Origin: an uncultured Kofleriaceae bacterium | GTDB lineage: Bacteria > Myxococcota_A > Polyangia > GCA-2747355 > CAZCFB01 | Assembly (NCBI GenBank): GCA_964497805.1 | Contig: CAZCFB010000004.1 | Span: 6,648-70,647, forward strand | DNA length: 64,000 nt | Reading direction: 5' to 3' | In this document: one piece after another, positions 1 to 64,000 of the stretch | How the letters are laid out: the number at the start of each line of letters is the position of its first letter | Numbering within the stretch: position 1 is the first letter of the stretch | Position numbers and translations under genes: made by a program | The notes under the pieces: model-generated | What the model was told of the DNA's origin: nothing | What the model saw: the letters and a program-made list of their open reading frames with translations, nothing else | Database searches by the model: none

Positions 1-1693
1 GCTTGACCACCGACGCCTCGCCGTACTGCACGTTGACGTAGAAGCCCGGCTCCAGGCCCGAGCTGTCGAAGGGGTTGGCAGTGAGCGCCACGCCGTTGGC
101 CTCCTCGGCGGGGAAGGAGCGGTGCACCAGCAGGGCCATGCCCACCGACGCGTGGTCGATGCTGCGGTAGGTGCGCTCCTCGAAGGCGCGGAAGTACCAG
201 ACCGAGGACCACACCTCCCGCACCGCATCCAGCACCGGGCGCGTGGGGTCGTCCGGGTCGCCGCTCTTTGAGGTGTAGAGCCCGGCGCCAGTGAAGCCGT
301 CCAGGTCCTCGGCGTTGGTGCTGGAGCGGAAGCGCATGCGGGTGCCGGGGTAATCCTTCTTCAGCTTGGCCATGAGGGCCGCGGAGAAGGTGGCGTCCAC
401 CGGGGCCTTCATCATGTCCTGGCGCAGCAGGAGCAGCTGCCTGTCCCGCATGGCGGGGTCCGCCTTGAACTTGGCGTCGGCCAGCATCTGCTTGATGTAC
501 AGGTCGAAGCCGTTGTCCTTGAGGAACTTTTGGTAGTGGTACACCGGCACTGCGAAGGCCTTGGGCGCTGGCACATCCGCGCCGATCTTGGCCATGGCGC
601 CGTAGTGGCTGGCCTTGCCGCCGAAGGCCGGGATGGCGCTCTTCAGGGCCTTGCCCAGGGTGAACGAGGCGTCCAGCACCTTCTCGATGTCCCTCAGGTC
701 GGTGACCGTGGTGTCCATGGCGGGCACCTGCACCGCGGTGGGCTTGTTCTTGTCCCACCAGGCGTCAGCCTCGGCCTGGGTCACCTCCTTGACGGTGTAC
801 TCGAAGGCCTTTACCTCCAGCTTGACCCACCTGTCCTTGAGCCCCAGCAGGGTCTTGTCCGTGGACGCCCCGCGCAGGGCCATGTTTGGGGTGCCCCGGT
901 TCTGGGAGAGCACGTTGATGTGCGACAGCGGCGTCTGGAACTCGCCGGTGATGATGCCCATGACCACCGAGATGTCGTTGGGCACCCTGTCCAGCACCAC
1001 GATGTCCCTGAAGGAGACATAGGTGCTGGCCAGCTGGGCCGCGGTGTAGAAGCGCAGCCGCCCGTAGGCCACGCCCAGGTTCAGGGCCTGGTAATCGGTG
1101 CCCGCGTACAGCTCGTCGGTGGTGATCAGCGGCACCGAGGCCGGCAGCTTCTTGGCCTCGGCGGCCACGGTGAGGGAGGTGGGGTGGAACTTGAGCTGCT
1201 CGCCGAAGTATGAGGCCGAGGCGATGGCCCGGAAGGCCTTCTCGATCATGGCCGCCGAGGCCGTATCGTAGGGCGCGATCTCGTAGACCCACGCCTTGGG
1301 GCCTGAGTAGTAGGTCACCGCGCCGAGCAGGAAACGTCGGGAGGGCGAGTAGTACTCGGTCTTGTTGAACTGGCTCAGCGCGGGGACGATGGGCTTGCCG
1401 TTGCCCGACAGGTGCCTGGATACAAACTCCCAGTGGATCTGGTACTTGTTGACGTTTTGAAAATAGAGCTGGTCACCTCCCAGCTGGTCGACGACCACCT
1501 TCACCGAGCGGGCCCCGGGCAAGCTGGAGTCCAGGGGGGTGGAGGCCACGGTGAGGAAGTCCTGCTCACATCCCAGTTTCTGCACATGCTCGGGGGTGGC
1601 CCCCGAGGGGATCAGGCAGCGCCACACCACCGGCTCCTCGACGGTATCTTGCGGATCGCCGCACGCCCCGAGCAGAACCAGGGCCGCGGCCAT
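1..1693 (-). CDS. PEP/pyruvate-binding (PPDK N-terminal type) domain lipoprotein; C-terminus cut by window edge
   Basis: Absent from the ORF track because it runs off the edge. My minus-strand translation from ATG 1693 gives MAAALVLLGACGD (lipobox), a TPLSHINVLSQNRGTP swivel-like His segment, then GGKASHYGAMAKI, FRSSTNAEDLDGFTGAGLYTS and VWSSVWYFRAFEERTYR, typical of the PPDK_N nucleotide-binding domain. GTG at 1714 overlaps the upstream stop by 1 nt and is an alternative start. Confidence 0.7.
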   Translation of the reverse strand, partial: MAAALVLLGACGDPQDTVEEPVVWRCLIPSGATPEHVQKLGCEQDFLTVASTPLDSSLPGARSVKVVVDQLGGDQLYFQNVNKYQIHWEFVSRHLSGNGKPIVPALSQFNKTEYYSPSRRFLLGAVTYYSGPKAWVYEIAPYDTASAAMIEKAFRAIASASYFGEQLKFHPTSLTVAAEAKKLPASVPLITTDELYAGTDYQALNLGVAYGRLRFYTAAQLASTYVSFRDIVVLDRVPNDISVVMGIITGEFQTPLSHINVLSQNRGTPNMALRGASTDKTLLGLKDRWVKLEVKAFEYTVKEVTQAEADAWWDKNKPTAVQVPAMDTTVTDLRDIEKVLDASFTLGKALKSAIPAFGGKASHYGAMAKIGADVPAPKAFAVPVYHYQKFLKDNGFDLYIKQMLADAKFKADPAMRDRQLLLLRQDMMKAPVDATFSAALMAKLKKDYPGTRMRFRSSTNAEDLDGFTGAGLYTSKSGDPDDPTRPVLDAVREVWSSVWYFRAFEERTYRSIDHASVGMALLVHRSFPAEEANGVALTANPFDSSGLEPGFYVNVQYGEASVVK

Positions 1694-1713
1694 GACGCCC
1701 GCGTATCGTTCCA

Positions 1714-2691
1714 CTATTTGCATGTCAGGTCCTTTTGGCAGGTCTGCCCGGTGGGGCAGTCCGTGTCCCTGGTGCAGGAGGTGATGCCCGCCACCGACAG
1801 GTCCAGCTCCAGTGAGGAGACAACCGTGAACTGCATGCAGCCGGGGGTGATGTCGGCAGAGTCGGCGGTGCGGCGGGTCACGGTCAGGCCCGGGAACCCG
1901 GAGAGGCCCATCTTGTACAGCGCGGACACCATGGCCGCGGGGATGGTGTAGCTGCCCGTGTCCGGCACATTGTCGCAGGTGATCCAGCCGCCGGTGCCGC
2001 CGTGCTGGTTGATGTTCAGCTCGAGGTGAATACGGGCAGGTCCCGCGCGGGCAGGCGCCTTCCAGGTCACGGTCACCGCCTTGCCGCTCTCCACCAGGAC
2101 CTTGGCGCCACCGGCACCGGCGGCCACCTGCTCAATGCCCTGGCCCAACAAGGTCACGGGCTGGTAGTCCCCGCCGCCTGTTCTGAGCGCCAGGTCCGCC
2201 CCGGTGTCGAACCCGGGGTGGGGCAACGGTGAGGGGTTGGTGTAGTAGTTGATCGATCCGTTGGGGCTCATGCTGAGCGGTACCTTGAGGCCCGTGACGG
2301 TCACCGCGCCCACGCTGTGGCTCTTTGGGTACGGGATGCACTTGCCCGCCTCACCGCAGGTTTCACCCGGCACGCAGGAGGGCGTGCAGAACAGGCTGCG
2401 CGCGCTGTAGAGCCGGCACTCGGCCGTCTTGCTCACTTCGCTGGGGATATTGCCTGGCACCACGCCGTCGTACACCTGCCCCTGGACGCCGGTGAAGGCC
2501 GCGGCCAGGGTGGCCTCGATGCCGCCCACCTTCTTGTCCTCGGCGCACGGCTTGTAGTGGGTCAGCGGGCCCACGGTGCCATCGGCTGCCCTGCTGTCGC
2601 CGTCCTCGTCGCCGCACGCTCCCGTGACCAGGAGCGCGCACAGGGTAAGCACGCCTAGAATCGTCCCATCTGGGGCTCCTTGAGCGCTCAT
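1714..2691 (-). CDS. Secreted lipoprotein, unknown function
   Basis: ORF 1714..2934 trimmed to the internal ATG at 2691, which gives MSAQGAPDGTILGVLTLCALLVTGACGDE (signal peptide plus lipobox). High GC3 frame, several Cys pairs. Lies between two other lipoprotein genes on the same strand. Confidence 0.7.
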   Translation of the reverse strand: MSAQGAPDGTILGVLTLCALLVTGACGDEDGDSRAADGTVGPLTHYKPCAEDKKVGGIEATLAAAFTGVQGQVYDGVVPGNIPSEVSKTAECRLYSARSLFCTPSCVPGETCGEAGKCIPYPKSHSVGAVTVTGLKVPLSMSPNGSINYYTNPSPLPHPGFDTGADLALRTGGGDYQPVTLLGQGIEQVAAGAGGAKVLVESGKAVTVTWKAPARAGPARIHLELNINQHGGTGGWITCDNVPDTGSYTIPAAMVSALYKMGLSGFPGLTVTRRTADSADITPGCMQFTVVSSLELDLSVAGITSCTRDTDCPTGQTCQKDLTCK

Positions 2692-2711
2692 CAGATCTCC
2701 TCTCGTTCCCG

Positions 2712-3476
2712 TCACGGGGTCAGGGCGAAGCAGTAGATGCCGCCGTATCCCCCGGCGCCCCCGACAATGTTCGTGCCCTTGCCGCTGCCCACCTGCTTGA
2801 GCTGCACCCCGGCTGCGCACCCCGGCACCTTGTGCGCCTGGATCCAACCGGGGCTCTTGGAGGAGGGCCAGGAGTGGCCGGCGTAGACCTTCTTCTCCGA
2901 GCCTGGGCCCACGGCGCTGGTCCAGTCCTGGCATGTGCTGGCCGGGTCCGTGCTGTTGAGCTTGCCCTGGGCATTGGATCCGGTGAGCACATCGTGGTTG
3001 TCGCCGAACTGCTTCTGGGTCTGGCCATGCTCGTTGGGCAGGTCGTTGGCGATCTGGGGATCGCCCGCTGGCCGCTGCTGGGTCAGGCTCTGGATGTTGC
3101 TGGCCACCAGCCGGCCGATGCGGTCGTACCAGGGCCCCTTGCCGATGCGGTCGATGGCGTTGACCGGCTTTCCGCTGGAGTCCCTGGTGACGCTCAGGAA
3201 GGCCCGCCAGGTTTTGGATCCGAAGCCGACCCCGGCCGCGGTCTGCTGACAGATCTTGTCCGCGCCGCTCAATCCCCCCAGGTCGCCGCCGAAGCCGTCC
3301 TGGCTGCCCGAGAGCTTGCGCATGGTCTCCAGGCTGGTGACGAAGAAGCTGAAGGTGGCGGCGCCGGCCTCGGATCCAGGGGCCACGCCATCGGATACGC
3401 CGATGTCCTGGGGCGCGTCAGCTGCACGGCCCGAGCAGGCGGCGCCCTGGAGCACCACTAGAATTAACATTAACAT
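2712..3476 (-). CDS. Secreted lipoprotein, possibly DUF1554-like
   Basis: ORF 2712..3548 trimmed to MLMLILVVLQGAACSG (lipobox). FFVTS...GGDLGGLSGADKICQ resembles the DUF1554 N-terminal signature as I remember it; that family assignment is tentative. Confidence 0.65.
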   Translation of the reverse strand: MLMLILVVLQGAACSGRAADAPQDIGVSDGVAPGSEAGAATFSFFVTSLETMRKLSGSQDGFGGDLGGLSGADKICQQTAAGVGFGSKTWRAFLSVTRDSSGKPVNAIDRIGKGPWYDRIGRLVASNIQSLTQQRPAGDPQIANDLPNEHGQTQKQFGDNHDVLTGSNAQGKLNSTDPASTCQDWTSAVGPGSEKKVYAGHSWPSSKSPGWIQAHKVPGCAAGVQLKQVGSGKGTNIVGGAGGYGGIYCFALTP

Positions 3477-3632
3477 TGAACGTGTAAGCACTTGACACTC
3501 CCTCAAATACAAAAACCTGCAACAACAACCCCCATTCATCTCTTTCAAGTGTCGATGGAGGTCAAAAAGGGCTCACGGAAGCGCCATATTGCGCGTGAGC
3601 CGTTTCGGAGAGCCCGGTACACTTGATAGGTA

Positions 3633-4283
3633 ATGGTCGAATCAATCCCCCCAGCAGGCCGCGAGGCCTCCCGGCCCGAGATCTCAAATGGCCGGGAATT
3701 CCCCGGAGACGACGCCGCCCTGGTGGCCGCCCTCCAGCGGGGAGATCCGGGCGCCCCGGCCGCGCTCTTTGACCGCCACGGCGAGCATGTGCAGCGGGTG
3801 CTGGCCAATGTCCTGGGCCTGGACAACGACCTGCCCGACCTTGTGCACGAGGTGTTCGCCCGGGCGCTCAAGGGGATCCATGGCATCCGCGAGGAGAGCC
3901 ACCTCAAGGCCTGGATCACGCGCATCGCCGTGTTCACCGCCCGGGGTCACATCCGCCAGCGGGTCCGCAAGCGCTGGCTGCTCTTCTTCGCCCCGGAGGA
4001 CCTGCCTGAACCTCCGTCCACCGAGCTGGCTCCGGAGACTCGCGAGGCCCTGCGCAGCACCTACGCGGTAATGGACCGCATGCCAGCTGACCAGCGCATC
4101 GCCTTCTCCCTGCGCTTTGTGCAGGGCATGAAGCTCAAGGAGGTGGCCCAGGCCTGCGATGTCTCCCTGGCCACCATCAAGCGGCGGCTCTCGGCGGCCG
4201 AGAAGCAGTTCCTGAAGCTGGCCCGGCAGGAGGAGGCGCTGCGGCCCTGGATCGAGGAGGGGAGGCGATGGGGAAGCCGCTAA
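3633..4283 (+). CDS. ECF (sigma-24 family) RNA polymerase sigma factor
   Basis: Region 2 (DDAALVAALQRGDPGAPAALFDRHGEHVQRVL ... DLVHEVFARA) and region 4 HTH (QRIAFSLRFVQGMKLKEVAQACDVSLATIKRRL). Followed by an overlapping FecR-type gene. Confidence 0.9.
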   Translation: MVESIPPAGREASRPEISNGREFPGDDAALVAALQRGDPGAPAALFDRHGEHVQRVLANVLGLDNDLPDLVHEVFARALKGIHGIREESHLKAWITRIAVFTARGHIRQRVRKRWLLFFAPEDLPEPPSTELAPETREALRSTYAVMDRMPADQRIAFSLRFVQGMKLKEVAQACDVSLATIKRRLSAAEKQFLKLARQEEALRPWIEEGRRWGSR

Positions 4284-5926
4284 AGCCGCTGGATGATCTA
4301 CGGCAGGAGGTGCCCTCCGCCATGGATCCAGAGCTGCGCCGGCGCGGCGTGCTTGATGAAGCCCGGCAGCGTTTCCTGCTCGACAATCCCCAGGCGCGGG
4401 AGGAGCTGCTCGTGAGCATGGGGCAGGCGGTGGACGAGGCCCACCAGGCCGAGCTGAAGCAACGGCTGGACCTGGCAAGGGTGAGGACCCGCCTGCTGGC
4501 GCGTCCCGAGAGGCGGCGGAGCACTCGCCGCTGGATGTGGGCAGCCAGCCTGGGCGCGAGCGCCGCGGTTGCCACAGCGCTCCTGGTCGTCCTGCTCGGT
4601 GGCGCGCGGCCGCTGACCTTCACCGTGGACAGCGAGGCAGGAGAGGTGGGGCGCTGGCTCTCGGTGGCTGAAGCCGACCAGGCCCTGGACATGCGCTTCT
4701 CCGACGGATCCAACCTGCGCCTTGAGCCTGGCACCAACTCGCGGGTCACCCGCCTCACCCGTGACAGCGCCCATGTGGGCCTGGAGCAGGGAACCCTCGA
4801 CGTGCGAGTGGTGCCCAACGGGGACAAGCTCTGGGTGCTGGCCGTGGGCCCCTTCTCGGTGACGGTGGTGGGGACCCGGTTCCAGGTGAGCTGGGATCAA
4901 AAGACCAAGCACTTCTCCATGACCATGCGACGGGGAAAGGTGATGGTGCATGGCCCGACGCTGGGCGAGCGGGAGCTGGTCAAGGGCGAGTCGGTGGATG
5001 TCTGGGTGGGGGCCCGGCGCATGGTATTCACCGCCGCCGGAGCCAGGCCCGTGGCCCGGGTAGAGGCCACACGGCCACAGGAAGAGAGCGAGCCGGTTCA
5101 GGTGCCCCGGGCGCCCGCCAACAAGGCGTCCCTGCCCCTTGTCGGAGGCGAGGAGGTCCAGGGCCAGGCAGCCCCGGCCAAGCCAGAGCGGCTGGCGGCG
5201 GCCCCCAAGGTTCACCGCCGTCAGGCCCGGACCGGCAGACAGCGGGCCTCGGCGCCCTCCTCTGCCCTGCCCACGCAGGGGACCATGCCTCTGGAGCCAC
5301 CGCCGAGCCCTCCGAAGCCTGACCGGGAAGAGCCGACGCCGGCCAGGGAAACGCCCCCGGTTGCAGAGCCCGAAGCGCCTGTCCGGGACGAGCCTCCCCC
5401 TCCGGCGCCGGCCAAGGATCCGCCACCACCAACGGCCTCTCCCCGGCCGTGGGACCTGGCGTCGTCAGGCAAGTACAGCCAGGCCATGGCAGCCGCCCGC
5501 AAGATTGGCTGGGACAAGATCCTGACCAGCGCCCGGGCGGAGCAGCTCGCCGCGCTGGCCACCGCAGCGCGCACCCAGGGCAGCCCCGGCATCGCCATGA
5601 AGCTGCTCAAAGCCATCCGCCGCCGCTTCCCGGCCACCGCCAGCGCCGCCGAGGCCACCTTCACCCTGGGCACCATCTCGGTGCACCAGATCAAGGACCA
5701 CGACGACGCTGCGAGCTGGTTCAAGCTCTACCTGAAGCAGTGGCCTGAAGGCCCGTTGGCCCTGGCAGCCCGCGGCCGGCTGGTGGAGTGCTTGCACCGC
5801 GCGGGCAGAGGGGCCGAGGCCTGCGCCGCCGCCCGGGCCTACAGGACCGACCACCCGCGCGGGCCCCACATCCGGTTCGTGCGCAAGGTCCTGCTCAGGT
5901 GCCCCACCAGGGGGCTCACCCGGTGA
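4268..5926 (+). CDS. FecR-domain anti-sigma factor with Pro-rich linker and TPR-like C-terminus
   Basis: Overlaps the sigma gene by 16 nt. One TM segment (WMWAASLGASAAVATALLVVLLGG), a FecR-like beta region (FSDGSNLRLEPGTNSRV...GTRFQVSWD), a long P/A/E-rich spacer and a helical repeat C-terminus. Confidence 0.8.
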   Translation: MGKPLKPLDDLRQEVPSAMDPELRRRGVLDEARQRFLLDNPQAREELLVSMGQAVDEAHQAELKQRLDLARVRTRLLARPERRRSTRRWMWAASLGASAAVATALLVVLLGGARPLTFTVDSEAGEVGRWLSVAEADQALDMRFSDGSNLRLEPGTNSRVTRLTRDSAHVGLEQGTLDVRVVPNGDKLWVLAVGPFSVTVVGTRFQVSWDQKTKHFSMTMRRGKVMVHGPTLGERELVKGESVDVWVGARRMVFTAAGARPVARVEATRPQEESEPVQVPRAPANKASLPLVGGEEVQGQAAPAKPERLAAAPKVHRRQARTGRQRASAPSSALPTQGTMPLEPPPSPPKPDREEPTPARETPPVAEPEAPVRDEPPPPAPAKDPPPPTASPRPWDLASSGKYSQAMAAARKIGWDKILTSARAEQLAALATAARTQGSPGIAMKLLKAIRRRFPATASAAEATFTLGTISVHQIKDHDDAASWFKLYLKQWPEGPLALAARGRLVECLHRAGRGAEACAAARAYRTDHPRGPHIRFVRKVLLRCPTRGLTR

Positions 5927-6921
5927 AGCGCGCGTCAGCGCTGGTTGCCGCCGCTGCCCTGGCCCTGACCGCCGGTCCCGCGCTGGCTGACAGCCCGGCC
6001 CGGCAGGTGGTGATCACCGGCTCGGTGGCGGACTCCCCGACGCTGCGCCGGCTGGAGGCAGAGCTGCGCGCCGTGGACCTGGCTCCCGTCTTCGCCCGTG
6101 AGGCCGGCGCAGAAGACAAACCCCCGCGAGAAATCATGCGCCGCCACAACGCCCAGGCCTTGATCGTGCTGGGGGAGGCCGGTCGGGTGACCGCCATCCA
6201 CCTGGAGCGGGACGTGCCGGGCACCCACCGGGTGACGCCCGCGGCTTCCGGGGGTGAAGGTCCTGACATTTCCCTGTTGCGGGCGGTGGAGCTGCTGCGG
6301 GCCGAGCTCATGCCCCTGCCCTCCTCCCCCGACGAGCCGGGCATGGATCGTACCCGCGCGCGCCCGATCGGCCCCCGCGGGACGGTTGATCTCCCCGGGG
6401 ACACCCACCCCTGGCGCCTTCGCCTGGCCGCTGGCCCCACCTTCTCCCCTGGCGGCATCCTGGCCACCGGCCACCTCTGGTTGATTCCGGCTCTGCGGGC
6501 GCTGGACTGGTTGGAGGTTGAGCTGAGCCTCGTCTTCCCCCTGGGCCCGGCCACCGTGGAGGAGGCGGAGGGTTCGGCTGACGTGCACATCGGCCTGGCC
6601 ACCGCGGGCGTGCGCTTCTTGCCCTGGCGCGAACGGTGGCGGCTGCGCCCCTCCCTGAGCCTGGGCGTGGGGGCTATCCTCGTGCACATGCAGGGGACCG
6701 CCGCCGCTGGATACGAGGACGGGGAGGACTGGGTGGCCAGCTTCGCCGGCGCCGCCGGGGGCGGACTGTCCCTGCGCCTGCCCTGGCGGCTCTGGGTACA
6801 ACTCGATGCCCTGGTGGGCGTGGCCCTGCCCCGGCCAGCGGTGGGATTCGCCGGACGGACCGCGGCCACCTGGGGGCAGCCCTTTGTTAACGTGAACCTC
6901 GGCCTGGGGGTGCGCCTGTGA
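5923..6921 (+). CDS. Secreted protein with beta-barrel-like C-terminal half
   Basis: GTG 5923 overlaps the anti-sigma stop (GTGA). Signal peptide VKRASALVAAAALALTAGPALADS. The C-terminal ~170 aa alternate hydrophobic and polar residues (WRLRLAAGPTF...VNVNLGLGVRL), consistent with a small outer-membrane barrel. Confidence 0.6.
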   Translation: MKRASALVAAAALALTAGPALADSPARQVVITGSVADSPTLRRLEAELRAVDLAPVFAREAGAEDKPPREIMRRHNAQALIVLGEAGRVTAIHLERDVPGTHRVTPAASGGEGPDISLLRAVELLRAELMPLPSSPDEPGMDRTRARPIGPRGTVDLPGDTHPWRLRLAAGPTFSPGGILATGHLWLIPALRALDWLEVELSLVFPLGPATVEEAEGSADVHIGLATAGVRFLPWRERWRLRPSLSLGVGAILVHMQGTAAAGYEDGEDWVASFAGAAGGGLSLRLPWRLWVQLDALVGVALPRPAVGFAGRTAATWGQPFVNVNLGLGVRL

Positions 6922-8000
6922 TACCCGGACGTACCCTCACCGTACCCGCCGTGTTGGTCCTGCTGGCGCTGACTGGTTGCGGCGAAACCATGGGCGAGGC
7001 CATCGGGCCAGGGGTCTCCGACGGAGGCGCCGGGGGCGTCACCGTGCCGGAGTCCATACGCGGCCTGTGGACAGGCAAGGACGGCCGCGTCTGCGCCTGC
7101 GGCGACGGGGCGCTCTATTTGCGCGAGCCCGCTGACAAGGCCTGGAAGACCCTCGGCCTGAGCAGCAAGGACCTGGCCACCCTCAAGGGCCTCCGCCTGC
7201 TCGGGGTCGCGTGCCCCTCGGCCGGCCAGATCGTGGCTGTGGGCAGCACCACCGCCCTGCCCCCCGCCCCGCGGATTGCCCTGTTCACCCGCGCGGCGTC
7301 CTGGCAGCTGCAGACCTTCCAGCCAGACAAGAAGGGGGAGCTCACCGCGCTGGCCGTGCACGGCAACAACGAGTACTTTGCCGTGGGCTATCGTCCCGTG
7401 GGCAAGCCGGGATCGGGGTTCAGGCCGTGGAGCATCACGAGCGCGGACCCCTCCTCGGGGATCTGGAAGGAAGAACAATCCCTGACCGGTCATCAACCCC
7501 TGCGCGACATCTGGATCCGCCCCGACGGCCAGCGCGTGGTGGTGGGCGACTCCGGGCTCCTGATGCATAGCTCCGGCAAGGACAAGCCCCTCGCGGTTGA
7601 GACAAACCCCCTGGGCGCGGTGGCCATGCGCGCCGCCTGGGCCCCGGACACATCTTCTTTCGTGGCGGCCGGCGACAGCGGCGCCCTGCTCATCAGGCAG
7701 TCCAGCGGCACCTGGCGCCCCATGGCGGGCAAGAAGATCTCGGGCATCAGCTGGCGCGCCATCCACGGCTCCTCCAGCGGCAACATCATCGCGGTGGGCC
7801 GCCAGGATCTGGCCCACCACGACGGGAGCAACTGGCGGGAGCTGAAGAACATCACCGGCTTGCCCGCCACCCGGGACCTGCGCGCCATCCGCATGGAGCG
7901 GGGCCCCGGCCCGAGCCGGCTGCACCTGGCCGGCAAGGGGCTGCTGGCCACCTGCACCGTCCACAAGGGAGCGCCCCCGGCCCTGACCTGCGGCCCATGA
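6918..8000 (+). CDS. Beta-propeller-like lipoprotein
   Basis: GTG 6918 overlaps the previous stop (GTGA). Lipobox LLALTGCGE. Recurrent blade-like motifs (VAVGS, FAVGY, VVVGDSGLL, FVAAGDSGALL, IIAVGRQ). A paralogue-like gene lies at 25502..26725. Confidence 0.7.
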   Translation: MIPGRTLTVPAVLVLLALTGCGETMGEAIGPGVSDGGAGGVTVPESIRGLWTGKDGRVCACGDGALYLREPADKAWKTLGLSSKDLATLKGLRLLGVACPSAGQIVAVGSTTALPPAPRIALFTRAASWQLQTFQPDKKGELTALAVHGNNEYFAVGYRPVGKPGSGFRPWSITSADPSSGIWKEEQSLTGHQPLRDIWIRPDGQRVVVGDSGLLMHSSGKDKPLAVETNPLGAVAMRAAWAPDTSSFVAAGDSGALLIRQSSGTWRPMAGKKISGISWRAIHGSSSGNIIAVGRQDLAHHDGSNWRELKNITGLPATRDLRAIRMERGPGPSRLHLAGKGLLATCTVHKGAPPALTCGP

Positions 8001-8211
8001 TTTTGACGCCGCCCGCATGAATCATCGCCTCCCGGAAATTGGGTCAGGGGGCCGTAGCGAGGCGGTCGGGACCTAAGGGGTAGTGGACACGCGACGGTGA
8101 AAGCATACTGGTTGTACGGTGAGACGGCGCGGGAGCCGCTACACCGACGGTAGCGGCCGCCGCAGTAGGTCAACTGGCGCAATTTCCGGGATAGGGCATG
8201 ATGAACCGACC

Positions 8212-9462
8212 ATGCGCAACCTGACCGTTCCGGAGCGGAGCTGGGTCCTCTACGACTGGGCCAACTCCGCCTACTCCATCGCCATCACCACCGCGATCTT
8301 CCCGATCTTCTACAAGTCGATCACGCCGGACGAGATCTACGTGACCACCTGGGGCTACGCCAACAGCTTCGCCTCCCTGCTGGTGGCGTGCATGGCCCCG
8401 GTGCTCGGCACCATCGCCGACTACTGGCTGCGCAAGAAGCGCTTCTTCGTCGCCTTCTTCCTCATGGCGGTTGTCACCACCCTCTGCCTCTCCCTGGTGG
8501 GCGACGGGATGTGGATGCTCGGGATCGCGCTCTACATCATCTCCCGCGTGGGCTGGGGCGGGGCCAACGTCTTCTACGACGCCTTCCTCACCGACGTGAC
8601 CACCGAGGAGCGCATGGACTGGGTCTCGGCCAGCGGCTTCGGCTGGGGCTATATCGGCTCCACCATCCCCTTCGTGGCTGGCCTGGGCCTGATCCTCTCC
8701 GCCGAGAAGCTGGGCCTCACAACCGGGGGTGCCACCCGAATCTCCTTCCTGATCACCGGCGCCTGGTGGGCCGTATTCTCGCTGCCGATGATCCGCAACG
8801 TGAAGCAGCAGTTCGGCATCGACCCGTCGCCCACGCCCATCCGCGACAGCTTCTCCCGGCTGGGGCGCACCCTGCGTCACATCCGCGCCCGGCGCCGGGT
8901 GTTCCTGTTCCTGGTGGCCTACTTCTTCTACATCGACGGGGTGGACACCATCATCACCATGGCCACGCCCATCGCCCTGAGCATCGGCATCGACTCCAAC
9001 ACCCTGCTGGTGATCCTGCTGGCCATCCAGGTGGTGGCCTTCCCCTGCGCCCTGCTCTACGGGCGGCTAGCCCGCACCGTGGGCGCCTACCGAATGATCC
9101 TGGCCGGCATCCTGGTCTACGTGGGCGTGGTGATCCTGGCCTACCTCCTGCCCAGCGTGCCCGACGCCGGCATGCGCACCGCCCTGTTCTGGGTCCTCTC
9201 CATGCTGGTGGCCACGAGCATGGGCGGCATCCAGTCCCTGAGCCGCTCCATGTTCGGCAAGCTGATCCCCAAGGAGCGCGCCGCGGAGTTCTTCGGCTTC
9301 TACAACATCTTTGGCAAGTTCGCGGCCATCATGGGCCCGTCCATGGTGGCCGGCATGACCCAGCTCACCGGCCAGGAGCGGTACGGCATCCTGAGCATCC
9401 TGCTCCTCTTCGTGGTGGGAGGCCTCCTCTTGCGAAGCATCGGCGCCGGCCAGGAAAAATAG
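8212..9462 (+). CDS. MFS transporter, UMF1/Atg22-like family
   Basis: ORF 8119..9462 trimmed to MRNLTVPERSWVLYDWANSAYSIAITTAIFPIFY, the typical UMF1 N-terminus. About 12 hydrophobic segments. Confidence 0.85.
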   Translation: MRNLTVPERSWVLYDWANSAYSIAITTAIFPIFYKSITPDEIYVTTWGYANSFASLLVACMAPVLGTIADYWLRKKRFFVAFFLMAVVTTLCLSLVGDGMWMLGIALYIISRVGWGGANVFYDAFLTDVTTEERMDWVSASGFGWGYIGSTIPFVAGLGLILSAEKLGLTTGGATRISFLITGAWWAVFSLPMIRNVKQQFGIDPSPTPIRDSFSRLGRTLRHIRARRRVFLFLVAYFFYIDGVDTIITMATPIALSIGIDSNTLLVILLAIQVVAFPCALLYGRLARTVGAYRMILAGILVYVGVVILAYLLPSVPDAGMRTALFWVLSMLVATSMGGIQSLSRSMFGKLIPKERAAEFFGFYNIFGKFAAIMGPSMVAGMTQLTGQERYGILSILLLFVVGGLLLRSIGAGQEK

Positions 9463-9553
9463 CGCAGACCTTTTCACCTCCCCGCGCGTAGTAAAAGAGG
9501 TCCGGGGGCGCCGGCCCCTGTTCAACTCATTCTCGGCGGAGGAGGTGCGTGCC

Positions 9554-10687
9554 ATGCGCGTGTACAGGTACGGGTGTGTCCTGGTTCTGGTAATGGTGTT
9601 CACTCATGGCGCGGTGGCCCACGCGGGCGGCGGCTGGAAGAAGCGAAAGGGAAAGGCGACAGGCCTCATCGGCAATCAGATCGGTGAGGCGTACACCGGC
9701 AAGGGCAACGCGGCCGCCCAGCCCCGGCGGGCAAAGCCGGACGACGAGGTGGCCTCCCCCAACGTGGTGCGGGCCGATAGCGGGGAGGACCTGGTGTTCG
9801 GCTCCCCGATCCACTTCCAGAACCTCTCCATCGTGCCGGTTTCCACCACCCGGCAGGGGCCGTTCAAGACCTACACCGTGCTGGAGGAGGGGCTCCGCGC
9901 CCAGACCCTGGCGGTGCGCGAGCTCAAGGGGAACTCGGGCGAGGCCCAGGTGGAGGCGGTGGAGATCCGCAACCGCGGCGAGCACCCCGTCTACCTGCTG
10001 GGCGGGGAGATGATCCTGGGCGGCAAGCAGGACCGGATCATCCAGCAGGACACGGTGGTGGCCAGTACCGGCAAGTGGACCCGCGTCTCGGTGTTCTGCG
10101 TGGAGCAGGGGCGCTGGGCAGGGCAGAAGATGAAGTTCTCGGCGGGCAAGGCAGTGGCCCACCTGCGGCTGCAGAAGGCGGCCATGAGCGGGAGCCAGTC
10201 AGAGGTCTGGTCCGAAGTGGCACGTAAGAACCTCAAGCACGGCACCCAGAACAGCACCAGCACCTACCGCCGCACCATCCAGAACGGCAAGGTGAGGGCC
10301 AAGATCGCGCCGTACCGCAAGAAGCTGCTCCGGATGCTGCCGCCGGGCATCCCCCTGGCCGGCCTGGTGTTCGCCATCAACGGCAAGATCCAGGTGGCCG
10401 ACCTGTTCGGCAACCCGCCCCTGTTCAAGAAGCTGACCCCGAAGCTGCTGTCGGCCTACATCCTGGAGGCCCTGGGGCAGGAGGTGATCGAGGGCGCGCC
10501 GCCGGTGAGCACCAAGGGGGCCACGCGGTTCTTCCTCAAGGCCAAGGCCGCCAAGAAGGTTCGCGTCAAGGGGAAGGCCTCGGGCAGGGCCATCAACTAC
10601 AAGCGCAAGGGCAAGGGGATCATCGGCACGCAGTCCGTGGACAAGGCCTCGGGCGAGACCCTGCGCGAGTCACTGCACGCCAACTGA
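9554..10687 (+). CDS. Secreted DUF6569 / ARPP-1-like domain protein
   Basis: ATG 9554 follows GGAGGAGG. Signal peptide MRVYRYGCVLVLVMVFTHGAVAHA. Core FQNLSIVPV...YTVLEEGLRAQTLAVRELKG...VEIRNRGEHPVYLLGGEMILGGKQDRI...VFCVEQGRW matches my memory of the DUF6569 pattern. Confidence 0.65.
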   Translation: MRVYRYGCVLVLVMVFTHGAVAHAGGGWKKRKGKATGLIGNQIGEAYTGKGNAAAQPRRAKPDDEVASPNVVRADSGEDLVFGSPIHFQNLSIVPVSTTRQGPFKTYTVLEEGLRAQTLAVRELKGNSGEAQVEAVEIRNRGEHPVYLLGGEMILGGKQDRIIQQDTVVASTGKWTRVSVFCVEQGRWAGQKMKFSAGKAVAHLRLQKAAMSGSQSEVWSEVARKNLKHGTQNSTSTYRRTIQNGKVRAKIAPYRKKLLRMLPPGIPLAGLVFAINGKIQVADLFGNPPLFKKLTPKLLSAYILEALGQEVIEGAPPVSTKGATRFFLKAKAAKKVRVKGKASGRAINYKRKGKGIIGTQSVDKASGETLRESLHAN

Positions 10688-10750
10688 TGATGCGGGATAT
10701 CAGGCCATTATACGCCCTGTGCTGGCCCGATCGTTGGTGGCTTCGCTGTA

Positions 10751-10841
10751 CAGGTTAACAGTTGACAGTTCACAGTTAACAGTTCAAGTGCCAAGGTTTC
10801 AGGTCGCTACTGTCAACTGTCAACTGTCGACTGTCGACCTG
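10751..10841. repeat. Long inverted repeat built from tandem CAGTYGN heptads (~33-bp stem, ~25-nt loop)
   Basis: 10751-10783 pairs with 10809-10841: 33 positions with 3 mismatches and 2 G-T wobbles, paired by hand. Left arm ACAGTTG ACAGTTC ACAGTTA ACAGTTC; right arm ACTGTCA ACTGTCA ACTGTCG ACTGTCG. Lies between two convergent genes. Confidence 0.85.
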
Positions 10842-10905
10842 CTCATCGGGGCCTGATCGCTGAACTCAAGAGAGGCGAATTTCTCGCCTGATGCCCCTCG
10901 GCATT

Positions 10906-12621
10906 TCACGGCAGGAACTTGAACTTCACTTCCTTGATGTAGTTCTTCCCCGACGAGTCGGTGCAGCTGCTGATGTAGCCGGAGCCGCTCTTGATCACGC
11001 TGGCGGTGGCGGTGAGGCCGCAGGTGCCGATGGTCTCATCCCACAGGGCGTCGTCCTCCTTGATGGTCAGGGTGAAGCCGCTGTTGATGAAGGTGGTGGC
11101 CGTGGCCGAGCCCACGTTCTCGTTCCAGTAGGGGGTCCAGCTGTTGTTCTTGGTGGTGGTGTTCTTGGTGGTGCCGCCCAGCTTCACCTCTATGTACACG
11201 TCCGGGTCGCCGTTGTCTGGCCAGATGTCCCAGCTGCTCTTCTTGGACTTGTCGATGGAGGCGGAGACGATATAGAGCTTCCATGTGTGGTACATGCTCA
11301 TCTTGCACTGGCCGGAGCTGCAGTACTCGTAGGAGCTGCAGGCAGAGCATGATTGCCCGCCCTTGCCGCACATCGCGTTGAGGGTGCCGAGCTCGCACTT
11401 GGTGCCGCTGCAGCAGCCGTTGCAGTTGGACGGCGAGCAGCCGGTGGTCTTGCAGGCGCCGTTCTGGCAGACCTGCCCCGACGAGCAAGAGGTGCAGCTC
11501 TTGCCGCCGGTGCCGCAGGCCGAGGTGCTGGTGCCCGGCTCGCACTTGTTGTTCTTGCAGCAGCCCGACGGGCAGGTGGTGGCGGAGCACGGCTTGACCT
11601 TGCATGAGCCGCTCTGGCAGGTTTCGTTGGCGTTGCACGCCTTGCACGCCGCCCCGCCGGTGCCGCAGGCGAAGGTGCTGTTGCCCGCCTCACACTTGTT
11701 GTTCTTGCAGCAGCCTGACGGGCAGGTGGACCCGTTGCAGACGTTGGCCTTGCACACCCCGGCCTGGCAGGTCTGAGTTGAGCCGCAGGTCACGCACTGC
11801 TTGCCGCCGCTGCCGCACGCCCCGCCGGAGGTTCCTGGCATGCAGGCGTTGCCCTGGCAGCAGCCATTGCAGTTGGAGGGTGAGCATGGCGCGCCCCCCT
11901 TGCACAGGCCGCCCACGCAGCTCTGGCTTGAACCGCAGGTGGCGCAGGCCACCCCGCCCTGGCCGCAGGCCGAGGTGCTCTTGCCTGGCTGGCACTTGTT
12001 GTTCTTGCAGCAACCGCCGCAGGTGCCCGGCCCGCAGCCGGTGATCCCCTTGCACACCCCGCCCACGCAGCTCTGAACGCCGGTGCACACCGAACAGGCC
12101 GTGCCGCCGGTGCCGCACGCCCCGCTGACGTTGCCCGTCTTGCACACGTTGCCCTGGCAGCAGCCGTTGCACGTGGCCGGGGAGCAAGAGCCCGCCAGCT
12201 TGCACGCGCCTCCCTGGCACACCTGCGACGAGGTGCAGATGGAGCAGGGCCTGCCCAGGCTACCGCACGCGCCGCCGGTGTTGCCCGGCTTGCACTGGCT
12301 CCCCTGGCAGCAACCCGAGGGACAGGTGGTCTGGGAGCAGGTGCCCTTCTTGGCGCACTTGCCCCCGGTGCAGATCTGCCCCGATGAGCACGCCTTGCAC
12401 TTTGCGCCCTTGAGCCCGCACTTTTTGGCGGACTGGGCCACCACGCAGTTGCCCTTGTTGTCGCAGCAGCCGCCACATGTGCTCGGACCGCAGGCCGCGC
12501 TGTCCAGCGCCGCGGTGTAACCATCAAGCCGCGGCCCGCCCCCCTCCACATCGTCGGAGCAGCCCAGGGCCGTCACCATCAGTCCGAGGAGCACGCATCC
12601 AGTTCTGACTAGCTTCATCAT
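10906..12621 (-). CDS. Lipoprotein with 8 tandem Cys-rich repeats and a C-terminal C2-like domain
   Basis: Start trimmed to MMKLVRTGCVLLGLMVTALGCSDD (lipobox). Eight ~49-aa repeats, C.P.TC.GCC.GN.C.PG....ACG.GG..C..C.....C..G.CK. C-terminus KLYIVSASID...GDPDVYIEVKLGG...WTPYWNENV...FTLTIKEDDALWDETIGTC follows the C2 domain pattern. Confidence 0.8.
   Translation of the reverse strand: MMKLVRTGCVLLGLMVTALGCSDDVEGGGPRLDGYTAALDSAACGPSTCGGCCDNKGNCVVAQSAKKCGLKGAKCKACSSGQICTGGKCAKKGTCSQTTCPSGCCQGSQCKPGNTGGACGSLGRPCSICTSSQVCQGGACKLAGSCSPATCNGCCQGNVCKTGNVSGACGTGGTACSVCTGVQSCVGGVCKGITGCGPGTCGGCCKNNKCQPGKSTSACGQGGVACATCGSSQSCVGGLCKGGAPCSPSNCNGCCQGNACMPGTSGGACGSGGKQCVTCGSTQTCQAGVCKANVCNGSTCPSGCCKNNKCEAGNSTFACGTGGAACKACNANETCQSGSCKVKPCSATTCPSGCCKNNKCEPGTSTSACGTGGKSCTSCSSGQVCQNGACKTTGCSPSNCNGCCSGTKCELGTLNAMCGKGGQSCSACSSYEYCSSGQCKMSMYHTWKLYIVSASIDKSKKSSWDIWPDNGDPDVYIEVKLGGTTKNTTTKNNSWTPYWNENVGSATATTFINSGFTLTIKEDDALWDETIGTCGLTATASVIKSGSGYISSCTDSSGKNYIKEVKFKFLP
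11322..12492 (-). repeat. Eight in-frame ~147-bp coding repeats (Cys-rich module array)
   Basis: Protein-level periodicity listed above. Coordinates derived from residue positions 57-447 of the track ORF. Confidence 0.75.
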
Positions 12622-12750
12622 CCTGATCACCCGCCGTTTTGATTCTCTCGCCAACCTCAATCATCGCCCCCATGTACAGGGGGACGCAAGGTTCCGCCCC
12701 TGGCCCCTCCCTTGCGCGCGCCGCGACCCTGGTGTACCAGGTGCCTGGTC

Positions 12751-13662
12751 ATGACCACCAATGACAGATGGGCCGAGGCCGTCACGGCCACCGCCGCAGC
12801 CTACTGGACCCCCGAGCGGGTGAGGAGCCAGCTGGGGGACAAGCAGCTGATCATGCCCCCGGTTCAGGCCGCCCCGCTCCTGCGCGCCCTGGGCCTGCTC
12901 CACCGGGACGCGTCCATGACCACGGACAACCTGCGCAAGTACATGCAGATCAACCACATGGTCCGGCTGCTGCGCCCGTTCCTGCTTGGGTTGGGCGACT
13001 CCCACGGTGAGGTGCGCCTGCTCGACGCCTGCTGTGGTAGCTCCTATCTAACCCTGCTGCTCGCATGGTGCTTCAAGCATGTGTGGCGCAGGCCAGCCTG
13101 GATCGCGGGGGTGGATCGGGACGCCGACCTGATCGGCAAGTGCCAGCGCCGCGCCGAGCTGGTTGGGCTGGAGGGGATGCTCCACTTCCAGGCCGCGCGC
13201 CTGGAGGAGCTGAGCTTGCCCGAGCCCCGGCGCCTTAACGCCCTGGTCTCGCTTCACGCCTGCGACACGGCCACCGACGACGCGTTGGCCCTGGGCGTCA
13301 CCCTCGGGGTGGAGTTCATCGCGGCCGCGCCCTGCTGCCAGGTGGAGCTCTCCCGCAAGTGGGAAGCCCTGGATGAGGAGCAGGCAGCCAACCCCCTGAG
13401 CCCCCTGTTCCGGGCGCCGCACCTGCGCCGGGAGGCTGCCTCCACGGTGACCGACCTGATGCGCACGCTCCTGCTCCGGGGTCACGGTTACCAGGTCACT
13501 CCCATGGAGTTCGTGCCGTCGGAGCACACCCCCAAGAACACCCTCCTGCGCGCCGTGCGCCGGGACGCTCCCGACCCGGACGCCCTGCGCCAGTACAGCG
13601 AGCTGCGCCAGGCCGTGGGCGGCGCCGGGATCAAGCTGGAGGCCCTGCTCGGTCCTCAGTGA
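12751..13662 (+). CDS. SAM-dependent methyltransferase (Methyltransf_32-like)
   Basis: ORF 12712..13662 trimmed to MTTNDRW. VRLLDACCGSSYLTLLLAW (motif I-like), IAGVDRDADLI, LVSLHACDTATDDAL, AAPCCQ. Confidence 0.7.
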   Translation: MTTNDRWAEAVTATAAAYWTPERVRSQLGDKQLIMPPVQAAPLLRALGLLHRDASMTTDNLRKYMQINHMVRLLRPFLLGLGDSHGEVRLLDACCGSSYLTLLLAWCFKHVWRRPAWIAGVDRDADLIGKCQRRAELVGLEGMLHFQAARLEELSLPEPRRLNALVSLHACDTATDDALALGVTLGVEFIAAAPCCQVELSRKWEALDEEQAANPLSPLFRAPHLRREAASTVTDLMRTLLLRGHGYQVTPMEFVPSEHTPKNTLLRAVRRDAPDPDALRQYSELRQAVGGAGIKLEALLGPQ

Positions 13663-14135
13663 GTCAGGCCGCCCAGATTTGTGTAGTCCATCACCACCCG
13701 CCAGCCCGGCTCCACCTTGCGCATGACCAGCACGAAGTTGCCCCAGGGGCGGTCCTTGTCCCGGGCCAGGCGCCAGGTTCCCTCCACCAGGACCTCGCTC
13801 GCGCCCAGTGCCCGGAAGGTGAGCCCGGAGAATGAGAGGCGCCCCATGGCCGAGCGGTCGGGGTACCCCTTGCGCATGCGCTCCATGATGGCCTTGTAGC
13901 CCAGGGTTGTGCCCTTGCCTGAGGTGAACACCGTCTTGTCGCTGTCGTGATAGGCGGCGGCGTACCCCGCCATGTCGCCCCTGTTCCAGGCCGCGGCCTG
14001 GGCCAGCAAGACCTCCTCACAGGCGGCGAAGCGCGCATCGCGGGCCGGGGCGGCTGTTTGCGCGCCCCCCCTGGAGTGGGCGCACCCGGTGAGCAGCAGG
14101 AGCCCGGCCATGAGGATCGTTGGGGTCCCGCGCAT
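13656..14135 (-). CDS. SnoaL-like / DUF4440 (NTF2-fold) lipoprotein
   Basis: Lipobox LLLLTGCAH. AAWNRGDMAGYAAAYHDSDKTVF ... GTWRLARDKDRPWGNFVLVMRKVEPGWRVVMDY is typical of NTF2-like DUF4440 proteins. Its start lies 1 nt from the upstream gene's stop. Confidence 0.7.
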   Translation of the reverse strand: MRGTPTILMAGLLLLTGCAHSRGGAQTAAPARDARFAACEEVLLAQAAAWNRGDMAGYAAAYHDSDKTVFTSGKGTTLGYKAIMERMRKGYPDRSAMGRLSFSGLTFRALGASEVLVEGTWRLARDKDRPWGNFVLVMRKVEPGWRVVMDYTNLGGLTH

Positions 14136-14136
14136 C

Positions 14137-15771
14137 TTATTCCCCCAGGCCGGTGAGGCGGAGCTTGTTGCGGGCGCTCTTGCCCAGCTTGCTTCGCGGA
14201 GACTTCTCCACCAGGTGCTCCAGCAGCTCAGCGCCCAGCTCCTGCTCCATCTCGTCCTTGCTCTCGGCGTAGTTGAAGCCCAGGTAGAACAGGTCCTCGT
14301 CGCTCACCGCCTTGGCCTTGAGCAGGCGGGTGGCCACCGGCTTGCCCGATGCCACCAGGGTCGTCAGGTGGCGCAAGGCCCGGTCCGTCCCGCGGCTGGC
14401 CCGGGCCAGGCTCTTTCGCGAGGCCATGGAGCCCAGGCCTGCCAGGAAGGCGGCGAAGCGGCCGTCATCGTCCAGGCGCCCCATGCGGTCCAGCCGCTCC
14501 AGCAGGTCCAGGGCTTCACCGTGGCGGCCGGCCTTGGTGTGGACCTTGGCCCGGGCGAACATGGCCTCGGCGAACGGCTCAGGGATGCCTGAGGCCACCA
14601 GCCTGAGCAGCGGGTCCGCGTCGGCTGCCAGCTCCTCCAGCTTGGTCACGGCGCCGCTGGCCAGGGCCTTGCGGTCAGCCGGCTTGAGCCCATCCACATG
14701 GGGCCTGAGCACCCGGCACAGGGTGAGCAGGTGGCCCGCCTCCTTGCAGCTGGCCAGCTCCTTGACCAGGGCCGGGCCAGCGCCGGACATGGTTGACAGG
14801 GCCTCGGTGGCGGCGCGCCGGGCTGCTGGATCCTCGCCGGCCAGCGGGTCCAGCAGCCTGCGGGTGACCTTGGCGCCCTCCCCCTGGCCCAGGGCCTTGA
14901 GCGCGTACGCCTGCACATCGGCGTGGGGGCTGTCGGCCAGCTTGCTCAACAGCGGGCGCCCCTTCTTGCCCGGGTCCAGCCCGGCCATGGTATCCACCGC
15001 GGCCCGGGCCAGGGCAGGCTCTCCCTCCTCCTGAGCGATGGCAGCCAGCGCCTGGAACGCCGCGTCTGTGGAACGCCCCGCGGAGAGGGGCCTGCGCAGG
15101 CCAGCCAGGGCGGCCAGCCGCACGGGTAGCGCATACGCCGCGCCGGTGAAGGGGAGCAGGGTCTTGGTCAGGGCAGCGCTCTTCTCATAGCCCAGCAGCC
15201 TCACCCTTCGCGCCAGCCCGAGGGGGTTCGCCTCCTCCTTTTTCCCCTCCTTGATCAGGGCCAGCAGGCGCGTGCGCAGCTCCTTGATCTGAGCCGCGGT
15301 CATGCCCTCCAGCTCCTGGCGAAGGGCCCACACGGTGTGGTCCCCCACCTCGTTGTCATCCAGCAGCGCCAGCAGGCTATCCAGGACCTTGGCGTCCCGC
15401 ACCGGCGCCAGCAGGTTGACCAGGGCCTTCTTGCGGGCGGGGGGCGAGTCCCCCAGCGCCTTGCACATGGCCCCCACGGCCCGCTTGCCTGTGGCCACCA
15501 GCATCTCGGTGGCCCTGGCCTGCACCTGTGGATCCTTGACGTCCAGCAGGGGCACCAGCAAGGCCGCCACCGAGGCGGTCTTGACGCCCCCGAGCGCCTC
15601 GAGTGCGGCCATCTGCAGCACGGGATCGTCCCAAACAAGGCAGCGCCCCAGGGCCTCCACCGCTGACTTGTCCTTCACCCCAAGCTCGGCCAGCACCAGG
15701 GCGGCGGCCACCTGCCGGTCCGGCCGCTCATCCTCCAGCATCCCCACTATCTTCTGCACAGTCTTGTCCAT
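14137..15771 (-). CDS. HEAT/ARM-like helical repeat protein
   Basis: ORF 14137..15996 trimmed to MDKTVQKIVGMLEDERPDRQVAAALVLAELG. Repeated ~30-aa units (AVEALGRCL..DDPVLQMAALEALGG, LLVPLLDVKDPQVQARATEML and others). Confidence 0.7.
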   Translation of the reverse strand: MDKTVQKIVGMLEDERPDRQVAAALVLAELGVKDKSAVEALGRCLVWDDPVLQMAALEALGGVKTASVAALLVPLLDVKDPQVQARATEMLVATGKRAVGAMCKALGDSPPARKKALVNLLAPVRDAKVLDSLLALLDDNEVGDHTVWALRQELEGMTAAQIKELRTRLLALIKEGKKEEANPLGLARRVRLLGYEKSAALTKTLLPFTGAAYALPVRLAALAGLRRPLSAGRSTDAAFQALAAIAQEEGEPALARAAVDTMAGLDPGKKGRPLLSKLADSPHADVQAYALKALGQGEGAKVTRRLLDPLAGEDPAARRAATEALSTMSGAGPALVKELASCKEAGHLLTLCRVLRPHVDGLKPADRKALASGAVTKLEELAADADPLLRLVASGIPEPFAEAMFARAKVHTKAGRHGEALDLLERLDRMGRLDDDGRFAAFLAGLGSMASRKSLARASRGTDRALRHLTTLVASGKPVATRLLKAKAVSDEDLFYLGFNYAESKDEMEQELGAELLEHLVEKSPRSKLGKSARNKLRLTGLGE

Positions 15772-15979
15772 GAAGTCTCCGCTTCCAAACTGGATATATG
15801 GGCATGTTACGCCCAATCGGCGGCCTCCGAAAAGGTCTGACAGCCGGCTCGCCAGCCTCGGCCAGGTCAGATGTCGCGGCCCTGTCGCCCCACCTGCCGC
15901 CCCGCGGCCTACCAGAAGCTTGCGGCGAGGGCGGGTGGGTAGGTATAACTCTGCACTCAACCAGCCCGAGAGTGGACCG

Positions 15980-16462
15980 ATGAACAAGACCCACATCTAT
16001 CGATTTACTGAATCCGTCGAGACGCTGGCCGCCATCATGGCCAACCCGGACTACCACCTGGAGTTCGACGGCACCCGGGAGGATATCGCTGGCACGAAGA
16101 TGCTCCCCACCAAGGAGAGCGGCGGCATCGCCGAGTTCACCATGCTCACCCAGGAGTACAAGCGGGCGCTGAGGGGCCTGGACCGCTCCAGGTCCACCGA
16201 GGGTCGCACCGACTTTCGCTGGAACGCGGCCACCAACACCCTGGACTGGAACTACATCTCAGGGGAGGAGCCCAAACGGATCAAGGTGTGCGGCCAGTAC
16301 AGGGTTGAGCCCGAGGGCAGCGGCTGCCGCCTGGTCCATGACTACACCATCGAGATCAAGATCCCACTCATCGGCGGCAAGATCTCCAAGATTGTGGACA
16401 AGGAGTTCACCAAGAGTTTCCCCAAGTTCGAGCAGATGTTACGCGACTGGCTCGCCCGCTGA
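15980..16462 (+). CDS. Small SRPBCC/START-like protein (DUF2505-like)
   Basis: Only the last 160 codons of track ORF 15302..16462 have coding character; the upstream part is antisense to the HEAT gene. Starts MNKTHIYRFTESVETLAAIMANPDYHLEF. Family assignment is tentative. Confidence 0.55.
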   Translation: MNKTHIYRFTESVETLAAIMANPDYHLEFDGTREDIAGTKMLPTKESGGIAEFTMLTQEYKRALRGLDRSRSTEGRTDFRWNAATNTLDWNYISGEEPKRIKVCGQYRVEPEGSGCRLVHDYTIEIKIPLIGGKISKIVDKEFTKSFPKFEQMLRDWLAR

Positions 16463-16501
16463 GGACCATCCCTCCCCTTCTACCCCTTTTATCTTGAGGG
16501 G

Positions 16502-16529
16502 TTGACATGTCAACTAACCAAGATAGCCT
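16502..16529 (+). promoter_or_regulatory. Candidate sigma-70-type promoter with a palindromic -35 (TTGACATGTCAA)
   Basis: Perfect 12-bp palindrome at 16502-16513 contains a consensus TTGACA. TAGCCT follows at 16524-16529 after a 16-nt spacer. The low-GC pocket lies directly upstream of the GTG 16537 / ATG 16540 start, so a leaderless mRNA is possible. Confidence 0.35.
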
Positions 16530-16539
16530 TAGCTAAGTG

Positions 16540-17373
16540 ATGCTAAGACTATCAGCCATGGAACAGAAGCAGGTCAACCGCCTGGTCGCCCGCGCTGAGA
16601 AGCTCGTGCGGGCCAACCGCAACCGAGGGGCGGCAAAGCTCTTCAAGAAAATTGCCCGGCTGGATCCGGATAATCCCCGCTGGCCCCGCAAGGAGGGGGA
16701 CGCCTTACAAAGGCTGCGGCGCACCTCCGATGCGGTCAGGGCGTACGAGCAGGCCACCGCCCAACACCTCGGGCTCAATGAGCAGCGCCACGCTCTGGCC
16801 CTGTGTGACCTGATCTTGAACCTGGCCCCGGACAACATGGAGGTGCGGCTCATGGCTCGACGGCTCAGGGCCACCTCCAGAAGCTGGTCCGATGAGCAGG
16901 AACGGCGCCTGAACCAGCGGGTCAGCGCCCAGGACGGGATCCCCGAAACCAACCAGGCATGGCCCACGGTGGGTGAGGTGATCGCCCCCTCGGATCATAG
17001 CGTGGATGTGGCGCGTGCTCAGGCCATGGCCATCAAGGAGGCCGCGGCCACGGGCCAGGGGCTTGCCACCTGGTCGCCTCCCGAAACAACGCCCATGGTG
17101 GATCTGTCTTCCGAGATCGAGACCCACTTCATCGAGTTCGATCACATGGATCCCACCGGCATCGGCGTCCCCCCCCAGACCCCGGCCGGCGAGCGGGTGA
17201 TCTCTGGTGACACCGAGATAGAAACCATGCCCGTGGCTGACGATCCGTACAACACGGCCCAGCCCAGCCTGGACGACTTCCCTGTCCTCGTTGCCGACGA
17301 TCCCAACCGCACGACCCAGGATTCCCTGGACGACATCCCCATCATCGTGGATGTGCCCGCCGAATCGAGCTGA
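16540..17373 (+). CDS. Hypothetical protein, TPR-like N-terminus and acidic C-terminus
   Basis: High GC3 ORF. Start uncertain (GTG 16537, ATG 16540 or ATG 16558). C-terminus has two copies of ADDP..T.Q.SLDD.P..V. Confidence 0.55.
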   Translation: MLRLSAMEQKQVNRLVARAEKLVRANRNRGAAKLFKKIARLDPDNPRWPRKEGDALQRLRRTSDAVRAYEQATAQHLGLNEQRHALALCDLILNLAPDNMEVRLMARRLRATSRSWSDEQERRLNQRVSAQDGIPETNQAWPTVGEVIAPSDHSVDVARAQAMAIKEAAATGQGLATWSPPETTPMVDLSSEIETHFIEFDHMDPTGIGVPPQTPAGERVISGDTEIETMPVADDPYNTAQPSLDDFPVLVADDPNRTTQDSLDDIPIIVDVPAESS

Positions 17374-18735
17374 TCACCCCGCCAGGATTATCCTCTGCTC
17401 CAGCTCCGCCCTGAACCCGGCGTACTCCGCCCCGGTTGGGGTAATGATGATGAAGCGCGTCTTGCCCTGGATGGGGTTGTGCCCCCGGGGCAGCACGCCA
17501 CGGCGGGTGCGGGCGATGTGCTCAGGCTCGCCCAGGTCCCCCAGGCGGCGGGCGATCTCCTCGTAGCGGATGCCCGGCTCCTGGAAGTCGAACCAGGGGC
17601 TGTTGGACACGGCCGCCTCGGCGCCTGACACCTCCTCCACCCAGAGCTTGACCATGGCCGCCCCGGTGTTGGAGCTGGGCCGCAGCCCGGGGTCGAAGAT
17701 CACCACCCCGCCTTCCTCCTGCTGGAAGTAGTCGCACATGATGAAGCCGAAGGAGCCTGGGCACCGCTCCAGGGTGCGGTCCACCAGGTCGAGGATCGCA
17801 TCCCCCACCGGCTCCAGGTTTGCGGCGGTGACCACATGGTTGACGCTGCCCGCGTACTTCTTGCCGTCGTCGCCGATGAGCTGGTCGGTGAGGGCCACCA
17901 CCTGGACGCGGTCCGGCGTCTCCGGGTCCAGGAAGATCTGGAAGCTCTTGTTCTGGCCCAGGATCTGCGGCTGCAGCACGACGGTGCGGTTCAGGCTGTA
18001 CTGTTCGGTCTTTTGGCGGATCTCGTCGAGGGTAAGGTGGAAGGCCTCAAGGCTGTCCACCGGGTGAACCCCCTCCCCCGCGTTCTCGGTGTTGCAGGTC
18101 TTGATGTAGAGCAGCCGCCCGGCCGGGCAGAGCTCGGTGAAGTCCTGGTCGGTCACCTCGAACATGTCCCGGTGCCGCTCGGGGGCGGCGAAGGAGGAGA
18201 GCTCGGGGACCATCTCCTTGGAGTTGACCAGCACCATGTTGCGGTGGGTGTTGGCCGTACAGTCGTCGGCGTCGGGGCCGAGGTCATCGATGGAGTAGAC
18301 CCGCCGGCCGCTGGCGCGCAGGTCGCGGCACACCTGGTCCAGGCCGTCGTGGTAGACGACGTCACCCATGAAGCCCACCCGCTGCAGGTAAGCCGCCAGG
18401 GTCTGGTCCGTGCCCTCGGGCAGGAACACCCGGTTCTCGCCGGGGGTGCACATGTAGGCCGCCGCGGTGGGCATGATCAGGTTCATGCCCGGGCCGAGCA
18501 GGGCGCCGTAGTCCTTGCGGAAGGCGGAGCGAGGATCAGAGGCGTCGGCGGACTGGTTGAACAGCAGGTTCAGGTCGTAGCCAGCCAGCTTGCGGCAAAT
18601 GGAAGAGTAAGAAGCGCGCTTGAGCCGCGCCAGGCGGTGGCCAGCCGGAAAGAGCTCATCGGTGTCGCCGCGATTCGCGGCCGCGGCTGCGGCAATTGAA
18701 ACCTGGGATGTTGAAGAAGAATCAGAGTTAGGCAT
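17374..18735 (-). CDS. ATP-grasp-like ligase (pre-ATP-grasp plus ATP-grasp, PGM1/BesA-like)
   Basis: 453 aa with good codon bias. The layout (N-terminal Rossmann-like part, central LLYIKTCNTENAGEGVH, C-terminal FGFIMCDYFQQEEGGVVIFDPGLRPSSNT) resembles ATP-grasp peptide/amino-acid ligases. Assigned by pattern only. Confidence 0.55.
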   Translation of the reverse strand: MPNSDSSSTSQVSIAAAAAANRGDTDELFPAGHRLARLKRASYSSICRKLAGYDLNLLFNQSADASDPRSAFRKDYGALLGPGMNLIMPTAAAYMCTPGENRVFLPEGTDQTLAAYLQRVGFMGDVVYHDGLDQVCRDLRASGRRVYSIDDLGPDADDCTANTHRNMVLVNSKEMVPELSSFAAPERHRDMFEVTDQDFTELCPAGRLLYIKTCNTENAGEGVHPVDSLEAFHLTLDEIRQKTEQYSLNRTVVLQPQILGQNKSFQIFLDPETPDRVQVVALTDQLIGDDGKKYAGSVNHVVTAANLEPVGDAILDLVDRTLERCPGSFGFIMCDYFQQEEGGVVIFDPGLRPSSNTGAAMVKLWVEEVSGAEAAVSNSPWFDFQEPGIRYEEIARRLGDLGEPEHIARTRRGVLPRGHNPIQGKTRFIIITPTGAEYAGFRAELEQRIILAG

Positions 18736-18788
18736 GCGCCAACTCTACATGTTGAACCGGCAGCAGTTCAACGCGCGGAAGGTCCGAC

Positions 18789-20516
18789 CTAACTCGCCTC
18801 CGCCACCCTCGCCGCCCAGGGCAGGCTCATGGGCTCATCGCCGGCCCTGTCCTTCTCCGGGCCGCTCACCCGGTGGCCGCCCTGCCCTGCCTCGCCCGCC
18901 TTGTAACGGGTGACGATGGTCTTGGGCTGGATCCCGTCGCCCATCAGGCGTACGCGCAGGTGCCACTTGGCCATCAGGGCGGCTGCCCCTGCCCGCTGGA
19001 CCCTGTCCACCAGGCCCGGCTCTCCGAACTGCTGCCGCACCTCCCGGTCAAGCGCAAGGGCGCGCAGGCGCTCTGTATCGTTCACCGCGAAGCGGGCCAC
19101 CCCGGGCAGGGCGTTGCCGTACTGGCGCGCCCGACGCTCCATCTTGCGCAGGCGGGCCAGCATGCAGGCGTCGTCCAGGGGCTGGGAGGCGATCCAGCGG
19201 TAGCCGCGCAGGCTGGTCTCCGCCACGCGGTAGAGGCTGCTGGAGTTGCGCAGGTACTCGCGCCTGAACGCCTCCTTCATCCAGCGGTCCGCCAGGTCCC
19301 CGGGGAAGTGGGGGTGGCGGTAGGCCAGGTGCTTCTGGCCGTGGTTCTCCTCCCACGGCAGATCCGTGCGCAGCAGCCCGCGCCGCTGGTGGTCCCGGTA
19401 CAGGGCCGTCACAGGCAGCGGGGTGAGCAGCATGAACTGCACGAAGTCAGCCTCCAGCCCCACCATGAAGTCGATCTCGTCGCTGATGTTCTCGGGGGTG
19501 TGGTGCTCCTCGCACAGGATGCCCGAGGCGAGGGTCATGATGCCGCGGTCGCGCAGCTGCTGCACCAGCGCGCGGGGATCGATGCCCGTGTTCTTGGCGT
19601 AGTTCCCCTTCTGGTTGGACGACTCCACCCCTATCCAGAGGAAGTTCACGCCCAGGCGCACCAGGTTGTCCACGCCGAAGGCGGTGATCGCCTCGGCCGA
19701 GGAGAAGATGTGGAAGCCGAAGAAGCGGCCATGCTTCTCCATCAGCTCCAGCAGCTCCATGGCCCGCTCGCGGTCCTTGAGGAAGTTCTCGTCCATGACG
19801 AAGAAGTCCTCGGTGCCGCGCTCATCCGAGATGCGGCAGGCGAGGTCGAACATCTCCTTGCCGGTGCGGATGTAGGGCGTGTACGCCTTGCCGAAGAAGT
19901 GGCTGGTCGAGCAGAACTTGCAGCCGTTGACGCAGCCCACGCCGGGCACGAGCAGGGCGGCGGACGGGCCGGGCACCGGGATGCCGTGGATCCACTCCGC
20001 CTCGGCGCTGGGCAGCGACGGGTGCACGATGGGCGCGTCCGGGTCCTGGCCCAGGATGACGCGCAGGGGGCGGATCCCCTCACCGCGCACAACATGGTCG
20101 CAGTCGATGATCTGCCCGATCCCCTCCATGGCGGCGCCGTGGCCGCCGACGATGACCTCGGCGCCCGGGGCGTGCTTCCGGCAGAGGCGCGCCATCTCCT
20201 TGGCCTTGATCATGTTCGGGGCGATGAAGGAGATCCCCACGTAGTCGTAGCCCCGCTCCAGCTCGCGCCGGAACCGCGCCTTGCTGGGGAAGTCGAGCAC
20301 CGTGACCTCGGCGTCGATATTCTCCGCCAGGAAGTAGAGACCAAAGGATCGGTGAAAAAACCGGAAGGAGGCTGCCTCCTGGCCGCGCGTGACCTGGTTG
20401 TGGAACAGCTCCATGATGTTCTCTTTTCGGCCGTAGGCGTCGTCCACGCCGAAAGGACCGAACACGCCAGAAAGCAAGACCCGCGGCTTCCGGGGGTTGC
20501 CCTTTGAATTCTCCAT
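18789..20516 (-). CDS. B12-binding-domain radical SAM enzyme (class B)
   Basis: N-terminal cobalamin-binding-like Rossmann region (YDYVGISFIAPNMIKAKEMARLCRKHAPGAEVIVGGHGAA). CxxxCxxC cluster motif in GVGCVNGCKFCST. Radical SAM core (FFVMDENF, WIGVESS). Confidence 0.85.
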   Translation of the reverse strand: MENSKGNPRKPRVLLSGVFGPFGVDDAYGRKENIMELFHNQVTRGQEAASFRFFHRSFGLYFLAENIDAEVTVLDFPSKARFRRELERGYDYVGISFIAPNMIKAKEMARLCRKHAPGAEVIVGGHGAAMEGIGQIIDCDHVVRGEGIRPLRVILGQDPDAPIVHPSLPSAEAEWIHGIPVPGPSAALLVPGVGCVNGCKFCSTSHFFGKAYTPYIRTGKEMFDLACRISDERGTEDFFVMDENFLKDRERAMELLELMEKHGRFFGFHIFSSAEAITAFGVDNLVRLGVNFLWIGVESSNQKGNYAKNTGIDPRALVQQLRDRGIMTLASGILCEEHHTPENISDEIDFMVGLEADFVQFMLLTPLPVTALYRDHQRRGLLRTDLPWEENHGQKHLAYRHPHFPGDLADRWMKEAFRREYLRNSSSLYRVAETSLRGYRWIASQPLDDACMLARLRKMERRARQYGNALPGVARFAVNDTERLRALALDREVRQQFGEPGLVDRVQRAGAAALMAKWHLRVRLMGDGIQPKTIVTRYKAGEAGQGGHRVSGPEKDRAGDEPMSLPWAARVAEAS

Positions 20517-20569
20517 ACTCTGCGCCTCTCGTTTGATCAGTGACCTGGGTGATCAAGGTAGGGGCGCCC

Positions 20570-20588
20570 TGTCATGGATTTGTCATGG
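20570..20588. promoter_or_regulatory. Direct repeat TGTCATGG-N3-TGTCATGG (11-bp period) upstream of the radical SAM gene
   Basis: Exact 8-bp repeat at 20570-20577 and 20581-20588, about 55-70 bp upstream of the ATG at 20516, in a low-GC divergent promoter region. Confidence 0.35.
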
Positions 20589-20807
20589 GTCGCGGGATGC
20601 CTTAGAGAGCTGACCATCAGTCCGGACCGAGCATGGCGACGGCATTGGAATCTCAGGCTAGGCGCGAGGAAGGCGCATGCTGGTTGCAAGTAACTGACGA
20701 ACAACAACGCCTGAGGTTTCAAGGGCAAGCCATGCGACGGGAGGACTGGTGGTCAGTTCTCTTCTCCTGATACCATTGGATGCGGCCCACGGTCCGGAGG
20801 TCTAAGA

Positions 20808-23252
20808 ATGCGCAGCACTAGAATTGATTTGCTCCCCCTGACACTTCTCCTCTCCCTGCTCCTGGTGATGCAAGGCTGTGGCGGCGCCGAGGCCGGCGTT
20901 TGCGAGAACGTGCAGTGCCCCGGCGGCTACCACTGCGTGGACGTCAGCGGCAAGGGCACCTGCAAGAAGGCGGGGACCAACCCCGACCTCGGCCCTGTGA
21001 AGGATATCGGGCCCCGGCTGGACAAGAAGAAGCCGCCCAAGCAGGACAAGGGCCCCAACAAGGACACCGGCCCGGGCAAGGACAAGAAGGTCCAGCCCAA
21101 GGACCTGCCCGGAAAGCTGGACGGCAACACCCAGCCCAAGGACACGGGCTCCAGCGTTGACCAGCCCGTGGGAGGGCCGGTGAGCGTGACCCTGCTCTCG
21201 CCGGCCAACAACAGCAAGACCGCCCTGGTTGAGGTGAAGTTCATGTTCAACGTGAGCTCCGCCAACAAGATCGCCAAGTGCGAGCTGTTCATGAACACCA
21301 AGCTGTCGGCCACCCTGCCCAACCCCAAGGCCACCGACTCCTTCGTCAAGAAGGGGCTCAAGGACGGCAAGTACACCTGGAGCATCAAGTGCACCGATAG
21401 CAAGGGCAAGGCGGGCGGCTCAGCCATCTGGACCGTCACCATCTCCCCCGAAACCCTGACCAAGTGCAAGACCAGCGGGTTCAAGGCCAACACCCGCTAC
21501 AAGGTGCTCCTCCCCGTGCTGAGCACCGGCGGTGACTGCTTCGTGGTCGACGCCAAGGGCGTGCACCTGGACGGCAATAGCAAGGCCGTGGCCGTGGCGC
21601 GCTACAAGGACCTGCTGGTTCACCAGGGCAAGGCCCTCTACCCCTCGGTGTACAAGAACCCGGGTGTCTCGGGCTCCTGGACCAAGACCTGGACCACCCC
21701 CTACAAACAAACGGTGGGCACCGGCCCAACCGCGGCGGACTTCAACGGCGACGGCCGCCTGGACCTGGTGATCCCCACGCAATCGGATCGGCTGCGGATC
21801 TACAGCGCCAAGAGCGCCGGCGCCTTCAACACCACCCCCTACTACACCTCCAAGGAGAAGATGCTCCGCCGCCCCCGCGCCGTGGACTGGAACCAGGACG
21901 GGGCCATGGACCTGCTGGCCGGCGGCTACAACGCCAAGGAGGAGTTCGCCCTGAACAAGGGCCTGGCAGGCCTGATGTACCAGACCGCCTACAACTGGGG
22001 CTCCTACACCACCGACCTGGACGTGGGGGACTTCAACGGCGACCGGGTGCTGGACGCGGCCGCGGGCGGGGGCTTCGGGTTCGGCAACGACAAGCGCGTC
22101 TTGATGCGTGGGTACAAGTCCAGCAGCAGCTTCGGCTTCTTCACGCTCTGGACCGCCAGCAACAACGATGTCCGCGGCGCCGGCCCCACCCTCATGGGCG
22201 ACCTGGACAGCGACGGGGACCTGGATCTTCTGCTCCCCTTCAGCTTCATCTACAACCAGCGGTACTCGCGCACCTTCCTCAACAGCGGCACCGGCTATTT
22301 CAAGAAGGGCGCCAGCTTCTCCGGCACCCGGCCCGTGGCCATCGCGGACATGAACGGCGACGGCAAGCCGGACCTGGTCCTGGTGACCCTCACAGGGAGT
22401 ATGGGGGCCATGACCAGCATCCAGGTGAAGCTCAACAACGGCAAGGGCGGCTTCTCGAGCCTGAAGTCCCTCTCCCCGGGCGGCACCATCACCTCCATCC
22501 TGGTGCGGGACCTCAACGGAGACGGGCTCCCCGAGCTGGTCGTGGGCACCTCAAGCTCCAGCTACGGCTACCTGCGGGTGTACAAGAACACCTTGAAGAC
22601 CAGCTCCAGCTTCACGCTCTCCTACAGCTACGGCTCCAAGGGGTCCTCATATATCTGGGATGCCAGGGACATGAACAACGACAGCCGGCTTGACCTGGTG
22701 TTCGGCGCCTTCAGCACCTTCGGCACCGTCCCGTACCTGATGGTGGGGCTCCAGAGCGTCAGCGGCAGCTTCCTGGTCAAGGTCGCTTACTCGGGCAAGG
22801 TCAACTCTGGCGTCGTCTCCGGCACGGTGCTCGGTGACCTGGACGGCCAGGCGGCGCGCGGGGTGCACATCAAGAAGGGCGCGAGCAAGGTCACCGTGAG
22901 CAACGTCGGCCCCATCCGCGGCTTCTCAACGGGTGTGCTGGTTGAGGGGGATCAGGCCACGCTGGAGGGCGTGGAGGTGGTGGACCCGGACTTGTACGGC
23001 GTGCGCTTTGACGGCGTAAACACCGGCAAGGTGGACAGCCTCAAGGTGAAACAGCTCTTCCAGGGCACCGCCCTCTCCCTGGACAACGCCAAGATCATCA
23101 CGGTGAACAACTCAAACCTGTGCGACATGGGCCGGCACCCGAACTTCACCCCCGTGGGCGCCGCCTGCGTGCTGTCAGCGGCCAACGGCACCAACAACCG
23201 CCTGAACCTGAACAACGGCTGCACTACCCTGGCGTCCAAGTACTGCCCGTAG
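20808..23252 (+). CDS. FG-GAP/VCBS repeat (integrin-alpha-like propeller) lipoprotein
   Basis: Lipobox LLLVMQGCGG and a K/P/D-rich tether. Seven Ca-binding-type blades (ADFNGDGRLDLV, VDWNQDGAMDLL, GDFNGDRVLDAA, GDLDSDGDLDLL, ADMNGDGKPDLV, RDLNGDGLPELV, RDMNNDSRLDLV). Confidence 0.8.
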   Translation: MRSTRIDLLPLTLLLSLLLVMQGCGGAEAGVCENVQCPGGYHCVDVSGKGTCKKAGTNPDLGPVKDIGPRLDKKKPPKQDKGPNKDTGPGKDKKVQPKDLPGKLDGNTQPKDTGSSVDQPVGGPVSVTLLSPANNSKTALVEVKFMFNVSSANKIAKCELFMNTKLSATLPNPKATDSFVKKGLKDGKYTWSIKCTDSKGKAGGSAIWTVTISPETLTKCKTSGFKANTRYKVLLPVLSTGGDCFVVDAKGVHLDGNSKAVAVARYKDLLVHQGKALYPSVYKNPGVSGSWTKTWTTPYKQTVGTGPTAADFNGDGRLDLVIPTQSDRLRIYSAKSAGAFNTTPYYTSKEKMLRRPRAVDWNQDGAMDLLAGGYNAKEEFALNKGLAGLMYQTAYNWGSYTTDLDVGDFNGDRVLDAAAGGGFGFGNDKRVLMRGYKSSSSFGFFTLWTASNNDVRGAGPTLMGDLDSDGDLDLLLPFSFIYNQRYSRTFLNSGTGYFKKGASFSGTRPVAIADMNGDGKPDLVLVTLTGSMGAMTSIQVKLNNGKGGFSSLKSLSPGGTITSILVRDLNGDGLPELVVGTSSSSYGYLRVYKNTLKTSSSFTLSYSYGSKGSSYIWDARDMNNDSRLDLVFGAFSTFGTVPYLMVGLQSVSGSFLVKVAYSGKVNSGVVSGTVLGDLDGQAARGVHIKKGASKVTVSNVGPIRGFSTGVLVEGDQATLEGVEVVDPDLYGVRFDGVNTGKVDSLKVKQLFQGTALSLDNAKIITVNNSNLCDMGRHPNFTPVGAACVLSAANGTNNRLNLNNGCTTLASKYCP

Positions 23253-23285
23253 GAAGCCAGCGGGCGGCCACGAGGACCGCCCCTA

Positions 23286-25427
23286 CTACTTAACCTCAAG
23301 CGTGAAGAATCCTGCGGTGCCGGTGTAGGTGCTGTCCACGGCCAGGTGGTAGGTGCCGCTTGTGGTGGGCGTGAAGGCGGAGGTGATGGTGTTGCCGCTG
23401 TAGCTGTTGGCGGAGACCAGGCCGGTCTTGCCGCCCGACCCGCAGTCCTGGTTGATGTCGTGCGGCTTGCACGATCCGCGGAAGATGTAGAAGCGGGCGT
23501 TCTTGTACTTCGGCTTGAGGGTGAAGGTGTACTTCTTGCCGGCGGTGAGCGTGAACTTGAAGTACGCCTGGTTGCCCTTGTAGATGGTGGAGTAGTTGTT
23601 GCAGAAGATCTGCGTCCCGAACTCATTGGCCAGCTGGCTGTTGTCGCCAAGAACCACGGTGGTGCCGCCCGCCACCAGGCTCACGGCCTGGGGCTTCAAG
23701 CAGGTGCCGTTGCTGGGCGCCTGGATCTCCTGGATCTTGAGCTTGTACATGCCCCGGTAAGGTGAACCGCGGCTGTCCACGACCACATGGTAGACGCCGC
23801 TGGCCGTGGGGCTGAACAGGATGTGCGAGGCCTGGTTGGCGTAGCTGGCGCTGGTCCAGAGGCCGGTCTTGCCGCCGCTGGCGCAGTCCTTGTTGATGGC
23901 AGTGGCCCCGCATGCGTTGCCGAACACGTAGAAGCGGGCGTACGAGAAGGCGGGGGTTAGCGAGATCTTGTATGACTTCCCCTTGGCCATGGAGAGCTTG
24001 TAGTACTGCTGCGGCCCGTCGAAGGCATAGGAGCTTTGGGTCTGGCCGCACAGGATCGACTGCCCGTACTCGTTGGCCAGGCCCGCGGTGTCGCTGATGA
24101 CAGTCACCTTGCCCCCGGTGAGGGAGAGGGTGGCGGCCTTGGCGCAGGTGGCGTTGTTCTGGGGGAAGACCTCCGTGACCTTGATGCTGAAGGTGCCCGC
24201 GTAGGTGGCGTAGCGGCTGTCGATGGCCACGGTGTAATCCGCCGAGGCGCCCGGTGTGAGCCAGAAAGTCCTGCCGTAGCTGCTGACATAGTGGTGGTTG
24301 AAGCCGAAGTTGCCGTTGGAGGCGCAGTCGGTGTTGATGCCCGAGGCCGAGCACCCGTTGCTGCGGAAGGCGTACACCGCGGCGTAGAACGACGGCTTCA
24401 CCGCGACGGAGTACTTGTATCCCTTCTTTGCGGTGAACTTGTAGTACAGCTGCGGCGCGGGGAAGTTGTAGTTCTTGTAGCCGCAGTTGATCTTGGAGCC
24501 GAACTCGTTCTGGGCTCCGGCGGTGTTGCCGGTGATGGAGGCCACGCCCTCCACGAAGTTGAGTTTCTGGGCCTTGGTGCAGGTTTCGTTGGTCGGCACC
24601 GTGAACTCGTCGATGGTCAGAGAGTAGGCCCCCTTGTAGTTCTGGTGGCTGGCGTCCACGGCCACGTACCAGGTGCCGCTGGTGGTTGGCTTGAACACGA
24701 GATAGCCGGACTGCCCGCTGCTGATGGCTCCGGTGATGGCGCCGGTCTTGCCGCTGGAACCGCACCCGGCGTTGATGCCAGTGATGCCGCAGGTCTGGAA
24801 CAGGTACATGCGCGCGTAGTGGTACTTGGGCGCGAAGGTGAAGCGGTACCCCTTGCCGCCGGTGAGTGACACCTTGTAGTAGCGCTGGGCCCCCACCATG
24901 ACCGTGCTGTAGTTGCCGCAGTTGATGCTGCTGCCGTACTCGTTTTTGGCGGTGGCGGTGGTGCCGGCCACGGTGATGCTCTTCTTGCCGCCCCAGCCCA
25001 GCTGGGTGGCGCCGGCGCAAACTGAGTTGCCCAGGGTGTTGATGTCCGGCTTGGCCACCGGCAGGTCCGGCTTCGCCACTGGCAGGTCGGGCTTGGCCAC
25101 CGGCAGATCTGGTTTCGCAACCGGCAGGTCCGGCTTCGCAACCGGCAGGTCGGGCTTCGCAACCGGCAGGTCCGGCTTGGCCACCGGCAGGTCCGGCTTG
25201 ACCACCGGACCGTCCGGCTTGACTACCGGGCCGTCGGGCTTGACCACCGGGCCGTCGGGCTTGACCACCTTGCCGTCGGGCTTGACCACCTTGCCGTCGA
25301 GCTTGCCCGGAGCGTCTACTTTGCCATCAACGGGCGTGGCGCCGGCGTCCGCCTGGTTGGGGTTTTCTTCAGTGCATGCCCAGACAAAGAGGACAAGTGA
25401 TAGCAGGGATATGCGCAGCAGCTTCAT
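23286..25427 (-). CDS. Lipoprotein with a KPD heptad tether and five PPC-like (pre-peptidase C-terminal-like) repeats
   Basis: Start trimmed to ATG 25427 (MKLLRISLLSLVLFVWAC) preceded by GGAGGAG. (VVKPDGP)n and (DLPVAKP)n heptads are followed by five ~115-aa modules: C..A..L.......G.T......EYG..I.CG.........YYK......Y.......Y.A..Y.F..C.......C......G...............Y.V.VD... Confidence 0.75.
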   Translation of the reverse strand: MKLLRISLLSLVLFVWACTEENPNQADAGATPVDGKVDAPGKLDGKVVKPDGKVVKPDGPVVKPDGPVVKPDGPVVKPDLPVAKPDLPVAKPDLPVAKPDLPVAKPDLPVAKPDLPVAKPDLPVAKPDINTLGNSVCAGATQLGWGGKKSITVAGTTATAKNEYGSSINCGNYSTVMVGAQRYYKVSLTGGKGYRFTFAPKYHYARMYLFQTCGITGINAGCGSSGKTGAITGAISSGQSGYLVFKPTTSGTWYVAVDASHQNYKGAYSLTIDEFTVPTNETCTKAQKLNFVEGVASITGNTAGAQNEFGSKINCGYKNYNFPAPQLYYKFTAKKGYKYSVAVKPSFYAAVYAFRSNGCSASGINTDCASNGNFGFNHHYVSSYGRTFWLTPGASADYTVAIDSRYATYAGTFSIKVTEVFPQNNATCAKAATLSLTGGKVTVISDTAGLANEYGQSILCGQTQSSYAFDGPQQYYKLSMAKGKSYKISLTPAFSYARFYVFGNACGATAINKDCASGGKTGLWTSASYANQASHILFSPTASGVYHVVVDSRGSPYRGMYKLKIQEIQAPSNGTCLKPQAVSLVAGGTTVVLGDNSQLANEFGTQIFCNNYSTIYKGNQAYFKFTLTAGKKYTFTLKPKYKNARFYIFRGSCKPHDINQDCGSGGKTGLVSANSYSGNTITSAFTPTTSGTYHLAVDSTYTGTAGFFTLEVK
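25045..25296 (-). repeat. 12 tandem 21-bp coding repeats (heptapeptide KPDLPVA / KPDGPVV units)
   Basis: Units counted by hand: 25045-25065, 25066-25086 and so on to 25276-25296, e.g. TCCGGCTTGGCCACCGGCAGG. A degenerate 13th unit follows. Confidence 0.9.
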
Positions 25428-25436
25428 CGGGTTCTC

Positions 25437-25463
25437 CTCCGACAATCAATCCTATTGTCGGAG
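25437..25463 (-). promoter_or_regulatory. Perfect 10-bp-stem hairpin overlapping the Shine-Dalgarno of the PPC-repeat gene
   Basis: Minus-strand RNA is CUCCGACAAU-AGGAUUG-AUUGUCGGAG followed by GAGAACCCG-AUG. The 3' arm supplies the first GGAG of the GGAGGAG SD. Confidence 0.5.
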
Positions 25464-25501
25464 AATTATACCCCTGAGGGGCGTCACCCACGAATAGACG
25501 G

Positions 25502-26725
25502 TCAGAAGGGGCTGCACATGTGGAGGATGGTGCCCCCCTCCCCCACCGCGTACACGTCCTTGGCGCCGCTGCCCCACACCCCGTGCAGCGTGTTGATCAC
25601 GCCGGACTTCATCGCGCTCCAGCCCCCCGCGGCGTTGCGCAGGATCTTGCCCTTGCTCCCCACAGCGTACACGCTGTTCTGGCCGTCTCCCCAGACCGCG
25701 TTGAGGCCGTACCCCTTGTCCAGGTAGGTGGTGGTCCAGGTGGAGCCCTTGAAGGCAGACACCGAGGCCCACTCCGTTGTCGTACTGCCGCTGGCGGCGG
25801 TGTACAGCCCCACCATGAAGATGTTGGTGGTGCCCGTGCCCCAGATGCCCTTGATCACACCCTGCGGGGGCTTGGTGCTCAGGGTGTCCTTGATCCAGGT
25901 CCCGCTGTTGTACAGGTAGTACAGAGGCGAGCAGGTCCCGCTCTTGCACGCCCCGCCCACAGCATGGGTGGTGGTGGCGCTGCTGTTCCAGAGGTGGTTG
26001 ATCTGGCCCGCCTCGACGGTGCTGACGATGTTGGAGATGGTCCAACTGGCGCCGTTGAAAATGGCGATGGTCGGCTTGTACCCGGTGCCCGATGATTCGC
26101 TGCCCAGCACCTGCACCTCGGTCTTTCCCTTGGCGCCGATGGTCCGGAGGTCCAGGTTGCCCGTGCGGGTCAGCACCGACTCGGTCCACTTGGATCCGTC
26201 GAAGCGCAAGATGAGCCCGTTGCGCGTGGTGCTGGTGGCCTTGTAGGAGCCGACGATAAACACGTTCTTTGAGCTGGTCCCCCAGACCCCGCGATAGATG
26301 ACGCCGCTCTTGCTCTTGGCCAGAGGGACGGGGGTCCAGGCGTAGCCCTGCTTTACAAGCACCGTGCCCTGGTCCCCCACCGCGAAGACCATGGAGGCGG
26401 AGGCGCCCCACACGGCGTTCAGGGTGGCGGAGGTGGAGGTCGTCTGCTTCTGCCACCCGGACACGCAGGTCTTGCTGTCCAGGCTGGTGTCGGCCACGGA
26501 GAGATCCGCGAGGTCTGGCGTTGGCCCCGAGTCCACGGCGGCCAGGTCTCCCCCGCTGTCAGGCGCGCCGTCCAGGCCGGAGGCATCGCTCCCGGCGTCA
26601 TAGTAGGCCACCAAGGTTTCGCCGGTGCACCCGGCAAGGGACAGGGCCAGGATCAGAGTGAGCGTGGCAGCCGCCACAAGAGTCTTGAGATTTGAGTTGT
26701 GTATTAACGGTCGATAATCAAGCAC
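25502..26725 (-). CDS. Beta-propeller-like lipoprotein
   Basis: GTG start. Lipobox LALSLAGCTG. Recurrent L.GVWG....V.AVG..G.I blades (LNAVWGASASMVFAVGDQGTVL, YRGVWGTSSKNVFIVGS, IKGIWGTGTTNIFMVGL, LNAVWGDGQNSVYAVGSKGKIL, LHGVWGSGAKDVYAVGEGGTIL). Confidence 0.7.
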   Translation of the reverse strand: MLDYRPLIHNSNLKTLVAAATLTLILALSLAGCTGETLVAYYDAGSDASGLDGAPDSGGDLAAVDSGPTPDLADLSVADTSLDSKTCVSGWQKQTTSTSATLNAVWGASASMVFAVGDQGTVLVKQGYAWTPVPLAKSKSGVIYRGVWGTSSKNVFIVGSYKATSTTRNGLILRFDGSKWTESVLTRTGNLDLRTIGAKGKTEVQVLGSESSGTGYKPTIAIFNGASWTISNIVSTVEAGQINHLWNSSATTTHAVGGACKSGTCSPLYYLYNSGTWIKDTLSTKPPQGVIKGIWGTGTTNIFMVGLYTAASGSTTTEWASVSAFKGSTWTTTYLDKGYGLNAVWGDGQNSVYAVGSKGKILRNAAGGWSAMKSGVINTLHGVWGSGAKDVYAVGEGGTILHMCSPF

Positions 26726-26824
26726 CTGTACAGTCTAACTCCTACTAAGGGCGGCTGAAACCGGCTATGATTGGATAAATCGTGCCACGAGGGCACAACC
26801 CCCTGAAGGAGGGAGATCAGAAGA

Positions 26825-27190
26825 ATGGCAGACCAGCCAAAGAGCGCTGACCAGGACGAAGCAGAGCTCGTTGCGCCAGAAACTCTGGAGTCAATCCCGG
26901 TTCCGGACGAGTCCCCCTCCGCGGACGGTCCCGGCTCCATCGAGTCCTACGCCGTGGCCCGGATCCTGGTGGACCACCTCATTGCCGAGGAGCAGCTCGA
27001 GCTGGTGACCCCCCGCTCCCTTCCCGGGCTGCTGGAGCTCACGGCCCAGGCCCTGGATCAGGTGGAGCGCACCGAGGACGGCATGGGCATCCTGCTGGAT
27101 CGCTGGGTGGACCACAACGGCGTGGCCGAGGTGTACCTCAGCGAGGCCGACATGCTCGAAGTGGTCAACGCCCTCGAAGAAGAGGATTAG
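26825..27190 (+). CDS. Small acidic hypothetical protein
   Basis: 121 aa. AGGAGGGAG RBS about 8 nt upstream. High GC3. Its stop overlaps the pyrD stop (TTAG). Confidence 0.55.
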   Translation: MADQPKSADQDEAELVAPETLESIPVPDESPSADGPGSIESYAVARILVDHLIAEEQLELVTPRSLPGLLELTAQALDQVERTEDGMGILLDRWVDHNGVAEVYLSEADMLEVVNALEEED

Positions 27191-28224
27191 GCCCCGGAGC
27201 TCACTCCCGCCACGATCCGCCTCACCAGCCCAGGGCCGCCGTAGATCAACCCTGTGTAGACCTGAACCAGCACCGCGCCGGCGTCCAGCTTGGCCCGCGC
27301 GTCGTCGGGGCCCATGATCCCCCCCGCCCCCACCACGGGCAGCTTGCCCTCGGTGCGGCGGGCGATGGCCTGGATCATGTCGGTGCTCATGCCGGTGAGG
27401 GGAGCCCCGCTCAGGCCACCGGTCTCCTCCCCAACCCCCGCGGTGCGCAGGGCCGGCCGGGAGATGGTTGTGTTGGTGGCGATCACCCCGTCTACCCCCG
27501 CGCCCAGGGCCGCCTCCAGGGCCTCATCCAGCTGGCTGTCATCCAGGTCGGGGGCCAGCTTCACCAGCACGGGCACGGGCCCGGGGAGCCGCGAGCGCAT
27601 TTCGTCCCGGCGCTTGACCAACGGGGCGAGCAGCCCCTCCAGGTAGTCCCGGGACTGAAGCTCGCGCAGGCCAGGGGTGTTGGGTGAGCTGACGTTCACC
27701 GTGAGGTAGTCGGCCAGAGGCGCGAACCGCTCCAGCAGCGCCAGGTAATCCTGGCCCGCCTCCTCCAGCGGGGTCTCTTTCTGTTTGCCCAGGTTCACGC
27801 CGAGCACCAGGCCCGGTGGACGGGGACCGGCCAGCCGCCGCGCCAACAAATCGGCCCCGCCGCTGGGGAAGCCCATGCGGTTGATCAGGGCGTGGTCAGC
27901 GGGCAGCCGGAAGACGCGGGGGTGTGGGTTGCCGGGCTGCGGCTCCGGGGTCACCGTACCGAGCTCCAGGTGCCCGAAGCCCAGGCAGGCCAGCCCACGC
28001 CACGCGGCGCCGTCCTTGTCATAGCCGGCCGCGAGCCCCACCTGGTTGGGGAAGGTCAGGCCGAAGGCCTCCACCGGGCGCGGGGCCGGGGCGCCGTAGG
28101 CCCGGCGCAAGAGCCAGCGCACCGGCGGCACAGCGGCGGCCACGCCCACCATGGAGAGGGCCAGCCCATGGGCGCGCTCGGGAGGGAGGCGGAAGAGGAT
28201 GGAGCGGAACAGCCTGTACAGCAT
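27187..28224 (-). CDS. pyrD: Dihydroorotate dehydrogenase (quinone), class 2
   Basis: FGLTFPNQVGLAAGYDKDG, GFGHLELGTVTP.PQPGNP.PRVFRL, LINRMGF, YLTVNVSSPNTPGLRELQ, GVIATNTT, GGLSG.PL. Confidence 0.9.
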   Translation of the reverse strand: MLYRLFRSILFRLPPERAHGLALSMVGVAAAVPPVRWLLRRAYGAPAPRPVEAFGLTFPNQVGLAAGYDKDGAAWRGLACLGFGHLELGTVTPEPQPGNPHPRVFRLPADHALINRMGFPSGGADLLARRLAGPRPPGLVLGVNLGKQKETPLEEAGQDYLALLERFAPLADYLTVNVSSPNTPGLRELQSRDYLEGLLAPLVKRRDEMRSRLPGPVPVLVKLAPDLDDSQLDEALEAALGAGVDGVIATNTTISRPALRTAGVGEETGGLSGAPLTGMSTDMIQAIARRTEGKLPVVGAGGIMGPDDARAKLDAGAVLVQVYTGLIYGGPGLVRRIVAGVSSGA

Positions 28225-28269
28225 CGTATTAGCGAATCCGCCGAGGCCGACGGCCTCGACAGCCTCGCT

Positions 28270-28296
28270 GCGGACCTCCGGTCCGCGCTGTTTTTT
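28270..28296 (+). terminator. Intrinsic-terminator-like hairpin plus T6 tract, oriented on the plus strand
   Basis: GCGGACC-tcc-GGTCCGC (28270-28286), then gctg and TTTTTT (28291-28296). Sits in the pyrF/E-pyrD intergenic region although both flanking genes are minus-strand. Confidence 0.4.
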
Positions 28297-28387
28297 CGCC
28301 TGGCTGCGCCAGGCTAAGGCCGGGGGCCGCGACCGCGCCCCCGGTGGTTCTTAGTGTTGGCTTCATACGTTCCATGCTTGCACCTGC

Positions 28388-29821
28388 CTAGGCGTTCCCG
28401 GCCAGGAAGCGGCGAACCTCGTCGGCCTGTGCCTCGGTGATCAACCCGGTGGCGCGCCACCGCTGGAGCAGCCCCCGGAGGGTGTACACCGCGTGCAAGG
28501 CCACGCCGTGCCGGCCCAGCTCCTCGGCGCCGCCCGACTCGCGGTCCACAAGCACGGCAACATCCTTCACCTTGAGCCCCACCTTTTCCAGCTGCTCCAT
28601 GGCCTCCAGCTTGCTGCCGGCGGTTGTGGCCAGGTCGTCCACGAGCAGGGCGGTGTCCCCCTCGGAGAAGACGCCCTCCACGGGGGCCTTGGTGCCGTAC
28701 TTTTTGACCTCCTTGCGCGGGTAGATCATGGGCCAGCCCCCGGCCAGGCTCACGGCCGTGGTGATGGGCATGCCGGCATAGGGCAGCGCGGCCAGATGAT
28801 CAAAGCTCAGGGGCCGGATCAGCTCCACGTAGCGTTCAGCCGCGAGCCTCAGCAGGGCCGGATCCGCCACCAGGCGGCGCAGGTCCAGGTAGATGGGAGA
28901 GACGAGCCCCGACTTGAGGGTGAAGGAGCCGAAGCGGACGCACCCCACCTTGAGCAGCCACCCGGGCAGTGGGTCCGCGTCCTCGCCGGCGGCAGCGGCA
29001 GGGCAGGCGCCCCGCAGCTCCTCCCGCGCCTTGTTGATGTTGTCCCGCAGCTCCCGGGCAGCCGCGCCCGGATCCACCGCGCCGGAGATCCCCCGCGAAA
29101 CCGGCACCAGCAGCCCCCCGCCGTCCTGATCCAGGCCAGCCTCCAGGGCCGCCGCCAGGTCCCCGCCCTGAGCGCCGATGCCAGGGGCGAGGATCCAGGC
29201 CCTCGGGGCCAACGCGCGCACCCTGGCCAGGGCCCCCGGCGCGGTGGCGCCCACCACGAGGCCCAGGTTGTCGTGATCGCTCCAGCGGCCCGCGGCCAGG
29301 GCCACCTCCTCGAACAGGGCGCGCTCCGGCCGGCCCTCACCGCCGCACACGGTGAGCCCCTGGAGCTCCTCGGCGCCCGGGTTGGAGGTGCGGCAGAGCA
29401 GGAAGACGCCCCGGCTGGCGTCGCGGGCCAGGGGCTCCACTGAGTCCCGCCCCAGGTAGGGCGAGGCCGTGACAGCGTCGGCGCCCAGCTCCTGGAAGCA
29501 GGCCGTGGCGTAGGCCTCTGCCGTGGAGGCGATGTCTCCCCGCTTGGCGTCCAGCAGCACCGGGACCTCGTCCGGGATGGCCTGAATCACCTGCCTCAGG
29601 GCCACCAGCCCGTCAGGACCCAGCGCCTCGAAGAAGGCGATGTTCGGTTTGTAAGCGGCGGCCACCTCGTGGGTGGCCTCGACGATGCGCAGGCACGCCT
29701 CACGGGCCTCACGGGCGCCCTCGGCGCCGCCGGTTTCCGGGCGTGGATCCAGCCCCACGCAGAGCAGAGAGTTGGCGGCCTCGGCGCGTCGCGCCAGGCG
29801 GTCAAAGAAAGATTGGGTCAC
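28388..29821 (-). CDS. pyrF/pyrE: Bifunctional OMP decarboxylase (type 2) / orotate phosphoribosyltransferase fusion, order PyrF-PyrE
   Basis: N-terminal half: LLCVGLDPR, AAYKPNIAFFEALG, VLLDAKRGDIASTA, FLLCRTSNPG. C-terminal half: VRFGSFTLKSGLVSPIYLDLR, LPYAGMPI, YPRKEVKKYGT, ALLVDDLATTAGS (PRPP loop). Confidence 0.9.
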   Translation of the reverse strand: MTQSFFDRLARRAEAANSLLCVGLDPRPETGGAEGAREAREACLRIVEATHEVAAAYKPNIAFFEALGPDGLVALRQVIQAIPDEVPVLLDAKRGDIASTAEAYATACFQELGADAVTASPYLGRDSVEPLARDASRGVFLLCRTSNPGAEELQGLTVCGGEGRPERALFEEVALAAGRWSDHDNLGLVVGATAPGALARVRALAPRAWILAPGIGAQGGDLAAALEAGLDQDGGGLLVPVSRGISGAVDPGAAARELRDNINKAREELRGACPAAAAGEDADPLPGWLLKVGCVRFGSFTLKSGLVSPIYLDLRRLVADPALLRLAAERYVELIRPLSFDHLAALPYAGMPITTAVSLAGGWPMIYPRKEVKKYGTKAPVEGVFSEGDTALLVDDLATTAGSKLEAMEQLEKVGLKVKDVAVLVDRESGGAEELGRHGVALHAVYTLRGLLQRWRATGLITEAQADEVRRFLAGNA

Positions 29822-30876
29822 GCGGGCTTTACCTCCCTTCCGGTCCCCGCTCCGGCGAGGACCCGCCCATCCCTGTACACCAACTCACCGCGCAACACCA
29901 CCTGCTCCACTCGCCCCTTCACCACCATCCCCTCGAACGGGGTCCAGCCACAGCGGCTCTGCATGTTGGCCGCGGTGATCTCGTAGGTCGCGTCCGGATC
30001 CACCTCCACCACCGTCTCTGGCTGCGCGGGCATGCCGAAGATGCGGCGCGGGTTGTGCACCAGGCGGTCCACGATGTCCTCCATGGTGAGCCGGCCCTCG
30101 GACATGGCGGTGAGCAGCAGGGGGAGCATGGTCTCCAGGCCGGGGAAGCCGGGGGGCGGGTTCTCGCCGTCCTTCTCTGCCGGGGTGTGCGGTGCGTGAT
30201 CCGTGGCGAAGCAATCCACCACATCGAGGTTGTCCCAGAGGGCTTGCCGGTCCCTGGCCCGGGCCAACCCCGGGCAGACCAGGGAGCGTCCCTTACCCAG
30301 CCGGGGCACGTCGTCCTCGCACAGGATCAGGTGGTGCGGGGCCACCTCGCAGGTCACGGGGAGCCCCCGCTCCTTGGCCCGCCGGATCACCAGGATCTCC
30401 TCCTCCCGGGACACATGGCACAGGTGCACCGGGCGGCGGTACAGGTCGGCCAGCAGGATGGAGGCGGCCAGGCTGCGGCCCTCGGCGTGCATGGCCAGGG
30501 GGCGGTCTGCCGGCCAGTGGGCGAAGTGGGGCAACCAGCTGTCCATGCGCTCCAGCCGGAGGGGGCCGTAGGTGTGATCCAGGTACATCTTCACGCCGAC
30601 CCCGTTGTTGACCAGGTCCCGCAGCAGCAGGGAATTTGTCTCGGTAGCCCCAAGGAAGATGCCGTAATCACAGCGGGCTTTGGCCGCCGCACACCCTCGC
30701 ACCTGGTCCAGGGTGGTCCTGTCCACTGGCGAGGGGGTGGTGTTCGGCATCACCAGCACGGTGGTCACCCCGCCAGCCAGCGCGGCGGCAGTCCCGGTGC
30801 CCCAGTCCTCCTTGTGGGTACCGCCCGGTTCACGCATATGGACATGTACGTCGATGAGACCAGGGAGGGTGATCAT
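29818..30876 (-). CDS. pyrC: Dihydroorotase (short form, 352 aa)
   Basis: LPGLIDVHVHMREPG (HxH), GGVTTVLVMPNT, VKMYL, CHVS, FATDHAPH. Overlaps pyrF/E by 4 nt. Confidence 0.85.
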   Translation of the reverse strand: MITLPGLIDVHVHMREPGGTHKEDWGTGTAAALAGGVTTVLVMPNTTPSPVDRTTLDQVRGCAAAKARCDYGIFLGATETNSLLLRDLVNNGVGVKMYLDHTYGPLRLERMDSWLPHFAHWPADRPLAMHAEGRSLAASILLADLYRRPVHLCHVSREEEILVIRRAKERGLPVTCEVAPHHLILCEDDVPRLGKGRSLVCPGLARARDRQALWDNLDVVDCFATDHAPHTPAEKDGENPPPGFPGLETMLPLLLTAMSEGRLTMEDIVDRLVHNPRRIFGMPAQPETVVEVDPDATYEITAANMQSRCGWTPFEGMVVKGRVEQVVLRGELVYRDGRVLAGAGTGREVKPA

Positions 30877-31018
30877 GGGTTCTGCTCCTTACCAGGAGGG
30901 TTCAGGTGGGACCATTGTGCCCTGATCTAGCACTCAGGTGAAGGGACCCTTTGTGTGGTAAATTCTTACATTAGGGCCCACAAGCCCTTCGCTGGTTAAC
31001 TGCCTTAAGAGGTGCTGC

Positions 31019-32017
31019 ATGAGGCCTCACAGCCTTCTCATAATCATCGCCCTGGCCGCGTTCGCAGTTGGGCCTGGCTGTACTGAGCTGAACCCGACCT
31101 ACGACCCGAACAAGGACTGGAGCAAGATCGACACAGGTACTGGCCAGCTGGACGGCATGGTCCCGTGGCAGGACCACAAGGTCCCCTTTGACATGTCCTC
31201 CCCGTTGCCCGAGCGGGATCCATCCTGCCCGCCAGGGCAGCACCGCTGCGGGAAGGACTGCGTCAACCTTCAGGGCGATCCCAACAACTGCGGCAAGTGC
31301 GGCAACCGATGCTCGGGCGGCACGGTGTGCAAGGTGGGCACCTGCTGCCCGCCGAACATGACCAACTGCGGCGGGGTGTGCGCCGACCTGTACGGCGACC
31401 CAGGGCACTGCGGTCAGTGCAACAAGAAGTGCAAGAAGGACGAGGATTGCTCGGGCGGCCTGTGCTGCGACAAGGGCGAGGTCAACTGCAACGGCAAGTG
31501 CGTGGAGGTGATGGACGACGACCCGAACAACTGCGGCGGCTGCGGCAAGAAGTGCCCGTCCGGAGAGAAGTGCGACAAGGGCAAGTGCTCGGGTGGCGGC
31601 TCCACGGGCAAGGGGTGCGCCGACGGATCTGACGAGCAGAAGTTCAACAAGGGCATGGTGGGCTGCTCGGGCAGGGTCTGGTTCAGCTCACGCCACACCC
31701 TCTGCGCCAAGGGGTTCCGGGTGTGCAAGGCGTCCGAGTGGGTGGGCAACCGGGGCAACACCAAGCCGAGCAACCACTACTGGACCAACGACAACCTCAA
31801 GTACAACGGCCATTCGAGCTCTTGTTGGGTCTCCACCGCCAGCGGCAAGCAGTGCAGCGGCGGCAAGGAGCCCATGCGGGTCTGCGCCGGCAAGGTCGAC
31901 TCCAAGTTGAACTACTGCAACTGGACCAATTGTGGCTACGGCAAGGCCCAGCCGAACCACTTCTTCGGCGGCTGCCAGGGCAACCCCACCGCGGGGTCGC
32001 TCTGCTGCCCCAATTGA
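31019..32017 (+). CDS. Cys-rich lipoprotein with three Stig1-like repeats and a Cys-rich C-terminal domain
   Basis: Lipobox FAVGPGCTE. Repeats C..CV.L..DP.NCG.CG..C.....C..G.C occur three times (DCVNLQGDPNNCGKCGNRC, VCADLYGDPGHCGQCNKKC, KCVEVMDDDPNNCGGCGKKC). Confidence 0.7.
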   Translation: MRPHSLLIIIALAAFAVGPGCTELNPTYDPNKDWSKIDTGTGQLDGMVPWQDHKVPFDMSSPLPERDPSCPPGQHRCGKDCVNLQGDPNNCGKCGNRCSGGTVCKVGTCCPPNMTNCGGVCADLYGDPGHCGQCNKKCKKDEDCSGGLCCDKGEVNCNGKCVEVMDDDPNNCGGCGKKCPSGEKCDKGKCSGGGSTGKGCADGSDEQKFNKGMVGCSGRVWFSSRHTLCAKGFRVCKASEWVGNRGNTKPSNHYWTNDNLKYNGHSSSCWVSTASGKQCSGGKEPMRVCAGKVDSKLNYCNWTNCGYGKAQPNHFFGGCQGNPTAGSLCCPN

Positions 32018-32047
32018 CATTCCCCCACCGCCCTCCATTATTTTGGG

Positions 32048-32464
32048 ATGAGTTCATCCCTGTTTGATCGTTTCTTCGAGCTGCTCACCCCCTCGGACCA
32101 GGCCGAGATCTCCCAGCATGAGCGGGAGGCGATGGTGGACTTGATGGTCTGGACCATGTTCGTGGATCGCCATGTGGCCCGGGCCGAGCAGGCCTACCTC
32201 AAGGAGAGCGCCGGCGACCTGGGATGGACGGGCAACTACCCCATCGAGGTGTACATCGACGCCTCCGTGCGCAGGATCCGAGACTCCCTGGGCAGCGAGG
32301 CCGCCGAGGAGGCGTACCTGGAGGACATCCTGGCCCGGCTGCCACAGCCCGGGGCAAGGCAGCAGGTCTACGAGGCGTGCGCCAGCCTGGCAGGCGCGGA
32401 CGGCGAGTTGGCCCCGGCGGAGGCAGCCCACCTGGAGCGGATCAAGACCCGGCTGGGCCTTTAG
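32048..32464 (+). CDS. TerB-like (tellurite-resistance TerB fold) small protein
   Basis: MVDLMVWTMFVDRHVARAEQAYL ... ACASLAGADGELAPAEAAHLERIKTRLGL shows the two-helix-pair TerB/DjlA_N pattern. Confidence 0.55.
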   Translation: MSSSLFDRFFELLTPSDQAEISQHEREAMVDLMVWTMFVDRHVARAEQAYLKESAGDLGWTGNYPIEVYIDASVRRIRDSLGSEAAEEAYLEDILARLPQPGARQQVYEACASLAGADGELAPAEAAHLERIKTRLGL

Positions 32465-32591
32465 GGGAGGTTTTCACGCCCTCCCATTGGGCGTATGGGC
32501 ACGATCCGGGTGGGTGCATGACCCACCCTTACCCCATCGGGGTGCGGCGCCGCACACTCATGACATCCGCCCTCGTGCTACGATTTGCCCC

Positions 32592-34460
32592 ATGAACAGA
32601 GCATTCATACTGGCGTTGTTTGCCTTCCTGATCCCCGGGTGCGACCTGGCCTCGCGGGTGTTCGTTCCGCCCGAGTACACCGAGGCTGGCGTCCCCTTGA
32701 CCGACTCCATGGTCCCCCCACCGGACTCCTCACCTGACTCCCTGCTCCACCCGGATGGGTGGCCGCCATCCTCGGCGGCGTGCATGACCGAGAGCAAGAC
32801 GTCGCCCAACGGCGTGCGCAAGTTGACCTACCTCAAGAGCAAGGGGGGGAGCTGGAACCTGGCCCTGGACCCGGCCGCAGTCCACCTCCCGCTGACCCTG
32901 CAGAACATTGCCAAGGGCACCGAGGCCGCGGGCATGGACCACCGCAAAGACAGCGACATGGTGGCCGGATTCATCATGGCCCAGCCAGCGGCCGGCGATG
33001 TGACTGTCCAGGACATCCTCTCCGCGGTGATCACCCAGATCCAGCAGGGGATCCCCAACAAGGCCCGCGCCGAGGTGCGCACCAGCGGCACCCAGCTGCC
33101 GTCCCACGATTTCTTCCCCCAGGTAGTGGGCACCATCATCGACCTGGATCTCACCGTGAAGGTCACCGCCCCGGCAGTTCGTGAGCAAGTACTGCGGGCC
33201 ATCTTGAACCCCCTGAACCCGGCCACCATCAAGAACCCGCCGCCCAAATGGGGCCCCCAGGACAACCAGTTCATCATCTCCCTGGCCACGGTCCGCCGCT
33301 TCCAGCGCGCCCGGGACGCCAAGACCGGCGCCTTCACCAAGGATGGCCAGGGGTACGCCAGCGAGGCGGCCGACAAGAGCAAGCGCGCCATGCTCATCGT
33401 GGGAGCTGTGGCCCGGCGGGATGACTTTCAGGACCTCACCCGCCGCACGGGGCTGCTGGTCGACGACCTGGCTGGCGGCACAGCGGCGGCCCTGGGCTCG
33501 GCCAAGATCAGCGACATCGTGTGTAACGTGTTCCTGGGAACGGACCCGGCCAAGGCTGACATCATCTGGGTGGTGGACGAGTCGGGATCCATGTCCAACA
33601 ACCGCGAGGACATCGTGCGCAATGCCGAGGAGTTCTTCGACCGCGCCGTGGCCTCGGGGCTCGACTTCCGGGTGGGCGTGACCAACGTGTGCAACCCCAA
33701 CGGCTCATACAAGGACAGCGTGGGCAGGTTCTGCTCGCGCAAGAGCACAAACCGGAACGACAACGGTGGCGACGACCGCTTCCTGCTGCCCAAGGAGCGG
33801 GACATATTCTCGGCCTGCGTCAGGAACCCGCCCGGGTTCGAAGGGAGCAGCGAATACGGCATCGTCAACGCCAGGCGGGCAGTGTCCAACCACCTCCCGC
33901 GCGCGGCTGGCAAGGTCAACAGGATCCGCCCCGGCGCGACGCTGGTGGTCATCGTGGCCACCGACGAGGTGGCTGGCAGCCTGACGAGCATCCTGTCCAG
34001 CTCCAAGTACACATGCACCCTGCCCAGCTCCACCAAGTCAAAGATGGCCTTCAGCCTGATGTCGCATCACGCCTACTTCTCGGGCAACACCGATACCCAG
34101 GCGCGCACGGTATTCCACCTCATCGGCGGCGTGTGCGGCAACACCTGCAGGGCGCACATCGGCCACGGCTACGGCTTGCTGGCCCGGGCGCTCGGGGGCC
34201 AGATCGGCGACGTGTGCCAGCAGGACCTGGGGCCCACCCTCCAGTCGATCATCGACAGCGTGGCAGGCAAGGGCTCCGCCACCAACCTGTCGCATGTCCC
34301 GGTGGCGGCCAGCCTGGCCGTGGCCCGCAACGGCGTGGCCATCAAGCGCAGCCGCAGCAAAGGCTTCGACTACCGCCCCACAGCCAACAGCATCGTCTTC
34401 ATCAACACCCAGTTCAAAAAGGGTTCAAAGGCGGTGGTGGGCTACCGCCGCTGGAAGTAG
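32592..34460 (+). CDS. von Willebrand factor type A (vWA) domain lipoprotein
   Basis: Track ORF 32172..34460 trimmed to ATG 32592: MNRAFILALFAFLIPGCDL (lipobox). MIDAS DxSxS in DIIWVVDESGSMSNN, later LVVIVATDE. Confidence 0.75.
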   Translation: MNRAFILALFAFLIPGCDLASRVFVPPEYTEAGVPLTDSMVPPPDSSPDSLLHPDGWPPSSAACMTESKTSPNGVRKLTYLKSKGGSWNLALDPAAVHLPLTLQNIAKGTEAAGMDHRKDSDMVAGFIMAQPAAGDVTVQDILSAVITQIQQGIPNKARAEVRTSGTQLPSHDFFPQVVGTIIDLDLTVKVTAPAVREQVLRAILNPLNPATIKNPPPKWGPQDNQFIISLATVRRFQRARDAKTGAFTKDGQGYASEAADKSKRAMLIVGAVARRDDFQDLTRRTGLLVDDLAGGTAAALGSAKISDIVCNVFLGTDPAKADIIWVVDESGSMSNNREDIVRNAEEFFDRAVASGLDFRVGVTNVCNPNGSYKDSVGRFCSRKSTNRNDNGGDDRFLLPKERDIFSACVRNPPGFEGSSEYGIVNARRAVSNHLPRAAGKVNRIRPGATLVVIVATDEVAGSLTSILSSSKYTCTLPSSTKSKMAFSLMSHHAYFSGNTDTQARTVFHLIGGVCGNTCRAHIGHGYGLLARALGGQIGDVCQQDLGPTLQSIIDSVAGKGSATNLSHVPVAASLAVARNGVAIKRSRSKGFDYRPTANSIVFINTQFKKGSKAVVGYRRWK

Positions 34461-34489
34461 CCCTGTTGACGTAGACGTATTCGAACGAA

Positions 34490-35836
34490 CTAACGGCGGC
34501 GGCGGACCAGGAGCAGGAGCCCGAACATCGTCAGGAAGACCACCCCAACCGGGTCGCTCTCGCCGGCCACGCTGCACGATCCCTCGACTTCGCCGTCGTC
34601 CCCACCGCCAGGCAGGGCGGAGTCGGGCAGGCTACACAGGAACAGGTTCGCGCCCGCCACAGGCAGGCAGGCCGCGTCGCTGGGGCAGGTGTTGTTGTTG
34701 GCGTCGCACAGCCTGGAGCAGAAGCGCGTGGCCACGCCCGGGAGGCCTGCGCAGAGCACGCTCTTGCAGTCCATGTGCTCGGAGCACTGGGCGCCGTAGT
34801 CCTTGGGCGGCACCACGGTGACCTGGATCTTGGCCTCGCCCTTGTTGCCCGCGCCGTCGGTGGCCACGGCCTTGAGGGTGTGGGTGCCCACCGGGATGTT
34901 GCTGAGGTAGAAGTCGACCTCTGCCGCGCCCGGCTTTAGCCCGGCGCTCTTGTCGCCCACGAAGATCTCCACGTTGGCCACGGTCTGGTCGTCCTTGGGC
35001 GCCACCTTCACCTCGAAGCTCTGGCGCACGGCGGCCCCGTTGGCCGGCGATGTAAAGGCAACCGTGGGGGGCTCCTTGTCCTTGGGCGGCTCGTAAACAT
35101 CGCCGCCGGACTGCTGGTGGATCCAGGCGTTGAAGGCGTCGGTGCGGGTGTTGATTCCCCGCGAACCGCACGGCCGGCTGGCCATGGAGTGGATGCCAAG
35201 GTGTACCTCCCGGCCATCCTCCACGGCGAATGCCGGCCCGCCCGAGTCGCCGCTGCAGGTGTTGGACTCGCTGCCGCTGGCCCCGGAGAAGGTGAAGATG
35301 GTGCTGGTGACCTGGTGCACGGTGTTGTAGCCGATGCGCTTGGTCCCCGAGTCCTTGCGACCGGTGGCGGTGATGCCGTAGCCGATGATGGTGAGCTTTT
35401 GCCCAACCTTGGGCGCCTGCTTGGCGATGATGGAGGGTGTCACCGGCGGCTCGCTGTTCAGCTTGAGCAGGGCGATGTCGTACTGGGCGCCCCCCGTGCT
35501 GGTGGAGCTGTACTTGTAGTGCCGCGCCACCTGGTTGGTCTGGTAGCTGCCCCCGCCGATGTAGAAGACATGGGTGCCACCGGGGCTCACGCAGTGGCCC
35601 GCAGTGAGCACATGGCGCTTGCCGATGAGGGTGGCGGTGCACGACGCTCCGTGGGAGCCCACCTTGCGGATCAGTCGCCCCACGGAGGGGTGGCCGTTGT
35701 AGGTCTTGCCGTTGACGATGGCCCGCTCGGTTTCGGCGGAGTCGGGCGGTAGCAGCAGCTGCTCCTGGGGCCCGCAGCCAGCAGTCAGGAGGGCGGCGGC
35801 GAGGGTGGCGGTGACGGCGGCGTTTAACTTTTTCAT
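34490..35836 (-). CDS. Trypsin-like (S1) serine protease with Ig-like domain, Cys-rich module and MYXO-CTERM tail
   Basis: IVNG start of the mature enzyme. Catalytic triad contexts LTAGHC, DIALLKL, CSGDSGGP. C-terminus GSCSVAGESDPVGVVFLTMFGLLLLVRRRR matches the MYXO-CTERM pattern. Confidence 0.85.
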   Translation of the reverse strand: MKKLNAAVTATLAAALLTAGCGPQEQLLLPPDSAETERAIVNGKTYNGHPSVGRLIRKVGSHGASCTATLIGKRHVLTAGHCVSPGGTHVFYIGGGSYQTNQVARHYKYSSTSTGGAQYDIALLKLNSEPPVTPSIIAKQAPKVGQKLTIIGYGITATGRKDSGTKRIGYNTVHQVTSTIFTFSGASGSESNTCSGDSGGPAFAVEDGREVHLGIHSMASRPCGSRGINTRTDAFNAWIHQQSGGDVYEPPKDKEPPTVAFTSPANGAAVRQSFEVKVAPKDDQTVANVEIFVGDKSAGLKPGAAEVDFYLSNIPVGTHTLKAVATDGAGNKGEAKIQVTVVPPKDYGAQCSEHMDCKSVLCAGLPGVATRFCSRLCDANNNTCPSDAACLPVAGANLFLCSLPDSALPGGGDDGEVEGSCSVAGESDPVGVVFLTMFGLLLLVRRRR

Positions 35837-35872
35837 GTGATGTTCAAGTCCGTTTTAAGAGGTTAGTCGGGC

Positions 35873-36421
35873 TCAGAACTTCGGTTTGTATCCTGCGCAG
35901 GTCCCCCCCTTCTTGGGATCCAGCTCCTCCTTGGACAGCTTGGCGTACTTGCTGCCCTTGGGGATCGTCAGGAGGTAGACATACTCAAACTGCTCCTTCA
36001 CGGTGGTGTACGCCCCGCCCAGGTACTGGCTGCCCGAGTAGACCCGGAGGGTTTGCTGGCCAGACGGGATGCTCACGCACGAGGAGCAGCCATCCGTGTT
36101 GGCGGTCATTGAGGCGCTGCCCATGGTGAGCTTGATGGCGACGTTCTTACCGCCCTGCGCCTTGACGTTGTGGCAGAAACGGCCCCTGGTGGTCTTGCCT
36201 GTGCTGCCGCCCATGTCCAGCCTTGGCGGCTGGGTGGGTCCGTCCAGCTGGGGTTGTGCGCCCTGGTCGGGCTGCACCATGGGTCCGCCGCCGTCCAGCA
36301 GGAGGAAGCCCTTGTCCTCCTTGCCGGTCTGCACAGCTCTGTTGGGATTATCCTCCAGGCACCCGGCGCCAAGAAGGCCAAGCACGGAGACGAACACCGC
36401 GAGGGGGAGTTTATTTTTCAT
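35873..36421 (-). CDS. Lipoprotein, unknown function
   Basis: Trimmed to MKNKLPLAVFVSVLGLLGAGCLED (lipobox). High GC3. Confidence 0.6.
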   Translation of the reverse strand: MKNKLPLAVFVSVLGLLGAGCLEDNPNRAVQTGKEDKGFLLLDGGGPMVQPDQGAQPQLDGPTQPPRLDMGGSTGKTTRGRFCHNVKAQGGKNVAIKLTMGSASMTANTDGCSSCVSIPSGQQTLRVYSGSQYLGGAYTTVKEQFEYVYLLTIPKGSKYAKLSKEELDPKKGGTCAGYKPKF

Positions 36422-36589
36422 ATGGTTATTATGTCCGCTGAAATCAACTTTTGTTTCGCCCTTTTCCAAACCTGAGTCGCCGCCAGGCCCTTGATCATTC
36501 ATAGGGCCGCATCATTTTGGTGGAATTTTACACTAAAACGGTCCCCATTTCTGCCCTCCATTGCGAGCAGGGCCAGGTATGCTGGGGAA

Positions 36590-38752
36590 ATGGACGAACC
36601 GAGCGTCAAAAAGATCCTGGCCTCCATGGCCTCATGGCAGGCCTCTGACCTGTTCATCGCAGAGGGACGCCCCCCCGCGGCCCGGGTGCACGGCGCCGTA
36701 CGGCAGTCTGACCTGGCGGTCACCAGCCGGGAGGTGGTCGAGGCGTTCCTCCAGGAGCTGCTCACCCCCGCCGCGCGCGAGCGGTTCAACGAGGATGGCG
36801 ACCTGGACGTGGGCTACTCCCTGCCCAACGGCAAGCGGTTCCGCCTCAACCTGTACCGGGAACGCGGCGAGCTGGCCCTGGTGGCCCGGGCCCTGCCATC
36901 CGGCGAGCTCACCTTCGAGGAGCTCGGCCTGCCCGACGCGGTGCGGGGGTTCGCGGACCTGCCCCGGGGCCTGGTGCTGATCACCGGGGCCACCGGCTCG
37001 GGCAAGTCCACCACCCTTGCCGCCATCATCCACCACATCAACTCCCACCGTGGGGTTCACATCGTCTCGGTGGAGGACCCCATCGAGTTCGTGCACCGGG
37101 ACATCAAGGCGCGGGTCTCACAGCGCGAGGTGAACACCGACACCGGCTCCTTCTCCGCGGCCCTACGCCATGTGGTGCGGCAGAGCCCTGACGTCATCGT
37201 GCTGGGCGAGATGCGCGACCTGGAGACCATGCAGGTGGCCATCTCCGCCGCGCTCATCGGACACCTGGTGTTCGCCACCCTGCACACCATCGACGTCACC
37301 CAGTCCATGCAGCGGATCCTGAGCTACTTCCCGGAGCACATGCGGGACCAGGCCGCCATGGACCTCTCCCTCAGCCTGCGCGGGGTGGTGTCTCAGCGCC
37401 TGCTGCCGCGCAAGGACGCCAAGGGACGCGCCCTGGCCGCTGAAGTGCTGGCAGTCTCCCCGGCTGCTGCCAGGCTGATCAAGGAGCAGCGCGCGGAGGA
37501 CTTCCAGGACTACATGAAGACCGCGGACGACCCGTCGGTGATGACCTTCAACCAGTCCATGTTCGCCCTGTATGAGGCGGGCATCATCGACGACGAGATG
37601 GGCCAGGCCTACGCCAGCAACCCTGAGGAGTTCGCCCTGATGGTGCAGGGCATGTCCACTGGCGTGGCTGCCTTCGGGCGGGACACCGAAGCTGGCGGCG
37701 GCGGGCTGGACATGAAGGCTCTGCTCCGGATGACCATGGACAGGGACGCCTCCGACCTCCACCTCACCGTGGGCCGCCCCCCCATCTTCCGCATCGGAGG
37801 GGAGCTGTCCCCGCTGGAGGTCCCCGCTCTCTCCATGGCCGACATGCGCATGCTGCTCTACTCCATCATGAGCGTGCGCCAGCGCTCGACCTACGAGCTG
37901 GAGCGGGAGATCGACTTCGCCCTGGCCCTGGAGGACGGCAAGCGCTTCCGGATCAACGCCTACCACCAGAAAGGGCAGATGGCGGCCTCCCTGCGGGCCA
38001 TCCCCACGCACATCCCCTCTGCTGAGGAGCTGGGCCTGCCGGAGGTGGTGCTGGATATGGGCAACCGGCCACAGGGTCTGCTCCTGGTGGTGGGGCCCAC
38101 CGGCGCAGGCAAGACCACCACCCTGGCCTGCCTGATCAACCGGATAAACCAGTCGCGCCCCTGCCGCATCATCACGGTGGAGGACCCCATCGAGTACGTG
38201 CACGAGGGGAAGCGCGCCACGGTGGATCAGCGGGAGGTGTACGCCGACACCAAGGGGTTCGCCGCCGCGCTCAGGTACGTGCTGCGTCAGGATCCGGACG
38301 TGATCCTCGTGGGGGAGCTGCGGGACCGGGAGACCGTCTCCTCCGCCCTCACCGCGGCCGAGACAGGGCACCTGGTCATGGCCACCCTGCATACCAACGA
38401 CGCGGTGCAGGTGGTGGACCGCGTCGTGGACATCTTCCCTGCCCACCAGCAGGGGCAGGTGCGCTCCCAGCTCTCGGCGTCGCTGGTGGGGGTTATCTCC
38501 CAGCGCCTGCTGAACCGCGCCCTCGGCGGCGGGCGCGTGGCCGCCTTCGAGGTGATGGTGGCCACCACCGCCATCCGCACCCTGATCCGCGATGACAAGA
38601 TGCACCAGGCGCTCTCCACCATGGAGGCGGGCCTGGGCCAGGGGCAGATGCCCATGGACCGCGCCCTGTCCGACCTGGTCCAGCGTGGGGTGATCGATCG
38701 GGAAGATGCCAAGCGCTACATGAGGAACCCGCGCACCCTGGGGGGTGCATAG
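36590..38752 (+). CDS. Tandem (duplicated) PilT/PilU-family retraction-type ATPase, two complete modules in one polypeptide
   Basis: Trimmed to MDEPSVKK. Module 1: GATGSGKST, VEDPIEFVH, VIVLGEMRD, GHLVFATLHT. Linker ...FGRDTEAGGGGLD near nt 37700. Module 2: GPTGAGKTT, VEDPIEYVH, VILVGELRD, GHLVMATLHT, plus the AIRNLIRE-like motif AIRTLIRD. Confidence 0.85.
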   Translation: MDEPSVKKILASMASWQASDLFIAEGRPPAARVHGAVRQSDLAVTSREVVEAFLQELLTPAARERFNEDGDLDVGYSLPNGKRFRLNLYRERGELALVARALPSGELTFEELGLPDAVRGFADLPRGLVLITGATGSGKSTTLAAIIHHINSHRGVHIVSVEDPIEFVHRDIKARVSQREVNTDTGSFSAALRHVVRQSPDVIVLGEMRDLETMQVAISAALIGHLVFATLHTIDVTQSMQRILSYFPEHMRDQAAMDLSLSLRGVVSQRLLPRKDAKGRALAAEVLAVSPAAARLIKEQRAEDFQDYMKTADDPSVMTFNQSMFALYEAGIIDDEMGQAYASNPEEFALMVQGMSTGVAAFGRDTEAGGGGLDMKALLRMTMDRDASDLHLTVGRPPIFRIGGELSPLEVPALSMADMRMLLYSIMSVRQRSTYELEREIDFALALEDGKRFRINAYHQKGQMAASLRAIPTHIPSAEELGLPEVVLDMGNRPQGLLLVVGPTGAGKTTTLACLINRINQSRPCRIITVEDPIEYVHEGKRATVDQREVYADTKGFAAALRYVLRQDPDVILVGELRDRETVSSALTAAETGHLVMATLHTNDAVQVVDRVVDIFPAHQQGQVRSQLSASLVGVISQRLLNRALGGGRVAAFEVMVATTAIRTLIRDDKMHQALSTMEAGLGQGQMPMDRALSDLVQRGVIDREDAKRYMRNPRTLGGA

Positions 38753-38758
38753 GCGGCC

Positions 38759-38779
38759 GGGCGGACGAAGGTCCCGCCC
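38759..38779. terminator. GC-rich bulged hairpin between the convergent pilT-pilT and pilB-like genes
   Basis: GGGCGGAC-gaag-GTCC(C)GCCC. No clear U tract on either side. Confidence 0.3.
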
Positions 38780-38793
38780 CTACGCTGCGGTTG

Positions 38794-41379
38794 CTACTTA
38801 TTGCGTCGAGATCTCCTCAGCAAGGCCCGCACGCGCAGCTCCAGCTCCTCCGGATCGAAGGGCTTGGGCATGTAGTCGTCGGCGCCGGCCTTGAGGCCCT
38901 CCTTGATGTGCGACTTCTCTCCACGGGCGGAGAGGATGATCACCGGCAGGTCCGCGGTGGCCTCGGTGTGCTTGACGTGCTCGCACACCTCGTACCCCCC
39001 CATGCGCGGCATCATCACGTCGAGGATAACCAGGTCTGGCATTTCCTCTTCGATCTGCTCCAGCGCCTCCACGCCGTCCCGGGCGAGGCTGATCTCGAAG
39101 GTGTCCTCCAGGGTGATGCGCACCAGCTGCAGGATCTCCTCGGCGTCGTCCACCACCAGGATCTTGGGGCGCTCCTGGGGCTCGGCCGCCTGAGCCACGG
39201 GCTGCTCCGCGGCCGAGGTCATGGTCCCGGCCTCCGCCTCCACAGGAGACATCACCCCGGACCCTCCATCAACCGGGGACATGGCCCCTGTGGCGGCGTC
39301 CACCGGAGACATCTCCCCGGACGCCTCGTCGAAGGGGGACATCATCCCGGACCCACCGTCAACCGGTGACATGGCCGCCACCGGCGACATGCCGGCCACC
39401 GGTGACATGCCAGCCACCGGCGACATGCCAGCCACCGGCGACATGCCGGCCACCGGCGACATGCCGGCCACCGGCGACATACCATCCACCGGCGACATGC
39501 CGGCCACCGGCGACATACCATCCACCGGTGACAGCTGGCCCTCGCCGGCCTCCACGTAGGGGGTCTTCTCGCTCGGGTCGATGACCTCGATGGCCTCGTA
39601 GCTGAAGGCCGGGCGCGCGGCGGGCTTCTTCCGCTTGAGCAGCGGATCCAGGTGGAGCCACGCGTCCACCGGGATCACCCTGGCGACCTCCTCCAGGGTG
39701 GTGACGCCGTCGGACACCTTGGCCAGGGCGTCGTCAAACAGAGTGCGCAGCCCCTCGGACCTGGCCTGGCTCCAGAGGGTCTGCTCGGAGGCGCGCGCCT
39801 GGATCAGGCTGCGCAGGGAGTCGCCGATGGGGAGCACCTCGAACACGCCCACGCGGCCGCGGTAGCCGGTGTAAAGGCAGGCAGGACAGCCCGCACCAAC
39901 CCGGCGGGTGAAGCCCTCCAGGTTGCGCGGCGGCACGCCCACCCGGTACCAGTCCTCCTCCTCCGGAGGGGCGACGATGGAGCACTTCTGGCAAACCCGC
40001 CGCACCAGCCGCTGGGCCACCACGCCGGTGAGGCAGTCGCCCAGCAGGTGGGGCGTGATGCCGAGCTCCAACATACGGATGATGGTGGAGGTGGTCTGCG
40101 TGGTGTGCAGGGTGGAGAGCACCAGGTGGCCGGTGGTGGTGGCCTGCACCGCCGCCTTGGCCGTCTCCTCGTCCCGGATCTCGCCGATGATGATGGCGTT
40201 GGGATCCTGGCGTAGCAAGGCGGGGATCAGGTCCGGGAAGCGCATCCCCGGCCGGTCCTTCACCTCGAACTGGACGATGCCGTCCACCGTGTACTCGATG
40301 GGGTCCTCCAGGGTGACGATGGAGGTGCTCTCGCTGCGCAGCCGGTTGATGGTGGAGTAGAGGGTCGTGGTCTTGCCCGACCCGGTGGGCCCAACACAGA
40401 GCACCATGCCCCGGGGGTGGGCCACCATGTGGTAGTAGGCGCCGAGCTGTTCAACGGCCCAGCCCAGCTTGCTCAGGTCCGCCTGCAGCATCTGCGGGTC
40501 GAGGATTCGGATGACCACGTTCTCGCCGAACTGGCTCGGCACCACCGAGACGCGCAGGTCGATGCGGCGGCCGGCGATTGAGACCGACGTCTTGCCGTCC
40601 TGGGGCTTACGGCGGCTGGCAACGTCCAGGTTGCAGATGACCTTGACGCGGCTGACCAGGGAGCCAACCGACCAGGGCGGCAGGCGCAGGATCTCCTGCA
40701 GCATGCCGTCGATGCGCAGGCGCACGCGCATGCCGTCGAACTGGGGCTCGCAGTGGATATCCGAGGCGTCCTTCTCGATGGCGTGCAGCAGCATGATGGA
40801 GACGAGGTCCACGTAGGGCGACTCGCCGCCCTGGCGCAGGCGCCGCTCGATCTCCTCGCCGTCCAGGGCGATGTGATCAGACCTGGACGCCTCCACCATG
40901 TCTGGCTTGGGCAGCGCCGCCTGGAGCACCCGCTGGGCCTGGGTCTCCAGCCCGTAGAAGCGGTCGATGGCCAGCTGCAGCCGGGAGGGCGACGCCACCA
41001 TCGGCTGGATCGCCCCCTTGAGCTGGAACTGCAGGTCGTTGAGCGCAGCCAGATCCAGCGGATCGGCCATGGCCACCAGGATGCGCCCCCCTTCGTCCTT
41101 GCGCAGGGGGAGCACCGCAACCTTCTCGGCCTGAGCCCGGGGCAGCAGGAAGATCAGGTGGCGGTCGATGTCCATATCGATGGGGTCCACATAGTCCATC
41201 GAGAATTGCTCGGCCAGGGCCCGCGCCACCGCCTCGTCAGAGCAGTGGCCCATGTCCACAAACAGCTCACCCAGGCGACGGTGCTTGACCTGCGTCTGCC
41301 GGTCCAGGGCATCCTGAAGCTGGCTGGTGCTGATGGTTCCGTTATCGAGGAGGATGTCTCCAATCTTTCGTCGGCTCAT
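38794..41379 (-). CDS. PilB/GspE/MshE-family secretion ATPase with N-terminal MshEN-type domain, (MSPVxG)n repeat linker and C-terminal response-regulator receiver domain
   Basis: N-terminus: [24 protein letters not shown] plus [24 protein letters not shown]. ATPase: [36 protein letters not shown], tetra-Cys CQKC...CPAC. C-terminus: [33 protein letters not shown] (complete REC signature). Confidence 0.85.
39362..39523 (-). repeat. Nine tandem 18-bp coding repeats ([12 protein letters not shown] hexapeptides)
   Basis: Units ACCGGCGACATGCCGGCC and variants counted by hand from 39362 to 39523. Degenerate copies extend to about 39221 and 39541. Confidence 0.9.
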
Positions 41380-41384
41380 GTTTC

Positions 41385-43205
41385 CTACTCGTTGTCCTCG
41401 GGGTTATAGACAGGGAGGTACACGGTGAACTTGCTCCCCTCGCCTTCGTTTGAGGTGACCTCGATACGCCCGCCCATCTGGGTCACCAGCTCCTTGCAGA
41501 TGAACAGACCGAGGCCCGCTCCCCCTGCCTTACGTGTGTCGCCACGCTCAACCTGGTAGAACTTCTCGAACAGCCGCGGGATCGCCACCTGAGGGATACC
41601 GCGCCCTGTGTCTCTCACCGCGATCCATACCTGATCCTTCATGCGCCCAACGGTGATCCTCACCACCCCGCCCCGCGGCGTGAACTTGAAGGCGTTGTTG
41701 ATCAGGTTCCCCAACACCTGGCCCAGGCGCATGGCGTCGCCCATGACCTCTTCGTTTTCGATCTCCCCGGGCAACAAGGAGAATTTGATGTCGTTGATCT
41801 TGGCCGCGGCCATGTGGGAGGAGTAGGCAGAGGCGGCCACGTCCGCCAGGCGCAGCGGGGCGAACTCGATGGTCAGGTTGCCCACCTCCAGGCGGGTCAT
41901 GTCCAGCAGGTCCTGGATCATGGCGAGCAGCCGGCTGGCCTGAGTGTCGATGACGCCGATGTAGCCCTTGTGCTTTGCGCTCAAGGCTCCGCCCTTGCCC
42001 AGCAGCATCACCTTGGTATAGCCGAGCACCGATGTGAGGGGGGTCTTCAGCTCGTGGGTGACCATGGAGAGGAAGTGCAGCTTCAGCTTCTCCACCTCCT
42101 TGGCCGCGGTGACGTCGGTGAGCACCAGCACATGCCCGGGGGTTTCCTCACCGGGGATCTGTGGCGGCTTGGCGATGGGGTTGGAGGAGATGTCGAAGAT
42201 GCTGGGCGGCGAGGCCTCCGGGTCCATGACCACCTCATGGGTGGCCGCCTTGGAGAGGTCGAAGATGTCGGCGGGGAGCTGGGGGAAGACGTCCTTGAGC
42301 AGCAGCCCGTCGGTGGGCATCACGCCCTTGCAGCCGGAGGCCTCCCACAGCCGCCGCACCTGAGGGTTCTGCTCCATGATGCGCCCGCCCTTCCCCACCA
42401 GGAGCACGCCGTCGTTCATGTTGTCCAGGATGGAGCTCTGCTCCGCGTTGCGCGCGTCCAGCTTGCCGATGGATGTGACGAGCTGGGAGCGCATGGCCTC
42501 CACGCTATCCCGCAGCACCTCCACCTCGGACACGCTGTTCACCTTTGGGATCTCCTTGGTGAAGTCGCCGTTCTTGATCCTGATGGCCGCGCTCGAGAGC
42601 GCCTCCAGCGGCATGCTCAGCTGGCCGCGCATACGGTACGCCCGGATCATGCTCAGGGCGGACATGAGCAGGATCCAACCCAGCCCGCCAGGGATGACGG
42701 GCAGCAACCAGCTGAGCCACTCGGGCCTGGTGCCGAAGACGCTGTACATCAGGGCAGCCTGCACGCGCATGTGGGCGTTGACCAGGGGGCGGAGCATGCT
42801 CTCCCGTTCGGCGGAGGGGGTTATCTCAACCCGCTTCATCCAGTCACCCGCCAGCTGGCGGTATGTGAGCAGCTCCGGGCGGCATCCCTTGGCCGGCTCG
42901 CCCAGGGCCTCCACCCGCTTGTCCACCAGCTCGAGCTTGACACTCAACCCGCGGATCTCCTGGGGCGTGGGGGCCTCCTCCAGCCTCACGAGCCGCCCTT
43001 GCAGCTCGTCCATGATGCCGTTGATGATGCCCACCTCCTTCATAATGGTGAGGGTGGGCCAGGACCTCAGGGCCGTGGCAAGGGTGATGGTGAGGCCCGT
43101 TAGCGCCACCACGGTGAGGGAGGAGAGGAGCAGCAGGGTGCTCACCTGCCAGCGCAGACTATTAAAACGCCCCAGCCGGGACTCCACCTTCGGGCGTGCC
43201 ATCAT
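41385..43205 (-). CDS. Sensor histidine kinase (2 TM, HAMP, PAS-like, HisKA, HATPase_c)
   Basis: H-box HELKTPLTSVLGY. N/G boxes (NLINNAFKFT, DTGRGI, GGAGLGL). HAMP-like segment after the second TM. Its stop lies 5 nt before the PilB-like start. Confidence 0.85.
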   Translation of the reverse strand: MMARPKVESRLGRFNSLRWQVSTLLLLSSLTVVALTGLTITLATALRSWPTLTIMKEVGIINGIMDELQGRLVRLEEAPTPQEIRGLSVKLELVDKRVEALGEPAKGCRPELLTYRQLAGDWMKRVEITPSAERESMLRPLVNAHMRVQAALMYSVFGTRPEWLSWLLPVIPGGLGWILLMSALSMIRAYRMRGQLSMPLEALSSAAIRIKNGDFTKEIPKVNSVSEVEVLRDSVEAMRSQLVTSIGKLDARNAEQSSILDNMNDGVLLVGKGGRIMEQNPQVRRLWEASGCKGVMPTDGLLLKDVFPQLPADIFDLSKAATHEVVMDPEASPPSIFDISSNPIAKPPQIPGEETPGHVLVLTDVTAAKEVEKLKLHFLSMVTHELKTPLTSVLGYTKVMLLGKGGALSAKHKGYIGVIDTQASRLLAMIQDLLDMTRLEVGNLTIEFAPLRLADVAASAYSSHMAAAKINDIKFSLLPGEIENEEVMGDAMRLGQVLGNLINNAFKFTPRGGVVRITVGRMKDQVWIAVRDTGRGIPQVAIPRLFEKFYQVERGDTRKAGGAGLGLFICKELVTQMGGRIEVTSNEGEGSKFTVYLPVYNPEDNE

Positions 43206-43276
43206 CGTTCACATCCTGACTGCCGTAGTTGGGCCATTCTAATAGCTTAGCCCTCGCCTGTCAGCAGGTAGTACGT

Positions 43277-43349
43277 GGGGGTGTCGGGTGTGGGGAGCGG
43301 GAGCGGGAGCGGGAGCGGGAGCGGGAGCGGGAGCGGGAGCGGGAGTGGG
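43277..43349 (+). repeat. G-tract microsatellite: 8 perfect GGGAGC units plus flanking G-runs (G-quadruplex-capable)
   Basis: GGGAGC units at 43293-43340 counted by hand, then GGGAGT GGG. Preceded by GGGGG..GGG..GGGG. Intergenic, between stop 43373 and start 43205 of minus-strand genes. Confidence 0.9.
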
Positions 43350-43372
43350 TACTCGTATCGGGGCCCGGGTGG

Positions 43373-45232
43373 CTACTTGGACAGGTAGGGCAGATCCAGC
43401 AGCAGGCGCAGGCGGCCCCAGCGGGTGTGCCCCATCTCTTCCCAGCGCCAGAAAACCGGGAGCAGGACCCGATCGCTGCGGGCGATGCTGTCCAGGAGCA
43501 TGACCACCCCCAGGCGGGAACCGGCAAGCTGGAGTTCGAGCACCGCGTGCCGTACAGCGCCCTTCTTGCGCGGAGTTGGCACGCGCCGGGCGAGCTTGAG
43601 CCGCAGCTGCTGCAGCCGCGCCACGTTGGTGAGCATGTCCAGCACCTCGGACAGCCCCTCGGAGGTGGGTAAGCGCCCCTCAGCCTTTTCGGCGCGGCCC
43701 TTGAGGGTTGCCACATCGGCCTCAACCTTGCTCGCGTCCAGGCGGAGCTTTCGAGCCAGGGTTGCGGCGTCTATCTTGCTCCCCCGGCGGCGGCCCGTGC
43801 GCGCGCGGCCGCCCTCGGGGTGGGCCACCGCCGCCGTGCCCGCCACCGCCCCTCCGCCGCCGACCTTGTTGGCGCGGATCTCTTCGAGCACATCGCACTG
43901 CGACAGGTACCTGAGCACGCGCTTGCGCAGACCGGAGGGTTTCCAGGGCGGACGGAGCTGCCAGCTGACCTGCCTTCCGTCAAAGGAGCGCAGGGCCGCC
44001 ATGGGCCCCCGCCCCTCGCTGGAGTAGGCGCGCGCCTCCTCGTCCAGGCGCTGCTCCCGGGCCACCACCTGCGGCACGATGGAGCCGTCCCGGTCAAAGG
44101 GCCAGGCTGGCTGGATGGAGCCGAAGAGGCAGCTGAAGAGCCCGTCAGAAACTCGCTGGTGGTATTGCAGGGCGCGCAGGGCGTGCAGGCCCCGCCGGAG
44201 CTGCCGCCGCTCCACCCAAAGATCCAGGGTGCGGGAGAGGGTGGCTCGCTCCCCCGGCTTCAGGCCCTTCACCGTGGTCAGGTCCCAGCCTTCGTCGCCG
44301 CGGGGGAATGGCGGTTTGGCCAGGGCCCCCTCCAGCCAGGGCCAACGCGGCAGCCGCACCGAGAGGTCCCGCTGGCGTTCCCGCACCAGCCACTGATTCA
44401 CCACCCTCGGCGCGGGCGCTCTGGGGGCGTGCCAGATCAGGGTGAGGCGGGCCCCGTCCTTGCCCACGGCCAGCCTGGCGCCGGTGAAACCGTCCGGCAG
44501 GCCGGCGCCCTCCGAGGTTATCCGCTCCACGGCCTTGGTCAGGTCCCCCTCCAGCTTCACGGTGAGGCCGGTGCGCTGGAAGAAGGACGACGGCTTGAGA
44601 TCAGCGATCTCCCACGCCGGCACGTTCTTGCCCTTGGGCGGCGTGGTGGGGGCGAGCACGCCCTTGGGGCAGGTCGCCTTCACCGCCGCGGCCAACTTCT
44701 TGCCCCGGGTCTGGGTCTGGGCCAGGTCGGTGGCGCGCTCTATGACCTTCACCCGCAGGACGGGATCGCTGCGCAGCACGAAGCGGAACCGCTTCCCCCG
44801 GGCCCGGCGGGCTTGATCCAGGCGCCAGCTTACGCCGGCGCCCGCCTCGTTCAGGCGCCCAAGGAAGGCCGCTACCTCCTGCAACCCGGCCGCCTCGCCG
44901 GAGATGCGGGGGCCCATGGGGCCCAGGGCAAAGGCCACGCGGGAGACGGCCGCGGCCTCGCCGCTGGAGGCGTCGGTCCAGCTGTCGGAGCCGGCGCTGG
45001 GCACCTGCCCCACGGCCGCACCCAGGGCCTCCAGGTGGGCCGACAGGTCGCTGGTGGAGCGCCGGGCCAGCTTGAGCCCCTTCTCCTGGATCACGCAGGC
45101 CATGATCCGGGCCCGATCCTTGCCAAGCCGTACCTTGCCGGGGCGGCGGGTCTGCCGCGCCGGGCCCGCGCACGCGGTGATAAATACCGCGGCCGCCAGC
45201 AGCAAAAGCTCCAGGCTCCTTCTCTCGCTCAT
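43373..45232 (-). CDS. Lipoprotein with a PilO/GspM-like C-terminal domain
   Basis: ATG 45232: MSERRSLELLLLAAAVFITACAG (lipobox). The C-terminal ~110 aa (coiled segment, then VRHAVLELQLAGSRLGVVMLLDSIARSDRVLLPVFWRWE...RLRLLLDLPY) resemble the ferredoxin-like PilO/GspM fold pattern. This is inference. Confidence 0.6.
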   Translation of the reverse strand: MSERRSLELLLLAAAVFITACAGPARQTRRPGKVRLGKDRARIMACVIQEKGLKLARRSTSDLSAHLEALGAAVGQVPSAGSDSWTDASSGEAAAVSRVAFALGPMGPRISGEAAGLQEVAAFLGRLNEAGAGVSWRLDQARRARGKRFRFVLRSDPVLRVKVIERATDLAQTQTRGKKLAAAVKATCPKGVLAPTTPPKGKNVPAWEIADLKPSSFFQRTGLTVKLEGDLTKAVERITSEGAGLPDGFTGARLAVGKDGARLTLIWHAPRAPAPRVVNQWLVRERQRDLSVRLPRWPWLEGALAKPPFPRGDEGWDLTTVKGLKPGERATLSRTLDLWVERRQLRRGLHALRALQYHQRVSDGLFSCLFGSIQPAWPFDRDGSIVPQVVAREQRLDEEARAYSSEGRGPMAALRSFDGRQVSWQLRPPWKPSGLRKRVLRYLSQCDVLEEIRANKVGGGGAVAGTAAVAHPEGGRARTGRRRGSKIDAATLARKLRLDASKVEADVATLKGRAEKAEGRLPTSEGLSEVLDMLTNVARLQQLRLKLARRVPTPRKKGAVRHAVLELQLAGSRLGVVMLLDSIARSDRVLLPVFWRWEEMGHTRWGRLRLLLDLPYLSK

Positions 45233-45272
45233 CACGCCGCTCCTCTGGTTCCTGGTTGGTGTCAGTCTAAAA

Positions 45273-45297
45273 CAGTCGGCAGTCGACAGTCGTCAGG
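45273..45297 (+). repeat. Three tandem CAGTCGN heptads, same family as 10751..10841
   Basis: CAGTCGG CAGTCGA CAGTCGT CAGG in the divergent intergenic region. Confidence 0.6.
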
Positions 45298-45362
45298 AAA
45301 AACAGCAATATCCCGAAAAGGGAGGGAACACGGGCACGACCAATGCCACACTAAGACCATTA

Positions 45363-46181
45363 ATGAAGCTCTTCGCTGCATCCGATCTCCACATCGACTT
45401 CTCTGCCAACCGCGAGAAGGTCGAGCAGATGGCCGCCCACCCGGACGACTGGCTGGTACTGGCCGGAGACCTAAGCCACAAGGTGCCAGACATGATCTGG
45501 GCGCTGGACCACCTCTCCGCGCGCTGGAAGGGGGTGTCGTGGGCGCCAGGCAACCATGATCTCTGGACGGCGAAGCATAACGGGAAGCGATACCGGGGCG
45601 TCGAGAAGTACGAGCTCCTGGTGGAGCTTTGCCGCGAGCGGGAGGTCCTCACGCCGGAGGATCCCTACCCGATCCTCGACCTGGGCGGCTCCGAGTACAT
45701 GCTCGCGCCAATGCTCACCCTGTACGACTATAGTTACCGGCCGGACAACATCCCCGAGGAGATGGCGGTGTTCTGGGCGCTCCAGAGCAACGTCATGTCC
45801 ACCGACGAGTATTACCTGCACCCTCACCCGTACCAGACCCGCGCCGCGTGGTGCGCGGACCGTTGCCGCGAGACCGAGGCGCGCCTCTCCGGGGCCCCCC
45901 GCGAGATTCCCCTGATCCTGGTGAGCCACTTCCCCCTGCGCGAGGATCTGATCCGGATCAAGATCCCTCGCTTCAATATCTGGTGCGGGACCCGCCGCAC
46001 CGAGCTGTGGCACACGCGCTTCAACGTGGCCATGGTCCTGGGCGGCCACCTCCACACGCCCGGCACCCGCATGAGGAACCAGGTGCCCTTCCACGAGGTT
46101 TCCCTGGGCTACCCCCGCCAGTGGAGCAAGCTCAAGAAGCTGGAGTTCCCGCGGGACGTGACGCCCCAGCCAAAGGAATAA
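45363..46181 (+). CDS. Calcineurin-like metallophosphoesterase
   Basis: Track ORF 44904..46181 trimmed to MKLFAASDLHIDF (DxH motif). Then LAGDL, GNHD, GGHLH. Confidence 0.8.
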   Translation: MKLFAASDLHIDFSANREKVEQMAAHPDDWLVLAGDLSHKVPDMIWALDHLSARWKGVSWAPGNHDLWTAKHNGKRYRGVEKYELLVELCREREVLTPEDPYPILDLGGSEYMLAPMLTLYDYSYRPDNIPEEMAVFWALQSNVMSTDEYYLHPHPYQTRAAWCADRCRETEARLSGAPREIPLILVSHFPLREDLIRIKIPRFNIWCGTRRTELWHTRFNVAMVLGGHLHTPGTRMRNQVPFHEVSLGYPRQWSKLKKLEFPRDVTPQPKE

Positions 46182-46225
46182 TCCCCGCCATTGACCCCGC
46201 TGTGCGGTCGCGTCATTTTCTGTAG

Positions 46226-48214
46226 ATGTCCAGATCCACAGTGCCGAGCGAGCGGGCGCGTGCCCAGCACAGCGCGTGGCAACAGTATGTAGCGGACCTC
46301 CAGCGCATGGAGCAGCCGCCGCCCTTCCAGCATCAGCTCGCCGCGTTCCGCAAGATCTACGCTGGCCGGGACGGGCGGGACGGCCCGCCGCCCGCCTGGT
46401 TCCCAGGAGATCGCGAGGACCGGGGCGCCAACCTGTCCGCCTTCATGCGAGAGACCGGCCACGAGGACTACCTTGCCCTGCACAGCTGGTCCGTGGAAGA
46501 CCGGCCGGCGTTTTGGGAGCACGTGATCCGGCGCCTCGGCATTCCCATGGAGATGGGGCCGGATGGCGTCCTCGACGCCTCGGGCGGGGCGGAGCGGCCG
46601 CGCTGGCTGCCGGGCGCCACCCTCAATATCGTCGACGCCTGCTTCCGCCAGCTGCCGGAGACGGTGGCCCTGATCCAGGGGCGCGAGGGGAGCGACCAGC
46701 TGGAGCAGCTCACCTACGGGGAGCTCGACGAACTCTCCCTGCGCTTCGCCGGGGGGTTGGAGCGCGCCGGCCTCAAGGAGGGGGACGGCGTCGCGCTTTA
46801 CATGCCCATGAACCTGGAGTGCGTGGCCGCCTACCTGGGCACCGTGCGCGCCGGGCTGCGGGTGGTCTCCATCCCGGACAGCTTCCCGGCGCCGGAGGTG
46901 TACCGCCGCGTGGAGCTGGGCGGCGCCAGGGCCATCGTCACGGTGGCCGCGTTCAGGCGGGGCGAGCGCACCTTCCGCCTCTACGATCGGGTCATCGAGG
47001 CAGACGGGCCCGCGGCGGTGGTCCTGCCCGGACCTGACGGCGAGGGCTCCGCGCTTCGCCCCGGGGACGCCATGTGGGACGACTTCCTCGGCAAGCCGGG
47101 GAGTGGGCGGGATCGCGCCGGGCACTCGTACCGGGTGACCAACGTGCTCTTCTCATCGGGCACCACCAGCACGCCCAAGGCGATCCCCTGGACCCAGCTC
47201 ACCCCGATCAAGTGCGCCATGGACGGGCACATGCACCAGGACATCCGGCCCGGGGACGTGGTGGCCTGGCCCACCAACATCGGCTGGATGATGGGCCCCT
47301 GGCTGGTCTATGCCTCGTTGATCAACGGCGGCACCATGGCCCTGTACGAGGGGGCGCCCACCACGCCGGGGTTCGCACGCTTCGTGGAGCAGGCCGAGGT
47401 GTCCATGCTCGGGGTGGTGCCGTCGCTGGTGCGGGCGTGGCGCGCGTCGGGCGCCATGGAGGGCGTGGACTGGCGCTGCGTGCGCGCCTTCAGCAGCACA
47501 GGCGAGCCATCAAGCCAGGAGGACTACCTCTGGCTCATGAGCCTTGCCCGGTACCAGGCGCCGGTCATCGAGTATTGCGGCGGCACCGAGATCGGGGGGG
47601 GACACCTCACTGGCACGGTGCTCCAACCGGCCTCCCCGGCGACCTTCACCACGCCGGCCCTGGGCCTCGACTTCCGGCTCATCCGCGACGGCGGCAGGGA
47701 GGCTGGCGTGGGGCAGATGGGGGAGCTCTTCCTCGTTCCTCCCTCCCTGGGCTTGTCCCAGACCCTGCTCAACAAGGACCACCACCAGGTCTATTTCGAG
47801 AACTGCCCCCCCGGCCGCGGGGGCGAGGTGCTGCGCCGCCACGGCGACCAGGTGATGCGCCTGGCCGGCGGCTACTTCAAGGCCCACGGGCGGGCGGACG
47901 ACGCCATGAACCTGGGCGGGATCAAGGTGGGCTCGCCGGAGATCGAGCGCGTGCTTGACCGGCACCCCGCGGTGTACGAGAGCGCGGCCGTGGCCATCCC
48001 TCCCGGGGGGGGCGGCGCCGACCGGCTGGTGGTGTTCGCCGTGCCGCGAAAGGCCATGAACAGGGCTGCCCTCGGTCAGGAGCTGAGCCGCATGCTGGCC
48101 AAGGAGCTGAACCCCCTGTTCAAGCTCCACGACCTGGTGCTGGTCAAGGAGCTGCCGAGGACCGCGAGCAACAAGCTCATGCGGCGGGAGCTGCGGGCGA
48201 AGTACCGGGGCTAA
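46226..48214 (+). CDS. AMP-dependent synthetase/ligase (acetyl-CoA-synthetase-like)
   Basis: ACAS_N-like N-terminus, AMP motif LFSSGTTSTPKAI, YCGGTEIGG, RHGD, LPRTASNKLMRR. Confidence 0.85.
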   Translation: MSRSTVPSERARAQHSAWQQYVADLQRMEQPPPFQHQLAAFRKIYAGRDGRDGPPPAWFPGDREDRGANLSAFMRETGHEDYLALHSWSVEDRPAFWEHVIRRLGIPMEMGPDGVLDASGGAERPRWLPGATLNIVDACFRQLPETVALIQGREGSDQLEQLTYGELDELSLRFAGGLERAGLKEGDGVALYMPMNLECVAAYLGTVRAGLRVVSIPDSFPAPEVYRRVELGGARAIVTVAAFRRGERTFRLYDRVIEADGPAAVVLPGPDGEGSALRPGDAMWDDFLGKPGSGRDRAGHSYRVTNVLFSSGTTSTPKAIPWTQLTPIKCAMDGHMHQDIRPGDVVAWPTNIGWMMGPWLVYASLINGGTMALYEGAPTTPGFARFVEQAEVSMLGVVPSLVRAWRASGAMEGVDWRCVRAFSSTGEPSSQEDYLWLMSLARYQAPVIEYCGGTEIGGGHLTGTVLQPASPATFTTPALGLDFRLIRDGGREAGVGQMGELFLVPPSLGLSQTLLNKDHHQVYFENCPPGRGGEVLRRHGDQVMRLAGGYFKAHGRADDAMNLGGIKVGSPEIERVLDRHPAVYESAAVAIPPGGGGADRLVVFAVPRKAMNRAALGQELSRMLAKELNPLFKLHDLVLVKELPRTASNKLMRRELRAKYRG

Positions 48215-50568
48215 GGCGGCGGCGTGGGCAGGAGGCCTGAAGCAACCAGCATGTCTGCGACGGACCGGGCCAGGACCTCGTAGCCGGCAGCGGTCTGGTG
48301 CATCTCATCCATGAAGAGGCGGCGCACCATGGCCGGGGTGTACTTCTCGTGCACCGAGAGGAAGTGCACCCCGTCTGCCTGGTGCTTTAGGGCGTACGCC
48401 TTGAACATCTCGGTGTAATGCCAGGTCCGCTTGCGGATCCCGCCCGCGTTTGGATTCTCCGGCGTCAGGATCGCCGTGCGCAGCACCTCGGGGATGAGCA
48501 GGAGCGGGATCAGCTGGCGCGTGCAGGTTTCGGCCAGCTCCTGGAGGGTCTCGGGGATCAGCACCGAGAGTTCGTCGGGCTCATCGGCGCGCTCAGTCCT
48601 CTCCTTCCGGCCCCTGGCGATGATGATCAGGGACCTGGCGGCCATGAAGAGCCGCGACCGGGTTAGCTTCAGGAAGAGGTCGATGTTCCTCTGCGAGGGG
48701 GTGGGCAGCATGGTGGCGGCCCACAGCTCCTCCGGGGTGGTGACATGGGGCGCCCGGTCCAGGAGCTGGCGCAGGCCCAGGAAGTAGCGGCGGGCCACGA
48801 GGCTGTCCATGTTGGCCCCATAGTAGAGCAGGACCAGGTCGGGTTTCAGGTAGATGAGGACCTCCTCCAGGTAGATGCGCAGCTGAGACAGGGTGGACCC
48901 GGAGACGCCCGCCTTGATCACCTGGACGTTGGTCAGCCCCCTGGCGTGGAGCATGGCCTGAAGCTGGGCCGGGTAACTCTCGGCCTCAGGATCCGCGGCG
49001 CCGATGCCGTTGGTTGAGGAGGACCCGAGGCAGACGATGCGGAAGGTCTCGGGGGCCTTCCGGGTATCGAATAAGCGCTCACCCACCTTGATCATCACGG
49101 CGCGCTTGAGCCTGCCCAGCGGATCGCCGTGGTCGTTGTCCACCAGGTTGTACAGGTGTTGGCGCTCCTCGGCCTCGATGTGCTTGAAGACCCCGGGCAC
49201 CCCGCGCAGGCCCATCTCGAGGCAGAAGATCAGGGTGGCGGTGATCCCGAGCACCACGAGGATCCGCACCGGGAGGCCGCCGCGCACCTTGCCCCTGAGG
49301 GTGTGCACGGTGACGCCCACCAGCAGGGAAACCCCGGTGAGGCCGAGATAGAGGATCACCGCCAGCTTTCCACTGAAGCTGATCAGGAGCAGCCCCCCCG
49401 CTGCCTGGGCCAGGAAGAGCAGCAGCGCCCGGGAAGGTAGGGCCCGCCCCAGCAGCGCGGCCGCCAACGCTCCGAGCAACGGCGCCAGGGCCAGAAGCAA
49501 GGATCCCCTGGCCAGCAGCGCCACCGCCGCCGCGTACAAGCCGAGGCCCACCAGGAGCGCCGGCAGGTCTCTGCCCACCATGGCAGGGCGCTGCTTGCCG
49601 TCGGTGAGGCCATGCCCGATCAGGACCAGGTAGCGCACCAGCAGGGTAACCGCCAGGCAGCCCCCGACGGCAGCGTATGGCAGGCGCGCCGTGGCCCGGA
49701 GCGCCATCAGGACCAGCACCTGGGTGGGCCAGGTCAGGGTCAGGAAGCCTGCTCGCCCCAGGCTTGTGAACGAGCCGAGGCGGGTCCACCGGCGGAGCCC
49801 GAGCAGGAGCATGTCCAGCAGCAGGGCCGCCAGCATGAGCGCGGCGAAGGCGGCCACGCGGGCACGGGGCTGGCCAAGCCTCTTCTGCAGCAGCAGCCCC
49901 AGGTCCCGGATCACCGGGGGATGGCCGAAGCTGCGCCGGAGCAGGGAGCTCGCCTGGCCGTCCGGACCCAGGCGCCATATGGCCAGGTCGTCCAGGAGCA
50001 GCACGGACCGATCGCTCAGGGCCTTGACCTCCAGGTCTGGGCGCCACCCGCCGCCAGGCAGCCGCGCCTGCGCCTTGCGTCCGTTGAGCTGGTAGGCCAG
50101 GGCCCGGGGCTGCAGCGTGGTCACCAGGCGGAGGTACGGGGCCTCCCGGGCCGCCTCCATGAGCGACCTGGCATCCTGTATGACTGTTGCCTCGTGGGCC
50201 TTCTCAAGGAAGACGCCGTCCCTGGACGGGCCCGAGCTTGAGAACTGCACATAGATCCGCTCCCCCTGCCGCCGGGCGAGGTAGACGCGGAGGGCCACCC
50301 CGATGTGCACCCGCAGGCCCAGGGAGGTGCTGACCGCCCCTGGCTCCAGAGCGCTGGCCAGGGTGAGCCCGGAGCCCCCGGGGGGGAGCAGCATGAGGCT
50401 GCCGTCGAACCGCGCCCCCTTGACCTTGAGGCCCGGGTACGCGTCCTGCGCCACGGGCGAGGACATGGTCTCCGCGTCGACATTCGGCATCTTCACAAGC
50501 AGGAGCGCCCCGCCGGGGATCGCCGCCAACAAGAGGAGCGGCAAGTGAAGACGCCAGAAGATCCGCAT
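48211..50568 (-). CDS. Polytopic membrane protein with C-terminal SGNH/GDSL-like hydrolase domain
   Basis: About 8 hydrophobic segments in the middle. C-terminal FRIVCLGSSSTNGIG (block I GDS-like), LVLLYYGANMD. Its stop overlaps the stop of the AMP-ligase gene (CTAA). Confidence 0.7.
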   Translation of the reverse strand: MRIFWRLHLPLLLLAAIPGGALLLVKMPNVDAETMSSPVAQDAYPGLKVKGARFDGSLMLLPPGGSGLTLASALEPGAVSTSLGLRVHIGVALRVYLARRQGERIYVQFSSSGPSRDGVFLEKAHEATVIQDARSLMEAAREAPYLRLVTTLQPRALAYQLNGRKAQARLPGGGWRPDLEVKALSDRSVLLLDDLAIWRLGPDGQASSLLRRSFGHPPVIRDLGLLLQKRLGQPRARVAAFAALMLAALLLDMLLLGLRRWTRLGSFTSLGRAGFLTLTWPTQVLVLMALRATARLPYAAVGGCLAVTLLVRYLVLIGHGLTDGKQRPAMVGRDLPALLVGLGLYAAAVALLARGSLLLALAPLLGALAAALLGRALPSRALLLFLAQAAGGLLLISFSGKLAVILYLGLTGVSLLVGVTVHTLRGKVRGGLPVRILVVLGITATLIFCLEMGLRGVPGVFKHIEAEERQHLYNLVDNDHGDPLGRLKRAVMIKVGERLFDTRKAPETFRIVCLGSSSTNGIGAADPEAESYPAQLQAMLHARGLTNVQVIKAGVSGSTLSQLRIYLEEVLIYLKPDLVLLYYGANMDSLVARRYFLGLRQLLDRAPHVTTPEELWAATMLPTPSQRNIDLFLKLTRSRLFMAARSLIIIARGRKERTERADEPDELSVLIPETLQELAETCTRQLIPLLLIPEVLRTAILTPENPNAGGIRKRTWHYTEMFKAYALKHQADGVHFLSVHEKYTPAMVRRLFMDEMHQTAAGYEVLARSVADMLVASGLLPTPPP

Positions 50569-50585
50569 CTGTGCAGTCTATACGT

Positions 50586-51755
50586 TCACTGCCGCTCTGG
50601 GCACGCCGCCGCGCCGTGGTACATGGTGGCCATGCACAGGTTGCACGGCTCGCAAGTGGAGGTGGTGACCTCCCCCCGCCGCAGCTTGTTGACGAACTCG
50701 GGATCGCGGAAGGTGGGGCGGGCCATGGCGACGCCGTCGATGCCGCGGGCCAGCGCGTCCTCCATGACATCCAGGGAGCGCATGCCGCCCACCACGATGA
50801 GGGGCATCTTCACCGCCTTGCGCAGCTCCAGGGCGTCGTCCAGGAAGTACGCCTCGGTGAAGGGGTAGGCCTTGACCACCATCTTGCCGAACATGAGCAG
50901 GCCCACCTTGCGCCCCAGGCCCGGCTGATCCGCGGCGATCTCCTTGACCGGCACATCGCCCCGCATGAGGTACATGGGGCACTTGCTCACGAAGCCGCCG
51001 CTGGTCTCCAGGGCGTCGGCCCCCTCCCCCTCCAGCATGCGGCACACCTCCCTGGATTCATCCAGGTCCATTCCCCCGGCGAAGCCGTCGCGGGTGTTGA
51101 TCTTCACCAGCAGCGCCAGGTCGTCGCCGGCCTCGGCGCGCACCGCCCGCACCACCCGCCGCAGCAGCCGGGCGCGGTTCTCCAGGGAGCCGCCGAAGTC
51201 GTCTGTGCGCCGGTTGGTGGGCGGCGAGAGGAACTGGCTCAGCAGGTAGCCGTGGCCGCCCTGCACCTCCACCGCGTCGAAGCCGGCCTCCCGGGCCATG
51301 CGGGTGCTCTGCACGAAGCCCTCCACCAGGGCATCGAGATCCTCCTCGGACATGGCCTTGGGGCGGGTGAGGCCGAACAGGGAGAACACCGCGGACGGGG
51401 CCCAGGCGCGCTGGCCGGTGACCGACTTGTCCGCCATGTTCCCGCCGTGACCGAGCTGGATGGAGGCGGCCGCGCCTCCGGCGTGCACCCTGTCGGTGAG
51501 CTCCCTGAGCCCGGGCACAATCTCCGGGCGCATCCAGAGCTGGTGCTCGAAGGTGCGGCCATGGTCCAGCACCGAAGCGTAAGCCACGGTGGTCATGGCC
51601 ACGCCGCCCGCCGCCACCTCCGCGTGGTGCTCGATGAGCTGCTCGCTGGGCGCGCCCCCGGGGGACATGCCCTCAAAGGCCGCGGCGCGGATCACGCGGT
51701 TGCGCAGGGTGAGGGGGCCGAGGGTGAGCGGGGTGAACAGCCTGGGTTGGGACAT
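50586..51755 (-). CDS. NADH:flavin oxidoreductase (Old Yellow Enzyme family)
   Basis: Trimmed to MSQPRLFTPLTLGPLTLRNRVIRAA. GFDAVEVQGGHGYLLSQFLSP.TNRRTDDFGGSLENRARLL. Confidence 0.85.
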   Translation of the reverse strand: MSQPRLFTPLTLGPLTLRNRVIRAAAFEGMSPGGAPSEQLIEHHAEVAAGGVAMTTVAYASVLDHGRTFEHQLWMRPEIVPGLRELTDRVHAGGAAASIQLGHGGNMADKSVTGQRAWAPSAVFSLFGLTRPKAMSEEDLDALVEGFVQSTRMAREAGFDAVEVQGGHGYLLSQFLSPPTNRRTDDFGGSLENRARLLRRVVRAVRAEAGDDLALLVKINTRDGFAGGMDLDESREVCRMLEGEGADALETSGGFVSKCPMYLMRGDVPVKEIAADQPGLGRKVGLLMFGKMVVKAYPFTEAYFLDDALELRKAVKMPLIVVGGMRSLDVMEDALARGIDGVAMARPTFRDPEFVNKLRRGEVTTSTCEPCNLCMATMYHGAAACPERQ

Positions 51756-51771
51756 GTGGGTTCCTGGGGGT

Positions 51772-52602
51772 TCAGCGCTTCCGTGAGGCAAAGTTGCGTA
51801 GGCGGCCGGTTACCGAGCGGGCCGCGGAGTCGAACCACCCGCCCGAGGCGCGCTTGATCAGCCAGAGCGGGAGCGCCTCGGAGGAGGGGAGGATCAGGCT
51901 CTTGCGGCGGCGCACCGCGCGCAGGATCTCGCGGGCCACCCGCTCGGGCCTGGCCGCGAACCGCTCCACGGCCCGGCGGATGCCGGTCTCGCTCCCCCCG
52001 GGCAGGGTCAGGTCCCCGTCGCGCATGAGGTTGGTGCTCACCGCCCCGGGGCAGACCGCGGTGACCCACACCCCCCGCCCAGCGAGCTCCAGAGAGAGGG
52101 ACTCGGCCAGGCCCACCAGGGCGAACTTGGTGGCCGTGTAGGCGCTGGTGTAGGGGAAGCCCACCAGCCCGGCCAGGGAGGCGACGATGACGATGTGAGC
52201 GTCCGCCTCCGAGTCCGCGGCCAACATCGCGGGCAGGAAAGCCCGCAGCCCGTGAACGGCGCTCCAGAGGTTGGCGTCCATGACCCGGCGCCACTGCTCC
52301 AGGCTCGTCTCCTCGAAGGCGCCGGCGATGATGATGCCCACGCCGAGCTGCAGCAGGTCCACCCTGCCAATCTCGGCGGCCAGGGCCTCCATCACGTCGG
52401 GATCCGTGCAGTCAGCCGGGTGCACGCCGGCCACCTGGCCCCCGGCCGCGGTGATGCTGCGCGCCACCTGCTCCAGGCGCCCGCCGTCGATGTCGGCCAG
52501 GTGCACCCTTGCGCCCTCCGCGGCGTAGGCTTCGGCCGAGGCCCGGCCGATGCCCGAGCCGGCTGCGGTGACGAGGATGGTTCGATTCTTGAAGGACTTC
52601 AT
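51772..52602 (-). CDS. Short-chain dehydrogenase/reductase (SDR)
   Basis: ILVTAAGSGIGRA (TGxxxGxG variant), IVASLAG, YTATKFAL (YxxxK). Confidence 0.85.
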   Translation of the reverse strand: MKSFKNRTILVTAAGSGIGRASAEAYAAEGARVHLADIDGGRLEQVARSITAAGGQVAGVHPADCTDPDVMEALAAEIGRVDLLQLGVGIIIAGAFEETSLEQWRRVMDANLWSAVHGLRAFLPAMLAADSEADAHIVIVASLAGLVGFPYTSAYTATKFALVGLAESLSLELAGRGVWVTAVCPGAVSTNLMRDGDLTLPGGSETGIRRAVERFAARPERVAREILRAVRRRKSLILPSSEALPLWLIKRASGGWFDSAARSVTGRLRNFASRKR

Positions 52603-52617
52603 GGGGGTGATTCTAAA

Positions 52618-52675
52618 GGGTCGAGGGGGGGAGGGAAAGGAGGGCGAGGGCCGGGGCCGGGGCCGGGGCCGGGGG
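52618..52675 (+). repeat. G-rich tract ending in (GGCCGG)n, immediately upstream of the SDR start
   Basis: GGG..GGGGGGG.GGG...GG.GGG..GGG CCGGGG CCGGGG CCGGGG CCGGGGG. The same string GGCCGGGGCCGGGGCCGGGGCC recurs at about 58975-58996. Confidence 0.85.
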
Positions 52676-52687
52676 ACCGCGGCGGCG

Positions 52688-53989
52688 CTACTTGTCCGGC
52701 GTGCCGGCGTCGGGGGCTCCGGCGTCCCAGGAGGGGTAGCCTCCGTCGGGGGCCGCGGTCAGGAATTTACCCGAGGCGGTGTTGTCCAGGCAGACGCCGT
52801 ACGGGTCCTTGGAGTTGGCCCTGTCCTTGCCCGTGTAGCGGTCGCGGCAGCGCATCTTCTGGCTGTTGGTCTTGTCGCCGATGGCCGCGCAGGCGTTGGA
52901 GGAGTTCACCGAGGCGCAGGTGCGCGTGGAGGCGTCCTGGCAGATGGGCTCCTTGACGATCTTGATCCCCTTATAGGTCCAGGTGGACCAGTCATAACAC
53001 TCGTAGTCGCCGCCATTGTCGGTGCTGTTGTTGCGGCAGTGGCTAGCCTTGCCGGGGTTGCACGACTTGAAGCAGTACCCGCCGTAGTAAAGGATGTTGC
53101 AGGCGCTGCCCGTGGGGCAGGAGAACTCCTTGAGCGCCGTGGGCCAGGAGCAGTAGCGCACCACGCAGTAGCCATTGCGGAAGGAGGTGCCGATGGCGCC
53201 GGTGTAGCTGTTGCTCTCGATGACGCAGCGGCCGTTGTTCGGGCAGTCCTTGTCGCCCTTGCAAGGGTCGCCCACCTTGGCCGTGGCCTTGCCCAGCTTG
53301 TGTGGACCGCAGATGCCGCCCTTGGTGCAGTTGCCCGGGCGGGCGCAGTTGCCGCTCTGGCAGAAGGCGTCCTTGCCCAGCTTGGAGCACTCCGTGTCGA
53401 TGGTGCATGTGGTGCTGTCCCAGACCGGGCATTCCTTGTTGGCGGTGCAGGCGGAGTAGAAACACACCGCCTGGCCCGGGCTGGCGTACCGGGTGGACGC
53501 CGGGCTGCAGCTGAGCTTGGACGAGGCGGGGCACGGGTTCTTGGTGAGGCTCGGCGAGCACTTCTCGAAGCAGTAGTTCTTGGTGGTGCCGTCGGTCATC
53601 TTGATGGCGGAGCAGACGAAGCCCTTGGGGCAGTCGTCCTCGTTGACCAGCGGGGTCTTGCTGTTGTCGAGGGTGCAGTACTTGGAGCACACCGAGGCGC
53701 CCTTGGTCTTGCTCATGGTCAGGCAGCGGTCTGCCGCGCCGGTGCAGTCCGACGACTTGGTGCACCCCTTGCCCATGTTGCCCACGGCCTGGGACCTGTC
53801 GGGCTTTGTGGCGTCAGGGACCACCGTCTGGTCCGGTGTGCCCTCATCCGCGGTGCTGATGTCCACGCTGATGTCCACCTTGATGCCGCCGCTGTCCTTC
53901 TTGGTTTCTTCAGCGTCATCGCTGCACCCGCCGAGCGCGAGGCCCAGTGCGAGCAACAGGGTCCAAACCACCATGCCGGTTCGCCGCAT
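52688..53989 (-). CDS. Cys-rich secreted lipoprotein, unknown function
   Basis: Lipobox LALGGCSDD, roughly 40 Cys, high GC3. Confidence 0.7.
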   Translation of the reverse strand: MRRTGMVVWTLLLALGLALGGCSDDAEETKKDSGGIKVDISVDISTADEGTPDQTVVPDATKPDRSQAVGNMGKGCTKSSDCTGAADRCLTMSKTKGASVCSKYCTLDNSKTPLVNEDDCPKGFVCSAIKMTDGTTKNYCFEKCSPSLTKNPCPASSKLSCSPASTRYASPGQAVCFYSACTANKECPVWDSTTCTIDTECSKLGKDAFCQSGNCARPGNCTKGGICGPHKLGKATAKVGDPCKGDKDCPNNGRCVIESNSYTGAIGTSFRNGYCVVRYCSWPTALKEFSCPTGSACNILYYGGYCFKSCNPGKASHCRNNSTDNGGDYECYDWSTWTYKGIKIVKEPICQDASTRTCASVNSSNACAAIGDKTNSQKMRCRDRYTGKDRANSKDPYGVCLDNTASGKFLTAAPDGGYPSWDAGAPDAGTPDK

Positions 53990-54124
53990 AACGTTCCCTC
54001 CAGGTAAGTGTTATCCGCCTAAAATACCCTGTTCCACGAGGGTGGGTAAAGGCATCCCGTGGACAGGGGTTAACATGTCTGCGAACATTTCTCTGTTACG
54101 CACGCAGATTCGGGAGAGGCCGCG

Positions 54125-55357
54125 ATGAAGCAATCACCTATGATCGCCCTGGCTCTGGTGGCGCTGTGCGCCGGCGGGGTGGCGTGGGCCGCCACTTACC
54201 ACACAGTCACCGTGGACGGCGTCCTGACGGAATGGAAATCCGACGAGAAGATCGCCAACGACTCGGTGGGCGACTCAAAACTCTCCGGTAACAATGAACT
54301 CTCCACCCTGTACGCGACATGGGACGCTGACGCCATCTACTTCGGCTTCGACTACACCGGCTGGGGCAGCGTGGTGAAGTACCTCGTTGAGACCGGCATG
54401 CCGGGCGGCGTGAACAATTTCTGCCCGACCTCGGGCTACAAGGGATCGTACGGCGGCAACTACATCGGGCTGCCATACGACCTGATGTTCGGCATCTCGC
54501 TGCCCGCGTCGACGCCCACCTTCCCCCAGGAGTTCGTGCACAAGCTGGCCAAGAACACCTCCACCAGCATCTTCTTCATGCCCGGGGTGCAGATCGCCTA
54601 CAAGGACTACCAGTACACGCCGGCCAAGAAGCTCCGGAAGGGGGCCATGGAGGTGCGCGTGCCGTGGAGCACCCTGTACGGTCTGGGCAAGGGTAAGGTG
54701 CCCAAGTTCACCACCATCCGCATCACCGGCGTGATGAAGGGACCCAACAACGGGGACGGCTGCGGGGACACCAACCCCAACTGCAGCGGCGGTGCCACCG
54801 GCAAGGCGTGCGGCAAGGGGGCGGCCACCAAGTTGAACAACGAGATCGTGCTCCAGGTGGACTGCGACGGCGACGGGATCCCTGACAAGGGCAGGAGCCC
54901 AACCAAGGCGGGAACCTGCCCTGTGAAGAAGGACGCGGGCCCTCCCCCGCCGGACACCAAGGCCTGGCCGGACAAGACCCCGTGGCCCGACAAGACGCCC
55001 TGGCCAGACAAGAAGCCGTGGCCCGACAAGAAGGCGTGGCCGGACACCAAGGCCTGGCCGGACAAGACCCCGTGGCCAGACAAGAAGCCGTGGCCTGACA
55101 AGGCGGCGGCCAAGCAGGACGGCAAGGGCGGCGGCAAGGACAAGGGCGGGGGCAAGAAGGACACGGGCGGCGCCAAGAAGGACGGCGCGGGCAAGTGGGA
55201 CCGCAGCGTAATCAAGCAGGACAGCAAGGCGGGCGGGGGCGAGGACGGCGGGAGCAACGAGGTGGGCTGCGACTGCGCGGTGTCGGACGAGGGATCGGCG
55301 CTGCCCTCGTTGCTGATGTTCATGGGGCTGCTGCTACTGCTGCGCCGCCGCCGCTAA
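54125..55357 (+). CDS. Secreted protein: carbohydrate-binding-like N-domain, (WPDKxP)n repeats, K/G-rich region, MYXO-CTERM tail
   Basis: Signal peptide MKQSPMIALALVALCAGGVAWA. VTVDGVLTEWKSDE...LYATWDADAIYFGF (CBM9/DOMON-like pattern). C-terminus GCDCAVSDEGSALPSLLMFMGLLLLLRRRR. Confidence 0.75.
   Translation: MKQSPMIALALVALCAGGVAWAATYHTVTVDGVLTEWKSDEKIANDSVGDSKLSGNNELSTLYATWDADAIYFGFDYTGWGSVVKYLVETGMPGGVNNFCPTSGYKGSYGGNYIGLPYDLMFGISLPASTPTFPQEFVHKLAKNTSTSIFFMPGVQIAYKDYQYTPAKKLRKGAMEVRVPWSTLYGLGKGKVPKFTTIRITGVMKGPNNGDGCGDTNPNCSGGATGKACGKGAATKLNNEIVLQVDCDGDGIPDKGRSPTKAGTCPVKKDAGPPPPDTKAWPDKTPWPDKTPWPDKKPWPDKKAWPDTKAWPDKTPWPDKKPWPDKAAAKQDGKGGGKDKGGGKKDTGGAKKDGAGKWDRSVIKQDSKAGGGEDGGSNEVGCDCAVSDEGSALPSLLMFMGLLLLLRRRR
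54950..55093 (+). repeat. Eight tandem 18-bp coding repeats (PDKxPW hexapeptides)
   Basis: Units CCGGACAAGACCCCGTGG and variants counted by hand. A partial ninth unit runs to 55102. Confidence 0.9.
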
Positions 55358-56103
55358 AACCACAACCACACCAACAGATTCGGCACCACCTGCATGGTCA
55401 GGTTGTCCAGGCCGTGGGGGCTCACCGCCTCAACCAGGGCACAGGCCAGGGCCACCGCCGGCAGCTTGGCCCAGAACAGGGGTCCCGCCGCGAGCTGCGG
55501 GTTTAGCCAGAACCCCAGGGCCACGGCCAGGGCGGAGGCAACCAGCACCGCGGCGCTCCCCTCAAGGCTGCGCCAGGCCTTCACCCCGCGCAGGGAGGGG
55601 ACAGGGTACCTGTGCCGGCCGAAGCGGGTGCCCACCGGCTCGCCCACGGCGTCGCCCAGCCCGGTGACCAGGTAGCCCACCACCGCCCGGTGACCGAACA
55701 GGATGTTGCTCAGCAAGCCGCCGGCCAGGGTGGAGAAGTAGGGCACCACGATGTAGTAGGTGCGCCGGGGCGCGTCCTTCTCCCGGGCCATTGCCTCGTA
55801 CAACAGGTGGCTGTCGCCGCGGATCAGGGCGTACAGCACCACAAGAGAGGTCATGCCGCCGAACAGGCACACCGCCGGGGTGCCTACGAAGCCGTGGAGC
55901 AGGGCCACGCTGAAGAAGGTGGCGAAGTGGAAGGCCTTGCGCGAGTAGCCGGTGCGCAGGCCGAGGTCCCGCTTGAGGCGCCCGGCCAGGTGAAGGCAGG
56001 TCCAGGCCCAGGCCAGGCCGAGGGGGATCCCCACCGCCAACATCATGGGCGGGGGCCAGTTCTCCACGAAGAAGCCAACAGTGCGCTGCGAGAGGTCCAG
56101 CAT
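55354..56103 (-). CDS. Dolichol/phytol-kinase-like (CTP-transferase family) membrane protein
   Basis: Track ORF 55354..56646 trimmed to MLDLSQRTVGFF. The upstream part is antisense to menB. About 6 TM segments, SRKAFHF, GLGDAVGEPVGTRFGRH. Confidence 0.6.
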   Translation of the reverse strand: MLDLSQRTVGFFVENWPPPMMLAVGIPLGLAWAWTCLHLAGRLKRDLGLRTGYSRKAFHFATFFSVALLHGFVGTPAVCLFGGMTSLVVLYALIRGDSHLLYEAMAREKDAPRRTYYIVVPYFSTLAGGLLSNILFGHRAVVGYLVTGLGDAVGEPVGTRFGRHRYPVPSLRGVKAWRSLEGSAAVLVASALAVALGFWLNPQLAAGPLFWAKLPAVALACALVEAVSPHGLDNLTMQVVPNLLVWLWF

Positions 56104-56161
56104 CGGGTCAGTCGATGGTAAGCTCTGCGCGCCAATAATCACAGCTGCGGAGGGAGTTGCC

Positions 56162-56956
56162 ATGGAGTTCACTGAGATCCTGTACGACAAAGCTGACGGC
56201 GTCGCGCGCGTGACCATCAACCGCCCGGACAAGTACAACGCCTGCACCCCGATAACCCTGATGGAGCTGGGCCAGGCCCTCACCGACGCCTGGGTGGACA
56301 ACTCCGTGGGGGTCGTCGTCTTCACCGGCGCCGGGGAGAAGGCCTTCTGCACCGGCGGCGACCAGACCCTGCGCGACAAGGATGGATACGCTGGCACCAT
56401 CGCGGCCCTCCCCCTTGAGGTGGCCTGGCAGACCGTCACCTCCATGATCCGCACCATCCCCAAGCCGGTCATCGCCAGGGTCAACGGCTGGGCCATCGGC
56501 GGTGGGCACGTGTTCCAGGTGGTGTGCGACATGTCCATCGCCGCGGACACGGCCAAGATGGGGCAGGCCGGCCCCAAGGTGGGCAGCTTCGATCCCGGCT
56601 TCGGAACCGCGGACCTGGCCCGCACGGTGGGCATGAAGAAGGCCAAGGAGATCTGGTACCTGTGCCGGCACTACACCGCGGCCCAGGCCAAGGAGATGGG
56701 CCTGGTCAACGAGGTGGTGCCCGCCGCCGAGCTGGACGCCGAGGTGCAGAAGTGGTGCGACGAGCTGCTGGCCAAGAGCCCCACAGCGCTCAAGATGCTC
56801 AAGTACGCCTTCCACGCCGCCACCGACGGGGTGCCGGGCATCACAAACCTGGGCGTGGGCGGCCTGAGCATGTACTACGGCACCGACGAGGCCGTGGAGG
56901 GGCAGCAGGCCTTCATGGAGCGGCGGGATCCGGAGTACAACAAGTTTCGTAAGTAG
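56162..56956 (+). CDS. menB: 1,4-dihydroxy-2-naphthoyl-CoA synthase
   Basis: Trimmed to MEFTEILYDKADGVARVTINRP. FCTGGDQ, PKPVIARVNGWAIGGGHVFQVVCDMSIAA, FGQ-like MGQAGPKVGSFDPGFG, EGQQAFMERRDPEY. Confidence 0.85.
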   Translation: MEFTEILYDKADGVARVTINRPDKYNACTPITLMELGQALTDAWVDNSVGVVVFTGAGEKAFCTGGDQTLRDKDGYAGTIAALPLEVAWQTVTSMIRTIPKPVIARVNGWAIGGGHVFQVVCDMSIAADTAKMGQAGPKVGSFDPGFGTADLARTVGMKKAKEIWYLCRHYTAAQAKEMGLVNEVVPAAELDAEVQKWCDELLAKSPTALKMLKYAFHAATDGVPGITNLGVGGLSMYYGTDEAVEGQQAFMERRDPEYNKFRK

Positions 56957-57023
56957 CCTTCCGCAACATCCTGGCCGAACCCTCGAAAAGAGGGGGTGGA
57001 ACTAATCACCACGGAGGGTCAGG

Positions 57024-60000
57024 ATGTTTGAACAGATGAGTATCGTCGTCGTCGCAGAGAAGCCCTCGGTGGCCCGGGACATCGCCAAGGTCCTGGGTGC
57101 CGGCGCCCGCCGCCAGGGCTACATCGAGGGGAAAGGGTACCGGGTGACCTGGGCCCTTGGGCACCTGGTGACCCTGGCCCAGCCCCACGAGATCAAGCCG
57201 CAGTGGAAGCGGTGGCGCAGGGACCAGCTCCCCATGCTGCCCGCCTCCTGGCCGCTCACGGTGCTGGAGCGAACCCGGGACCAGTACGAGATCGTCAAGA
57301 CGCTCATGAGCGGCGAGGACGTGGAGTACGTGGTGGAGGCCACCGACGCCGGGCGGGAGGGGGAGCTGATATTCCGCTACATCTACGACCGGTGCGGTTG
57401 CGACCGGCCGGTGCGGCGTCTCTGGATCTCCTCGCTCACCCCTGACGCAATCAAGAAGGGGTTCGCGGGCCTTGCCGACGGCGCCGAGTACGAACGCCTG
57501 GCCGCGGCGGCCAGGGGGCGCAGCCAGGCCGACTGGCTGGTGGGCATGAACCTCTCGCGGGCCTACACCCTCGGCACCTCCGACGACGAGCTCTTCTCGG
57601 TGGGCCGGGTGCAGACCCCCACCCTGAGCATGCTGGTGGACCGGGAGGTGGCGATCCGGGAGTTCGTGCCGCAGAAGTTCATCGAGGTGGTTGCGACCTT
57701 CCAGCCCGAGGGGAGCGAGGCGACCTACCCGGGCACCTGGTTCAAGGGCAAGGGGAAGGGCAAGACCCCCACCCGCCTGCCCCCGGACGGCGAGGAGGCG
57801 GGCGCCGTGGCGGAGCGCGCCCAGCGTGGCAGCGCCTCCATCGAGAAGGTGAAGCGGGAGAAGAAGCGCCACAAGGCCCCCCTGCTCTACGACCTCACCG
57901 AGCTGCAGCGCCACGCCAACCGGCTGTACGGCCTCTCCGCCGACAAGACCCTGAAGCTGGCGCAGGCCCTGTACGAGAAGCACAAGCTCATCAGCTACCC
58001 GCGAACCGACAGCCGCCACCTGTCCAAGGACGTGGCCGCTACCCTGGGCAACGTGGTCAAGGCCGTGGCCGCTCCTTACCGGGATCTCCTGGCGCCGGGA
58101 ACCGGGGACAAGCCCCTGGGCAAGCGGTTCGTGGACGACAAGAAGGTCACCGACCACCACGCCATCATCCCCACCACCGGCTCCATCCAGGGCAAGAGCC
58201 TGGCCCGGGAGGAGAAGCTGATCTACGACCTGGTTTGCCGTCGGCTGCTGGCCGCCTGGCACCCGGACCATGTCACCGCCACGACGACAGTGATCACCCG
58301 CATCGACGCGCCGGAGGGGGAGACCTGGAAGCCGGACCGGTACCGCTCCAGCGGCACCTCGGTGGAGGATGAGGGGTGGAAGGTGATGGAGCCCCTGGCC
58401 GTGGTGCGCAAGAAGGAGAAGGGCAAGAAGAAGAAGGCGGAGCAGCTCCTGCCGGGGGGCCTCTCCGAGGGGCAGCCAGCCAAGGTGCTCGGTACGGAGC
58501 AGCGGCCAGGGGAGACCCGCCCTCCCCGCCCCTTCACCGAGGGGACCCTGCTCACCGCCATGGAGACCGCTGGCAAGGCCCTGGATGACAAGGAGCTGTC
58601 CGACGCCATGCGTGAGCGGGGGTTGGGCACGCCGGCCACCCGGGCCAGCATCATCGAAACCCTGCTGCACCGGAAGTACATCGAGCGTCAAAAGAAGACC
58701 CTGCGCGCCACGCCCAAGGGGGAGCGGCTGATCCGGCAGGTCCATGAGGAGGTCAAGAGCCCGGCCATGACCGGCCAGTGGGAGCACCGGCTCAAGCTCA
58801 TCGAGCAGGGGAAAGATGAGCTTGATGGGTTCATGGAGGATATTGAGGCGTACGTGAAGCGGGTGGTGGGGTCGGTCTTGAAACCGGGAGGTGGAGGCAG
58901 CAGGGCGCGGGAGCGTGGTCCGTCGCCTTCGCCGTCCCCCCCCGCGAGGGAAGGGACGAGGGTTCAAGGGCCGGATGGCCGGGGCCGGGGCCGGGGCCAG
59001 GAAGCACGTTCCATGCAGCAGGTGCTCAAGGAGACCTTCAGGCACGATTCCTTCCGCCCTCATCAGGAGACGGTGTGCAAGAAGGTCATCGCTGGCGAGG
59101 ATGTCTTGCTGGTCATGCCCACCGGGGCGGGCAAGTCGCTCTGTTATCAGCTGCCGGGTCTTTGCCGTCAGGCCACCACCCTGGTGGTGAGCCCGCTCAT
59201 CGCGCTCATGGAGGATCAGGTGGCCGCCCTACAGGCCATCGGACTGCGCGCCGAGCGGATCCACTCTGGGCGGGACCGCCTGGCCTCGCGCCAGGTATGC
59301 CGCCGCTTCCTGGACAATGATCTCGACTTCCTCTTCATCGCGCCCGAGCGCCTGGCCGTGCCTGGCTTCCCGGAGTTTCTGGCCAAACGCAAGCTCGGGC
59401 TCATCGCCGTGGACGAGGCGCACTGCATCTCTCAGTGGGGTCACGACTTCCGCCCGGAGTACCGCATGCTCGGTGAGCGGCTCCCCATGCTGCGGCCCGC
59501 GCCGGTTATCGGGCTCACTGCAACGGCCACGCCTGCGGTGCAGGACGACATCGCCGAGCAGCTGGGCCTGAAGCATGACAACCGCCACATCCATGGCTTC
59601 CGGCGCACCAACATCGCCATCGAGGCGGCCGAGCTGAGCCCGAGGCTGCGCCCCGCCGCCGTGCGCAAGGTGCTGGAGAGCGAAGACCGGCTGCCCGCCA
59701 TCGTCTACTCCCCCACCCGCAAGAAGACCGAGGCCCTGGCCGCGGACCTGAGCAACGGCTTCCGCGCAGCGCCGTACCACGCGGGAATGACCGCCGAGAA
59801 GCGGGACGCTTGCCAGGCCGCGTTCATCGCCGGGGAGCTCGACGTTGTGGTGGCCACCATCGCCTTCGGAATGGGCATCGACAAGGCGAACCTGCGCACC
59901 GTGATCCACGCGGCCCTGCCCGGCAGCGTGGAGGGGTATTACCAGGAGATCGGGCGCGCGGGCCGGGACGGTAAACCTTCCCGCGCAGTGCTCCTGTACA

Positions 60001-61019
60001 GCTACGCCGATCGCCGCACCCACGAGTTCTTCTTCCAGCGGGACTACCCCGAGCCCGAGGAGCTGGGGCACCTGTTCGAGATGATCGACGACAACCCCCG
60101 CCCGGCAGAGGCCATCCGCAGGCGGCTCAACTGGGACGACGAGCCGTTCCAGACCGCCCTGGAGAAGCTCTGGATCCATGGCGGCGCCCGGGTGGATCCC
60201 GAGGAGAACGTCACCCGGGGCGAGGCGGGCTGGCGCCGGCCGTACCGCAAGCAGCGCGAACACCGCCAGGAGCAGCTGGAGAAGATCTACAGATACGCCG
60301 AGCAGCCAGCATGCCGGATGCTCACGTTGGTGAACTACTTCGGCGACAGGGAAGACTCGGGCGAGACATGCGGCGTGTGCGACGCGTGCGCACCGGGCGA
60401 CGGGCTGCTAACAAGCTTCCGCGCGGCCAGCGCCGACGAGCTCATCGGCATGGAGCGGATCCTGGACGCCCTGCGCCGCCAGGATGATCAGTCCGCCGGC
60501 AAGCTGCACCGTGAGGAGCTGTCAGACCTGGGGGAGCGCCACGACTTCGAGGATCTGGTCTCCGGGCTGGAGCGGGCCGGGCTGCTCACCCGGGTGGAGG
60601 ACAGCTTCAGCAAGGGCGGGCAGCAAATCCCGTTCACCCGGCTCCGCCTCACCGCCGACGGGGCCAACCCGGGCCAAAGCATGCTGGCCGACGCGGTGAA
60701 GATGCCCGGCGACACCTCGGCCTTCGAGCCCAAGAAGCCGCGCCGGCGCAGGGGCGGCAAGAAGAAGCGCAAGAAGGACGCCCTGGACGAGATCGAGGCC
60801 CCCGCCGCCCTGGTAGAAGCCCTGCGGCAGTGGCGCCTTGACGAGGCCAAGCGCCGCAACACCCCCGCCTTCCGGGTGCTAACCAACAAGACCCTGGGCA
60901 ACATCGCCGCGCTTCAGCCCACCTCCGAGGAGGACCTGCTCGCCGTACCCGGCATGGGTCCTGGCCTGCTCAAGAAGTACGGCGAGGCCATCCTCAAGGT
61001 CATTGAAGACAGCATGTAG
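57024..61019 (+). CDS. topB/recQ: DNA topoisomerase III fused in frame to RecQ helicase (with RQC zinc motif and HRDC)
   Basis: aa 1-~620 Topo IA/III: VVAEKPSVARDIA, VEATDAGREGELIF, GRVQTPT, ISYPRTDS (catalytic Tyr context). RG/SP linker. From aa 664 (ATG 59013) RecQ: FRPHQ, MPTGAGKSLCYQLP, DEAHCISQWGHDFRPEY, Zn motif CRM...CGVCDAC, C-terminal HRDC (ALRQWRLDEAKRRNTPAFRVLTNKTL). Confidence 0.85.
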   Translation: MFEQMSIVVVAEKPSVARDIAKVLGAGARRQGYIEGKGYRVTWALGHLVTLAQPHEIKPQWKRWRRDQLPMLPASWPLTVLERTRDQYEIVKTLMSGEDVEYVVEATDAGREGELIFRYIYDRCGCDRPVRRLWISSLTPDAIKKGFAGLADGAEYERLAAAARGRSQADWLVGMNLSRAYTLGTSDDELFSVGRVQTPTLSMLVDREVAIREFVPQKFIEVVATFQPEGSEATYPGTWFKGKGKGKTPTRLPPDGEEAGAVAERAQRGSASIEKVKREKKRHKAPLLYDLTELQRHANRLYGLSADKTLKLAQALYEKHKLISYPRTDSRHLSKDVAATLGNVVKAVAAPYRDLLAPGTGDKPLGKRFVDDKKVTDHHAIIPTTGSIQGKSLAREEKLIYDLVCRRLLAAWHPDHVTATTTVITRIDAPEGETWKPDRYRSSGTSVEDEGWKVMEPLAVVRKKEKGKKKKAEQLLPGGLSEGQPAKVLGTEQRPGETRPPRPFTEGTLLTAMETAGKALDDKELSDAMRERGLGTPATRASIIETLLHRKYIERQKKTLRATPKGERLIRQVHEEVKSPAMTGQWEHRLKLIEQGKDELDGFMEDIEAYVKRVVGSVLKPGGGGSRARERGPSPSPSPPAREGTRVQGPDGRGRGRGQEARSMQQVLKETFRHDSFRPHQETVCKKVIAGEDVLLVMPTGAGKSLCYQLPGLCRQATTLVVSPLIALMEDQVAALQAIGLRAERIHSGRDRLASRQVCRRFLDNDLDFLFIAPERLAVPGFPEFLAKRKLGLIAVDEAHCISQWGHDFRPEYRMLGERLPMLRPAPVIGLTATATPAVQDDIAEQLGLKHDNRHIHGFRRTNIAIEAAELSPRLRPAAVRKVLESEDRLPAIVYSPTRKKTEALAADLSNGFRAAPYHAGMTAEKRDACQAAFIAGELDVVVATIAFGMGIDKANLRTVIHAALPGSVEGYYQEIGRAGRDGKPSRAVLLYSYADRRTHEFFFQRDYPEPEELGHLFEMIDDNPRPAEAIRRRLNWDDEPFQTALEKLWIHGGARVDPEENVTRGEAGWRRPYRKQREHRQEQLEKIYRYAEQPACRMLTLVNYFGDREDSGETCGVCDACAPGDGLLTSFRAASADELIGMERILDALRRQDDQSAGKLHREELSDLGERHDFEDLVSGLERAGLLTRVEDSFSKGGQQIPFTRLRLTADGANPGQSMLADAVKMPGDTSAFEPKKPRRRRGGKKKRKKDALDEIEAPAALVEALRQWRLDEAKRRNTPAFRVLTNKTLGNIAALQPTSEEDLLAVPGMGPGLLKKYGEAILKVIEDSM

Positions 61020-61154
61020 CGGGCGGTCAGGGGGACGGCTCCAGGTGGTGGCAATAAACCTTCGCCTCCTTCAACTGCGCCCCCGAGAGGTCCAGGAGCT
61101 GTTGCATGGGCGGGCCGCAGCCGCCAGGCAGAGAATCTGTATTAGACTCCACCC

Positions 61155-63200
61155 ATGACCGAAAAGACCGTCGAGCAGCTCGAGGCGGCCCTCCGCCATC
61201 ACAATCACCTTTACTGGGATCTGGCCCGGCCAGAGATCAGCGACTACGAGTACGACCAGCTCGTGGAGCAGCTGCGCGCCCTGGCGCCCGATTCGCCGGT
61301 GCTGGAGGAGCTGGGCCCCAGCGGGGTTGGCCTCATCGGCGAGCCGGTGAAGCACGCCTCGCCCATGCTCTCCCTCGACAAGTGCTACGCGTACAAGGAG
61401 GAGGACTCCACCAAGCAGAGCCTCTTCAACTGGGCCCACACCTCCAGCCGGGCCGGGGGCGAGGTGACCTACGCCCCGCGCTTCGAGGGTGACGTGGTGG
61501 TGACCCCCAAGATGGACGGCATCGCCTGCTCCCTGCGCTATGACGGCGAGGGCGTGCTCCACCTGGCAGCCACCCGGGGCAACGGCAAGGAGGGGGACAA
61601 CATCTCGGCCAACGCCCGCACCATCACCGACATCCCCAAGGTGGTGGACCGTCCGGGCGTGGAGGTGCGGGGTGAGATCTACATGCGTCTGAGCGTGTTC
61701 GCCGGGTTCGCGGACCAGTTCTCAAACCCACGCAACCTGGCAGCGGGGGCCATCAAGCAGAAGGATCCGCTCAACACCGCCGCGTACAAGCTCTCCTTCG
61801 CCGCCTACGACATCGTGGGCGCGGACCTGGCCACCGAGGTGGAGAAGTACGCCGAGCTGGCCCGCCTTGGCTTCCCTGAGATGGAGCACGAGGTGGTGGG
61901 CCTCGACAGCATGGCGCGGGGGTACGAGAACATCGCCGCCAACCGGGACAGCCTGGACTACGAGATCGACGGGGTGGTCTACAAGGTGAACCGGGTGGCC
62001 GAGCAAACACGCCTGGGCGCCACGGCCCACCACCCGCGCCACGCCATCGCCTACAAGTTCCAGGGGGACCAGTCCACCACCATCCTGCGGGAGGTTAGCT
62101 GGAGCGTGGCCCGGTCCGGCGCCATCACCCCGGTGGCCAGGGTGGAGCCGGTGACCCTGAGCGGCGCCGCCATCAGCCGCGCGTCGCTGCACAACGCGGG
62201 CTTCCTCAGGAAGCTGGATCTGCTCGGCCGCTACCCGGGCGCGGAGGTTGTGATCACCCGCCGGGGGGGCGTAATCCCGAAGGTGGAGTTCGTGGTCAAG
62301 CATGTGGAGGATCCGCCCGAGGGGGCGGAGCCCATCGCCTTCCCCGAGGTGTGCCCATCCTGTGGCGGACCGGTGAAGCGGGAGCCACCCGAGGGCGAGG
62401 TGGAGTTCCTCTCCTGCGAGCGCCCGGAATCCTGCCGGAGCGCCACCATCGGCGCCCTGGCCCACTACGCCAAGGCCCTGGACATCATGGGCTTCGGCGA
62501 GAAGCTGCTGACCCAGGCCCACGACCGGGAGCTGCTGGAGACCCCGGCTGACTTCTACACCCTGCAGCCGGGGGACCTCCTGGAGCTGGAGCGGGTGGGG
62601 CAGAAATTGGCCGACAAGCTGGTGCAGGAGGTGGCTGACCACCGGGAGGTGCCGCTGACCACCTTCCTGCGGGCGCTGGGCGCGGAGGAGTTGAGCCACC
62701 ACGCGTCCGGGATCCTCGCGGACCATTACCTCACCCTGGAGCGGGTGCGCCAGGCCACGGCCGAGGAGCTGCAGCCCCTGCACGGCATCGGCGAGGTGAT
62801 CGCCCGCAAGGTGGTGCAGGGCCTGGCCGAAAAAGCCGAGCTCATCGACGCGCTGATTGCCCACGTCACCGTGCTGGACCATGTGCCCGAAGAGAAGCCC
62901 ACGGGCGACGCCGCCCCCCTGGCCGGGCTCAGCTTCGTGTTCACCGGCGCCCTGGAGCAGATGACCCGCAAGGAGGCCCAGCAGAAGGTCAAGGCCCTGG
63001 GCGGGGAGGCCCCCTCCGGAGTGAGCGGCAATCTCTCCTACCTGGTGGTGGGCGGCGACCCCGGCGCCAAAAAGAGCGGCAAGCAAAAGAAGGCAGAGGC
63101 GTACATCGCCAAGGGCGCGGAGACGAAGATCATCAGCGAGGGTGATTTTGTGAAGATGCTCGAGAAGGATCCGGACCAGCTCTCACTCTTCGACGCTTGA
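61155..63200 (+). CDS. ligA: NAD-dependent DNA ligase
   Basis: KMDGIA (KxDG adenylation Lys), OB fold, Zn finger CPSCGGPV...C, HhH repeats, C-terminal BRCT (FVFTGAL...KSGKQKKAE). Confidence 0.95.
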   Translation: MTEKTVEQLEAALRHHNHLYWDLARPEISDYEYDQLVEQLRALAPDSPVLEELGPSGVGLIGEPVKHASPMLSLDKCYAYKEEDSTKQSLFNWAHTSSRAGGEVTYAPRFEGDVVVTPKMDGIACSLRYDGEGVLHLAATRGNGKEGDNISANARTITDIPKVVDRPGVEVRGEIYMRLSVFAGFADQFSNPRNLAAGAIKQKDPLNTAAYKLSFAAYDIVGADLATEVEKYAELARLGFPEMEHEVVGLDSMARGYENIAANRDSLDYEIDGVVYKVNRVAEQTRLGATAHHPRHAIAYKFQGDQSTTILREVSWSVARSGAITPVARVEPVTLSGAAISRASLHNAGFLRKLDLLGRYPGAEVVITRRGGVIPKVEFVVKHVEDPPEGAEPIAFPEVCPSCGGPVKREPPEGEVEFLSCERPESCRSATIGALAHYAKALDIMGFGEKLLTQAHDRELLETPADFYTLQPGDLLELERVGQKLADKLVQEVADHREVPLTTFLRALGAEELSHHASGILADHYLTLERVRQATAEELQPLHGIGEVIARKVVQGLAEKAELIDALIAHVTVLDHVPEEKPTGDAAPLAGLSFVFTGALEQMTRKEAQQKVKALGGEAPSGVSGNLSYLVVGGDPGAKKSGKQKKAEAYIAKGAETKIISEGDFVKMLEKDPDQLSLFDA

Positions 63201-63232
63201 CCTCTTTGTTCTTGCGCTCCAATATGCCGCCC

Positions 63233-64000
63233 CATGATTAGGACGTACTTAGGGGTCGGCCTGGTCACTCTGGCCACCCTCCTGCTCGAGCTCTTACTTA
63301 CCCGTATCTTCTCGGTAACCCTGTACTACCACTTCGCCTTCATGGTCATCTCCCTTGCCCTGTTCGGCCTGGGATTATCCGGCGTGATGCTCTACCTGCG
63401 TCGGGCGAGCTTTCCCGAGAAGGACCTGTCGGAGCTGCTGGCGCGCTACTCGCGCAGGTTCGCGGTAACCGGTGTGATCGCGCTGATTTATGTGGTGAAC
63501 CACTCCCTCACCGGCACCATCGACGCGCTCATGCCCGGGCGCTTCACCTGGCAGCACTTCTTCCAGCTCTCCTTCCTGTACCTCTTCGCCACCGTGCCCT
63601 TCTACTACGGCGGCATGGTGGTCTCCCTGGCCCTGTTCCACCTGCGGGAGCGCGTGGCGACGCTCTACTTCTTCGACCTGGTTGGGGCCAGCCTGGCCTG
63701 CCTGCTGCTCGACCCGCTGCTGCGCGTGCTCGGCGCGCCCAACGCCGTGCTGCTGGTGAGCCTGCTCGCTGCCGCCGCGGCGGTGATCTTCGGCAGCGAT
63801 CCGAAGCGGTGGAAGCCCGAGCGCGGCTCCCTCTGGCTCACCGGCATCCTGGCCGCGCTGCTGCTGGCCAACCTGGGCCTCGGCGTGATCAAGGTGGGCA
63901 GCTTCAAGTTCGTGGAGCAGCGCTTCCTCGCCTTCTCCAAGTACAACGCCATGAGCCGCATCGAGGTGCAGGAGGTGCCCAAGCAGCCGCCCTCTCTCAC
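63233..64000 (+). CDS. Polytopic membrane protein, N-terminal membrane domain of spermidine-synthase-like family; 3' end cut by window edge
   Basis: Absent from the ORF track (no stop in window). My translation from ATG 63233: MIRTYLGVGLVTLATLLLELLLTRIFSVTLYYHFAFMVISLALFGLGLSG... The LLELLLTRIFSV motif is typical of this family as I remember it. Confidence 0.55.

Follow-up and report, generated by a model that had tools for sequence, protein, structure and literature searches.

The switching of pilus and secretion motors is a field of active research, and the answers known so far involve separate cofactors: PilZ/FimX, PilG/PilH, PATAN-REC proteins and DrdR. The locus described here raises the question of whether such a motor can carry a phosphorylation switch in its own polypeptide. 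In the window, the whole 64-kb stretch of DNA that was analysed, an 861-aa PilB-family ATPase gene (38794..41379, minus strand) encodes an MshEN domain, a T2SSE ATPase, a disordered linker and a receiver (REC) domain, and it follows the gene for a 606-aa membrane sensor histidine kinase (41385..43205, minus strand). Judging from sequence, we favor with a probability of about 0.6 that the kinase directly controls this orphan PilB-family motor through phosphorylation in cis, perhaps with a second input from c-di-GMP. A preliminary description of this DNA had read the protein as a complete PilB/GspE-type core preceded by two tandem MshEN_N motifs of about 24 residues and followed, on the same uninterrupted chain, by a receiver with all phospho-acceptor signatures. 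All of these elements were borne out as detailed below, and Pfam detected T2SSE, Response_reg and MshEN in the translation, each over its curated cut-off.

The N2 and C-terminal ATPase domains (aa 185-567; 39679..40827, minus strand; Pfam T2SSE, E 2.7e-112) contain Walker A GPTGSGKT (330-337), the Asp box EDPxE (358-362), Walker B with D392 and GExRD (399-403), the His box TGHLVL..H (416-425) and a tetra-Cys (CxxC...CxxC) zinc site formed by C463, C466, C498 and C501. All are invariant in the 23-member family alignment. Pfam domain, motifs and tetra-Cys site together place the protein in the T2SSE superfamily and among extension-type ATPases. The nearest solved structures by sequence match (E about 1e-120) are PilB/PilF of M. 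xanthus (3JC8), Geobacter (5TSG, 5ZFR) and Thermus (6F8L), which share with it the MshEN, N2 and CTD layout, Walker A and B, Asp and His boxes, and the tetra-Cys zinc site. Unlike these PilB/PilF proteins, the ATPase has an added 160-aa disordered linker and C-terminal REC, lies outside any pil cluster and has a dedicated histidine kinase upstream. Its best NCBIfam model is the PilB equivalog TIGR02538 (515.2 bits, below the cut-off of 675.65), and the GspE equivalog TIGR02533 gave 479.6 bits, below 630.25; by score the ATPase is nearer PilB than GspE, though under both equivalog cut-offs.

Invariance of the hydrolysis motifs and the zinc site favors a working hexameric motor. It speaks against a different, improbable reading, that the ATPase is a nucleotide- and phosphorylation-dependent signaling switch downstream of the kinase that serves, for example, exopolysaccharide or another envelope process and extends no filament. 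Several observations fit such a role. Pfam found no pilin, platform or secretin genes (pilC, pilins, pilMNOPQ) anywhere in the window's 64 kb or, across nine lineages, in the 10 kb on either side, and the gene is thus away from pilus and secretion genes in all nine. The sub-cut-off PilB and GspE scores point the same way, as does a relative (P0177) that keeps its REC yet has a degenerate Walker A (GPGDSGRS). M. xanthus PilB is reported to function as a signaling protein for exopolysaccharide (PMC5544727). Extension ATPase genes, however, need no clustering with their machines.

Control of a motor by the neighboring kinase is the reading to which the gene order lends itself. Between the kinase stop codon and the ATPase ATG lie 5 nt (GAAAC), the distance first described, with AGGA upstream. 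The kinase is composed of a TM segment, an extracytoplasmic segment of ~120 aa, a second TM segment, HAMP, a PAS-like region, HisKA (H384) and HATPase_c; the TM segments were assigned by direct reading, and HAMP, HisKA and HATPase_c exceeded their Pfam cut-offs. In its earlier designation as a HAMP-PAS kinase, HAMP was borne out and PAS was weak: PAS_8 scored 19.3 bits, short of its 21.8-bit cut-off, hence "PAS-like". Among NCBIfam models it matches PnpS, WalK and PhoR best. Whether the pair is conserved had been posed as a check: an orthologous kinase adjoins the ATPase on the same strand in eight of nine lineages (48-92% identity), with spacing from a 4-nt overlap to a 41-nt gap, and over their full length the orthologues share 36-51% identity. 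The adjacent kinase is missing in P0022, of the most divergent clade. No neighbor apart from the kinase is conserved over the nine lineages. By its predicted features, a PhoR/WalK-like membrane kinase (two TM, HAMP, PAS-like, DHp/CA) is translationally coupled to a hexameric assembly ATPase of the PilB family.

The receiver (aa 740-850; 38830..39162, minus strand; Pfam Response_reg, E 9.8e-29) has D787 as phospho-acceptor, and D744, D745, D787, S817, Y836, K839 and P840 are all invariant in the family alignment. AF2 predicted the (beta/alpha)5 fold, with five strand-helix units at a pLDDT of about 90. Sequence matches to structures and NCBIfam models identified RpaA, PhoP, PhoB, RpaB and MtrA as the best matches, and the domain retains the OmpR/PhoB signature GADDYxxKPFxxxELxxRxxAxxRR across alpha4-beta5-alpha5. 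Pfam found no Trans_reg_C winged-helix DNA-binding domain, and the protein stops 11 residues past the REC match. REC genes other than that of the ATPase itself were not seen near the kinase-ATPase pair in the window. Receiver and kinase match best the OmpR/PhoB-family systems (PhoR-PhoB, WalK-WalR, PnpS-PnpR). Unlike those regulators, the protein lacks the winged helix, and its predicted output is the ATPase N-terminal to REC. The ATPase appears to have captured the kinase's cognate OmpR/PhoB-type receiver, minus the DNA-binding domain, on a disordered C-terminal tether.

That tether (aa 577-734; 39178..39651, minus strand) is rich in Ala, Pro, Ser and Gly and carries MSPV(A/D)G hexapeptide repeats; AF2 gave it a pLDDT of 29-37 and no predicted secondary structure. 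Across the family it varies from 38 to 167 aa. Mean pairwise identity is 22% in the linker compared with 61% in the ATPase core and 67% in REC, the most conserved domain, a level consistent with several constrained interaction surfaces. A linker this long and unconstrained makes rigid allosteric coupling unlikely. Together with the membrane-bound state of the kinase, indicated by its TM segments, it would suit a receiver that serves mainly as a tether, localization handle or phosphate sink, docking the ATPase to the membrane kinase or draining phosphate with no allosteric control of ATP turnover. We rate such a role lower still than that of a signaling switch. The OmpR/PhoB-type alpha4-beta5-alpha5 segment is almost invariant in the family alignment, which implies constraint beyond the kinase-docking alpha1 face. 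Stand-alone receivers, moreover, do alter PilB/PilT ATPase activity: Xanthomonas DrdR binds both PilB and PilT and raises their ATPase activity in trans (PMC13507683). The full-length AF2 model (pTM 0.50) provided no usable inter-domain geometry and no reliable REC docking site.

For the proposed kinase-controlled motor, a possible second input lies at the N-terminus. The two MshEN_N motifs (aa 5-28 and 35-58; together 41206..41367, minus strand), found by regular expression and direct reading, precede an MshEN_C/T2SSE_N1 alpha-beta subdomain (aa 59-147; 40939..41205, minus strand; Pfam PF05157, E 3.1e-20). Because the motifs are N-terminal to the Pfam MshEN match, that match alone is no test of them. 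The key residues are K5-I6-G7 and L21-L25-Q28 in motif 1, and R35-L36-G37 and V51-L55-Q58 in motif 2. This arrangement resembles V. cholerae MshE (5HTL; Wang et al. 2016, PMC5013675), in which two tandem RLGxxLLxxG...LxxxLxxQ motifs form a four-helix bundle followed by a T2SSE_N1 subdomain. Residues 3-142 align to that structure along the entire domain (E 1.3e-15), and AF2 predicted helices at 6-12, 18-30, 36-42 and 48-58 (pLDDT 81-92), that is, a four-helix bundle here as well. Nine of the 12 key residues match exactly, and the other three are conservative replacements (K5 for R9, I6 for L10, V51 for L54). Unlike the 53-residue MshEN unit with its 5-residue spacer, the motifs are separated by six residues (29-34). 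Geobacter PilB aligns with the ATPase only if one residue is inserted at this spacer, which indicates that spacer length varies among PilBs. The motifs are absent from the most divergent clade (P0021, P0022), and some MshEN-bearing PilBs, those of P. aeruginosa and Xanthomonas, do not bind c-di-GMP. Binding of c-di-GMP by the ATPase N-terminus is plausible.

These features suggest the following mechanism. An envelope signal would cause the kinase to phosphorylate D787 of the tethered REC, and the phosphorylated REC would alter motor activity, ring assembly or localization, with either sign, activation or inhibition. The conserved alpha4-beta5-alpha5 face of REC probably mediates this effect, whether RECs of neighboring protomers pair with each other or REC docks onto, or is released from, the ATPase. 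The N-terminal MshEN_N bundle probably brings in c-di-GMP as the second input. The machine driven by the ATPase would resemble a type IV pilus or a type II secretion system, with its genes located elsewhere in the genome. NtrC-type REC-AAA+ enhancer-binding proteins, in which receiver phosphorylation gates the assembly or activity of a ring-forming ATPase on the same chain, offer a mechanistic analogy. They differ in belonging to the AAA+ superfamily, whereas the ATPase belongs to the PilT-like additional-strand catalytic-E family, and in having an N-terminal REC on a short, structured linker, the opposite of the arrangement here. The tethered REC may be regarded as a cis version of stand-alone receivers that bind PilB/PilT in trans. 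DrdR, the PixG/PixH-type PATAN-REC proteins of Synechocystis and PilG/PilH of Pseudomonas likewise bring a phosphorylatable REC directly to PilB/PilT; in Synechocystis, PATAN-REC regulators are reported to bind PilB1. These trans-acting receivers are separate polypeptides, usually with CheA-type kinase input. In contrast, REC here is covalently tethered, and its predicted input is a classical membrane HisKA kinase.

A bolder form of this mechanism, to which we give somewhat less than even odds, is that the hexameric pilus or secretion motor is itself the response regulator of a classical two-component system. The kinase would switch it on or off post-translationally, on a time scale of seconds, by way of six tethered OmpR-type receivers that may pair around the ring, and c-di-GMP would be an independent second gate. 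The fusion is a "Rosetta stone" that places a canonical phosphorylatable receiver directly on a motor with a dedicated kinase alongside. Such a compact two-protein system could lend itself to in vitro reconstitution and structural dissection of the phosphorylation-dependent control of a PilB-type ATPase.

The preliminary description had not recognized the C-terminal REC arrangement as a characterized one. This holds as far as the literature goes: a search with thin coverage of subscription journals turned up no description of a PilB/GspE ATPase with REC at its C-terminus. Wang 2016 (Suppl. Table 4; PMC5013675) catalogued other fusions in which a signaling domain is joined directly to a secretion/pilus ATPase, namely REC-MshEN-T2SSE (Geobacter Gmet_3473), GAF-MshEN-T2SSE and MshEN-T2SSE-cNMPbind (Desulfotalea DP2226). 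Fusion to REC and fusion of a sensor at the C-terminus are thus both on record, but in that list REC is N-terminal, before MshEN, and MshEN-T2SSE-REC is not listed. Neither characterization nor a conserved partner kinase was found in the literature for these catalogued fusions.

Rarity of the architecture did not survive. A word-indexed homologue search had returned MshEN-T2SSE-REC in 22 homologous clusters, whereas an exhaustive profile search found a PilB-like ATPase with C-terminal REC in 91 of the best 150 representatives at 50% identity. The ATPase-REC architecture is common but uncharacterized. Its recurrence argues that the fusion was selected for and is no accident, and the presence of this fusion order in at least 91 clusters points to a regulatory design of wide ecological distribution. 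Zinc-ribbon-like motifs precede REC in 41 of the 91. Named members are all MAGs from Myxococcota or "Deltaproteobacteria", with one from Planctomycetota. Annotation pipelines reduce these fusions to "PilB", "TadA" or "response regulator". If the motor is indeed a response regulator, the wider set, including the 41 zinc-ribbon-like members, would mark widespread, overlooked motor control. When REC alone was aligned against genome contigs (patterns [PA]KPFDPEE and DVMMP[RK][MKL]xG), the matches listed were all generic OmpR-type regulators at <=52% identity.

The linker is encoded by in-frame repeats, an 18-nt unit present 9.6 times (39362-39533) and a degenerate 30-nt unit present 4.2 times (39248-39372), and continuity of the reading frame over 39.2-39.6 kb had been singled out for checking. 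An identical 861-aa protein is present in three independent metagenome assemblies (ENA ERZ23498639, JGI 3300009008 and JGI 3300007511), each differing from the window by one synonymous base. Low-complexity tandem repeats of this kind can be mishandled by short-read assemblers, but the idea that a misassembly or frameshift merged an independent response-regulator gene with a PilB gene is refuted by these three assemblies and by the fused order in all 22 homologous clusters, the majority of which have no repeat, and in the wider profile-search set.

Two other neighbors were considered as parts of the module and rejected. Convergent to the ATPase gene lies a 720-aa tandem PilT-PilT fusion (36590..38752, plus strand), which matches NCBIfam TIGR01420 with 820 bits in two stretches; it comprises two complete PilT/PilU units, and both halves retain Walker A, Walker B and the His box. 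Upstream is a 620-aa hypothetical protein. Synteny of either gene with the ATPase is confined to the window's lineage and one relative of 81% identity (P0003); for the tandem PilT these are loci L001-L003 and L090. In another locus (L091), a 720-aa gene two genes downstream of the ATPase is unrelated to the tandem PilT, and the 503-aa upstream gene is unrelated to the 620-aa protein of the window.

The minus-strand ORF at 38794..41379 encodes an 861-aa product with three Pfam matches exceeding the curated cut-offs: MshEN (aa 59-147, E 3.1e-20), T2SSE (aa 185-567, E 2.7e-112) and Response_reg (aa 740-850, E 9.8e-29). MAFFT alignment of this protein with its 22 closest homologous clusters (alignment A1, 47-86% identity) identified Walker A (GPTGSGKT), the Asp box, Walker B and the His box as invariant, together with the zinc-site cysteines C463, C466, C498 and C501. 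The complete receiver signature (D744, D745, D787, S817, Y836, K839 and P840) is also invariant in A1. These matches and invariant residues bear out the complete ATPase core and the C-terminal receiver (REC) with all phospho-acceptor residues put forward in the preliminary description, whose observation and interpretation both hold overall. What the locus encodes is real and conserved: a PilB-family ATPase coupled to a kinase and carrying both a tethered receiver and a probable c-di-GMP module.

The DNA of the linker junction contains an 18-nt repeat (x9.6) and a degenerate 30-nt repeat (x4.2), which are in frame and encode an MSPV(A/D)G hexapeptide array inside the linker (39248-39533, minus strand). 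Tandem repeats of this kind are open to misassembly, and the fusion could in principle be an artefact of misassembly across the junction. However, the 861-aa product was found identical on contigs of three other independent metagenome assemblies, each differing from the window gene by one synonymous base, and the MshEN-T2SSE-REC order is common to 22 of 22 related clusters, most of which lack the repeat. In one of these, P0001, the BLAST-aligned segment is 92% identical to the window protein while the linker is 59 residues shorter and devoid of the MSPV(A/D)G repeat. AlphaFold2 modeling on A1 further counts against misassembly: MshEN, N2/CTD and REC were predicted as well-folded modules, and aa 577-734 had pLDDT values of 29-37 with no secondary structure. 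The assemblies and fused clusters confirm that the ORF is continuous over the repeat region, a point on which the preliminary description had called for a check. Across the family, the linker measures 38-167 aa, is rich in Ala, Pro and Glu and only 22% identical; it is a hypervariable tether, predicted to be disordered, and the hexapeptide array looks like a coding minisatellite that expanded recently.

The adjoining upstream ORF (41385..43205, minus strand) encodes a 606-aa histidine kinase. Two hydrophobic segments on either side of a ~120-aa extracytoplasmic stretch could be read directly from its sequence, and Pfam identified HAMP, HisKA (H384) and HATPase_c. The kinase had been described as a HAMP-PAS protein ending 5 nt before the ATPase; HAMP and the gap stand, but PAS is a sub-threshold match only. 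Only GAAAC separates the kinase stop codon from the ATPase ATG, and AGGA lies shortly before the ATG; such a junction is compatible with translational coupling. The kinase-ATPase pair proved to be conserved. Of the nine ATPase lineages examined, eight (the window, P0003, P0006, P0007, P0009, P0013, P0014 and P0017) have an orthologous HAMP-HisKA-HATPase_c kinase of ~470-615 aa directly before the ATPase gene and in the same orientation; the two genes overlap by 4 nt at one extreme and are 41 nt apart at the other. Full-length alignments of four of the kinases gave 36-51% identity. In P0022, representing the most divergent clade, the nearest kinase is 7 kb upstream and the N-terminal motifs are absent. 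All neighbours other than the kinase vary from lineage to lineage among the nine, and in the window no further receiver-encoding gene was found close to the pair. Conservation is thus confined to a unit of two genes, the kinase and the ATPase-REC. Directly upstream of the kinase, a 620-aa hypothetical protein with a lipoprotein-like N-terminus (LLLAAAVFITAC; 43373-45235, minus strand) has no Pfam or NCBIfam match, and its conservation does not extend beyond the closest relatives. The 167-nt gap between this gene and the kinase start harbors a near-perfect GGGAGC hexanucleotide repeat (x9.5, 43293-43349).

The best NCBIfam matches of the kinase are PnpS, WalK and PhoR, a class that partners OmpR/PhoB-type regulators. 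REC best matched RpaA, PhoP, PhoB, RpaB and MtrA, and its 25-residue OmpR/PhoB-type C-terminal signature is nearly invariant in A1. The simplest history would be that an OmpR-type two-component pair lost its DNA-binding domain and that its receiver became joined to the C-terminal end of a PilB-like ATPase. Conservation within the protein is highest in REC (mean pairwise identity 67%, versus 61% for the ATPase core), which suggests that several partners constrain it. The domain architecture, intact phospho-acceptor residues, co-inherited kinase and disordered tether are the observed parts of the system. In the mechanism we propose, the kinase would phosphorylate D787, and phosphorylated REC would alter the activity, assembly or placement of the hexamer. 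Phospho-REC of OmpR/PhoB regulators dimerises via alpha4-beta5-alpha5; here it could pair with the RECs of neighbouring protomers, or could instead associate with, or dissociate from, the ATPase. Direct precedents are Xanthomonas DrdR, which increases the ATPase activity of both PilB and PilT on binding them (PMC13507683), and the PATAN-REC regulators reported to bind PilB1 in Synechocystis. Those receivers act on pilus motors in trans, whereas the REC here is tethered to the ATPase.

The second proposed input, c-di-GMP, concerns the N-terminus, where the two tandem 24-residue MshEN_N motifs described earlier are indeed present (aa 5-28 and 35-58), N-terminal to the Pfam MshEN match. T2SSE_N, the older Pfam model of the MshEN domain, omits the c-di-GMP site (Wang et al., PMC5013675 supplement). 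An alignment of the first 156 residues to the Vibrio cholerae MshEN-c-di-GMP structure 5HTL covers their full length (E 1.3e-15). Of the twelve key residues named in reviews of 5HTL (R9-L10-G11/L25-L29-Q32 and R38-L39-G40/L54-L58-Q61), the window protein retains nine and has conservative substitutions at the other three (K5, I6 and V51). The spacer between the motifs is six residues instead of five; aligning Geobacter PilB to the query required a one-residue insertion in the spacer, indicating that its length varies among PilBs. Binding of c-di-GMP is not universal among PilBs with an MshEN domain, and for this N-terminus it is plausible at close to even odds.

The nearest solved structures to the core are PilF/PilB, ATPases of type IVa pilus assembly (E about 1e-120), followed by GspE (E about 1e-98). 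The top NCBIfam models, PilB TIGR02538 (515 bits) and GspE TIGR02533 (480 bits), fell well short of the equivalog thresholds (676 and 630 bits, respectively); the protein therefore classifies, by sequence, as a divergent PilB-family paralogue, neither canonical PilB nor GspE. No platform protein, pilin, secretin or PilMNOP genes were found in the 64-kb window or within +/-10 kb of eight other family loci. Convergent with the ATPase-REC gene is a 720-aa tandem PilT-PilT fusion (36590-38752, plus strand, ORF from 36491) with two complete PilT/PilU units, in both of which Walker A, Walker B and the His boxes are intact. This arrangement hints at an extension/retraction pair, and the tandem PilT adjoins ATPase-REC only in the window's lineage and one 81%-identical relative. 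Tandem PilTs are common in uncultured Myxococcota: at least 120 clusters of ~720-745 aa exist, mostly labelled as Myxococcales/Myxococcota MAGs and annotated simply as PilT. Three such chains would form a pseudo-hexamer. We came across no description of the PilT-PilT fusion.

The catalogue of Wang et al. 2016 lists REC-MshEN-T2SSE (REC N-terminal), GAF-MshEN-T2SSE and MshEN-T2SSE-cNMPbind, but not the MshEN-T2SSE-REC order of the window protein. Receiver fusions are also absent from a 2024 review of PilB cofactors, and our full-text literature search found no description of a PilB/GspE ATPase with a C-terminal REC. Despite this, the architecture is by no means rare. In an exhaustive profile search over 1.84 billion 50%-identity representatives, REC follows the ATPase in 91 and precedes it in 6 of the best 150 matches. 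The preliminary view of an uncharacterised arrangement agrees with the literature; the arrangement itself is common. Within these best 150, 41 of the 91 C-terminal-REC representatives carry a zinc-ribbon-like CxxC...CxxC between ATPase and REC, several of the 91 have long extensions after REC, and the window's own subfamily (marker DDY[LM][PA]KPFDPEE) accounts for three representatives. Source names of the relatives are MAG labels only (Myxococcota, 'Deltaproteobacteria' and one Planctomycetota), and they are annotated generically as PilB, TadA or 'response regulator'. The fusion is best filed as an uncharacterised form within two known themes, the fusion of sensor domains to secretion/pilus ATPases and the regulation of pilus motors by receivers. 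Its metagenomic abundance lowers its rarity value and raises its biological relevance, and the kinase-ATPase-REC pair offers the specialist a useful, testable model rather than a surprise.

Variant relatives were seen outside the window. P0177, a 734-aa relative from a JGI metagenome, has N-terminal motifs of the MshEN type and a C-terminal REC of the kind seen in the family. Its Walker A is degenerate (GPGDSGRS) and its Asp and His boxes are eroded; this protein may be a pseudo-ATPase in which only the signalling parts survive. P0175, P0181, P0187, P0189 and others are PilB-like ATPases with a double zinc-ribbon-like segment ahead of a C-terminal REC, and these four named clusters have Ala/Glu/Arg-rich extensions of 400-760 aa after REC, coiled-coil-like in appearance. 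Elsewhere in the window, a single 1331-aa ORF (57024-61019, plus strand) fuses TopoIII and RecQ, normally separate proteins acting as a complex, and contains Toprim, type IA topoisomerase and full RecQ helicase domains (DEAD, Helicase_C, RecQ_Zn_bind and HRDC).

Follow-up and report, generated by a model that had tools for sequence, protein, structure and literature searches.

A topoisomerase III–RecQ fusion gene of soil bacteria and its probable role in tethered DNA decatenation or dissolution

The window (the whole stretch of 64,000 nucleotides analysed) carries on its forward strand a topB-recQ fusion gene followed by ligA. The first-pass annotation had described the former as a single uninterrupted ORF of 1331 codons, and this was borne out by the translation of 57024..61019, which yielded 1331 aa with no internal stop, and by a ribosome-binding site, GGAGG, about 7 nt 5' of the ATG. 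The features of the locus are as follows.

57024..61019, + strand: topB-recQ fusion gene; ATG start, 1331 codons plus stop, GGAGG ribosome-binding site.
57045..57434, + strand: TOPRIM domain, residues 8-137; E12 and the acidic motif ATDAGREGE (D108, G110, E112), family-invariant.
57486..58835, + strand: topoisomerase IA core, domains II-IV, residues 155-604; from Pfam, NCBIfam and Foldseek.
58878..59012, + strand: Gly/Pro/Ser/Arg-rich disordered linker, about residues 619-663; pLDDT 31-43, without Pfam match.
59055..59972, + strand: RecQ SF2 helicase core (DEAD 678-840, Helicase_C 879-983); from Pfam and motifs.
60018..60245, + strand: subfamily-specific insertion of about 64 residues (about residues 999-1074) between RecA2 and the zinc site; family-conserved, no Pfam match.
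60246..60389, + strand: RecQ zinc-binding module, residues 1075-1122; invariant C1097, C1116, C1119 and C1122.
60417..60707, + strand: predicted RQC-type winged helix with a long beta-hairpin, about residues 1132-1228; from AlphaFold secondary structure.
60708..60803, + strand: second basic disordered tether KKPRRRRGGKKKRKK, about residues 1229-1260; pLDDT <50 at 1242-1251, family-variable.
60807..61004, + strand: HRDC domain, residues 1262-1327; Pfam 76.5 bits, modelled helical bundle.
61155..63200, + strand: LigA, NAD-dependent DNA ligase, with adenylation, OB, HhH and BRCT domains.

Pfam analysis of the fusion identified Toprim (8-137), Topoisom_bac (155-604, 363 bits), DEAD (678-840), Helicase_C (879-983), RecQ_Zn_bind (1075-1122) and HRDC (1262-1327), and the domain order thus runs from a type IA topoisomerase III core through a disordered linker to a RecQ-family helicase. 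The RG/SP-rich linker reported earlier between the halves was seen at about residues 619-663 and is some 45 residues long. Neither half is degenerate, as alignment showed both to be complete; motif inspection and alignments found all catalytic motifs intact, with E12, D108, E112, Y325, K704, DEAH 797-800, motif VI and the four zinc cysteines invariant across the family. GC3 was 0.90 across the entire ORF and 0.68 within the low-complexity linker. Opposite the fusion, an antisense ORF of 685 aa at 57006..59063 is an example of a chance long ORF in high-GC DNA.

The assignment of the N-terminal half as a full topoisomerase III with its catalytic tyrosine in ISYPRTDS was upheld, with Y325 (57996-57998, within LISYPRTDSRHL) aligning to Y328 of E. 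coli Topo III. NCBIfam scores for this half were 673 for topoisomerase 3 (PRK07726; cut-off 597) and 570 for TopB (cut-off 516), and Foldseek superposed it on E. coli Topo III with a TM-score of 0.83 and about 30% identity over the superposed structures. The equivalent of the E. coli decatenation loop, residues 513-531, has kept its length but is acidic (ALDDKELSDAMRE), whereas that of E. coli is basic (FVQDKDLKKILRA), and decatenation proficiency is therefore not assured. The stand-alone TopB proteins of Firmicutes, Actinobacteria and relatives (NCBIfam PRK07726 type) belong to the same subfamily, with 36-47% identity over full-length matches and the same TOPRIM motif, and a contig-truncated sequence (L034) reached up to 53%. 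DAGREGE was present in 13 of 18 stand-alone relatives and DSGREGE in one more; by this sequence comparison, the TopB subfamily, cultured Firmicutes included, normally has the glycine seen in the TOPRIM motif of the fusion. The relatives differ from the fusion at the C-terminus, where they carry a Cys-rich zinc ribbon or Toprim_Crpt repeats; the zinc-ribbon tail is missing from the fusion and RecQ stands in its place.

The helicase half contains motif 0 (FRPHQ), Walker A (MPTGAGKS, K704), motif III (TATAT), motif VI (QEIGRAGRDG) and a DEAH box that carries the aromatic loop CISQWGHDFRPEY. It had been proposed as a full RecQ with helicase motifs, an RQC zinc site and HRDC. All three were found, but the Pfam RQC winged-helix model had no match in the fusion, and the winged helix was visible only in the structure model, with a weak alignment to that of C. 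sakazakii RecQ. AlphaFold modelled the RecQ half with pLDDT 89.7 and pTM 0.82, and the model matched RecQ catalytic cores with TM-scores of 0.71-0.73 over about 590 aligned columns. The fusion passed the NCBIfam recQ_fam cut-off (386 against 220) and fell under that of the canonical RecQ equivalog TIGR01389 (492 against 640). The insertion after RecA2 is predicted to form three helices plus a beta-hairpin, winged-helix-like, and then a long helix. As judged from sequence, the module is a distinct RecQ subfamily with a long insertion, not the canonical equivalog.

Between the halves, the linker showed a column identity of about 0.1 and more than 50% gaps in an alignment of 120 homologues, with a length of 17-179 aa across the family and a Pro/Gly/Ala/Ser-rich composition. 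The AlphaFold pTM was 0.56 for the whole fusion versus 0.82 for the RecQ half alone, and the model showed no contact or fixed interface between the Topo and RecQ modules, so allosteric coupling is unsupported. The modelling indicates that the tether is flexible.

The same six Pfam domains were found in all 120 best database clusters, at 55-81% identity. Among the best 150 representatives at 50% identity, 52 contained both halves; 32 of these 52 were complete, and 30 of the 32 retained every catalytic motif. Clean in-frame fusions with varying linker lengths occurred in 10 GTDB species-representative genomes, others lay on circular long-read chromosomes of 9.3 and 7.05 Mb, and an 81%-identical orthologue was intact on two separate contigs. 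The domain-architecture search and taxonomic mapping suggested by the first-pass annotation placed the fusion in many lineages, with Acidobacteriota foremost and Myxococcota-like, Oligoflexus and proteobacterial MAGs besides; most of the named carriers are MAG lineages of soil, freshwater and wastewater type. The fusion is a genuine one, widespread among soil bacteria and, as the trees below suggest, old. Databases label it "DNA topoisomerase 3", and our literature searches found no publication describing a Topo III–RecQ fusion.

In the trees, fused and near stand-alone RecQ halves formed one clade (200/200 bootstraps), the L004 and L006 proteins were basal for both halves, and the window protein joined the same relatives in both. 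Monophyly of the fused Topo halves was moderate (127/200), and only with a contig-truncated sequence included. Stand-alone long-insert RecQs, hosted by Acidobacteriaceae, Holophagae, Ktedonobacteraceae and Polyangiaceae, share 42-54% identity with the fusion RecQ half over the whole length, have in common with it a spacing of 116-141 residues from motif VI to the first zinc cysteine, and had no topoisomerase gene within 6 kb. They are nested within the fused diversity (190-191/200), which makes them probable descendants of fusions that later shed the Topo module. One Polyangiaceae MAG encodes a second, stand-alone RecQ. In two divergent clusters, P0150 and P0187, the Topo half is intact and the zinc cysteines persist, but Walker A, DEAH, motif III and motif VI are all gone, and in P0193 only HRDC remains after the Topo core; a working helicase is thus not needed in every lineage. 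The trees suggest one old fusion, after which some lineages lost the topoisomerase or the HRDC domain or had their helicase inactivated. The parents of the single fusion appear to be the DAGREGE-motif TopB subfamily and the long-insert RecQ subfamily.

Taken together, the gene is a genuine chromosomal one and encodes two catalytic modules in a single chain; we consider it likely that the enzyme serves tethered decatenation or dissolution and that the fusion had a single origin with later modification. From sequence and models, both halves are apparently active. By analogy with known systems, we infer that the protein most likely works as a helicase tethered to a topoisomerase, decatenating or dissolving intermediates of replication or recombination. 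The Topo III core would cut and reseal ssDNA via Tyr325 and a Mg-binding TOPRIM site, and the RecQ module would recognise branched or gapped DNA and use ATP to unwind or branch-migrate it 3'-to-5', exposing ssDNA beside the tethered topoisomerase, which would pass strands through transient nicks. Acting together, the two modules could unlink converging replication forks, hemicatenanes, precatenanes or double Holliday junctions and avoid crossovers. Where the two proteins are separate, SSB or RMI1 mediates recruitment; the covalent tether would take over this task and would guarantee 1:1 stoichiometry and high local concentration.

Sgs1/BLM binds Top3 through its N-terminal region, which would place the topoisomerase N-terminal of the helicase core, as in the fusion. 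The eukaryotic dissolvasome (BLM/Sgs1-Top3-Rmi1) likewise attaches an HRDC-bearing RecQ helicase physically to Topo III, but through a protein-protein interface, whereas the fusion is covalent, bacterial and much smaller; dissolution by BLM/Sgs1-Top3 has been described (PMC7245102). E. coli RecQ and Topo III, with SSB, represent the same two enzyme families, have all catalytic residues in common with the fusion (RecQ core TM-score 0.73) and imply the same expected chemistry, in which the helicase yields ssDNA and the topoisomerase passes strands; catenation and decatenation by this pair, and its resolution of converging forks, are published and cited in PMC2647321 and PMC8185306. The E. coli proteins are two and bridged by SSB, and the fusion differs from them further in its DAGREGE-subfamily TopB without any C-terminal DNA-binding tail, its acidic decatenation-loop region, its RecQ insertion of about 64 residues and its score under the equivalog cut-off. 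Gene linkage also occurs independently in Listeria, where recQ and topB lie 23 nt apart. The fusion may offer a one-protein model of DNA-unlinking machinery.

The RecQ half could instead be a targeting scaffold that binds DNA structures or partners and delivers the topoisomerase, ATP-driven unwinding being dispensable. The helicase-dead P0150 and P0187, the HRDC-only P0193 and the position of RecQ where stand-alone TopBs have a DNA-binding zinc-ribbon tail are consistent with this reading. It is nevertheless unlikely, as the window protein and 30 of the 32 complete representatives retain every helicase motif intact, many of them invariant in alignments of 40 and 77 sequences, which indicates that ATPase activity is under selection in most lineages.

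Among described natural proteins, only reverse gyrase, which generates positive supercoils in thermophiles, combines an SF2 helicase-type module and a type IA topoisomerase in one chain (PMC7245102, PMC2647321), and the topo part of the window protein gave a weak match to the NCBIfam reverse gyrase model. The loose analogy drawn earlier holds for this single-chain SF2/topo IA make-up, but not for geometry: the order is reversed, with the topoisomerase N-terminal rather than C-terminal, and the tightly packed modules of reverse gyrase are replaced by a disordered linker of 17-179 residues with no fixed arrangement. That the helicase acts as a nucleotide-gated clamp driving directional (e.g. positive) supercoiling, not true unwinding, is very improbable, given a model score of 101 bits against a cut-off of 472, a complete RecQ (zinc site, winged helix, HRDC) in place of a stripped-down module that is not a true RecQ, a highly variable linker with the low whole-chain pTM, no reverse gyrase structure among the top 50 structural matches, and named carriers that are for the most part of soil, freshwater and wastewater type, not hyperthermophiles.

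A role in defence or on mobile elements, as DpdF of a 7-deazaguanine DNA-modification island or another anti-phage part, was raised by PADLOC PDLC02865 (DpdF, 1499 positions), which matched at 1584 bits with the Topo half included, and by other DpdF, PsyrT, BrxH and Cas3-like models matching the helicase core. The label lacks specificity, since PADLOC DpdF models of about 610 positions also align with the RecQ half across RecQ-like spans. With the curated NCBIfam DpdF score at 206, under its cut-off of 550, no PADLOC match among 10 neighbouring proteins, relatives' neighbourhoods that are variable, housekeeping-like and without Dpd-type genes, and no plasmid record, out of at least 5000 that matched, covering 80% or more of the protein, we regard this role as highly doubtful.

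Two adjacent genes, topB and recQ, made to look like one by faulty sequencing or assembly, or by a spacer open by chance in a GC-rich genome, can be excluded for practical purposes because the fusion is conserved across many lineages: despite the weaker codon-position bias of the low-complexity linker and the occurrence of chance long ORFs such as the antisense one, 10 independent species genomes are in frame without a stop at linkers of 17-179 residues, as are the 81% orthologue in two assemblies and the circular chromosomes, and the zinc-ribbon tails of stand-alone Topo relatives are missing here. The halves lie in different frames at four GTDB loci (L010, L011, L039 and L058), but all are long-read MAGs from a single project, and the changes fall within the Topo domain in L011 and L039 and within a conserved domain in L011, L039 and L058, pointing to read errors.

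The placement of ligA directly downstream was confirmed, with a gap of 135 nt after the fusion gene. No terminator-like site was found in this gap, and the two genes are probably co-transcribed. Since ligA was absent near other family members in the neighbourhoods examined, its linkage is a trait of the closest clade only, not of the family; in the 81% relative, the fusion and ligA overlap by 4 nt.

The fusion gene reads as a single ORF with an ATG start in the ORF listing and a GGAGG Shine-Dalgarno sequence ~7 nt upstream of this ATG. Its translation contains no internal stop, and the single uninterrupted frame of 1331 codons claimed in the first-pass annotation was thereby borne out. The GC3 value of the ORF is 0.90, which fits a real gene in DNA of 68% GC, and is 0.68 in the low-complexity linker. 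Long antisense ORFs overlapping the gene (e.g. 57006..59063) are of a kind that high GC commonly produces. No second type IA topoisomerase or RecQ gene was found elsewhere in the 64-kb window. The gene and the domains identified with Pfam are as follows.

Window 57024..61019 (+): topoisomerase III-RecQ fusion, 1331 aa
Residues 8-137: Toprim
Residues 155-604: Topoisom_bac
Residues 678-840: DEAD
Residues 879-983: Helicase_C
Residues 1075-1122: RecQ_Zn_bind, score 38.8 (cut-off 25)
Residues 1262-1327: HRDC, 76.5 bits

In the linker, the position of window Arg629 (window 58908-58910) is occupied by Gly in the representative of protein cluster P0001, a protein listed as 100% identical. No record of exactly the window protein was found in the databases searched, P0001 differing from it by at least one residue.

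An assembly artefact was rejected as the origin of the fusion, as the architecture recurs in frame across protein clusters, species genomes and circular chromosomes. The best 120 matches in a collection of 5.8 billion proteins are 1283-1529 aa long, have the same six domains and show 55-81% identity to the window protein. An exhaustive search showed that 52 of the best 150 representatives at 50% identity contain both halves; 32 of those 52 are complete, and every catalytic motif is retained in 30 of the 32. Ten clean in-frame fusions were found in GTDB species genomes, the orthologue with 81% identity is intact on two separate assemblies, and the fusion is present on circular long-read chromosomes of 9.3 Mb (55x coverage) and 7.05 Mb. 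The linker varies from 17 to 179 residues across the family and the reading frame is always kept, unlike the behavior of a non-coding spacer. The reading as a fusion rather than two adjacent genes therefore stands in independent assemblies, and the homology searches, which returned the same arrangement in the best 120 clusters and the 10 GTDB genomes, extended it to several phyla.

Carriers of the fusion:
Acidobacteriota: Solibacteraceae, Bryobacterales, Terriglobia and Thermoanaerobaculia
Polyangiaceae and "Deltaproteobacteria" MAGs
Oligoflexus
Competibacteraceae and other proteobacterial MAGs
A Zetaproteobacteria MAG, with a form lacking HRDC

Both halves occur as one gene in none of the at least 5000 matching plasmid records. 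Four loci with adjoining halves are frame-broken (L010, L011, L039 and L058), all of them in long-read 'MFD' MAGs from one project. The frame changes of L011, L039 and L058 fall inside a conserved domain, in two of these three within the Topo domain, so these breaks are likely read errors. L010 has a single frame change, which is located in the linker, and may be a genuine split gene.

Each half was aligned residue by residue to solved structures, and conservation within the family was taken from 40- and 77-sequence alignments. A check for a degenerate half found the catalytic motifs intact in both. The N-terminal half scored above the NCBIfam cut-offs for topoisomerase 3 (NF005829, 672.9; cut-off 597) and topB (TIGR01056, 570.2; cut-off 515.75). 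The catalytic Y325 in LISYPRTDSRHL corresponds to E. coli Y328 by alignment and is invariant in both alignments, and the YPR(T/S)D motif bearing this tyrosine is conserved. E12 of the EKPS motif, D108, E112 and the DHHAIIPT motif are all present, and the catalytic residues of this half show little or no variation in the two family alignments. The AlphaFold model of this half matched E. coli Topo III (2o19) with a target-normalised TM of 0.83 and an rmsd of 3.9 A over 631 columns, and the predicted fold is that of Topo III, a four-domain toroid. With both cut-offs passed, the tyrosine intact and this structural match, the earlier claim of a complete Topo III held.

The acidic TOPRIM cluster for Mg2+ reads DAGRE instead of DxDxE, with Gly110 at the position of the second Asp. 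This variant is invariant across the fusion family and usual in stand-alone TopBs of the same subfamily, in which DAGREGE was found in 13 of 18 loci and DSGREGE in 1 more, cultured Bacillaceae included. Decay at Gly110 was therefore rejected, and the motif is probably functional. Stand-alone TopB relatives end in a Cys-rich zinc-ribbon or Toprim_Crpt repeats, which the fusion lacks; RecQ takes the position of this tail.

The decatenation loop separating Topo III from Topo I (E. coli residues ~502-519) has a corresponding region in the fusion, aligned to the E. coli loop with a gap of one residue; the region is net acidic here and basic in E. coli. A lysine-rich loop, VVRKKEKGKKKKAEQ (residues 459-475, window 58398-58448), is disordered in the model (pLDDT < 50), and its aligned counterpart in E. 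coli Topo III is acidic, a charge swap opposite to that of the decatenation-loop region.

The RecQ half carries FRPHQ (motif 0), MPTGAGKS (Walker A, K704), VDEAHCISQWGHDFRPEY (DEAH and the aromatic-rich loop), TATAT (motif III) and QEIGRAGRDG (motif VI), mostly invariant in the family alignments. C1097, C1116, C1119 and C1122 are invariant and aligned with the zinc cysteines of E. coli RecQ. The score for the general RecQ family model of NCBIfam is above cut-off (TIGR00614 recQ_fam, 386; cut-off 220), and those for the canonical RecQ equivalogs are below (TIGR01389, 492, cut-off 640; PRK11057, 385, cut-off 1015). Motif VI and the first zinc Cys are 120 residues apart in the window fusion versus 50-56 in canonical RecQs such as those of Vibrio and Rouxiella, and a spacing of 116-141 residues was found in all fused proteins with both motifs detected and in a set of stand-alone RecQs. 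These features place the RecQ half in a distinct subfamily, outside the canonical bacterial RecQs.

The longer spacing corresponds to an insertion of ~64 residues (999-1074) that is conserved across the fusion family and was confidently predicted by AlphaFold as three helices and a beta-hairpin followed by a long helix into the zinc site, which makes the insertion winged-helix-like in the model. After the zinc site, residues 1132-1228 were modelled as three helices and a long hairpin, followed by a basic disordered tether and then HRDC. The model of the RecQ half matched the catalytic cores of E. coli and C. sakazakii RecQ over ~590 columns with target-normalised TM values of 0.71-0.73, and the crystal constructs in this alignment include the winged helix; a winged helix is thus predicted at 1132-1228. 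Even relaxed Pfam scans produced no usable match for the linker, the insertion or the putative winged helix, and the Pfam RQC model did not match the fusion even at E=10. The claim of a complete RecQ accordingly stands for the helicase motifs, the zinc cysteines and HRDC, and for the RQC winged helix it is qualified, as the Pfam model is unmatched and the winged helix comes from the structural model.

The AlphaFold model of residues 1-1200 has a mean pLDDT of 86.5, with both modules well folded and a pTM of 0.56, and linker residues 623-658 have pLDDT values of 31-43. The RecQ half modelled alone reached a pTM of 0.82. Taken together, these values predict two enzymes on a flexible tether with no fixed interface. 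The first-pass annotation had drawn a loose analogy to reverse gyrase, which is fair in that both chains combine a helicase-type module with a type IA topoisomerase. A reverse-gyrase-type mechanism is nevertheless unlikely, because reverse gyrase has its helicase-like module at the N-terminus and topo IA at the C-terminus, the reverse of the order found here, and because the flexible tether and the complete RecQ are unlike reverse gyrase. In addition, the fusion scored 101 with the reverse gyrase model TIGR01054 (cut-off 472), and reverse gyrase structures were absent among the top 50 structural matches to the fusion model.

A Dpd-type defence function is what the PADLOC model PDLC02865 (filed as DpdF, 1499 positions) would imply, as it matches the whole fusion at 1584 bits. 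This reading was rejected because the label is unspecific, other PADLOC DpdF models of ~610 positions matching the RecQ half over RecQ-like spans, the NCBIfam DpdF model NF041063 gave 206 (cut-off 550), none of the 10 neighboring window proteins matched a PADLOC model, and no Dpd-type genes were found in the related loci examined. The match shows that fusions of this kind have entered a defence-gene model set, with false calls possible, and defence-system scanners could mislabel this housekeeping-type gene as DpdF. Databases hold the fusion under "DNA topoisomerase 3" and "RecQ family helicase", and these names, like the PADLOC label, conceal its architecture.

Neighbor-joining trees of the RecQ half with 200 bootstraps placed the fused proteins and close stand-alone RecQs in one clade (200/200), and the fused proteins alone were monophyletic in 0/200. 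The stand-alone RecQs of the Acidobacteriaceae type form one clade (198/200) that lies inside the fused diversity, with the fused loci L004 and L006 outside it (191/200 and 190/200). L004 and L006 are likewise basal in the tree of the Topo half, in which 127/200 bootstraps united one contig-truncated sequence with all the fused Topo halves. The window fusion groups with a "Deltaproteobacteria" MAG protein in both half-trees. Repeated fusion may be an alternative history; the simplest reading of the trees, with moderate support, would be one old fusion whose Topo module was later lost in some lineages. Such a loss is also suggested within one Polyangiaceae MAG (labscale reactor_MAG19), in which a fusion and a stand-alone long-insert RecQ (L018 and L025) are sisters in 155/200 bootstraps of the RecQ tree, pointing to duplication and then loss of the Topo module.

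Several derivatives depart from the full architecture, and fusions without HRDC exist. Two divergent fusion clusters, P0150 and P0187, keep an intact Topo half (DAGREGE and the catalytic Tyr), and their Walker A, DEAH and motif VI are unrecognisable; residue-by-residue alignment of P0187 showed that motif III is also lost and the zinc cysteines are kept. Judged from these motifs, their RecQ part is a helicase-dead scaffold on a topoisomerase that is apparently still live, and the RecQ module can, by this reading, act as a scaffold only. P0193 (919 aa) has a Topo half 52% identical to that of the window, ~220 low-complexity residues and then HRDC alone, the entire helicase core being missing. 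The natural variants (helicase-dead, HRDC-less and Topo-less) hint at which parts are essential.

Separate genes for the two enzymes also occur close together. In Listeria monocytogenes (L087 3980-7929, NZ_LR134400.1), recQ is followed by topB on the same strand with 23 nt between them. This pair looks like an operon with an order opposite to that of the fusion, and it is evidence of independent linkage, not a direct precursor of the fusion. NZ_LR134400.1 is labelled a plasmid, yet it has a length of 594 kb and is non-mobilizable. One contig of an Enterocloster MAG carries a stand-alone TopB and, ~5 kb away, a RecQ-like gene (L076, 3393-5273 and 10294-11295).

From bacteria to humans, RecQ helicases work in partnership with Topo III, with E. 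coli RecQ and Topo III and BLM/Sgs1 and Top3 as precedents for separate enzymes (PMC2647321, PMC8185306, PMC7245102); they are two proteins in E. coli and one chain here, in which a disordered tether, variable in length, connects both complete catalytic sets. What the bacterial pair does in vivo is still called poorly defined (PMC13244152). From the intact catalytic sets and the published separate enzymes, we infer that the fusion would act as an ATP-dependent decatenase or double-Holliday-junction dissolver. Using ATP, the RecQ module would unwind or branch-migrate the forks, gaps or junctions on which it had loaded. The single-stranded DNA exposed in this way would become available to the tethered topoisomerase for strand unlinking. 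Likely substrates would be converging forks, hemicatenanes or precatenanes, and double Holliday junctions. Points of caution for this mechanism are the acidic charge of the decatenation-loop region, the absence of a predicted docking interface and the existence of helicase-dead relatives. As gene-fusion evidence, the architecture argues that both activities act jointly on the same substrate in many bacteria. It would also give structural and single-molecule studies of decatenation and dissolution both activities at 1:1 in a single polypeptide, with no complex to reconstitute.

A further proposal, which we regard as doubtful at present, is that the fusion is an ancient, self-contained bacterial dissolvasome of single origin. 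A covalent tether would then have replaced SSB- or RMI1-type recruitment in much of Acidobacteriota and several other phyla, and both modules would be fitted to one DNA junction by the winged-helix-like insertion and the loops of reversed charge. Processive ATP-coupled unlinking is an example of a trait that such a chain could have and the separate E. coli enzymes lack. If this proposal were true, the derivatives (helicase-dead, HRDC-less, Topo+HRDC and Topo-less) would amount to a dissection of the dissolvasome made by nature.

Reverse gyrase has been presented as the sole natural helicase-topoisomerase IA fusion, with hyperthermophiles "uniquely" having the fused units (2020; PMC7245102), and PMC8185306, PMC2647321 and PMC7245102 cover only the two-protein system and reverse gyrase. 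No description of a natural TopoIII-RecQ fusion was found in the literature searched, a scope that leaves out most subscription journals, so that an earlier mention is possible. The two enzymes are well-known partners; what appears to be undescribed is their single-chain form, together with the long-insert RecQ subfamily and the derivative series.

The fusion gene is flanked in the window by an enoyl-CoA hydratase (ECH) gene and by ligA, and the downstream ligA noted in the first-pass annotation is real, with a gap of 135 nt that has no terminator-like site. In the relative with 81% identity, ligA overlaps the fusion stop codon by 4 nt. Co-transcription of the fusion and ligA is therefore likely in the window clade. 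The adjacency is not conserved beyond this relative: ligA was absent beside the fusion or related genes in all 80 GTDB loci and five other contigs examined, and ligA as a conserved partner was rejected. The neighbors in more distant relatives are unrelated and housekeeping-like. The named relatives of the window LigA are from Myxococcales, Polyangiaceae and Labilithrix, at 52-55% identity. These relatives and the grouping in both half-trees make an uncultured Myxococcota-like lineage the probable source of the window.

Upstream of the fusion, two ORFs of 485 and 410 aa (window 52550-54007 (+) and 54125-55357 (+)) have no Pfam or PADLOC match. A 409-aa gene, also with no Pfam match, lies upstream of the ECH gene on one contig of the 81% relative (L081 1443-2672), the likeness being one of size and position. 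At window 9674-9768 (-), ARAGORN called a tRNA-Ala (TGC) of 95 nt, versus the usual ~76 nt, which may reflect an insertion or a doubtful call.
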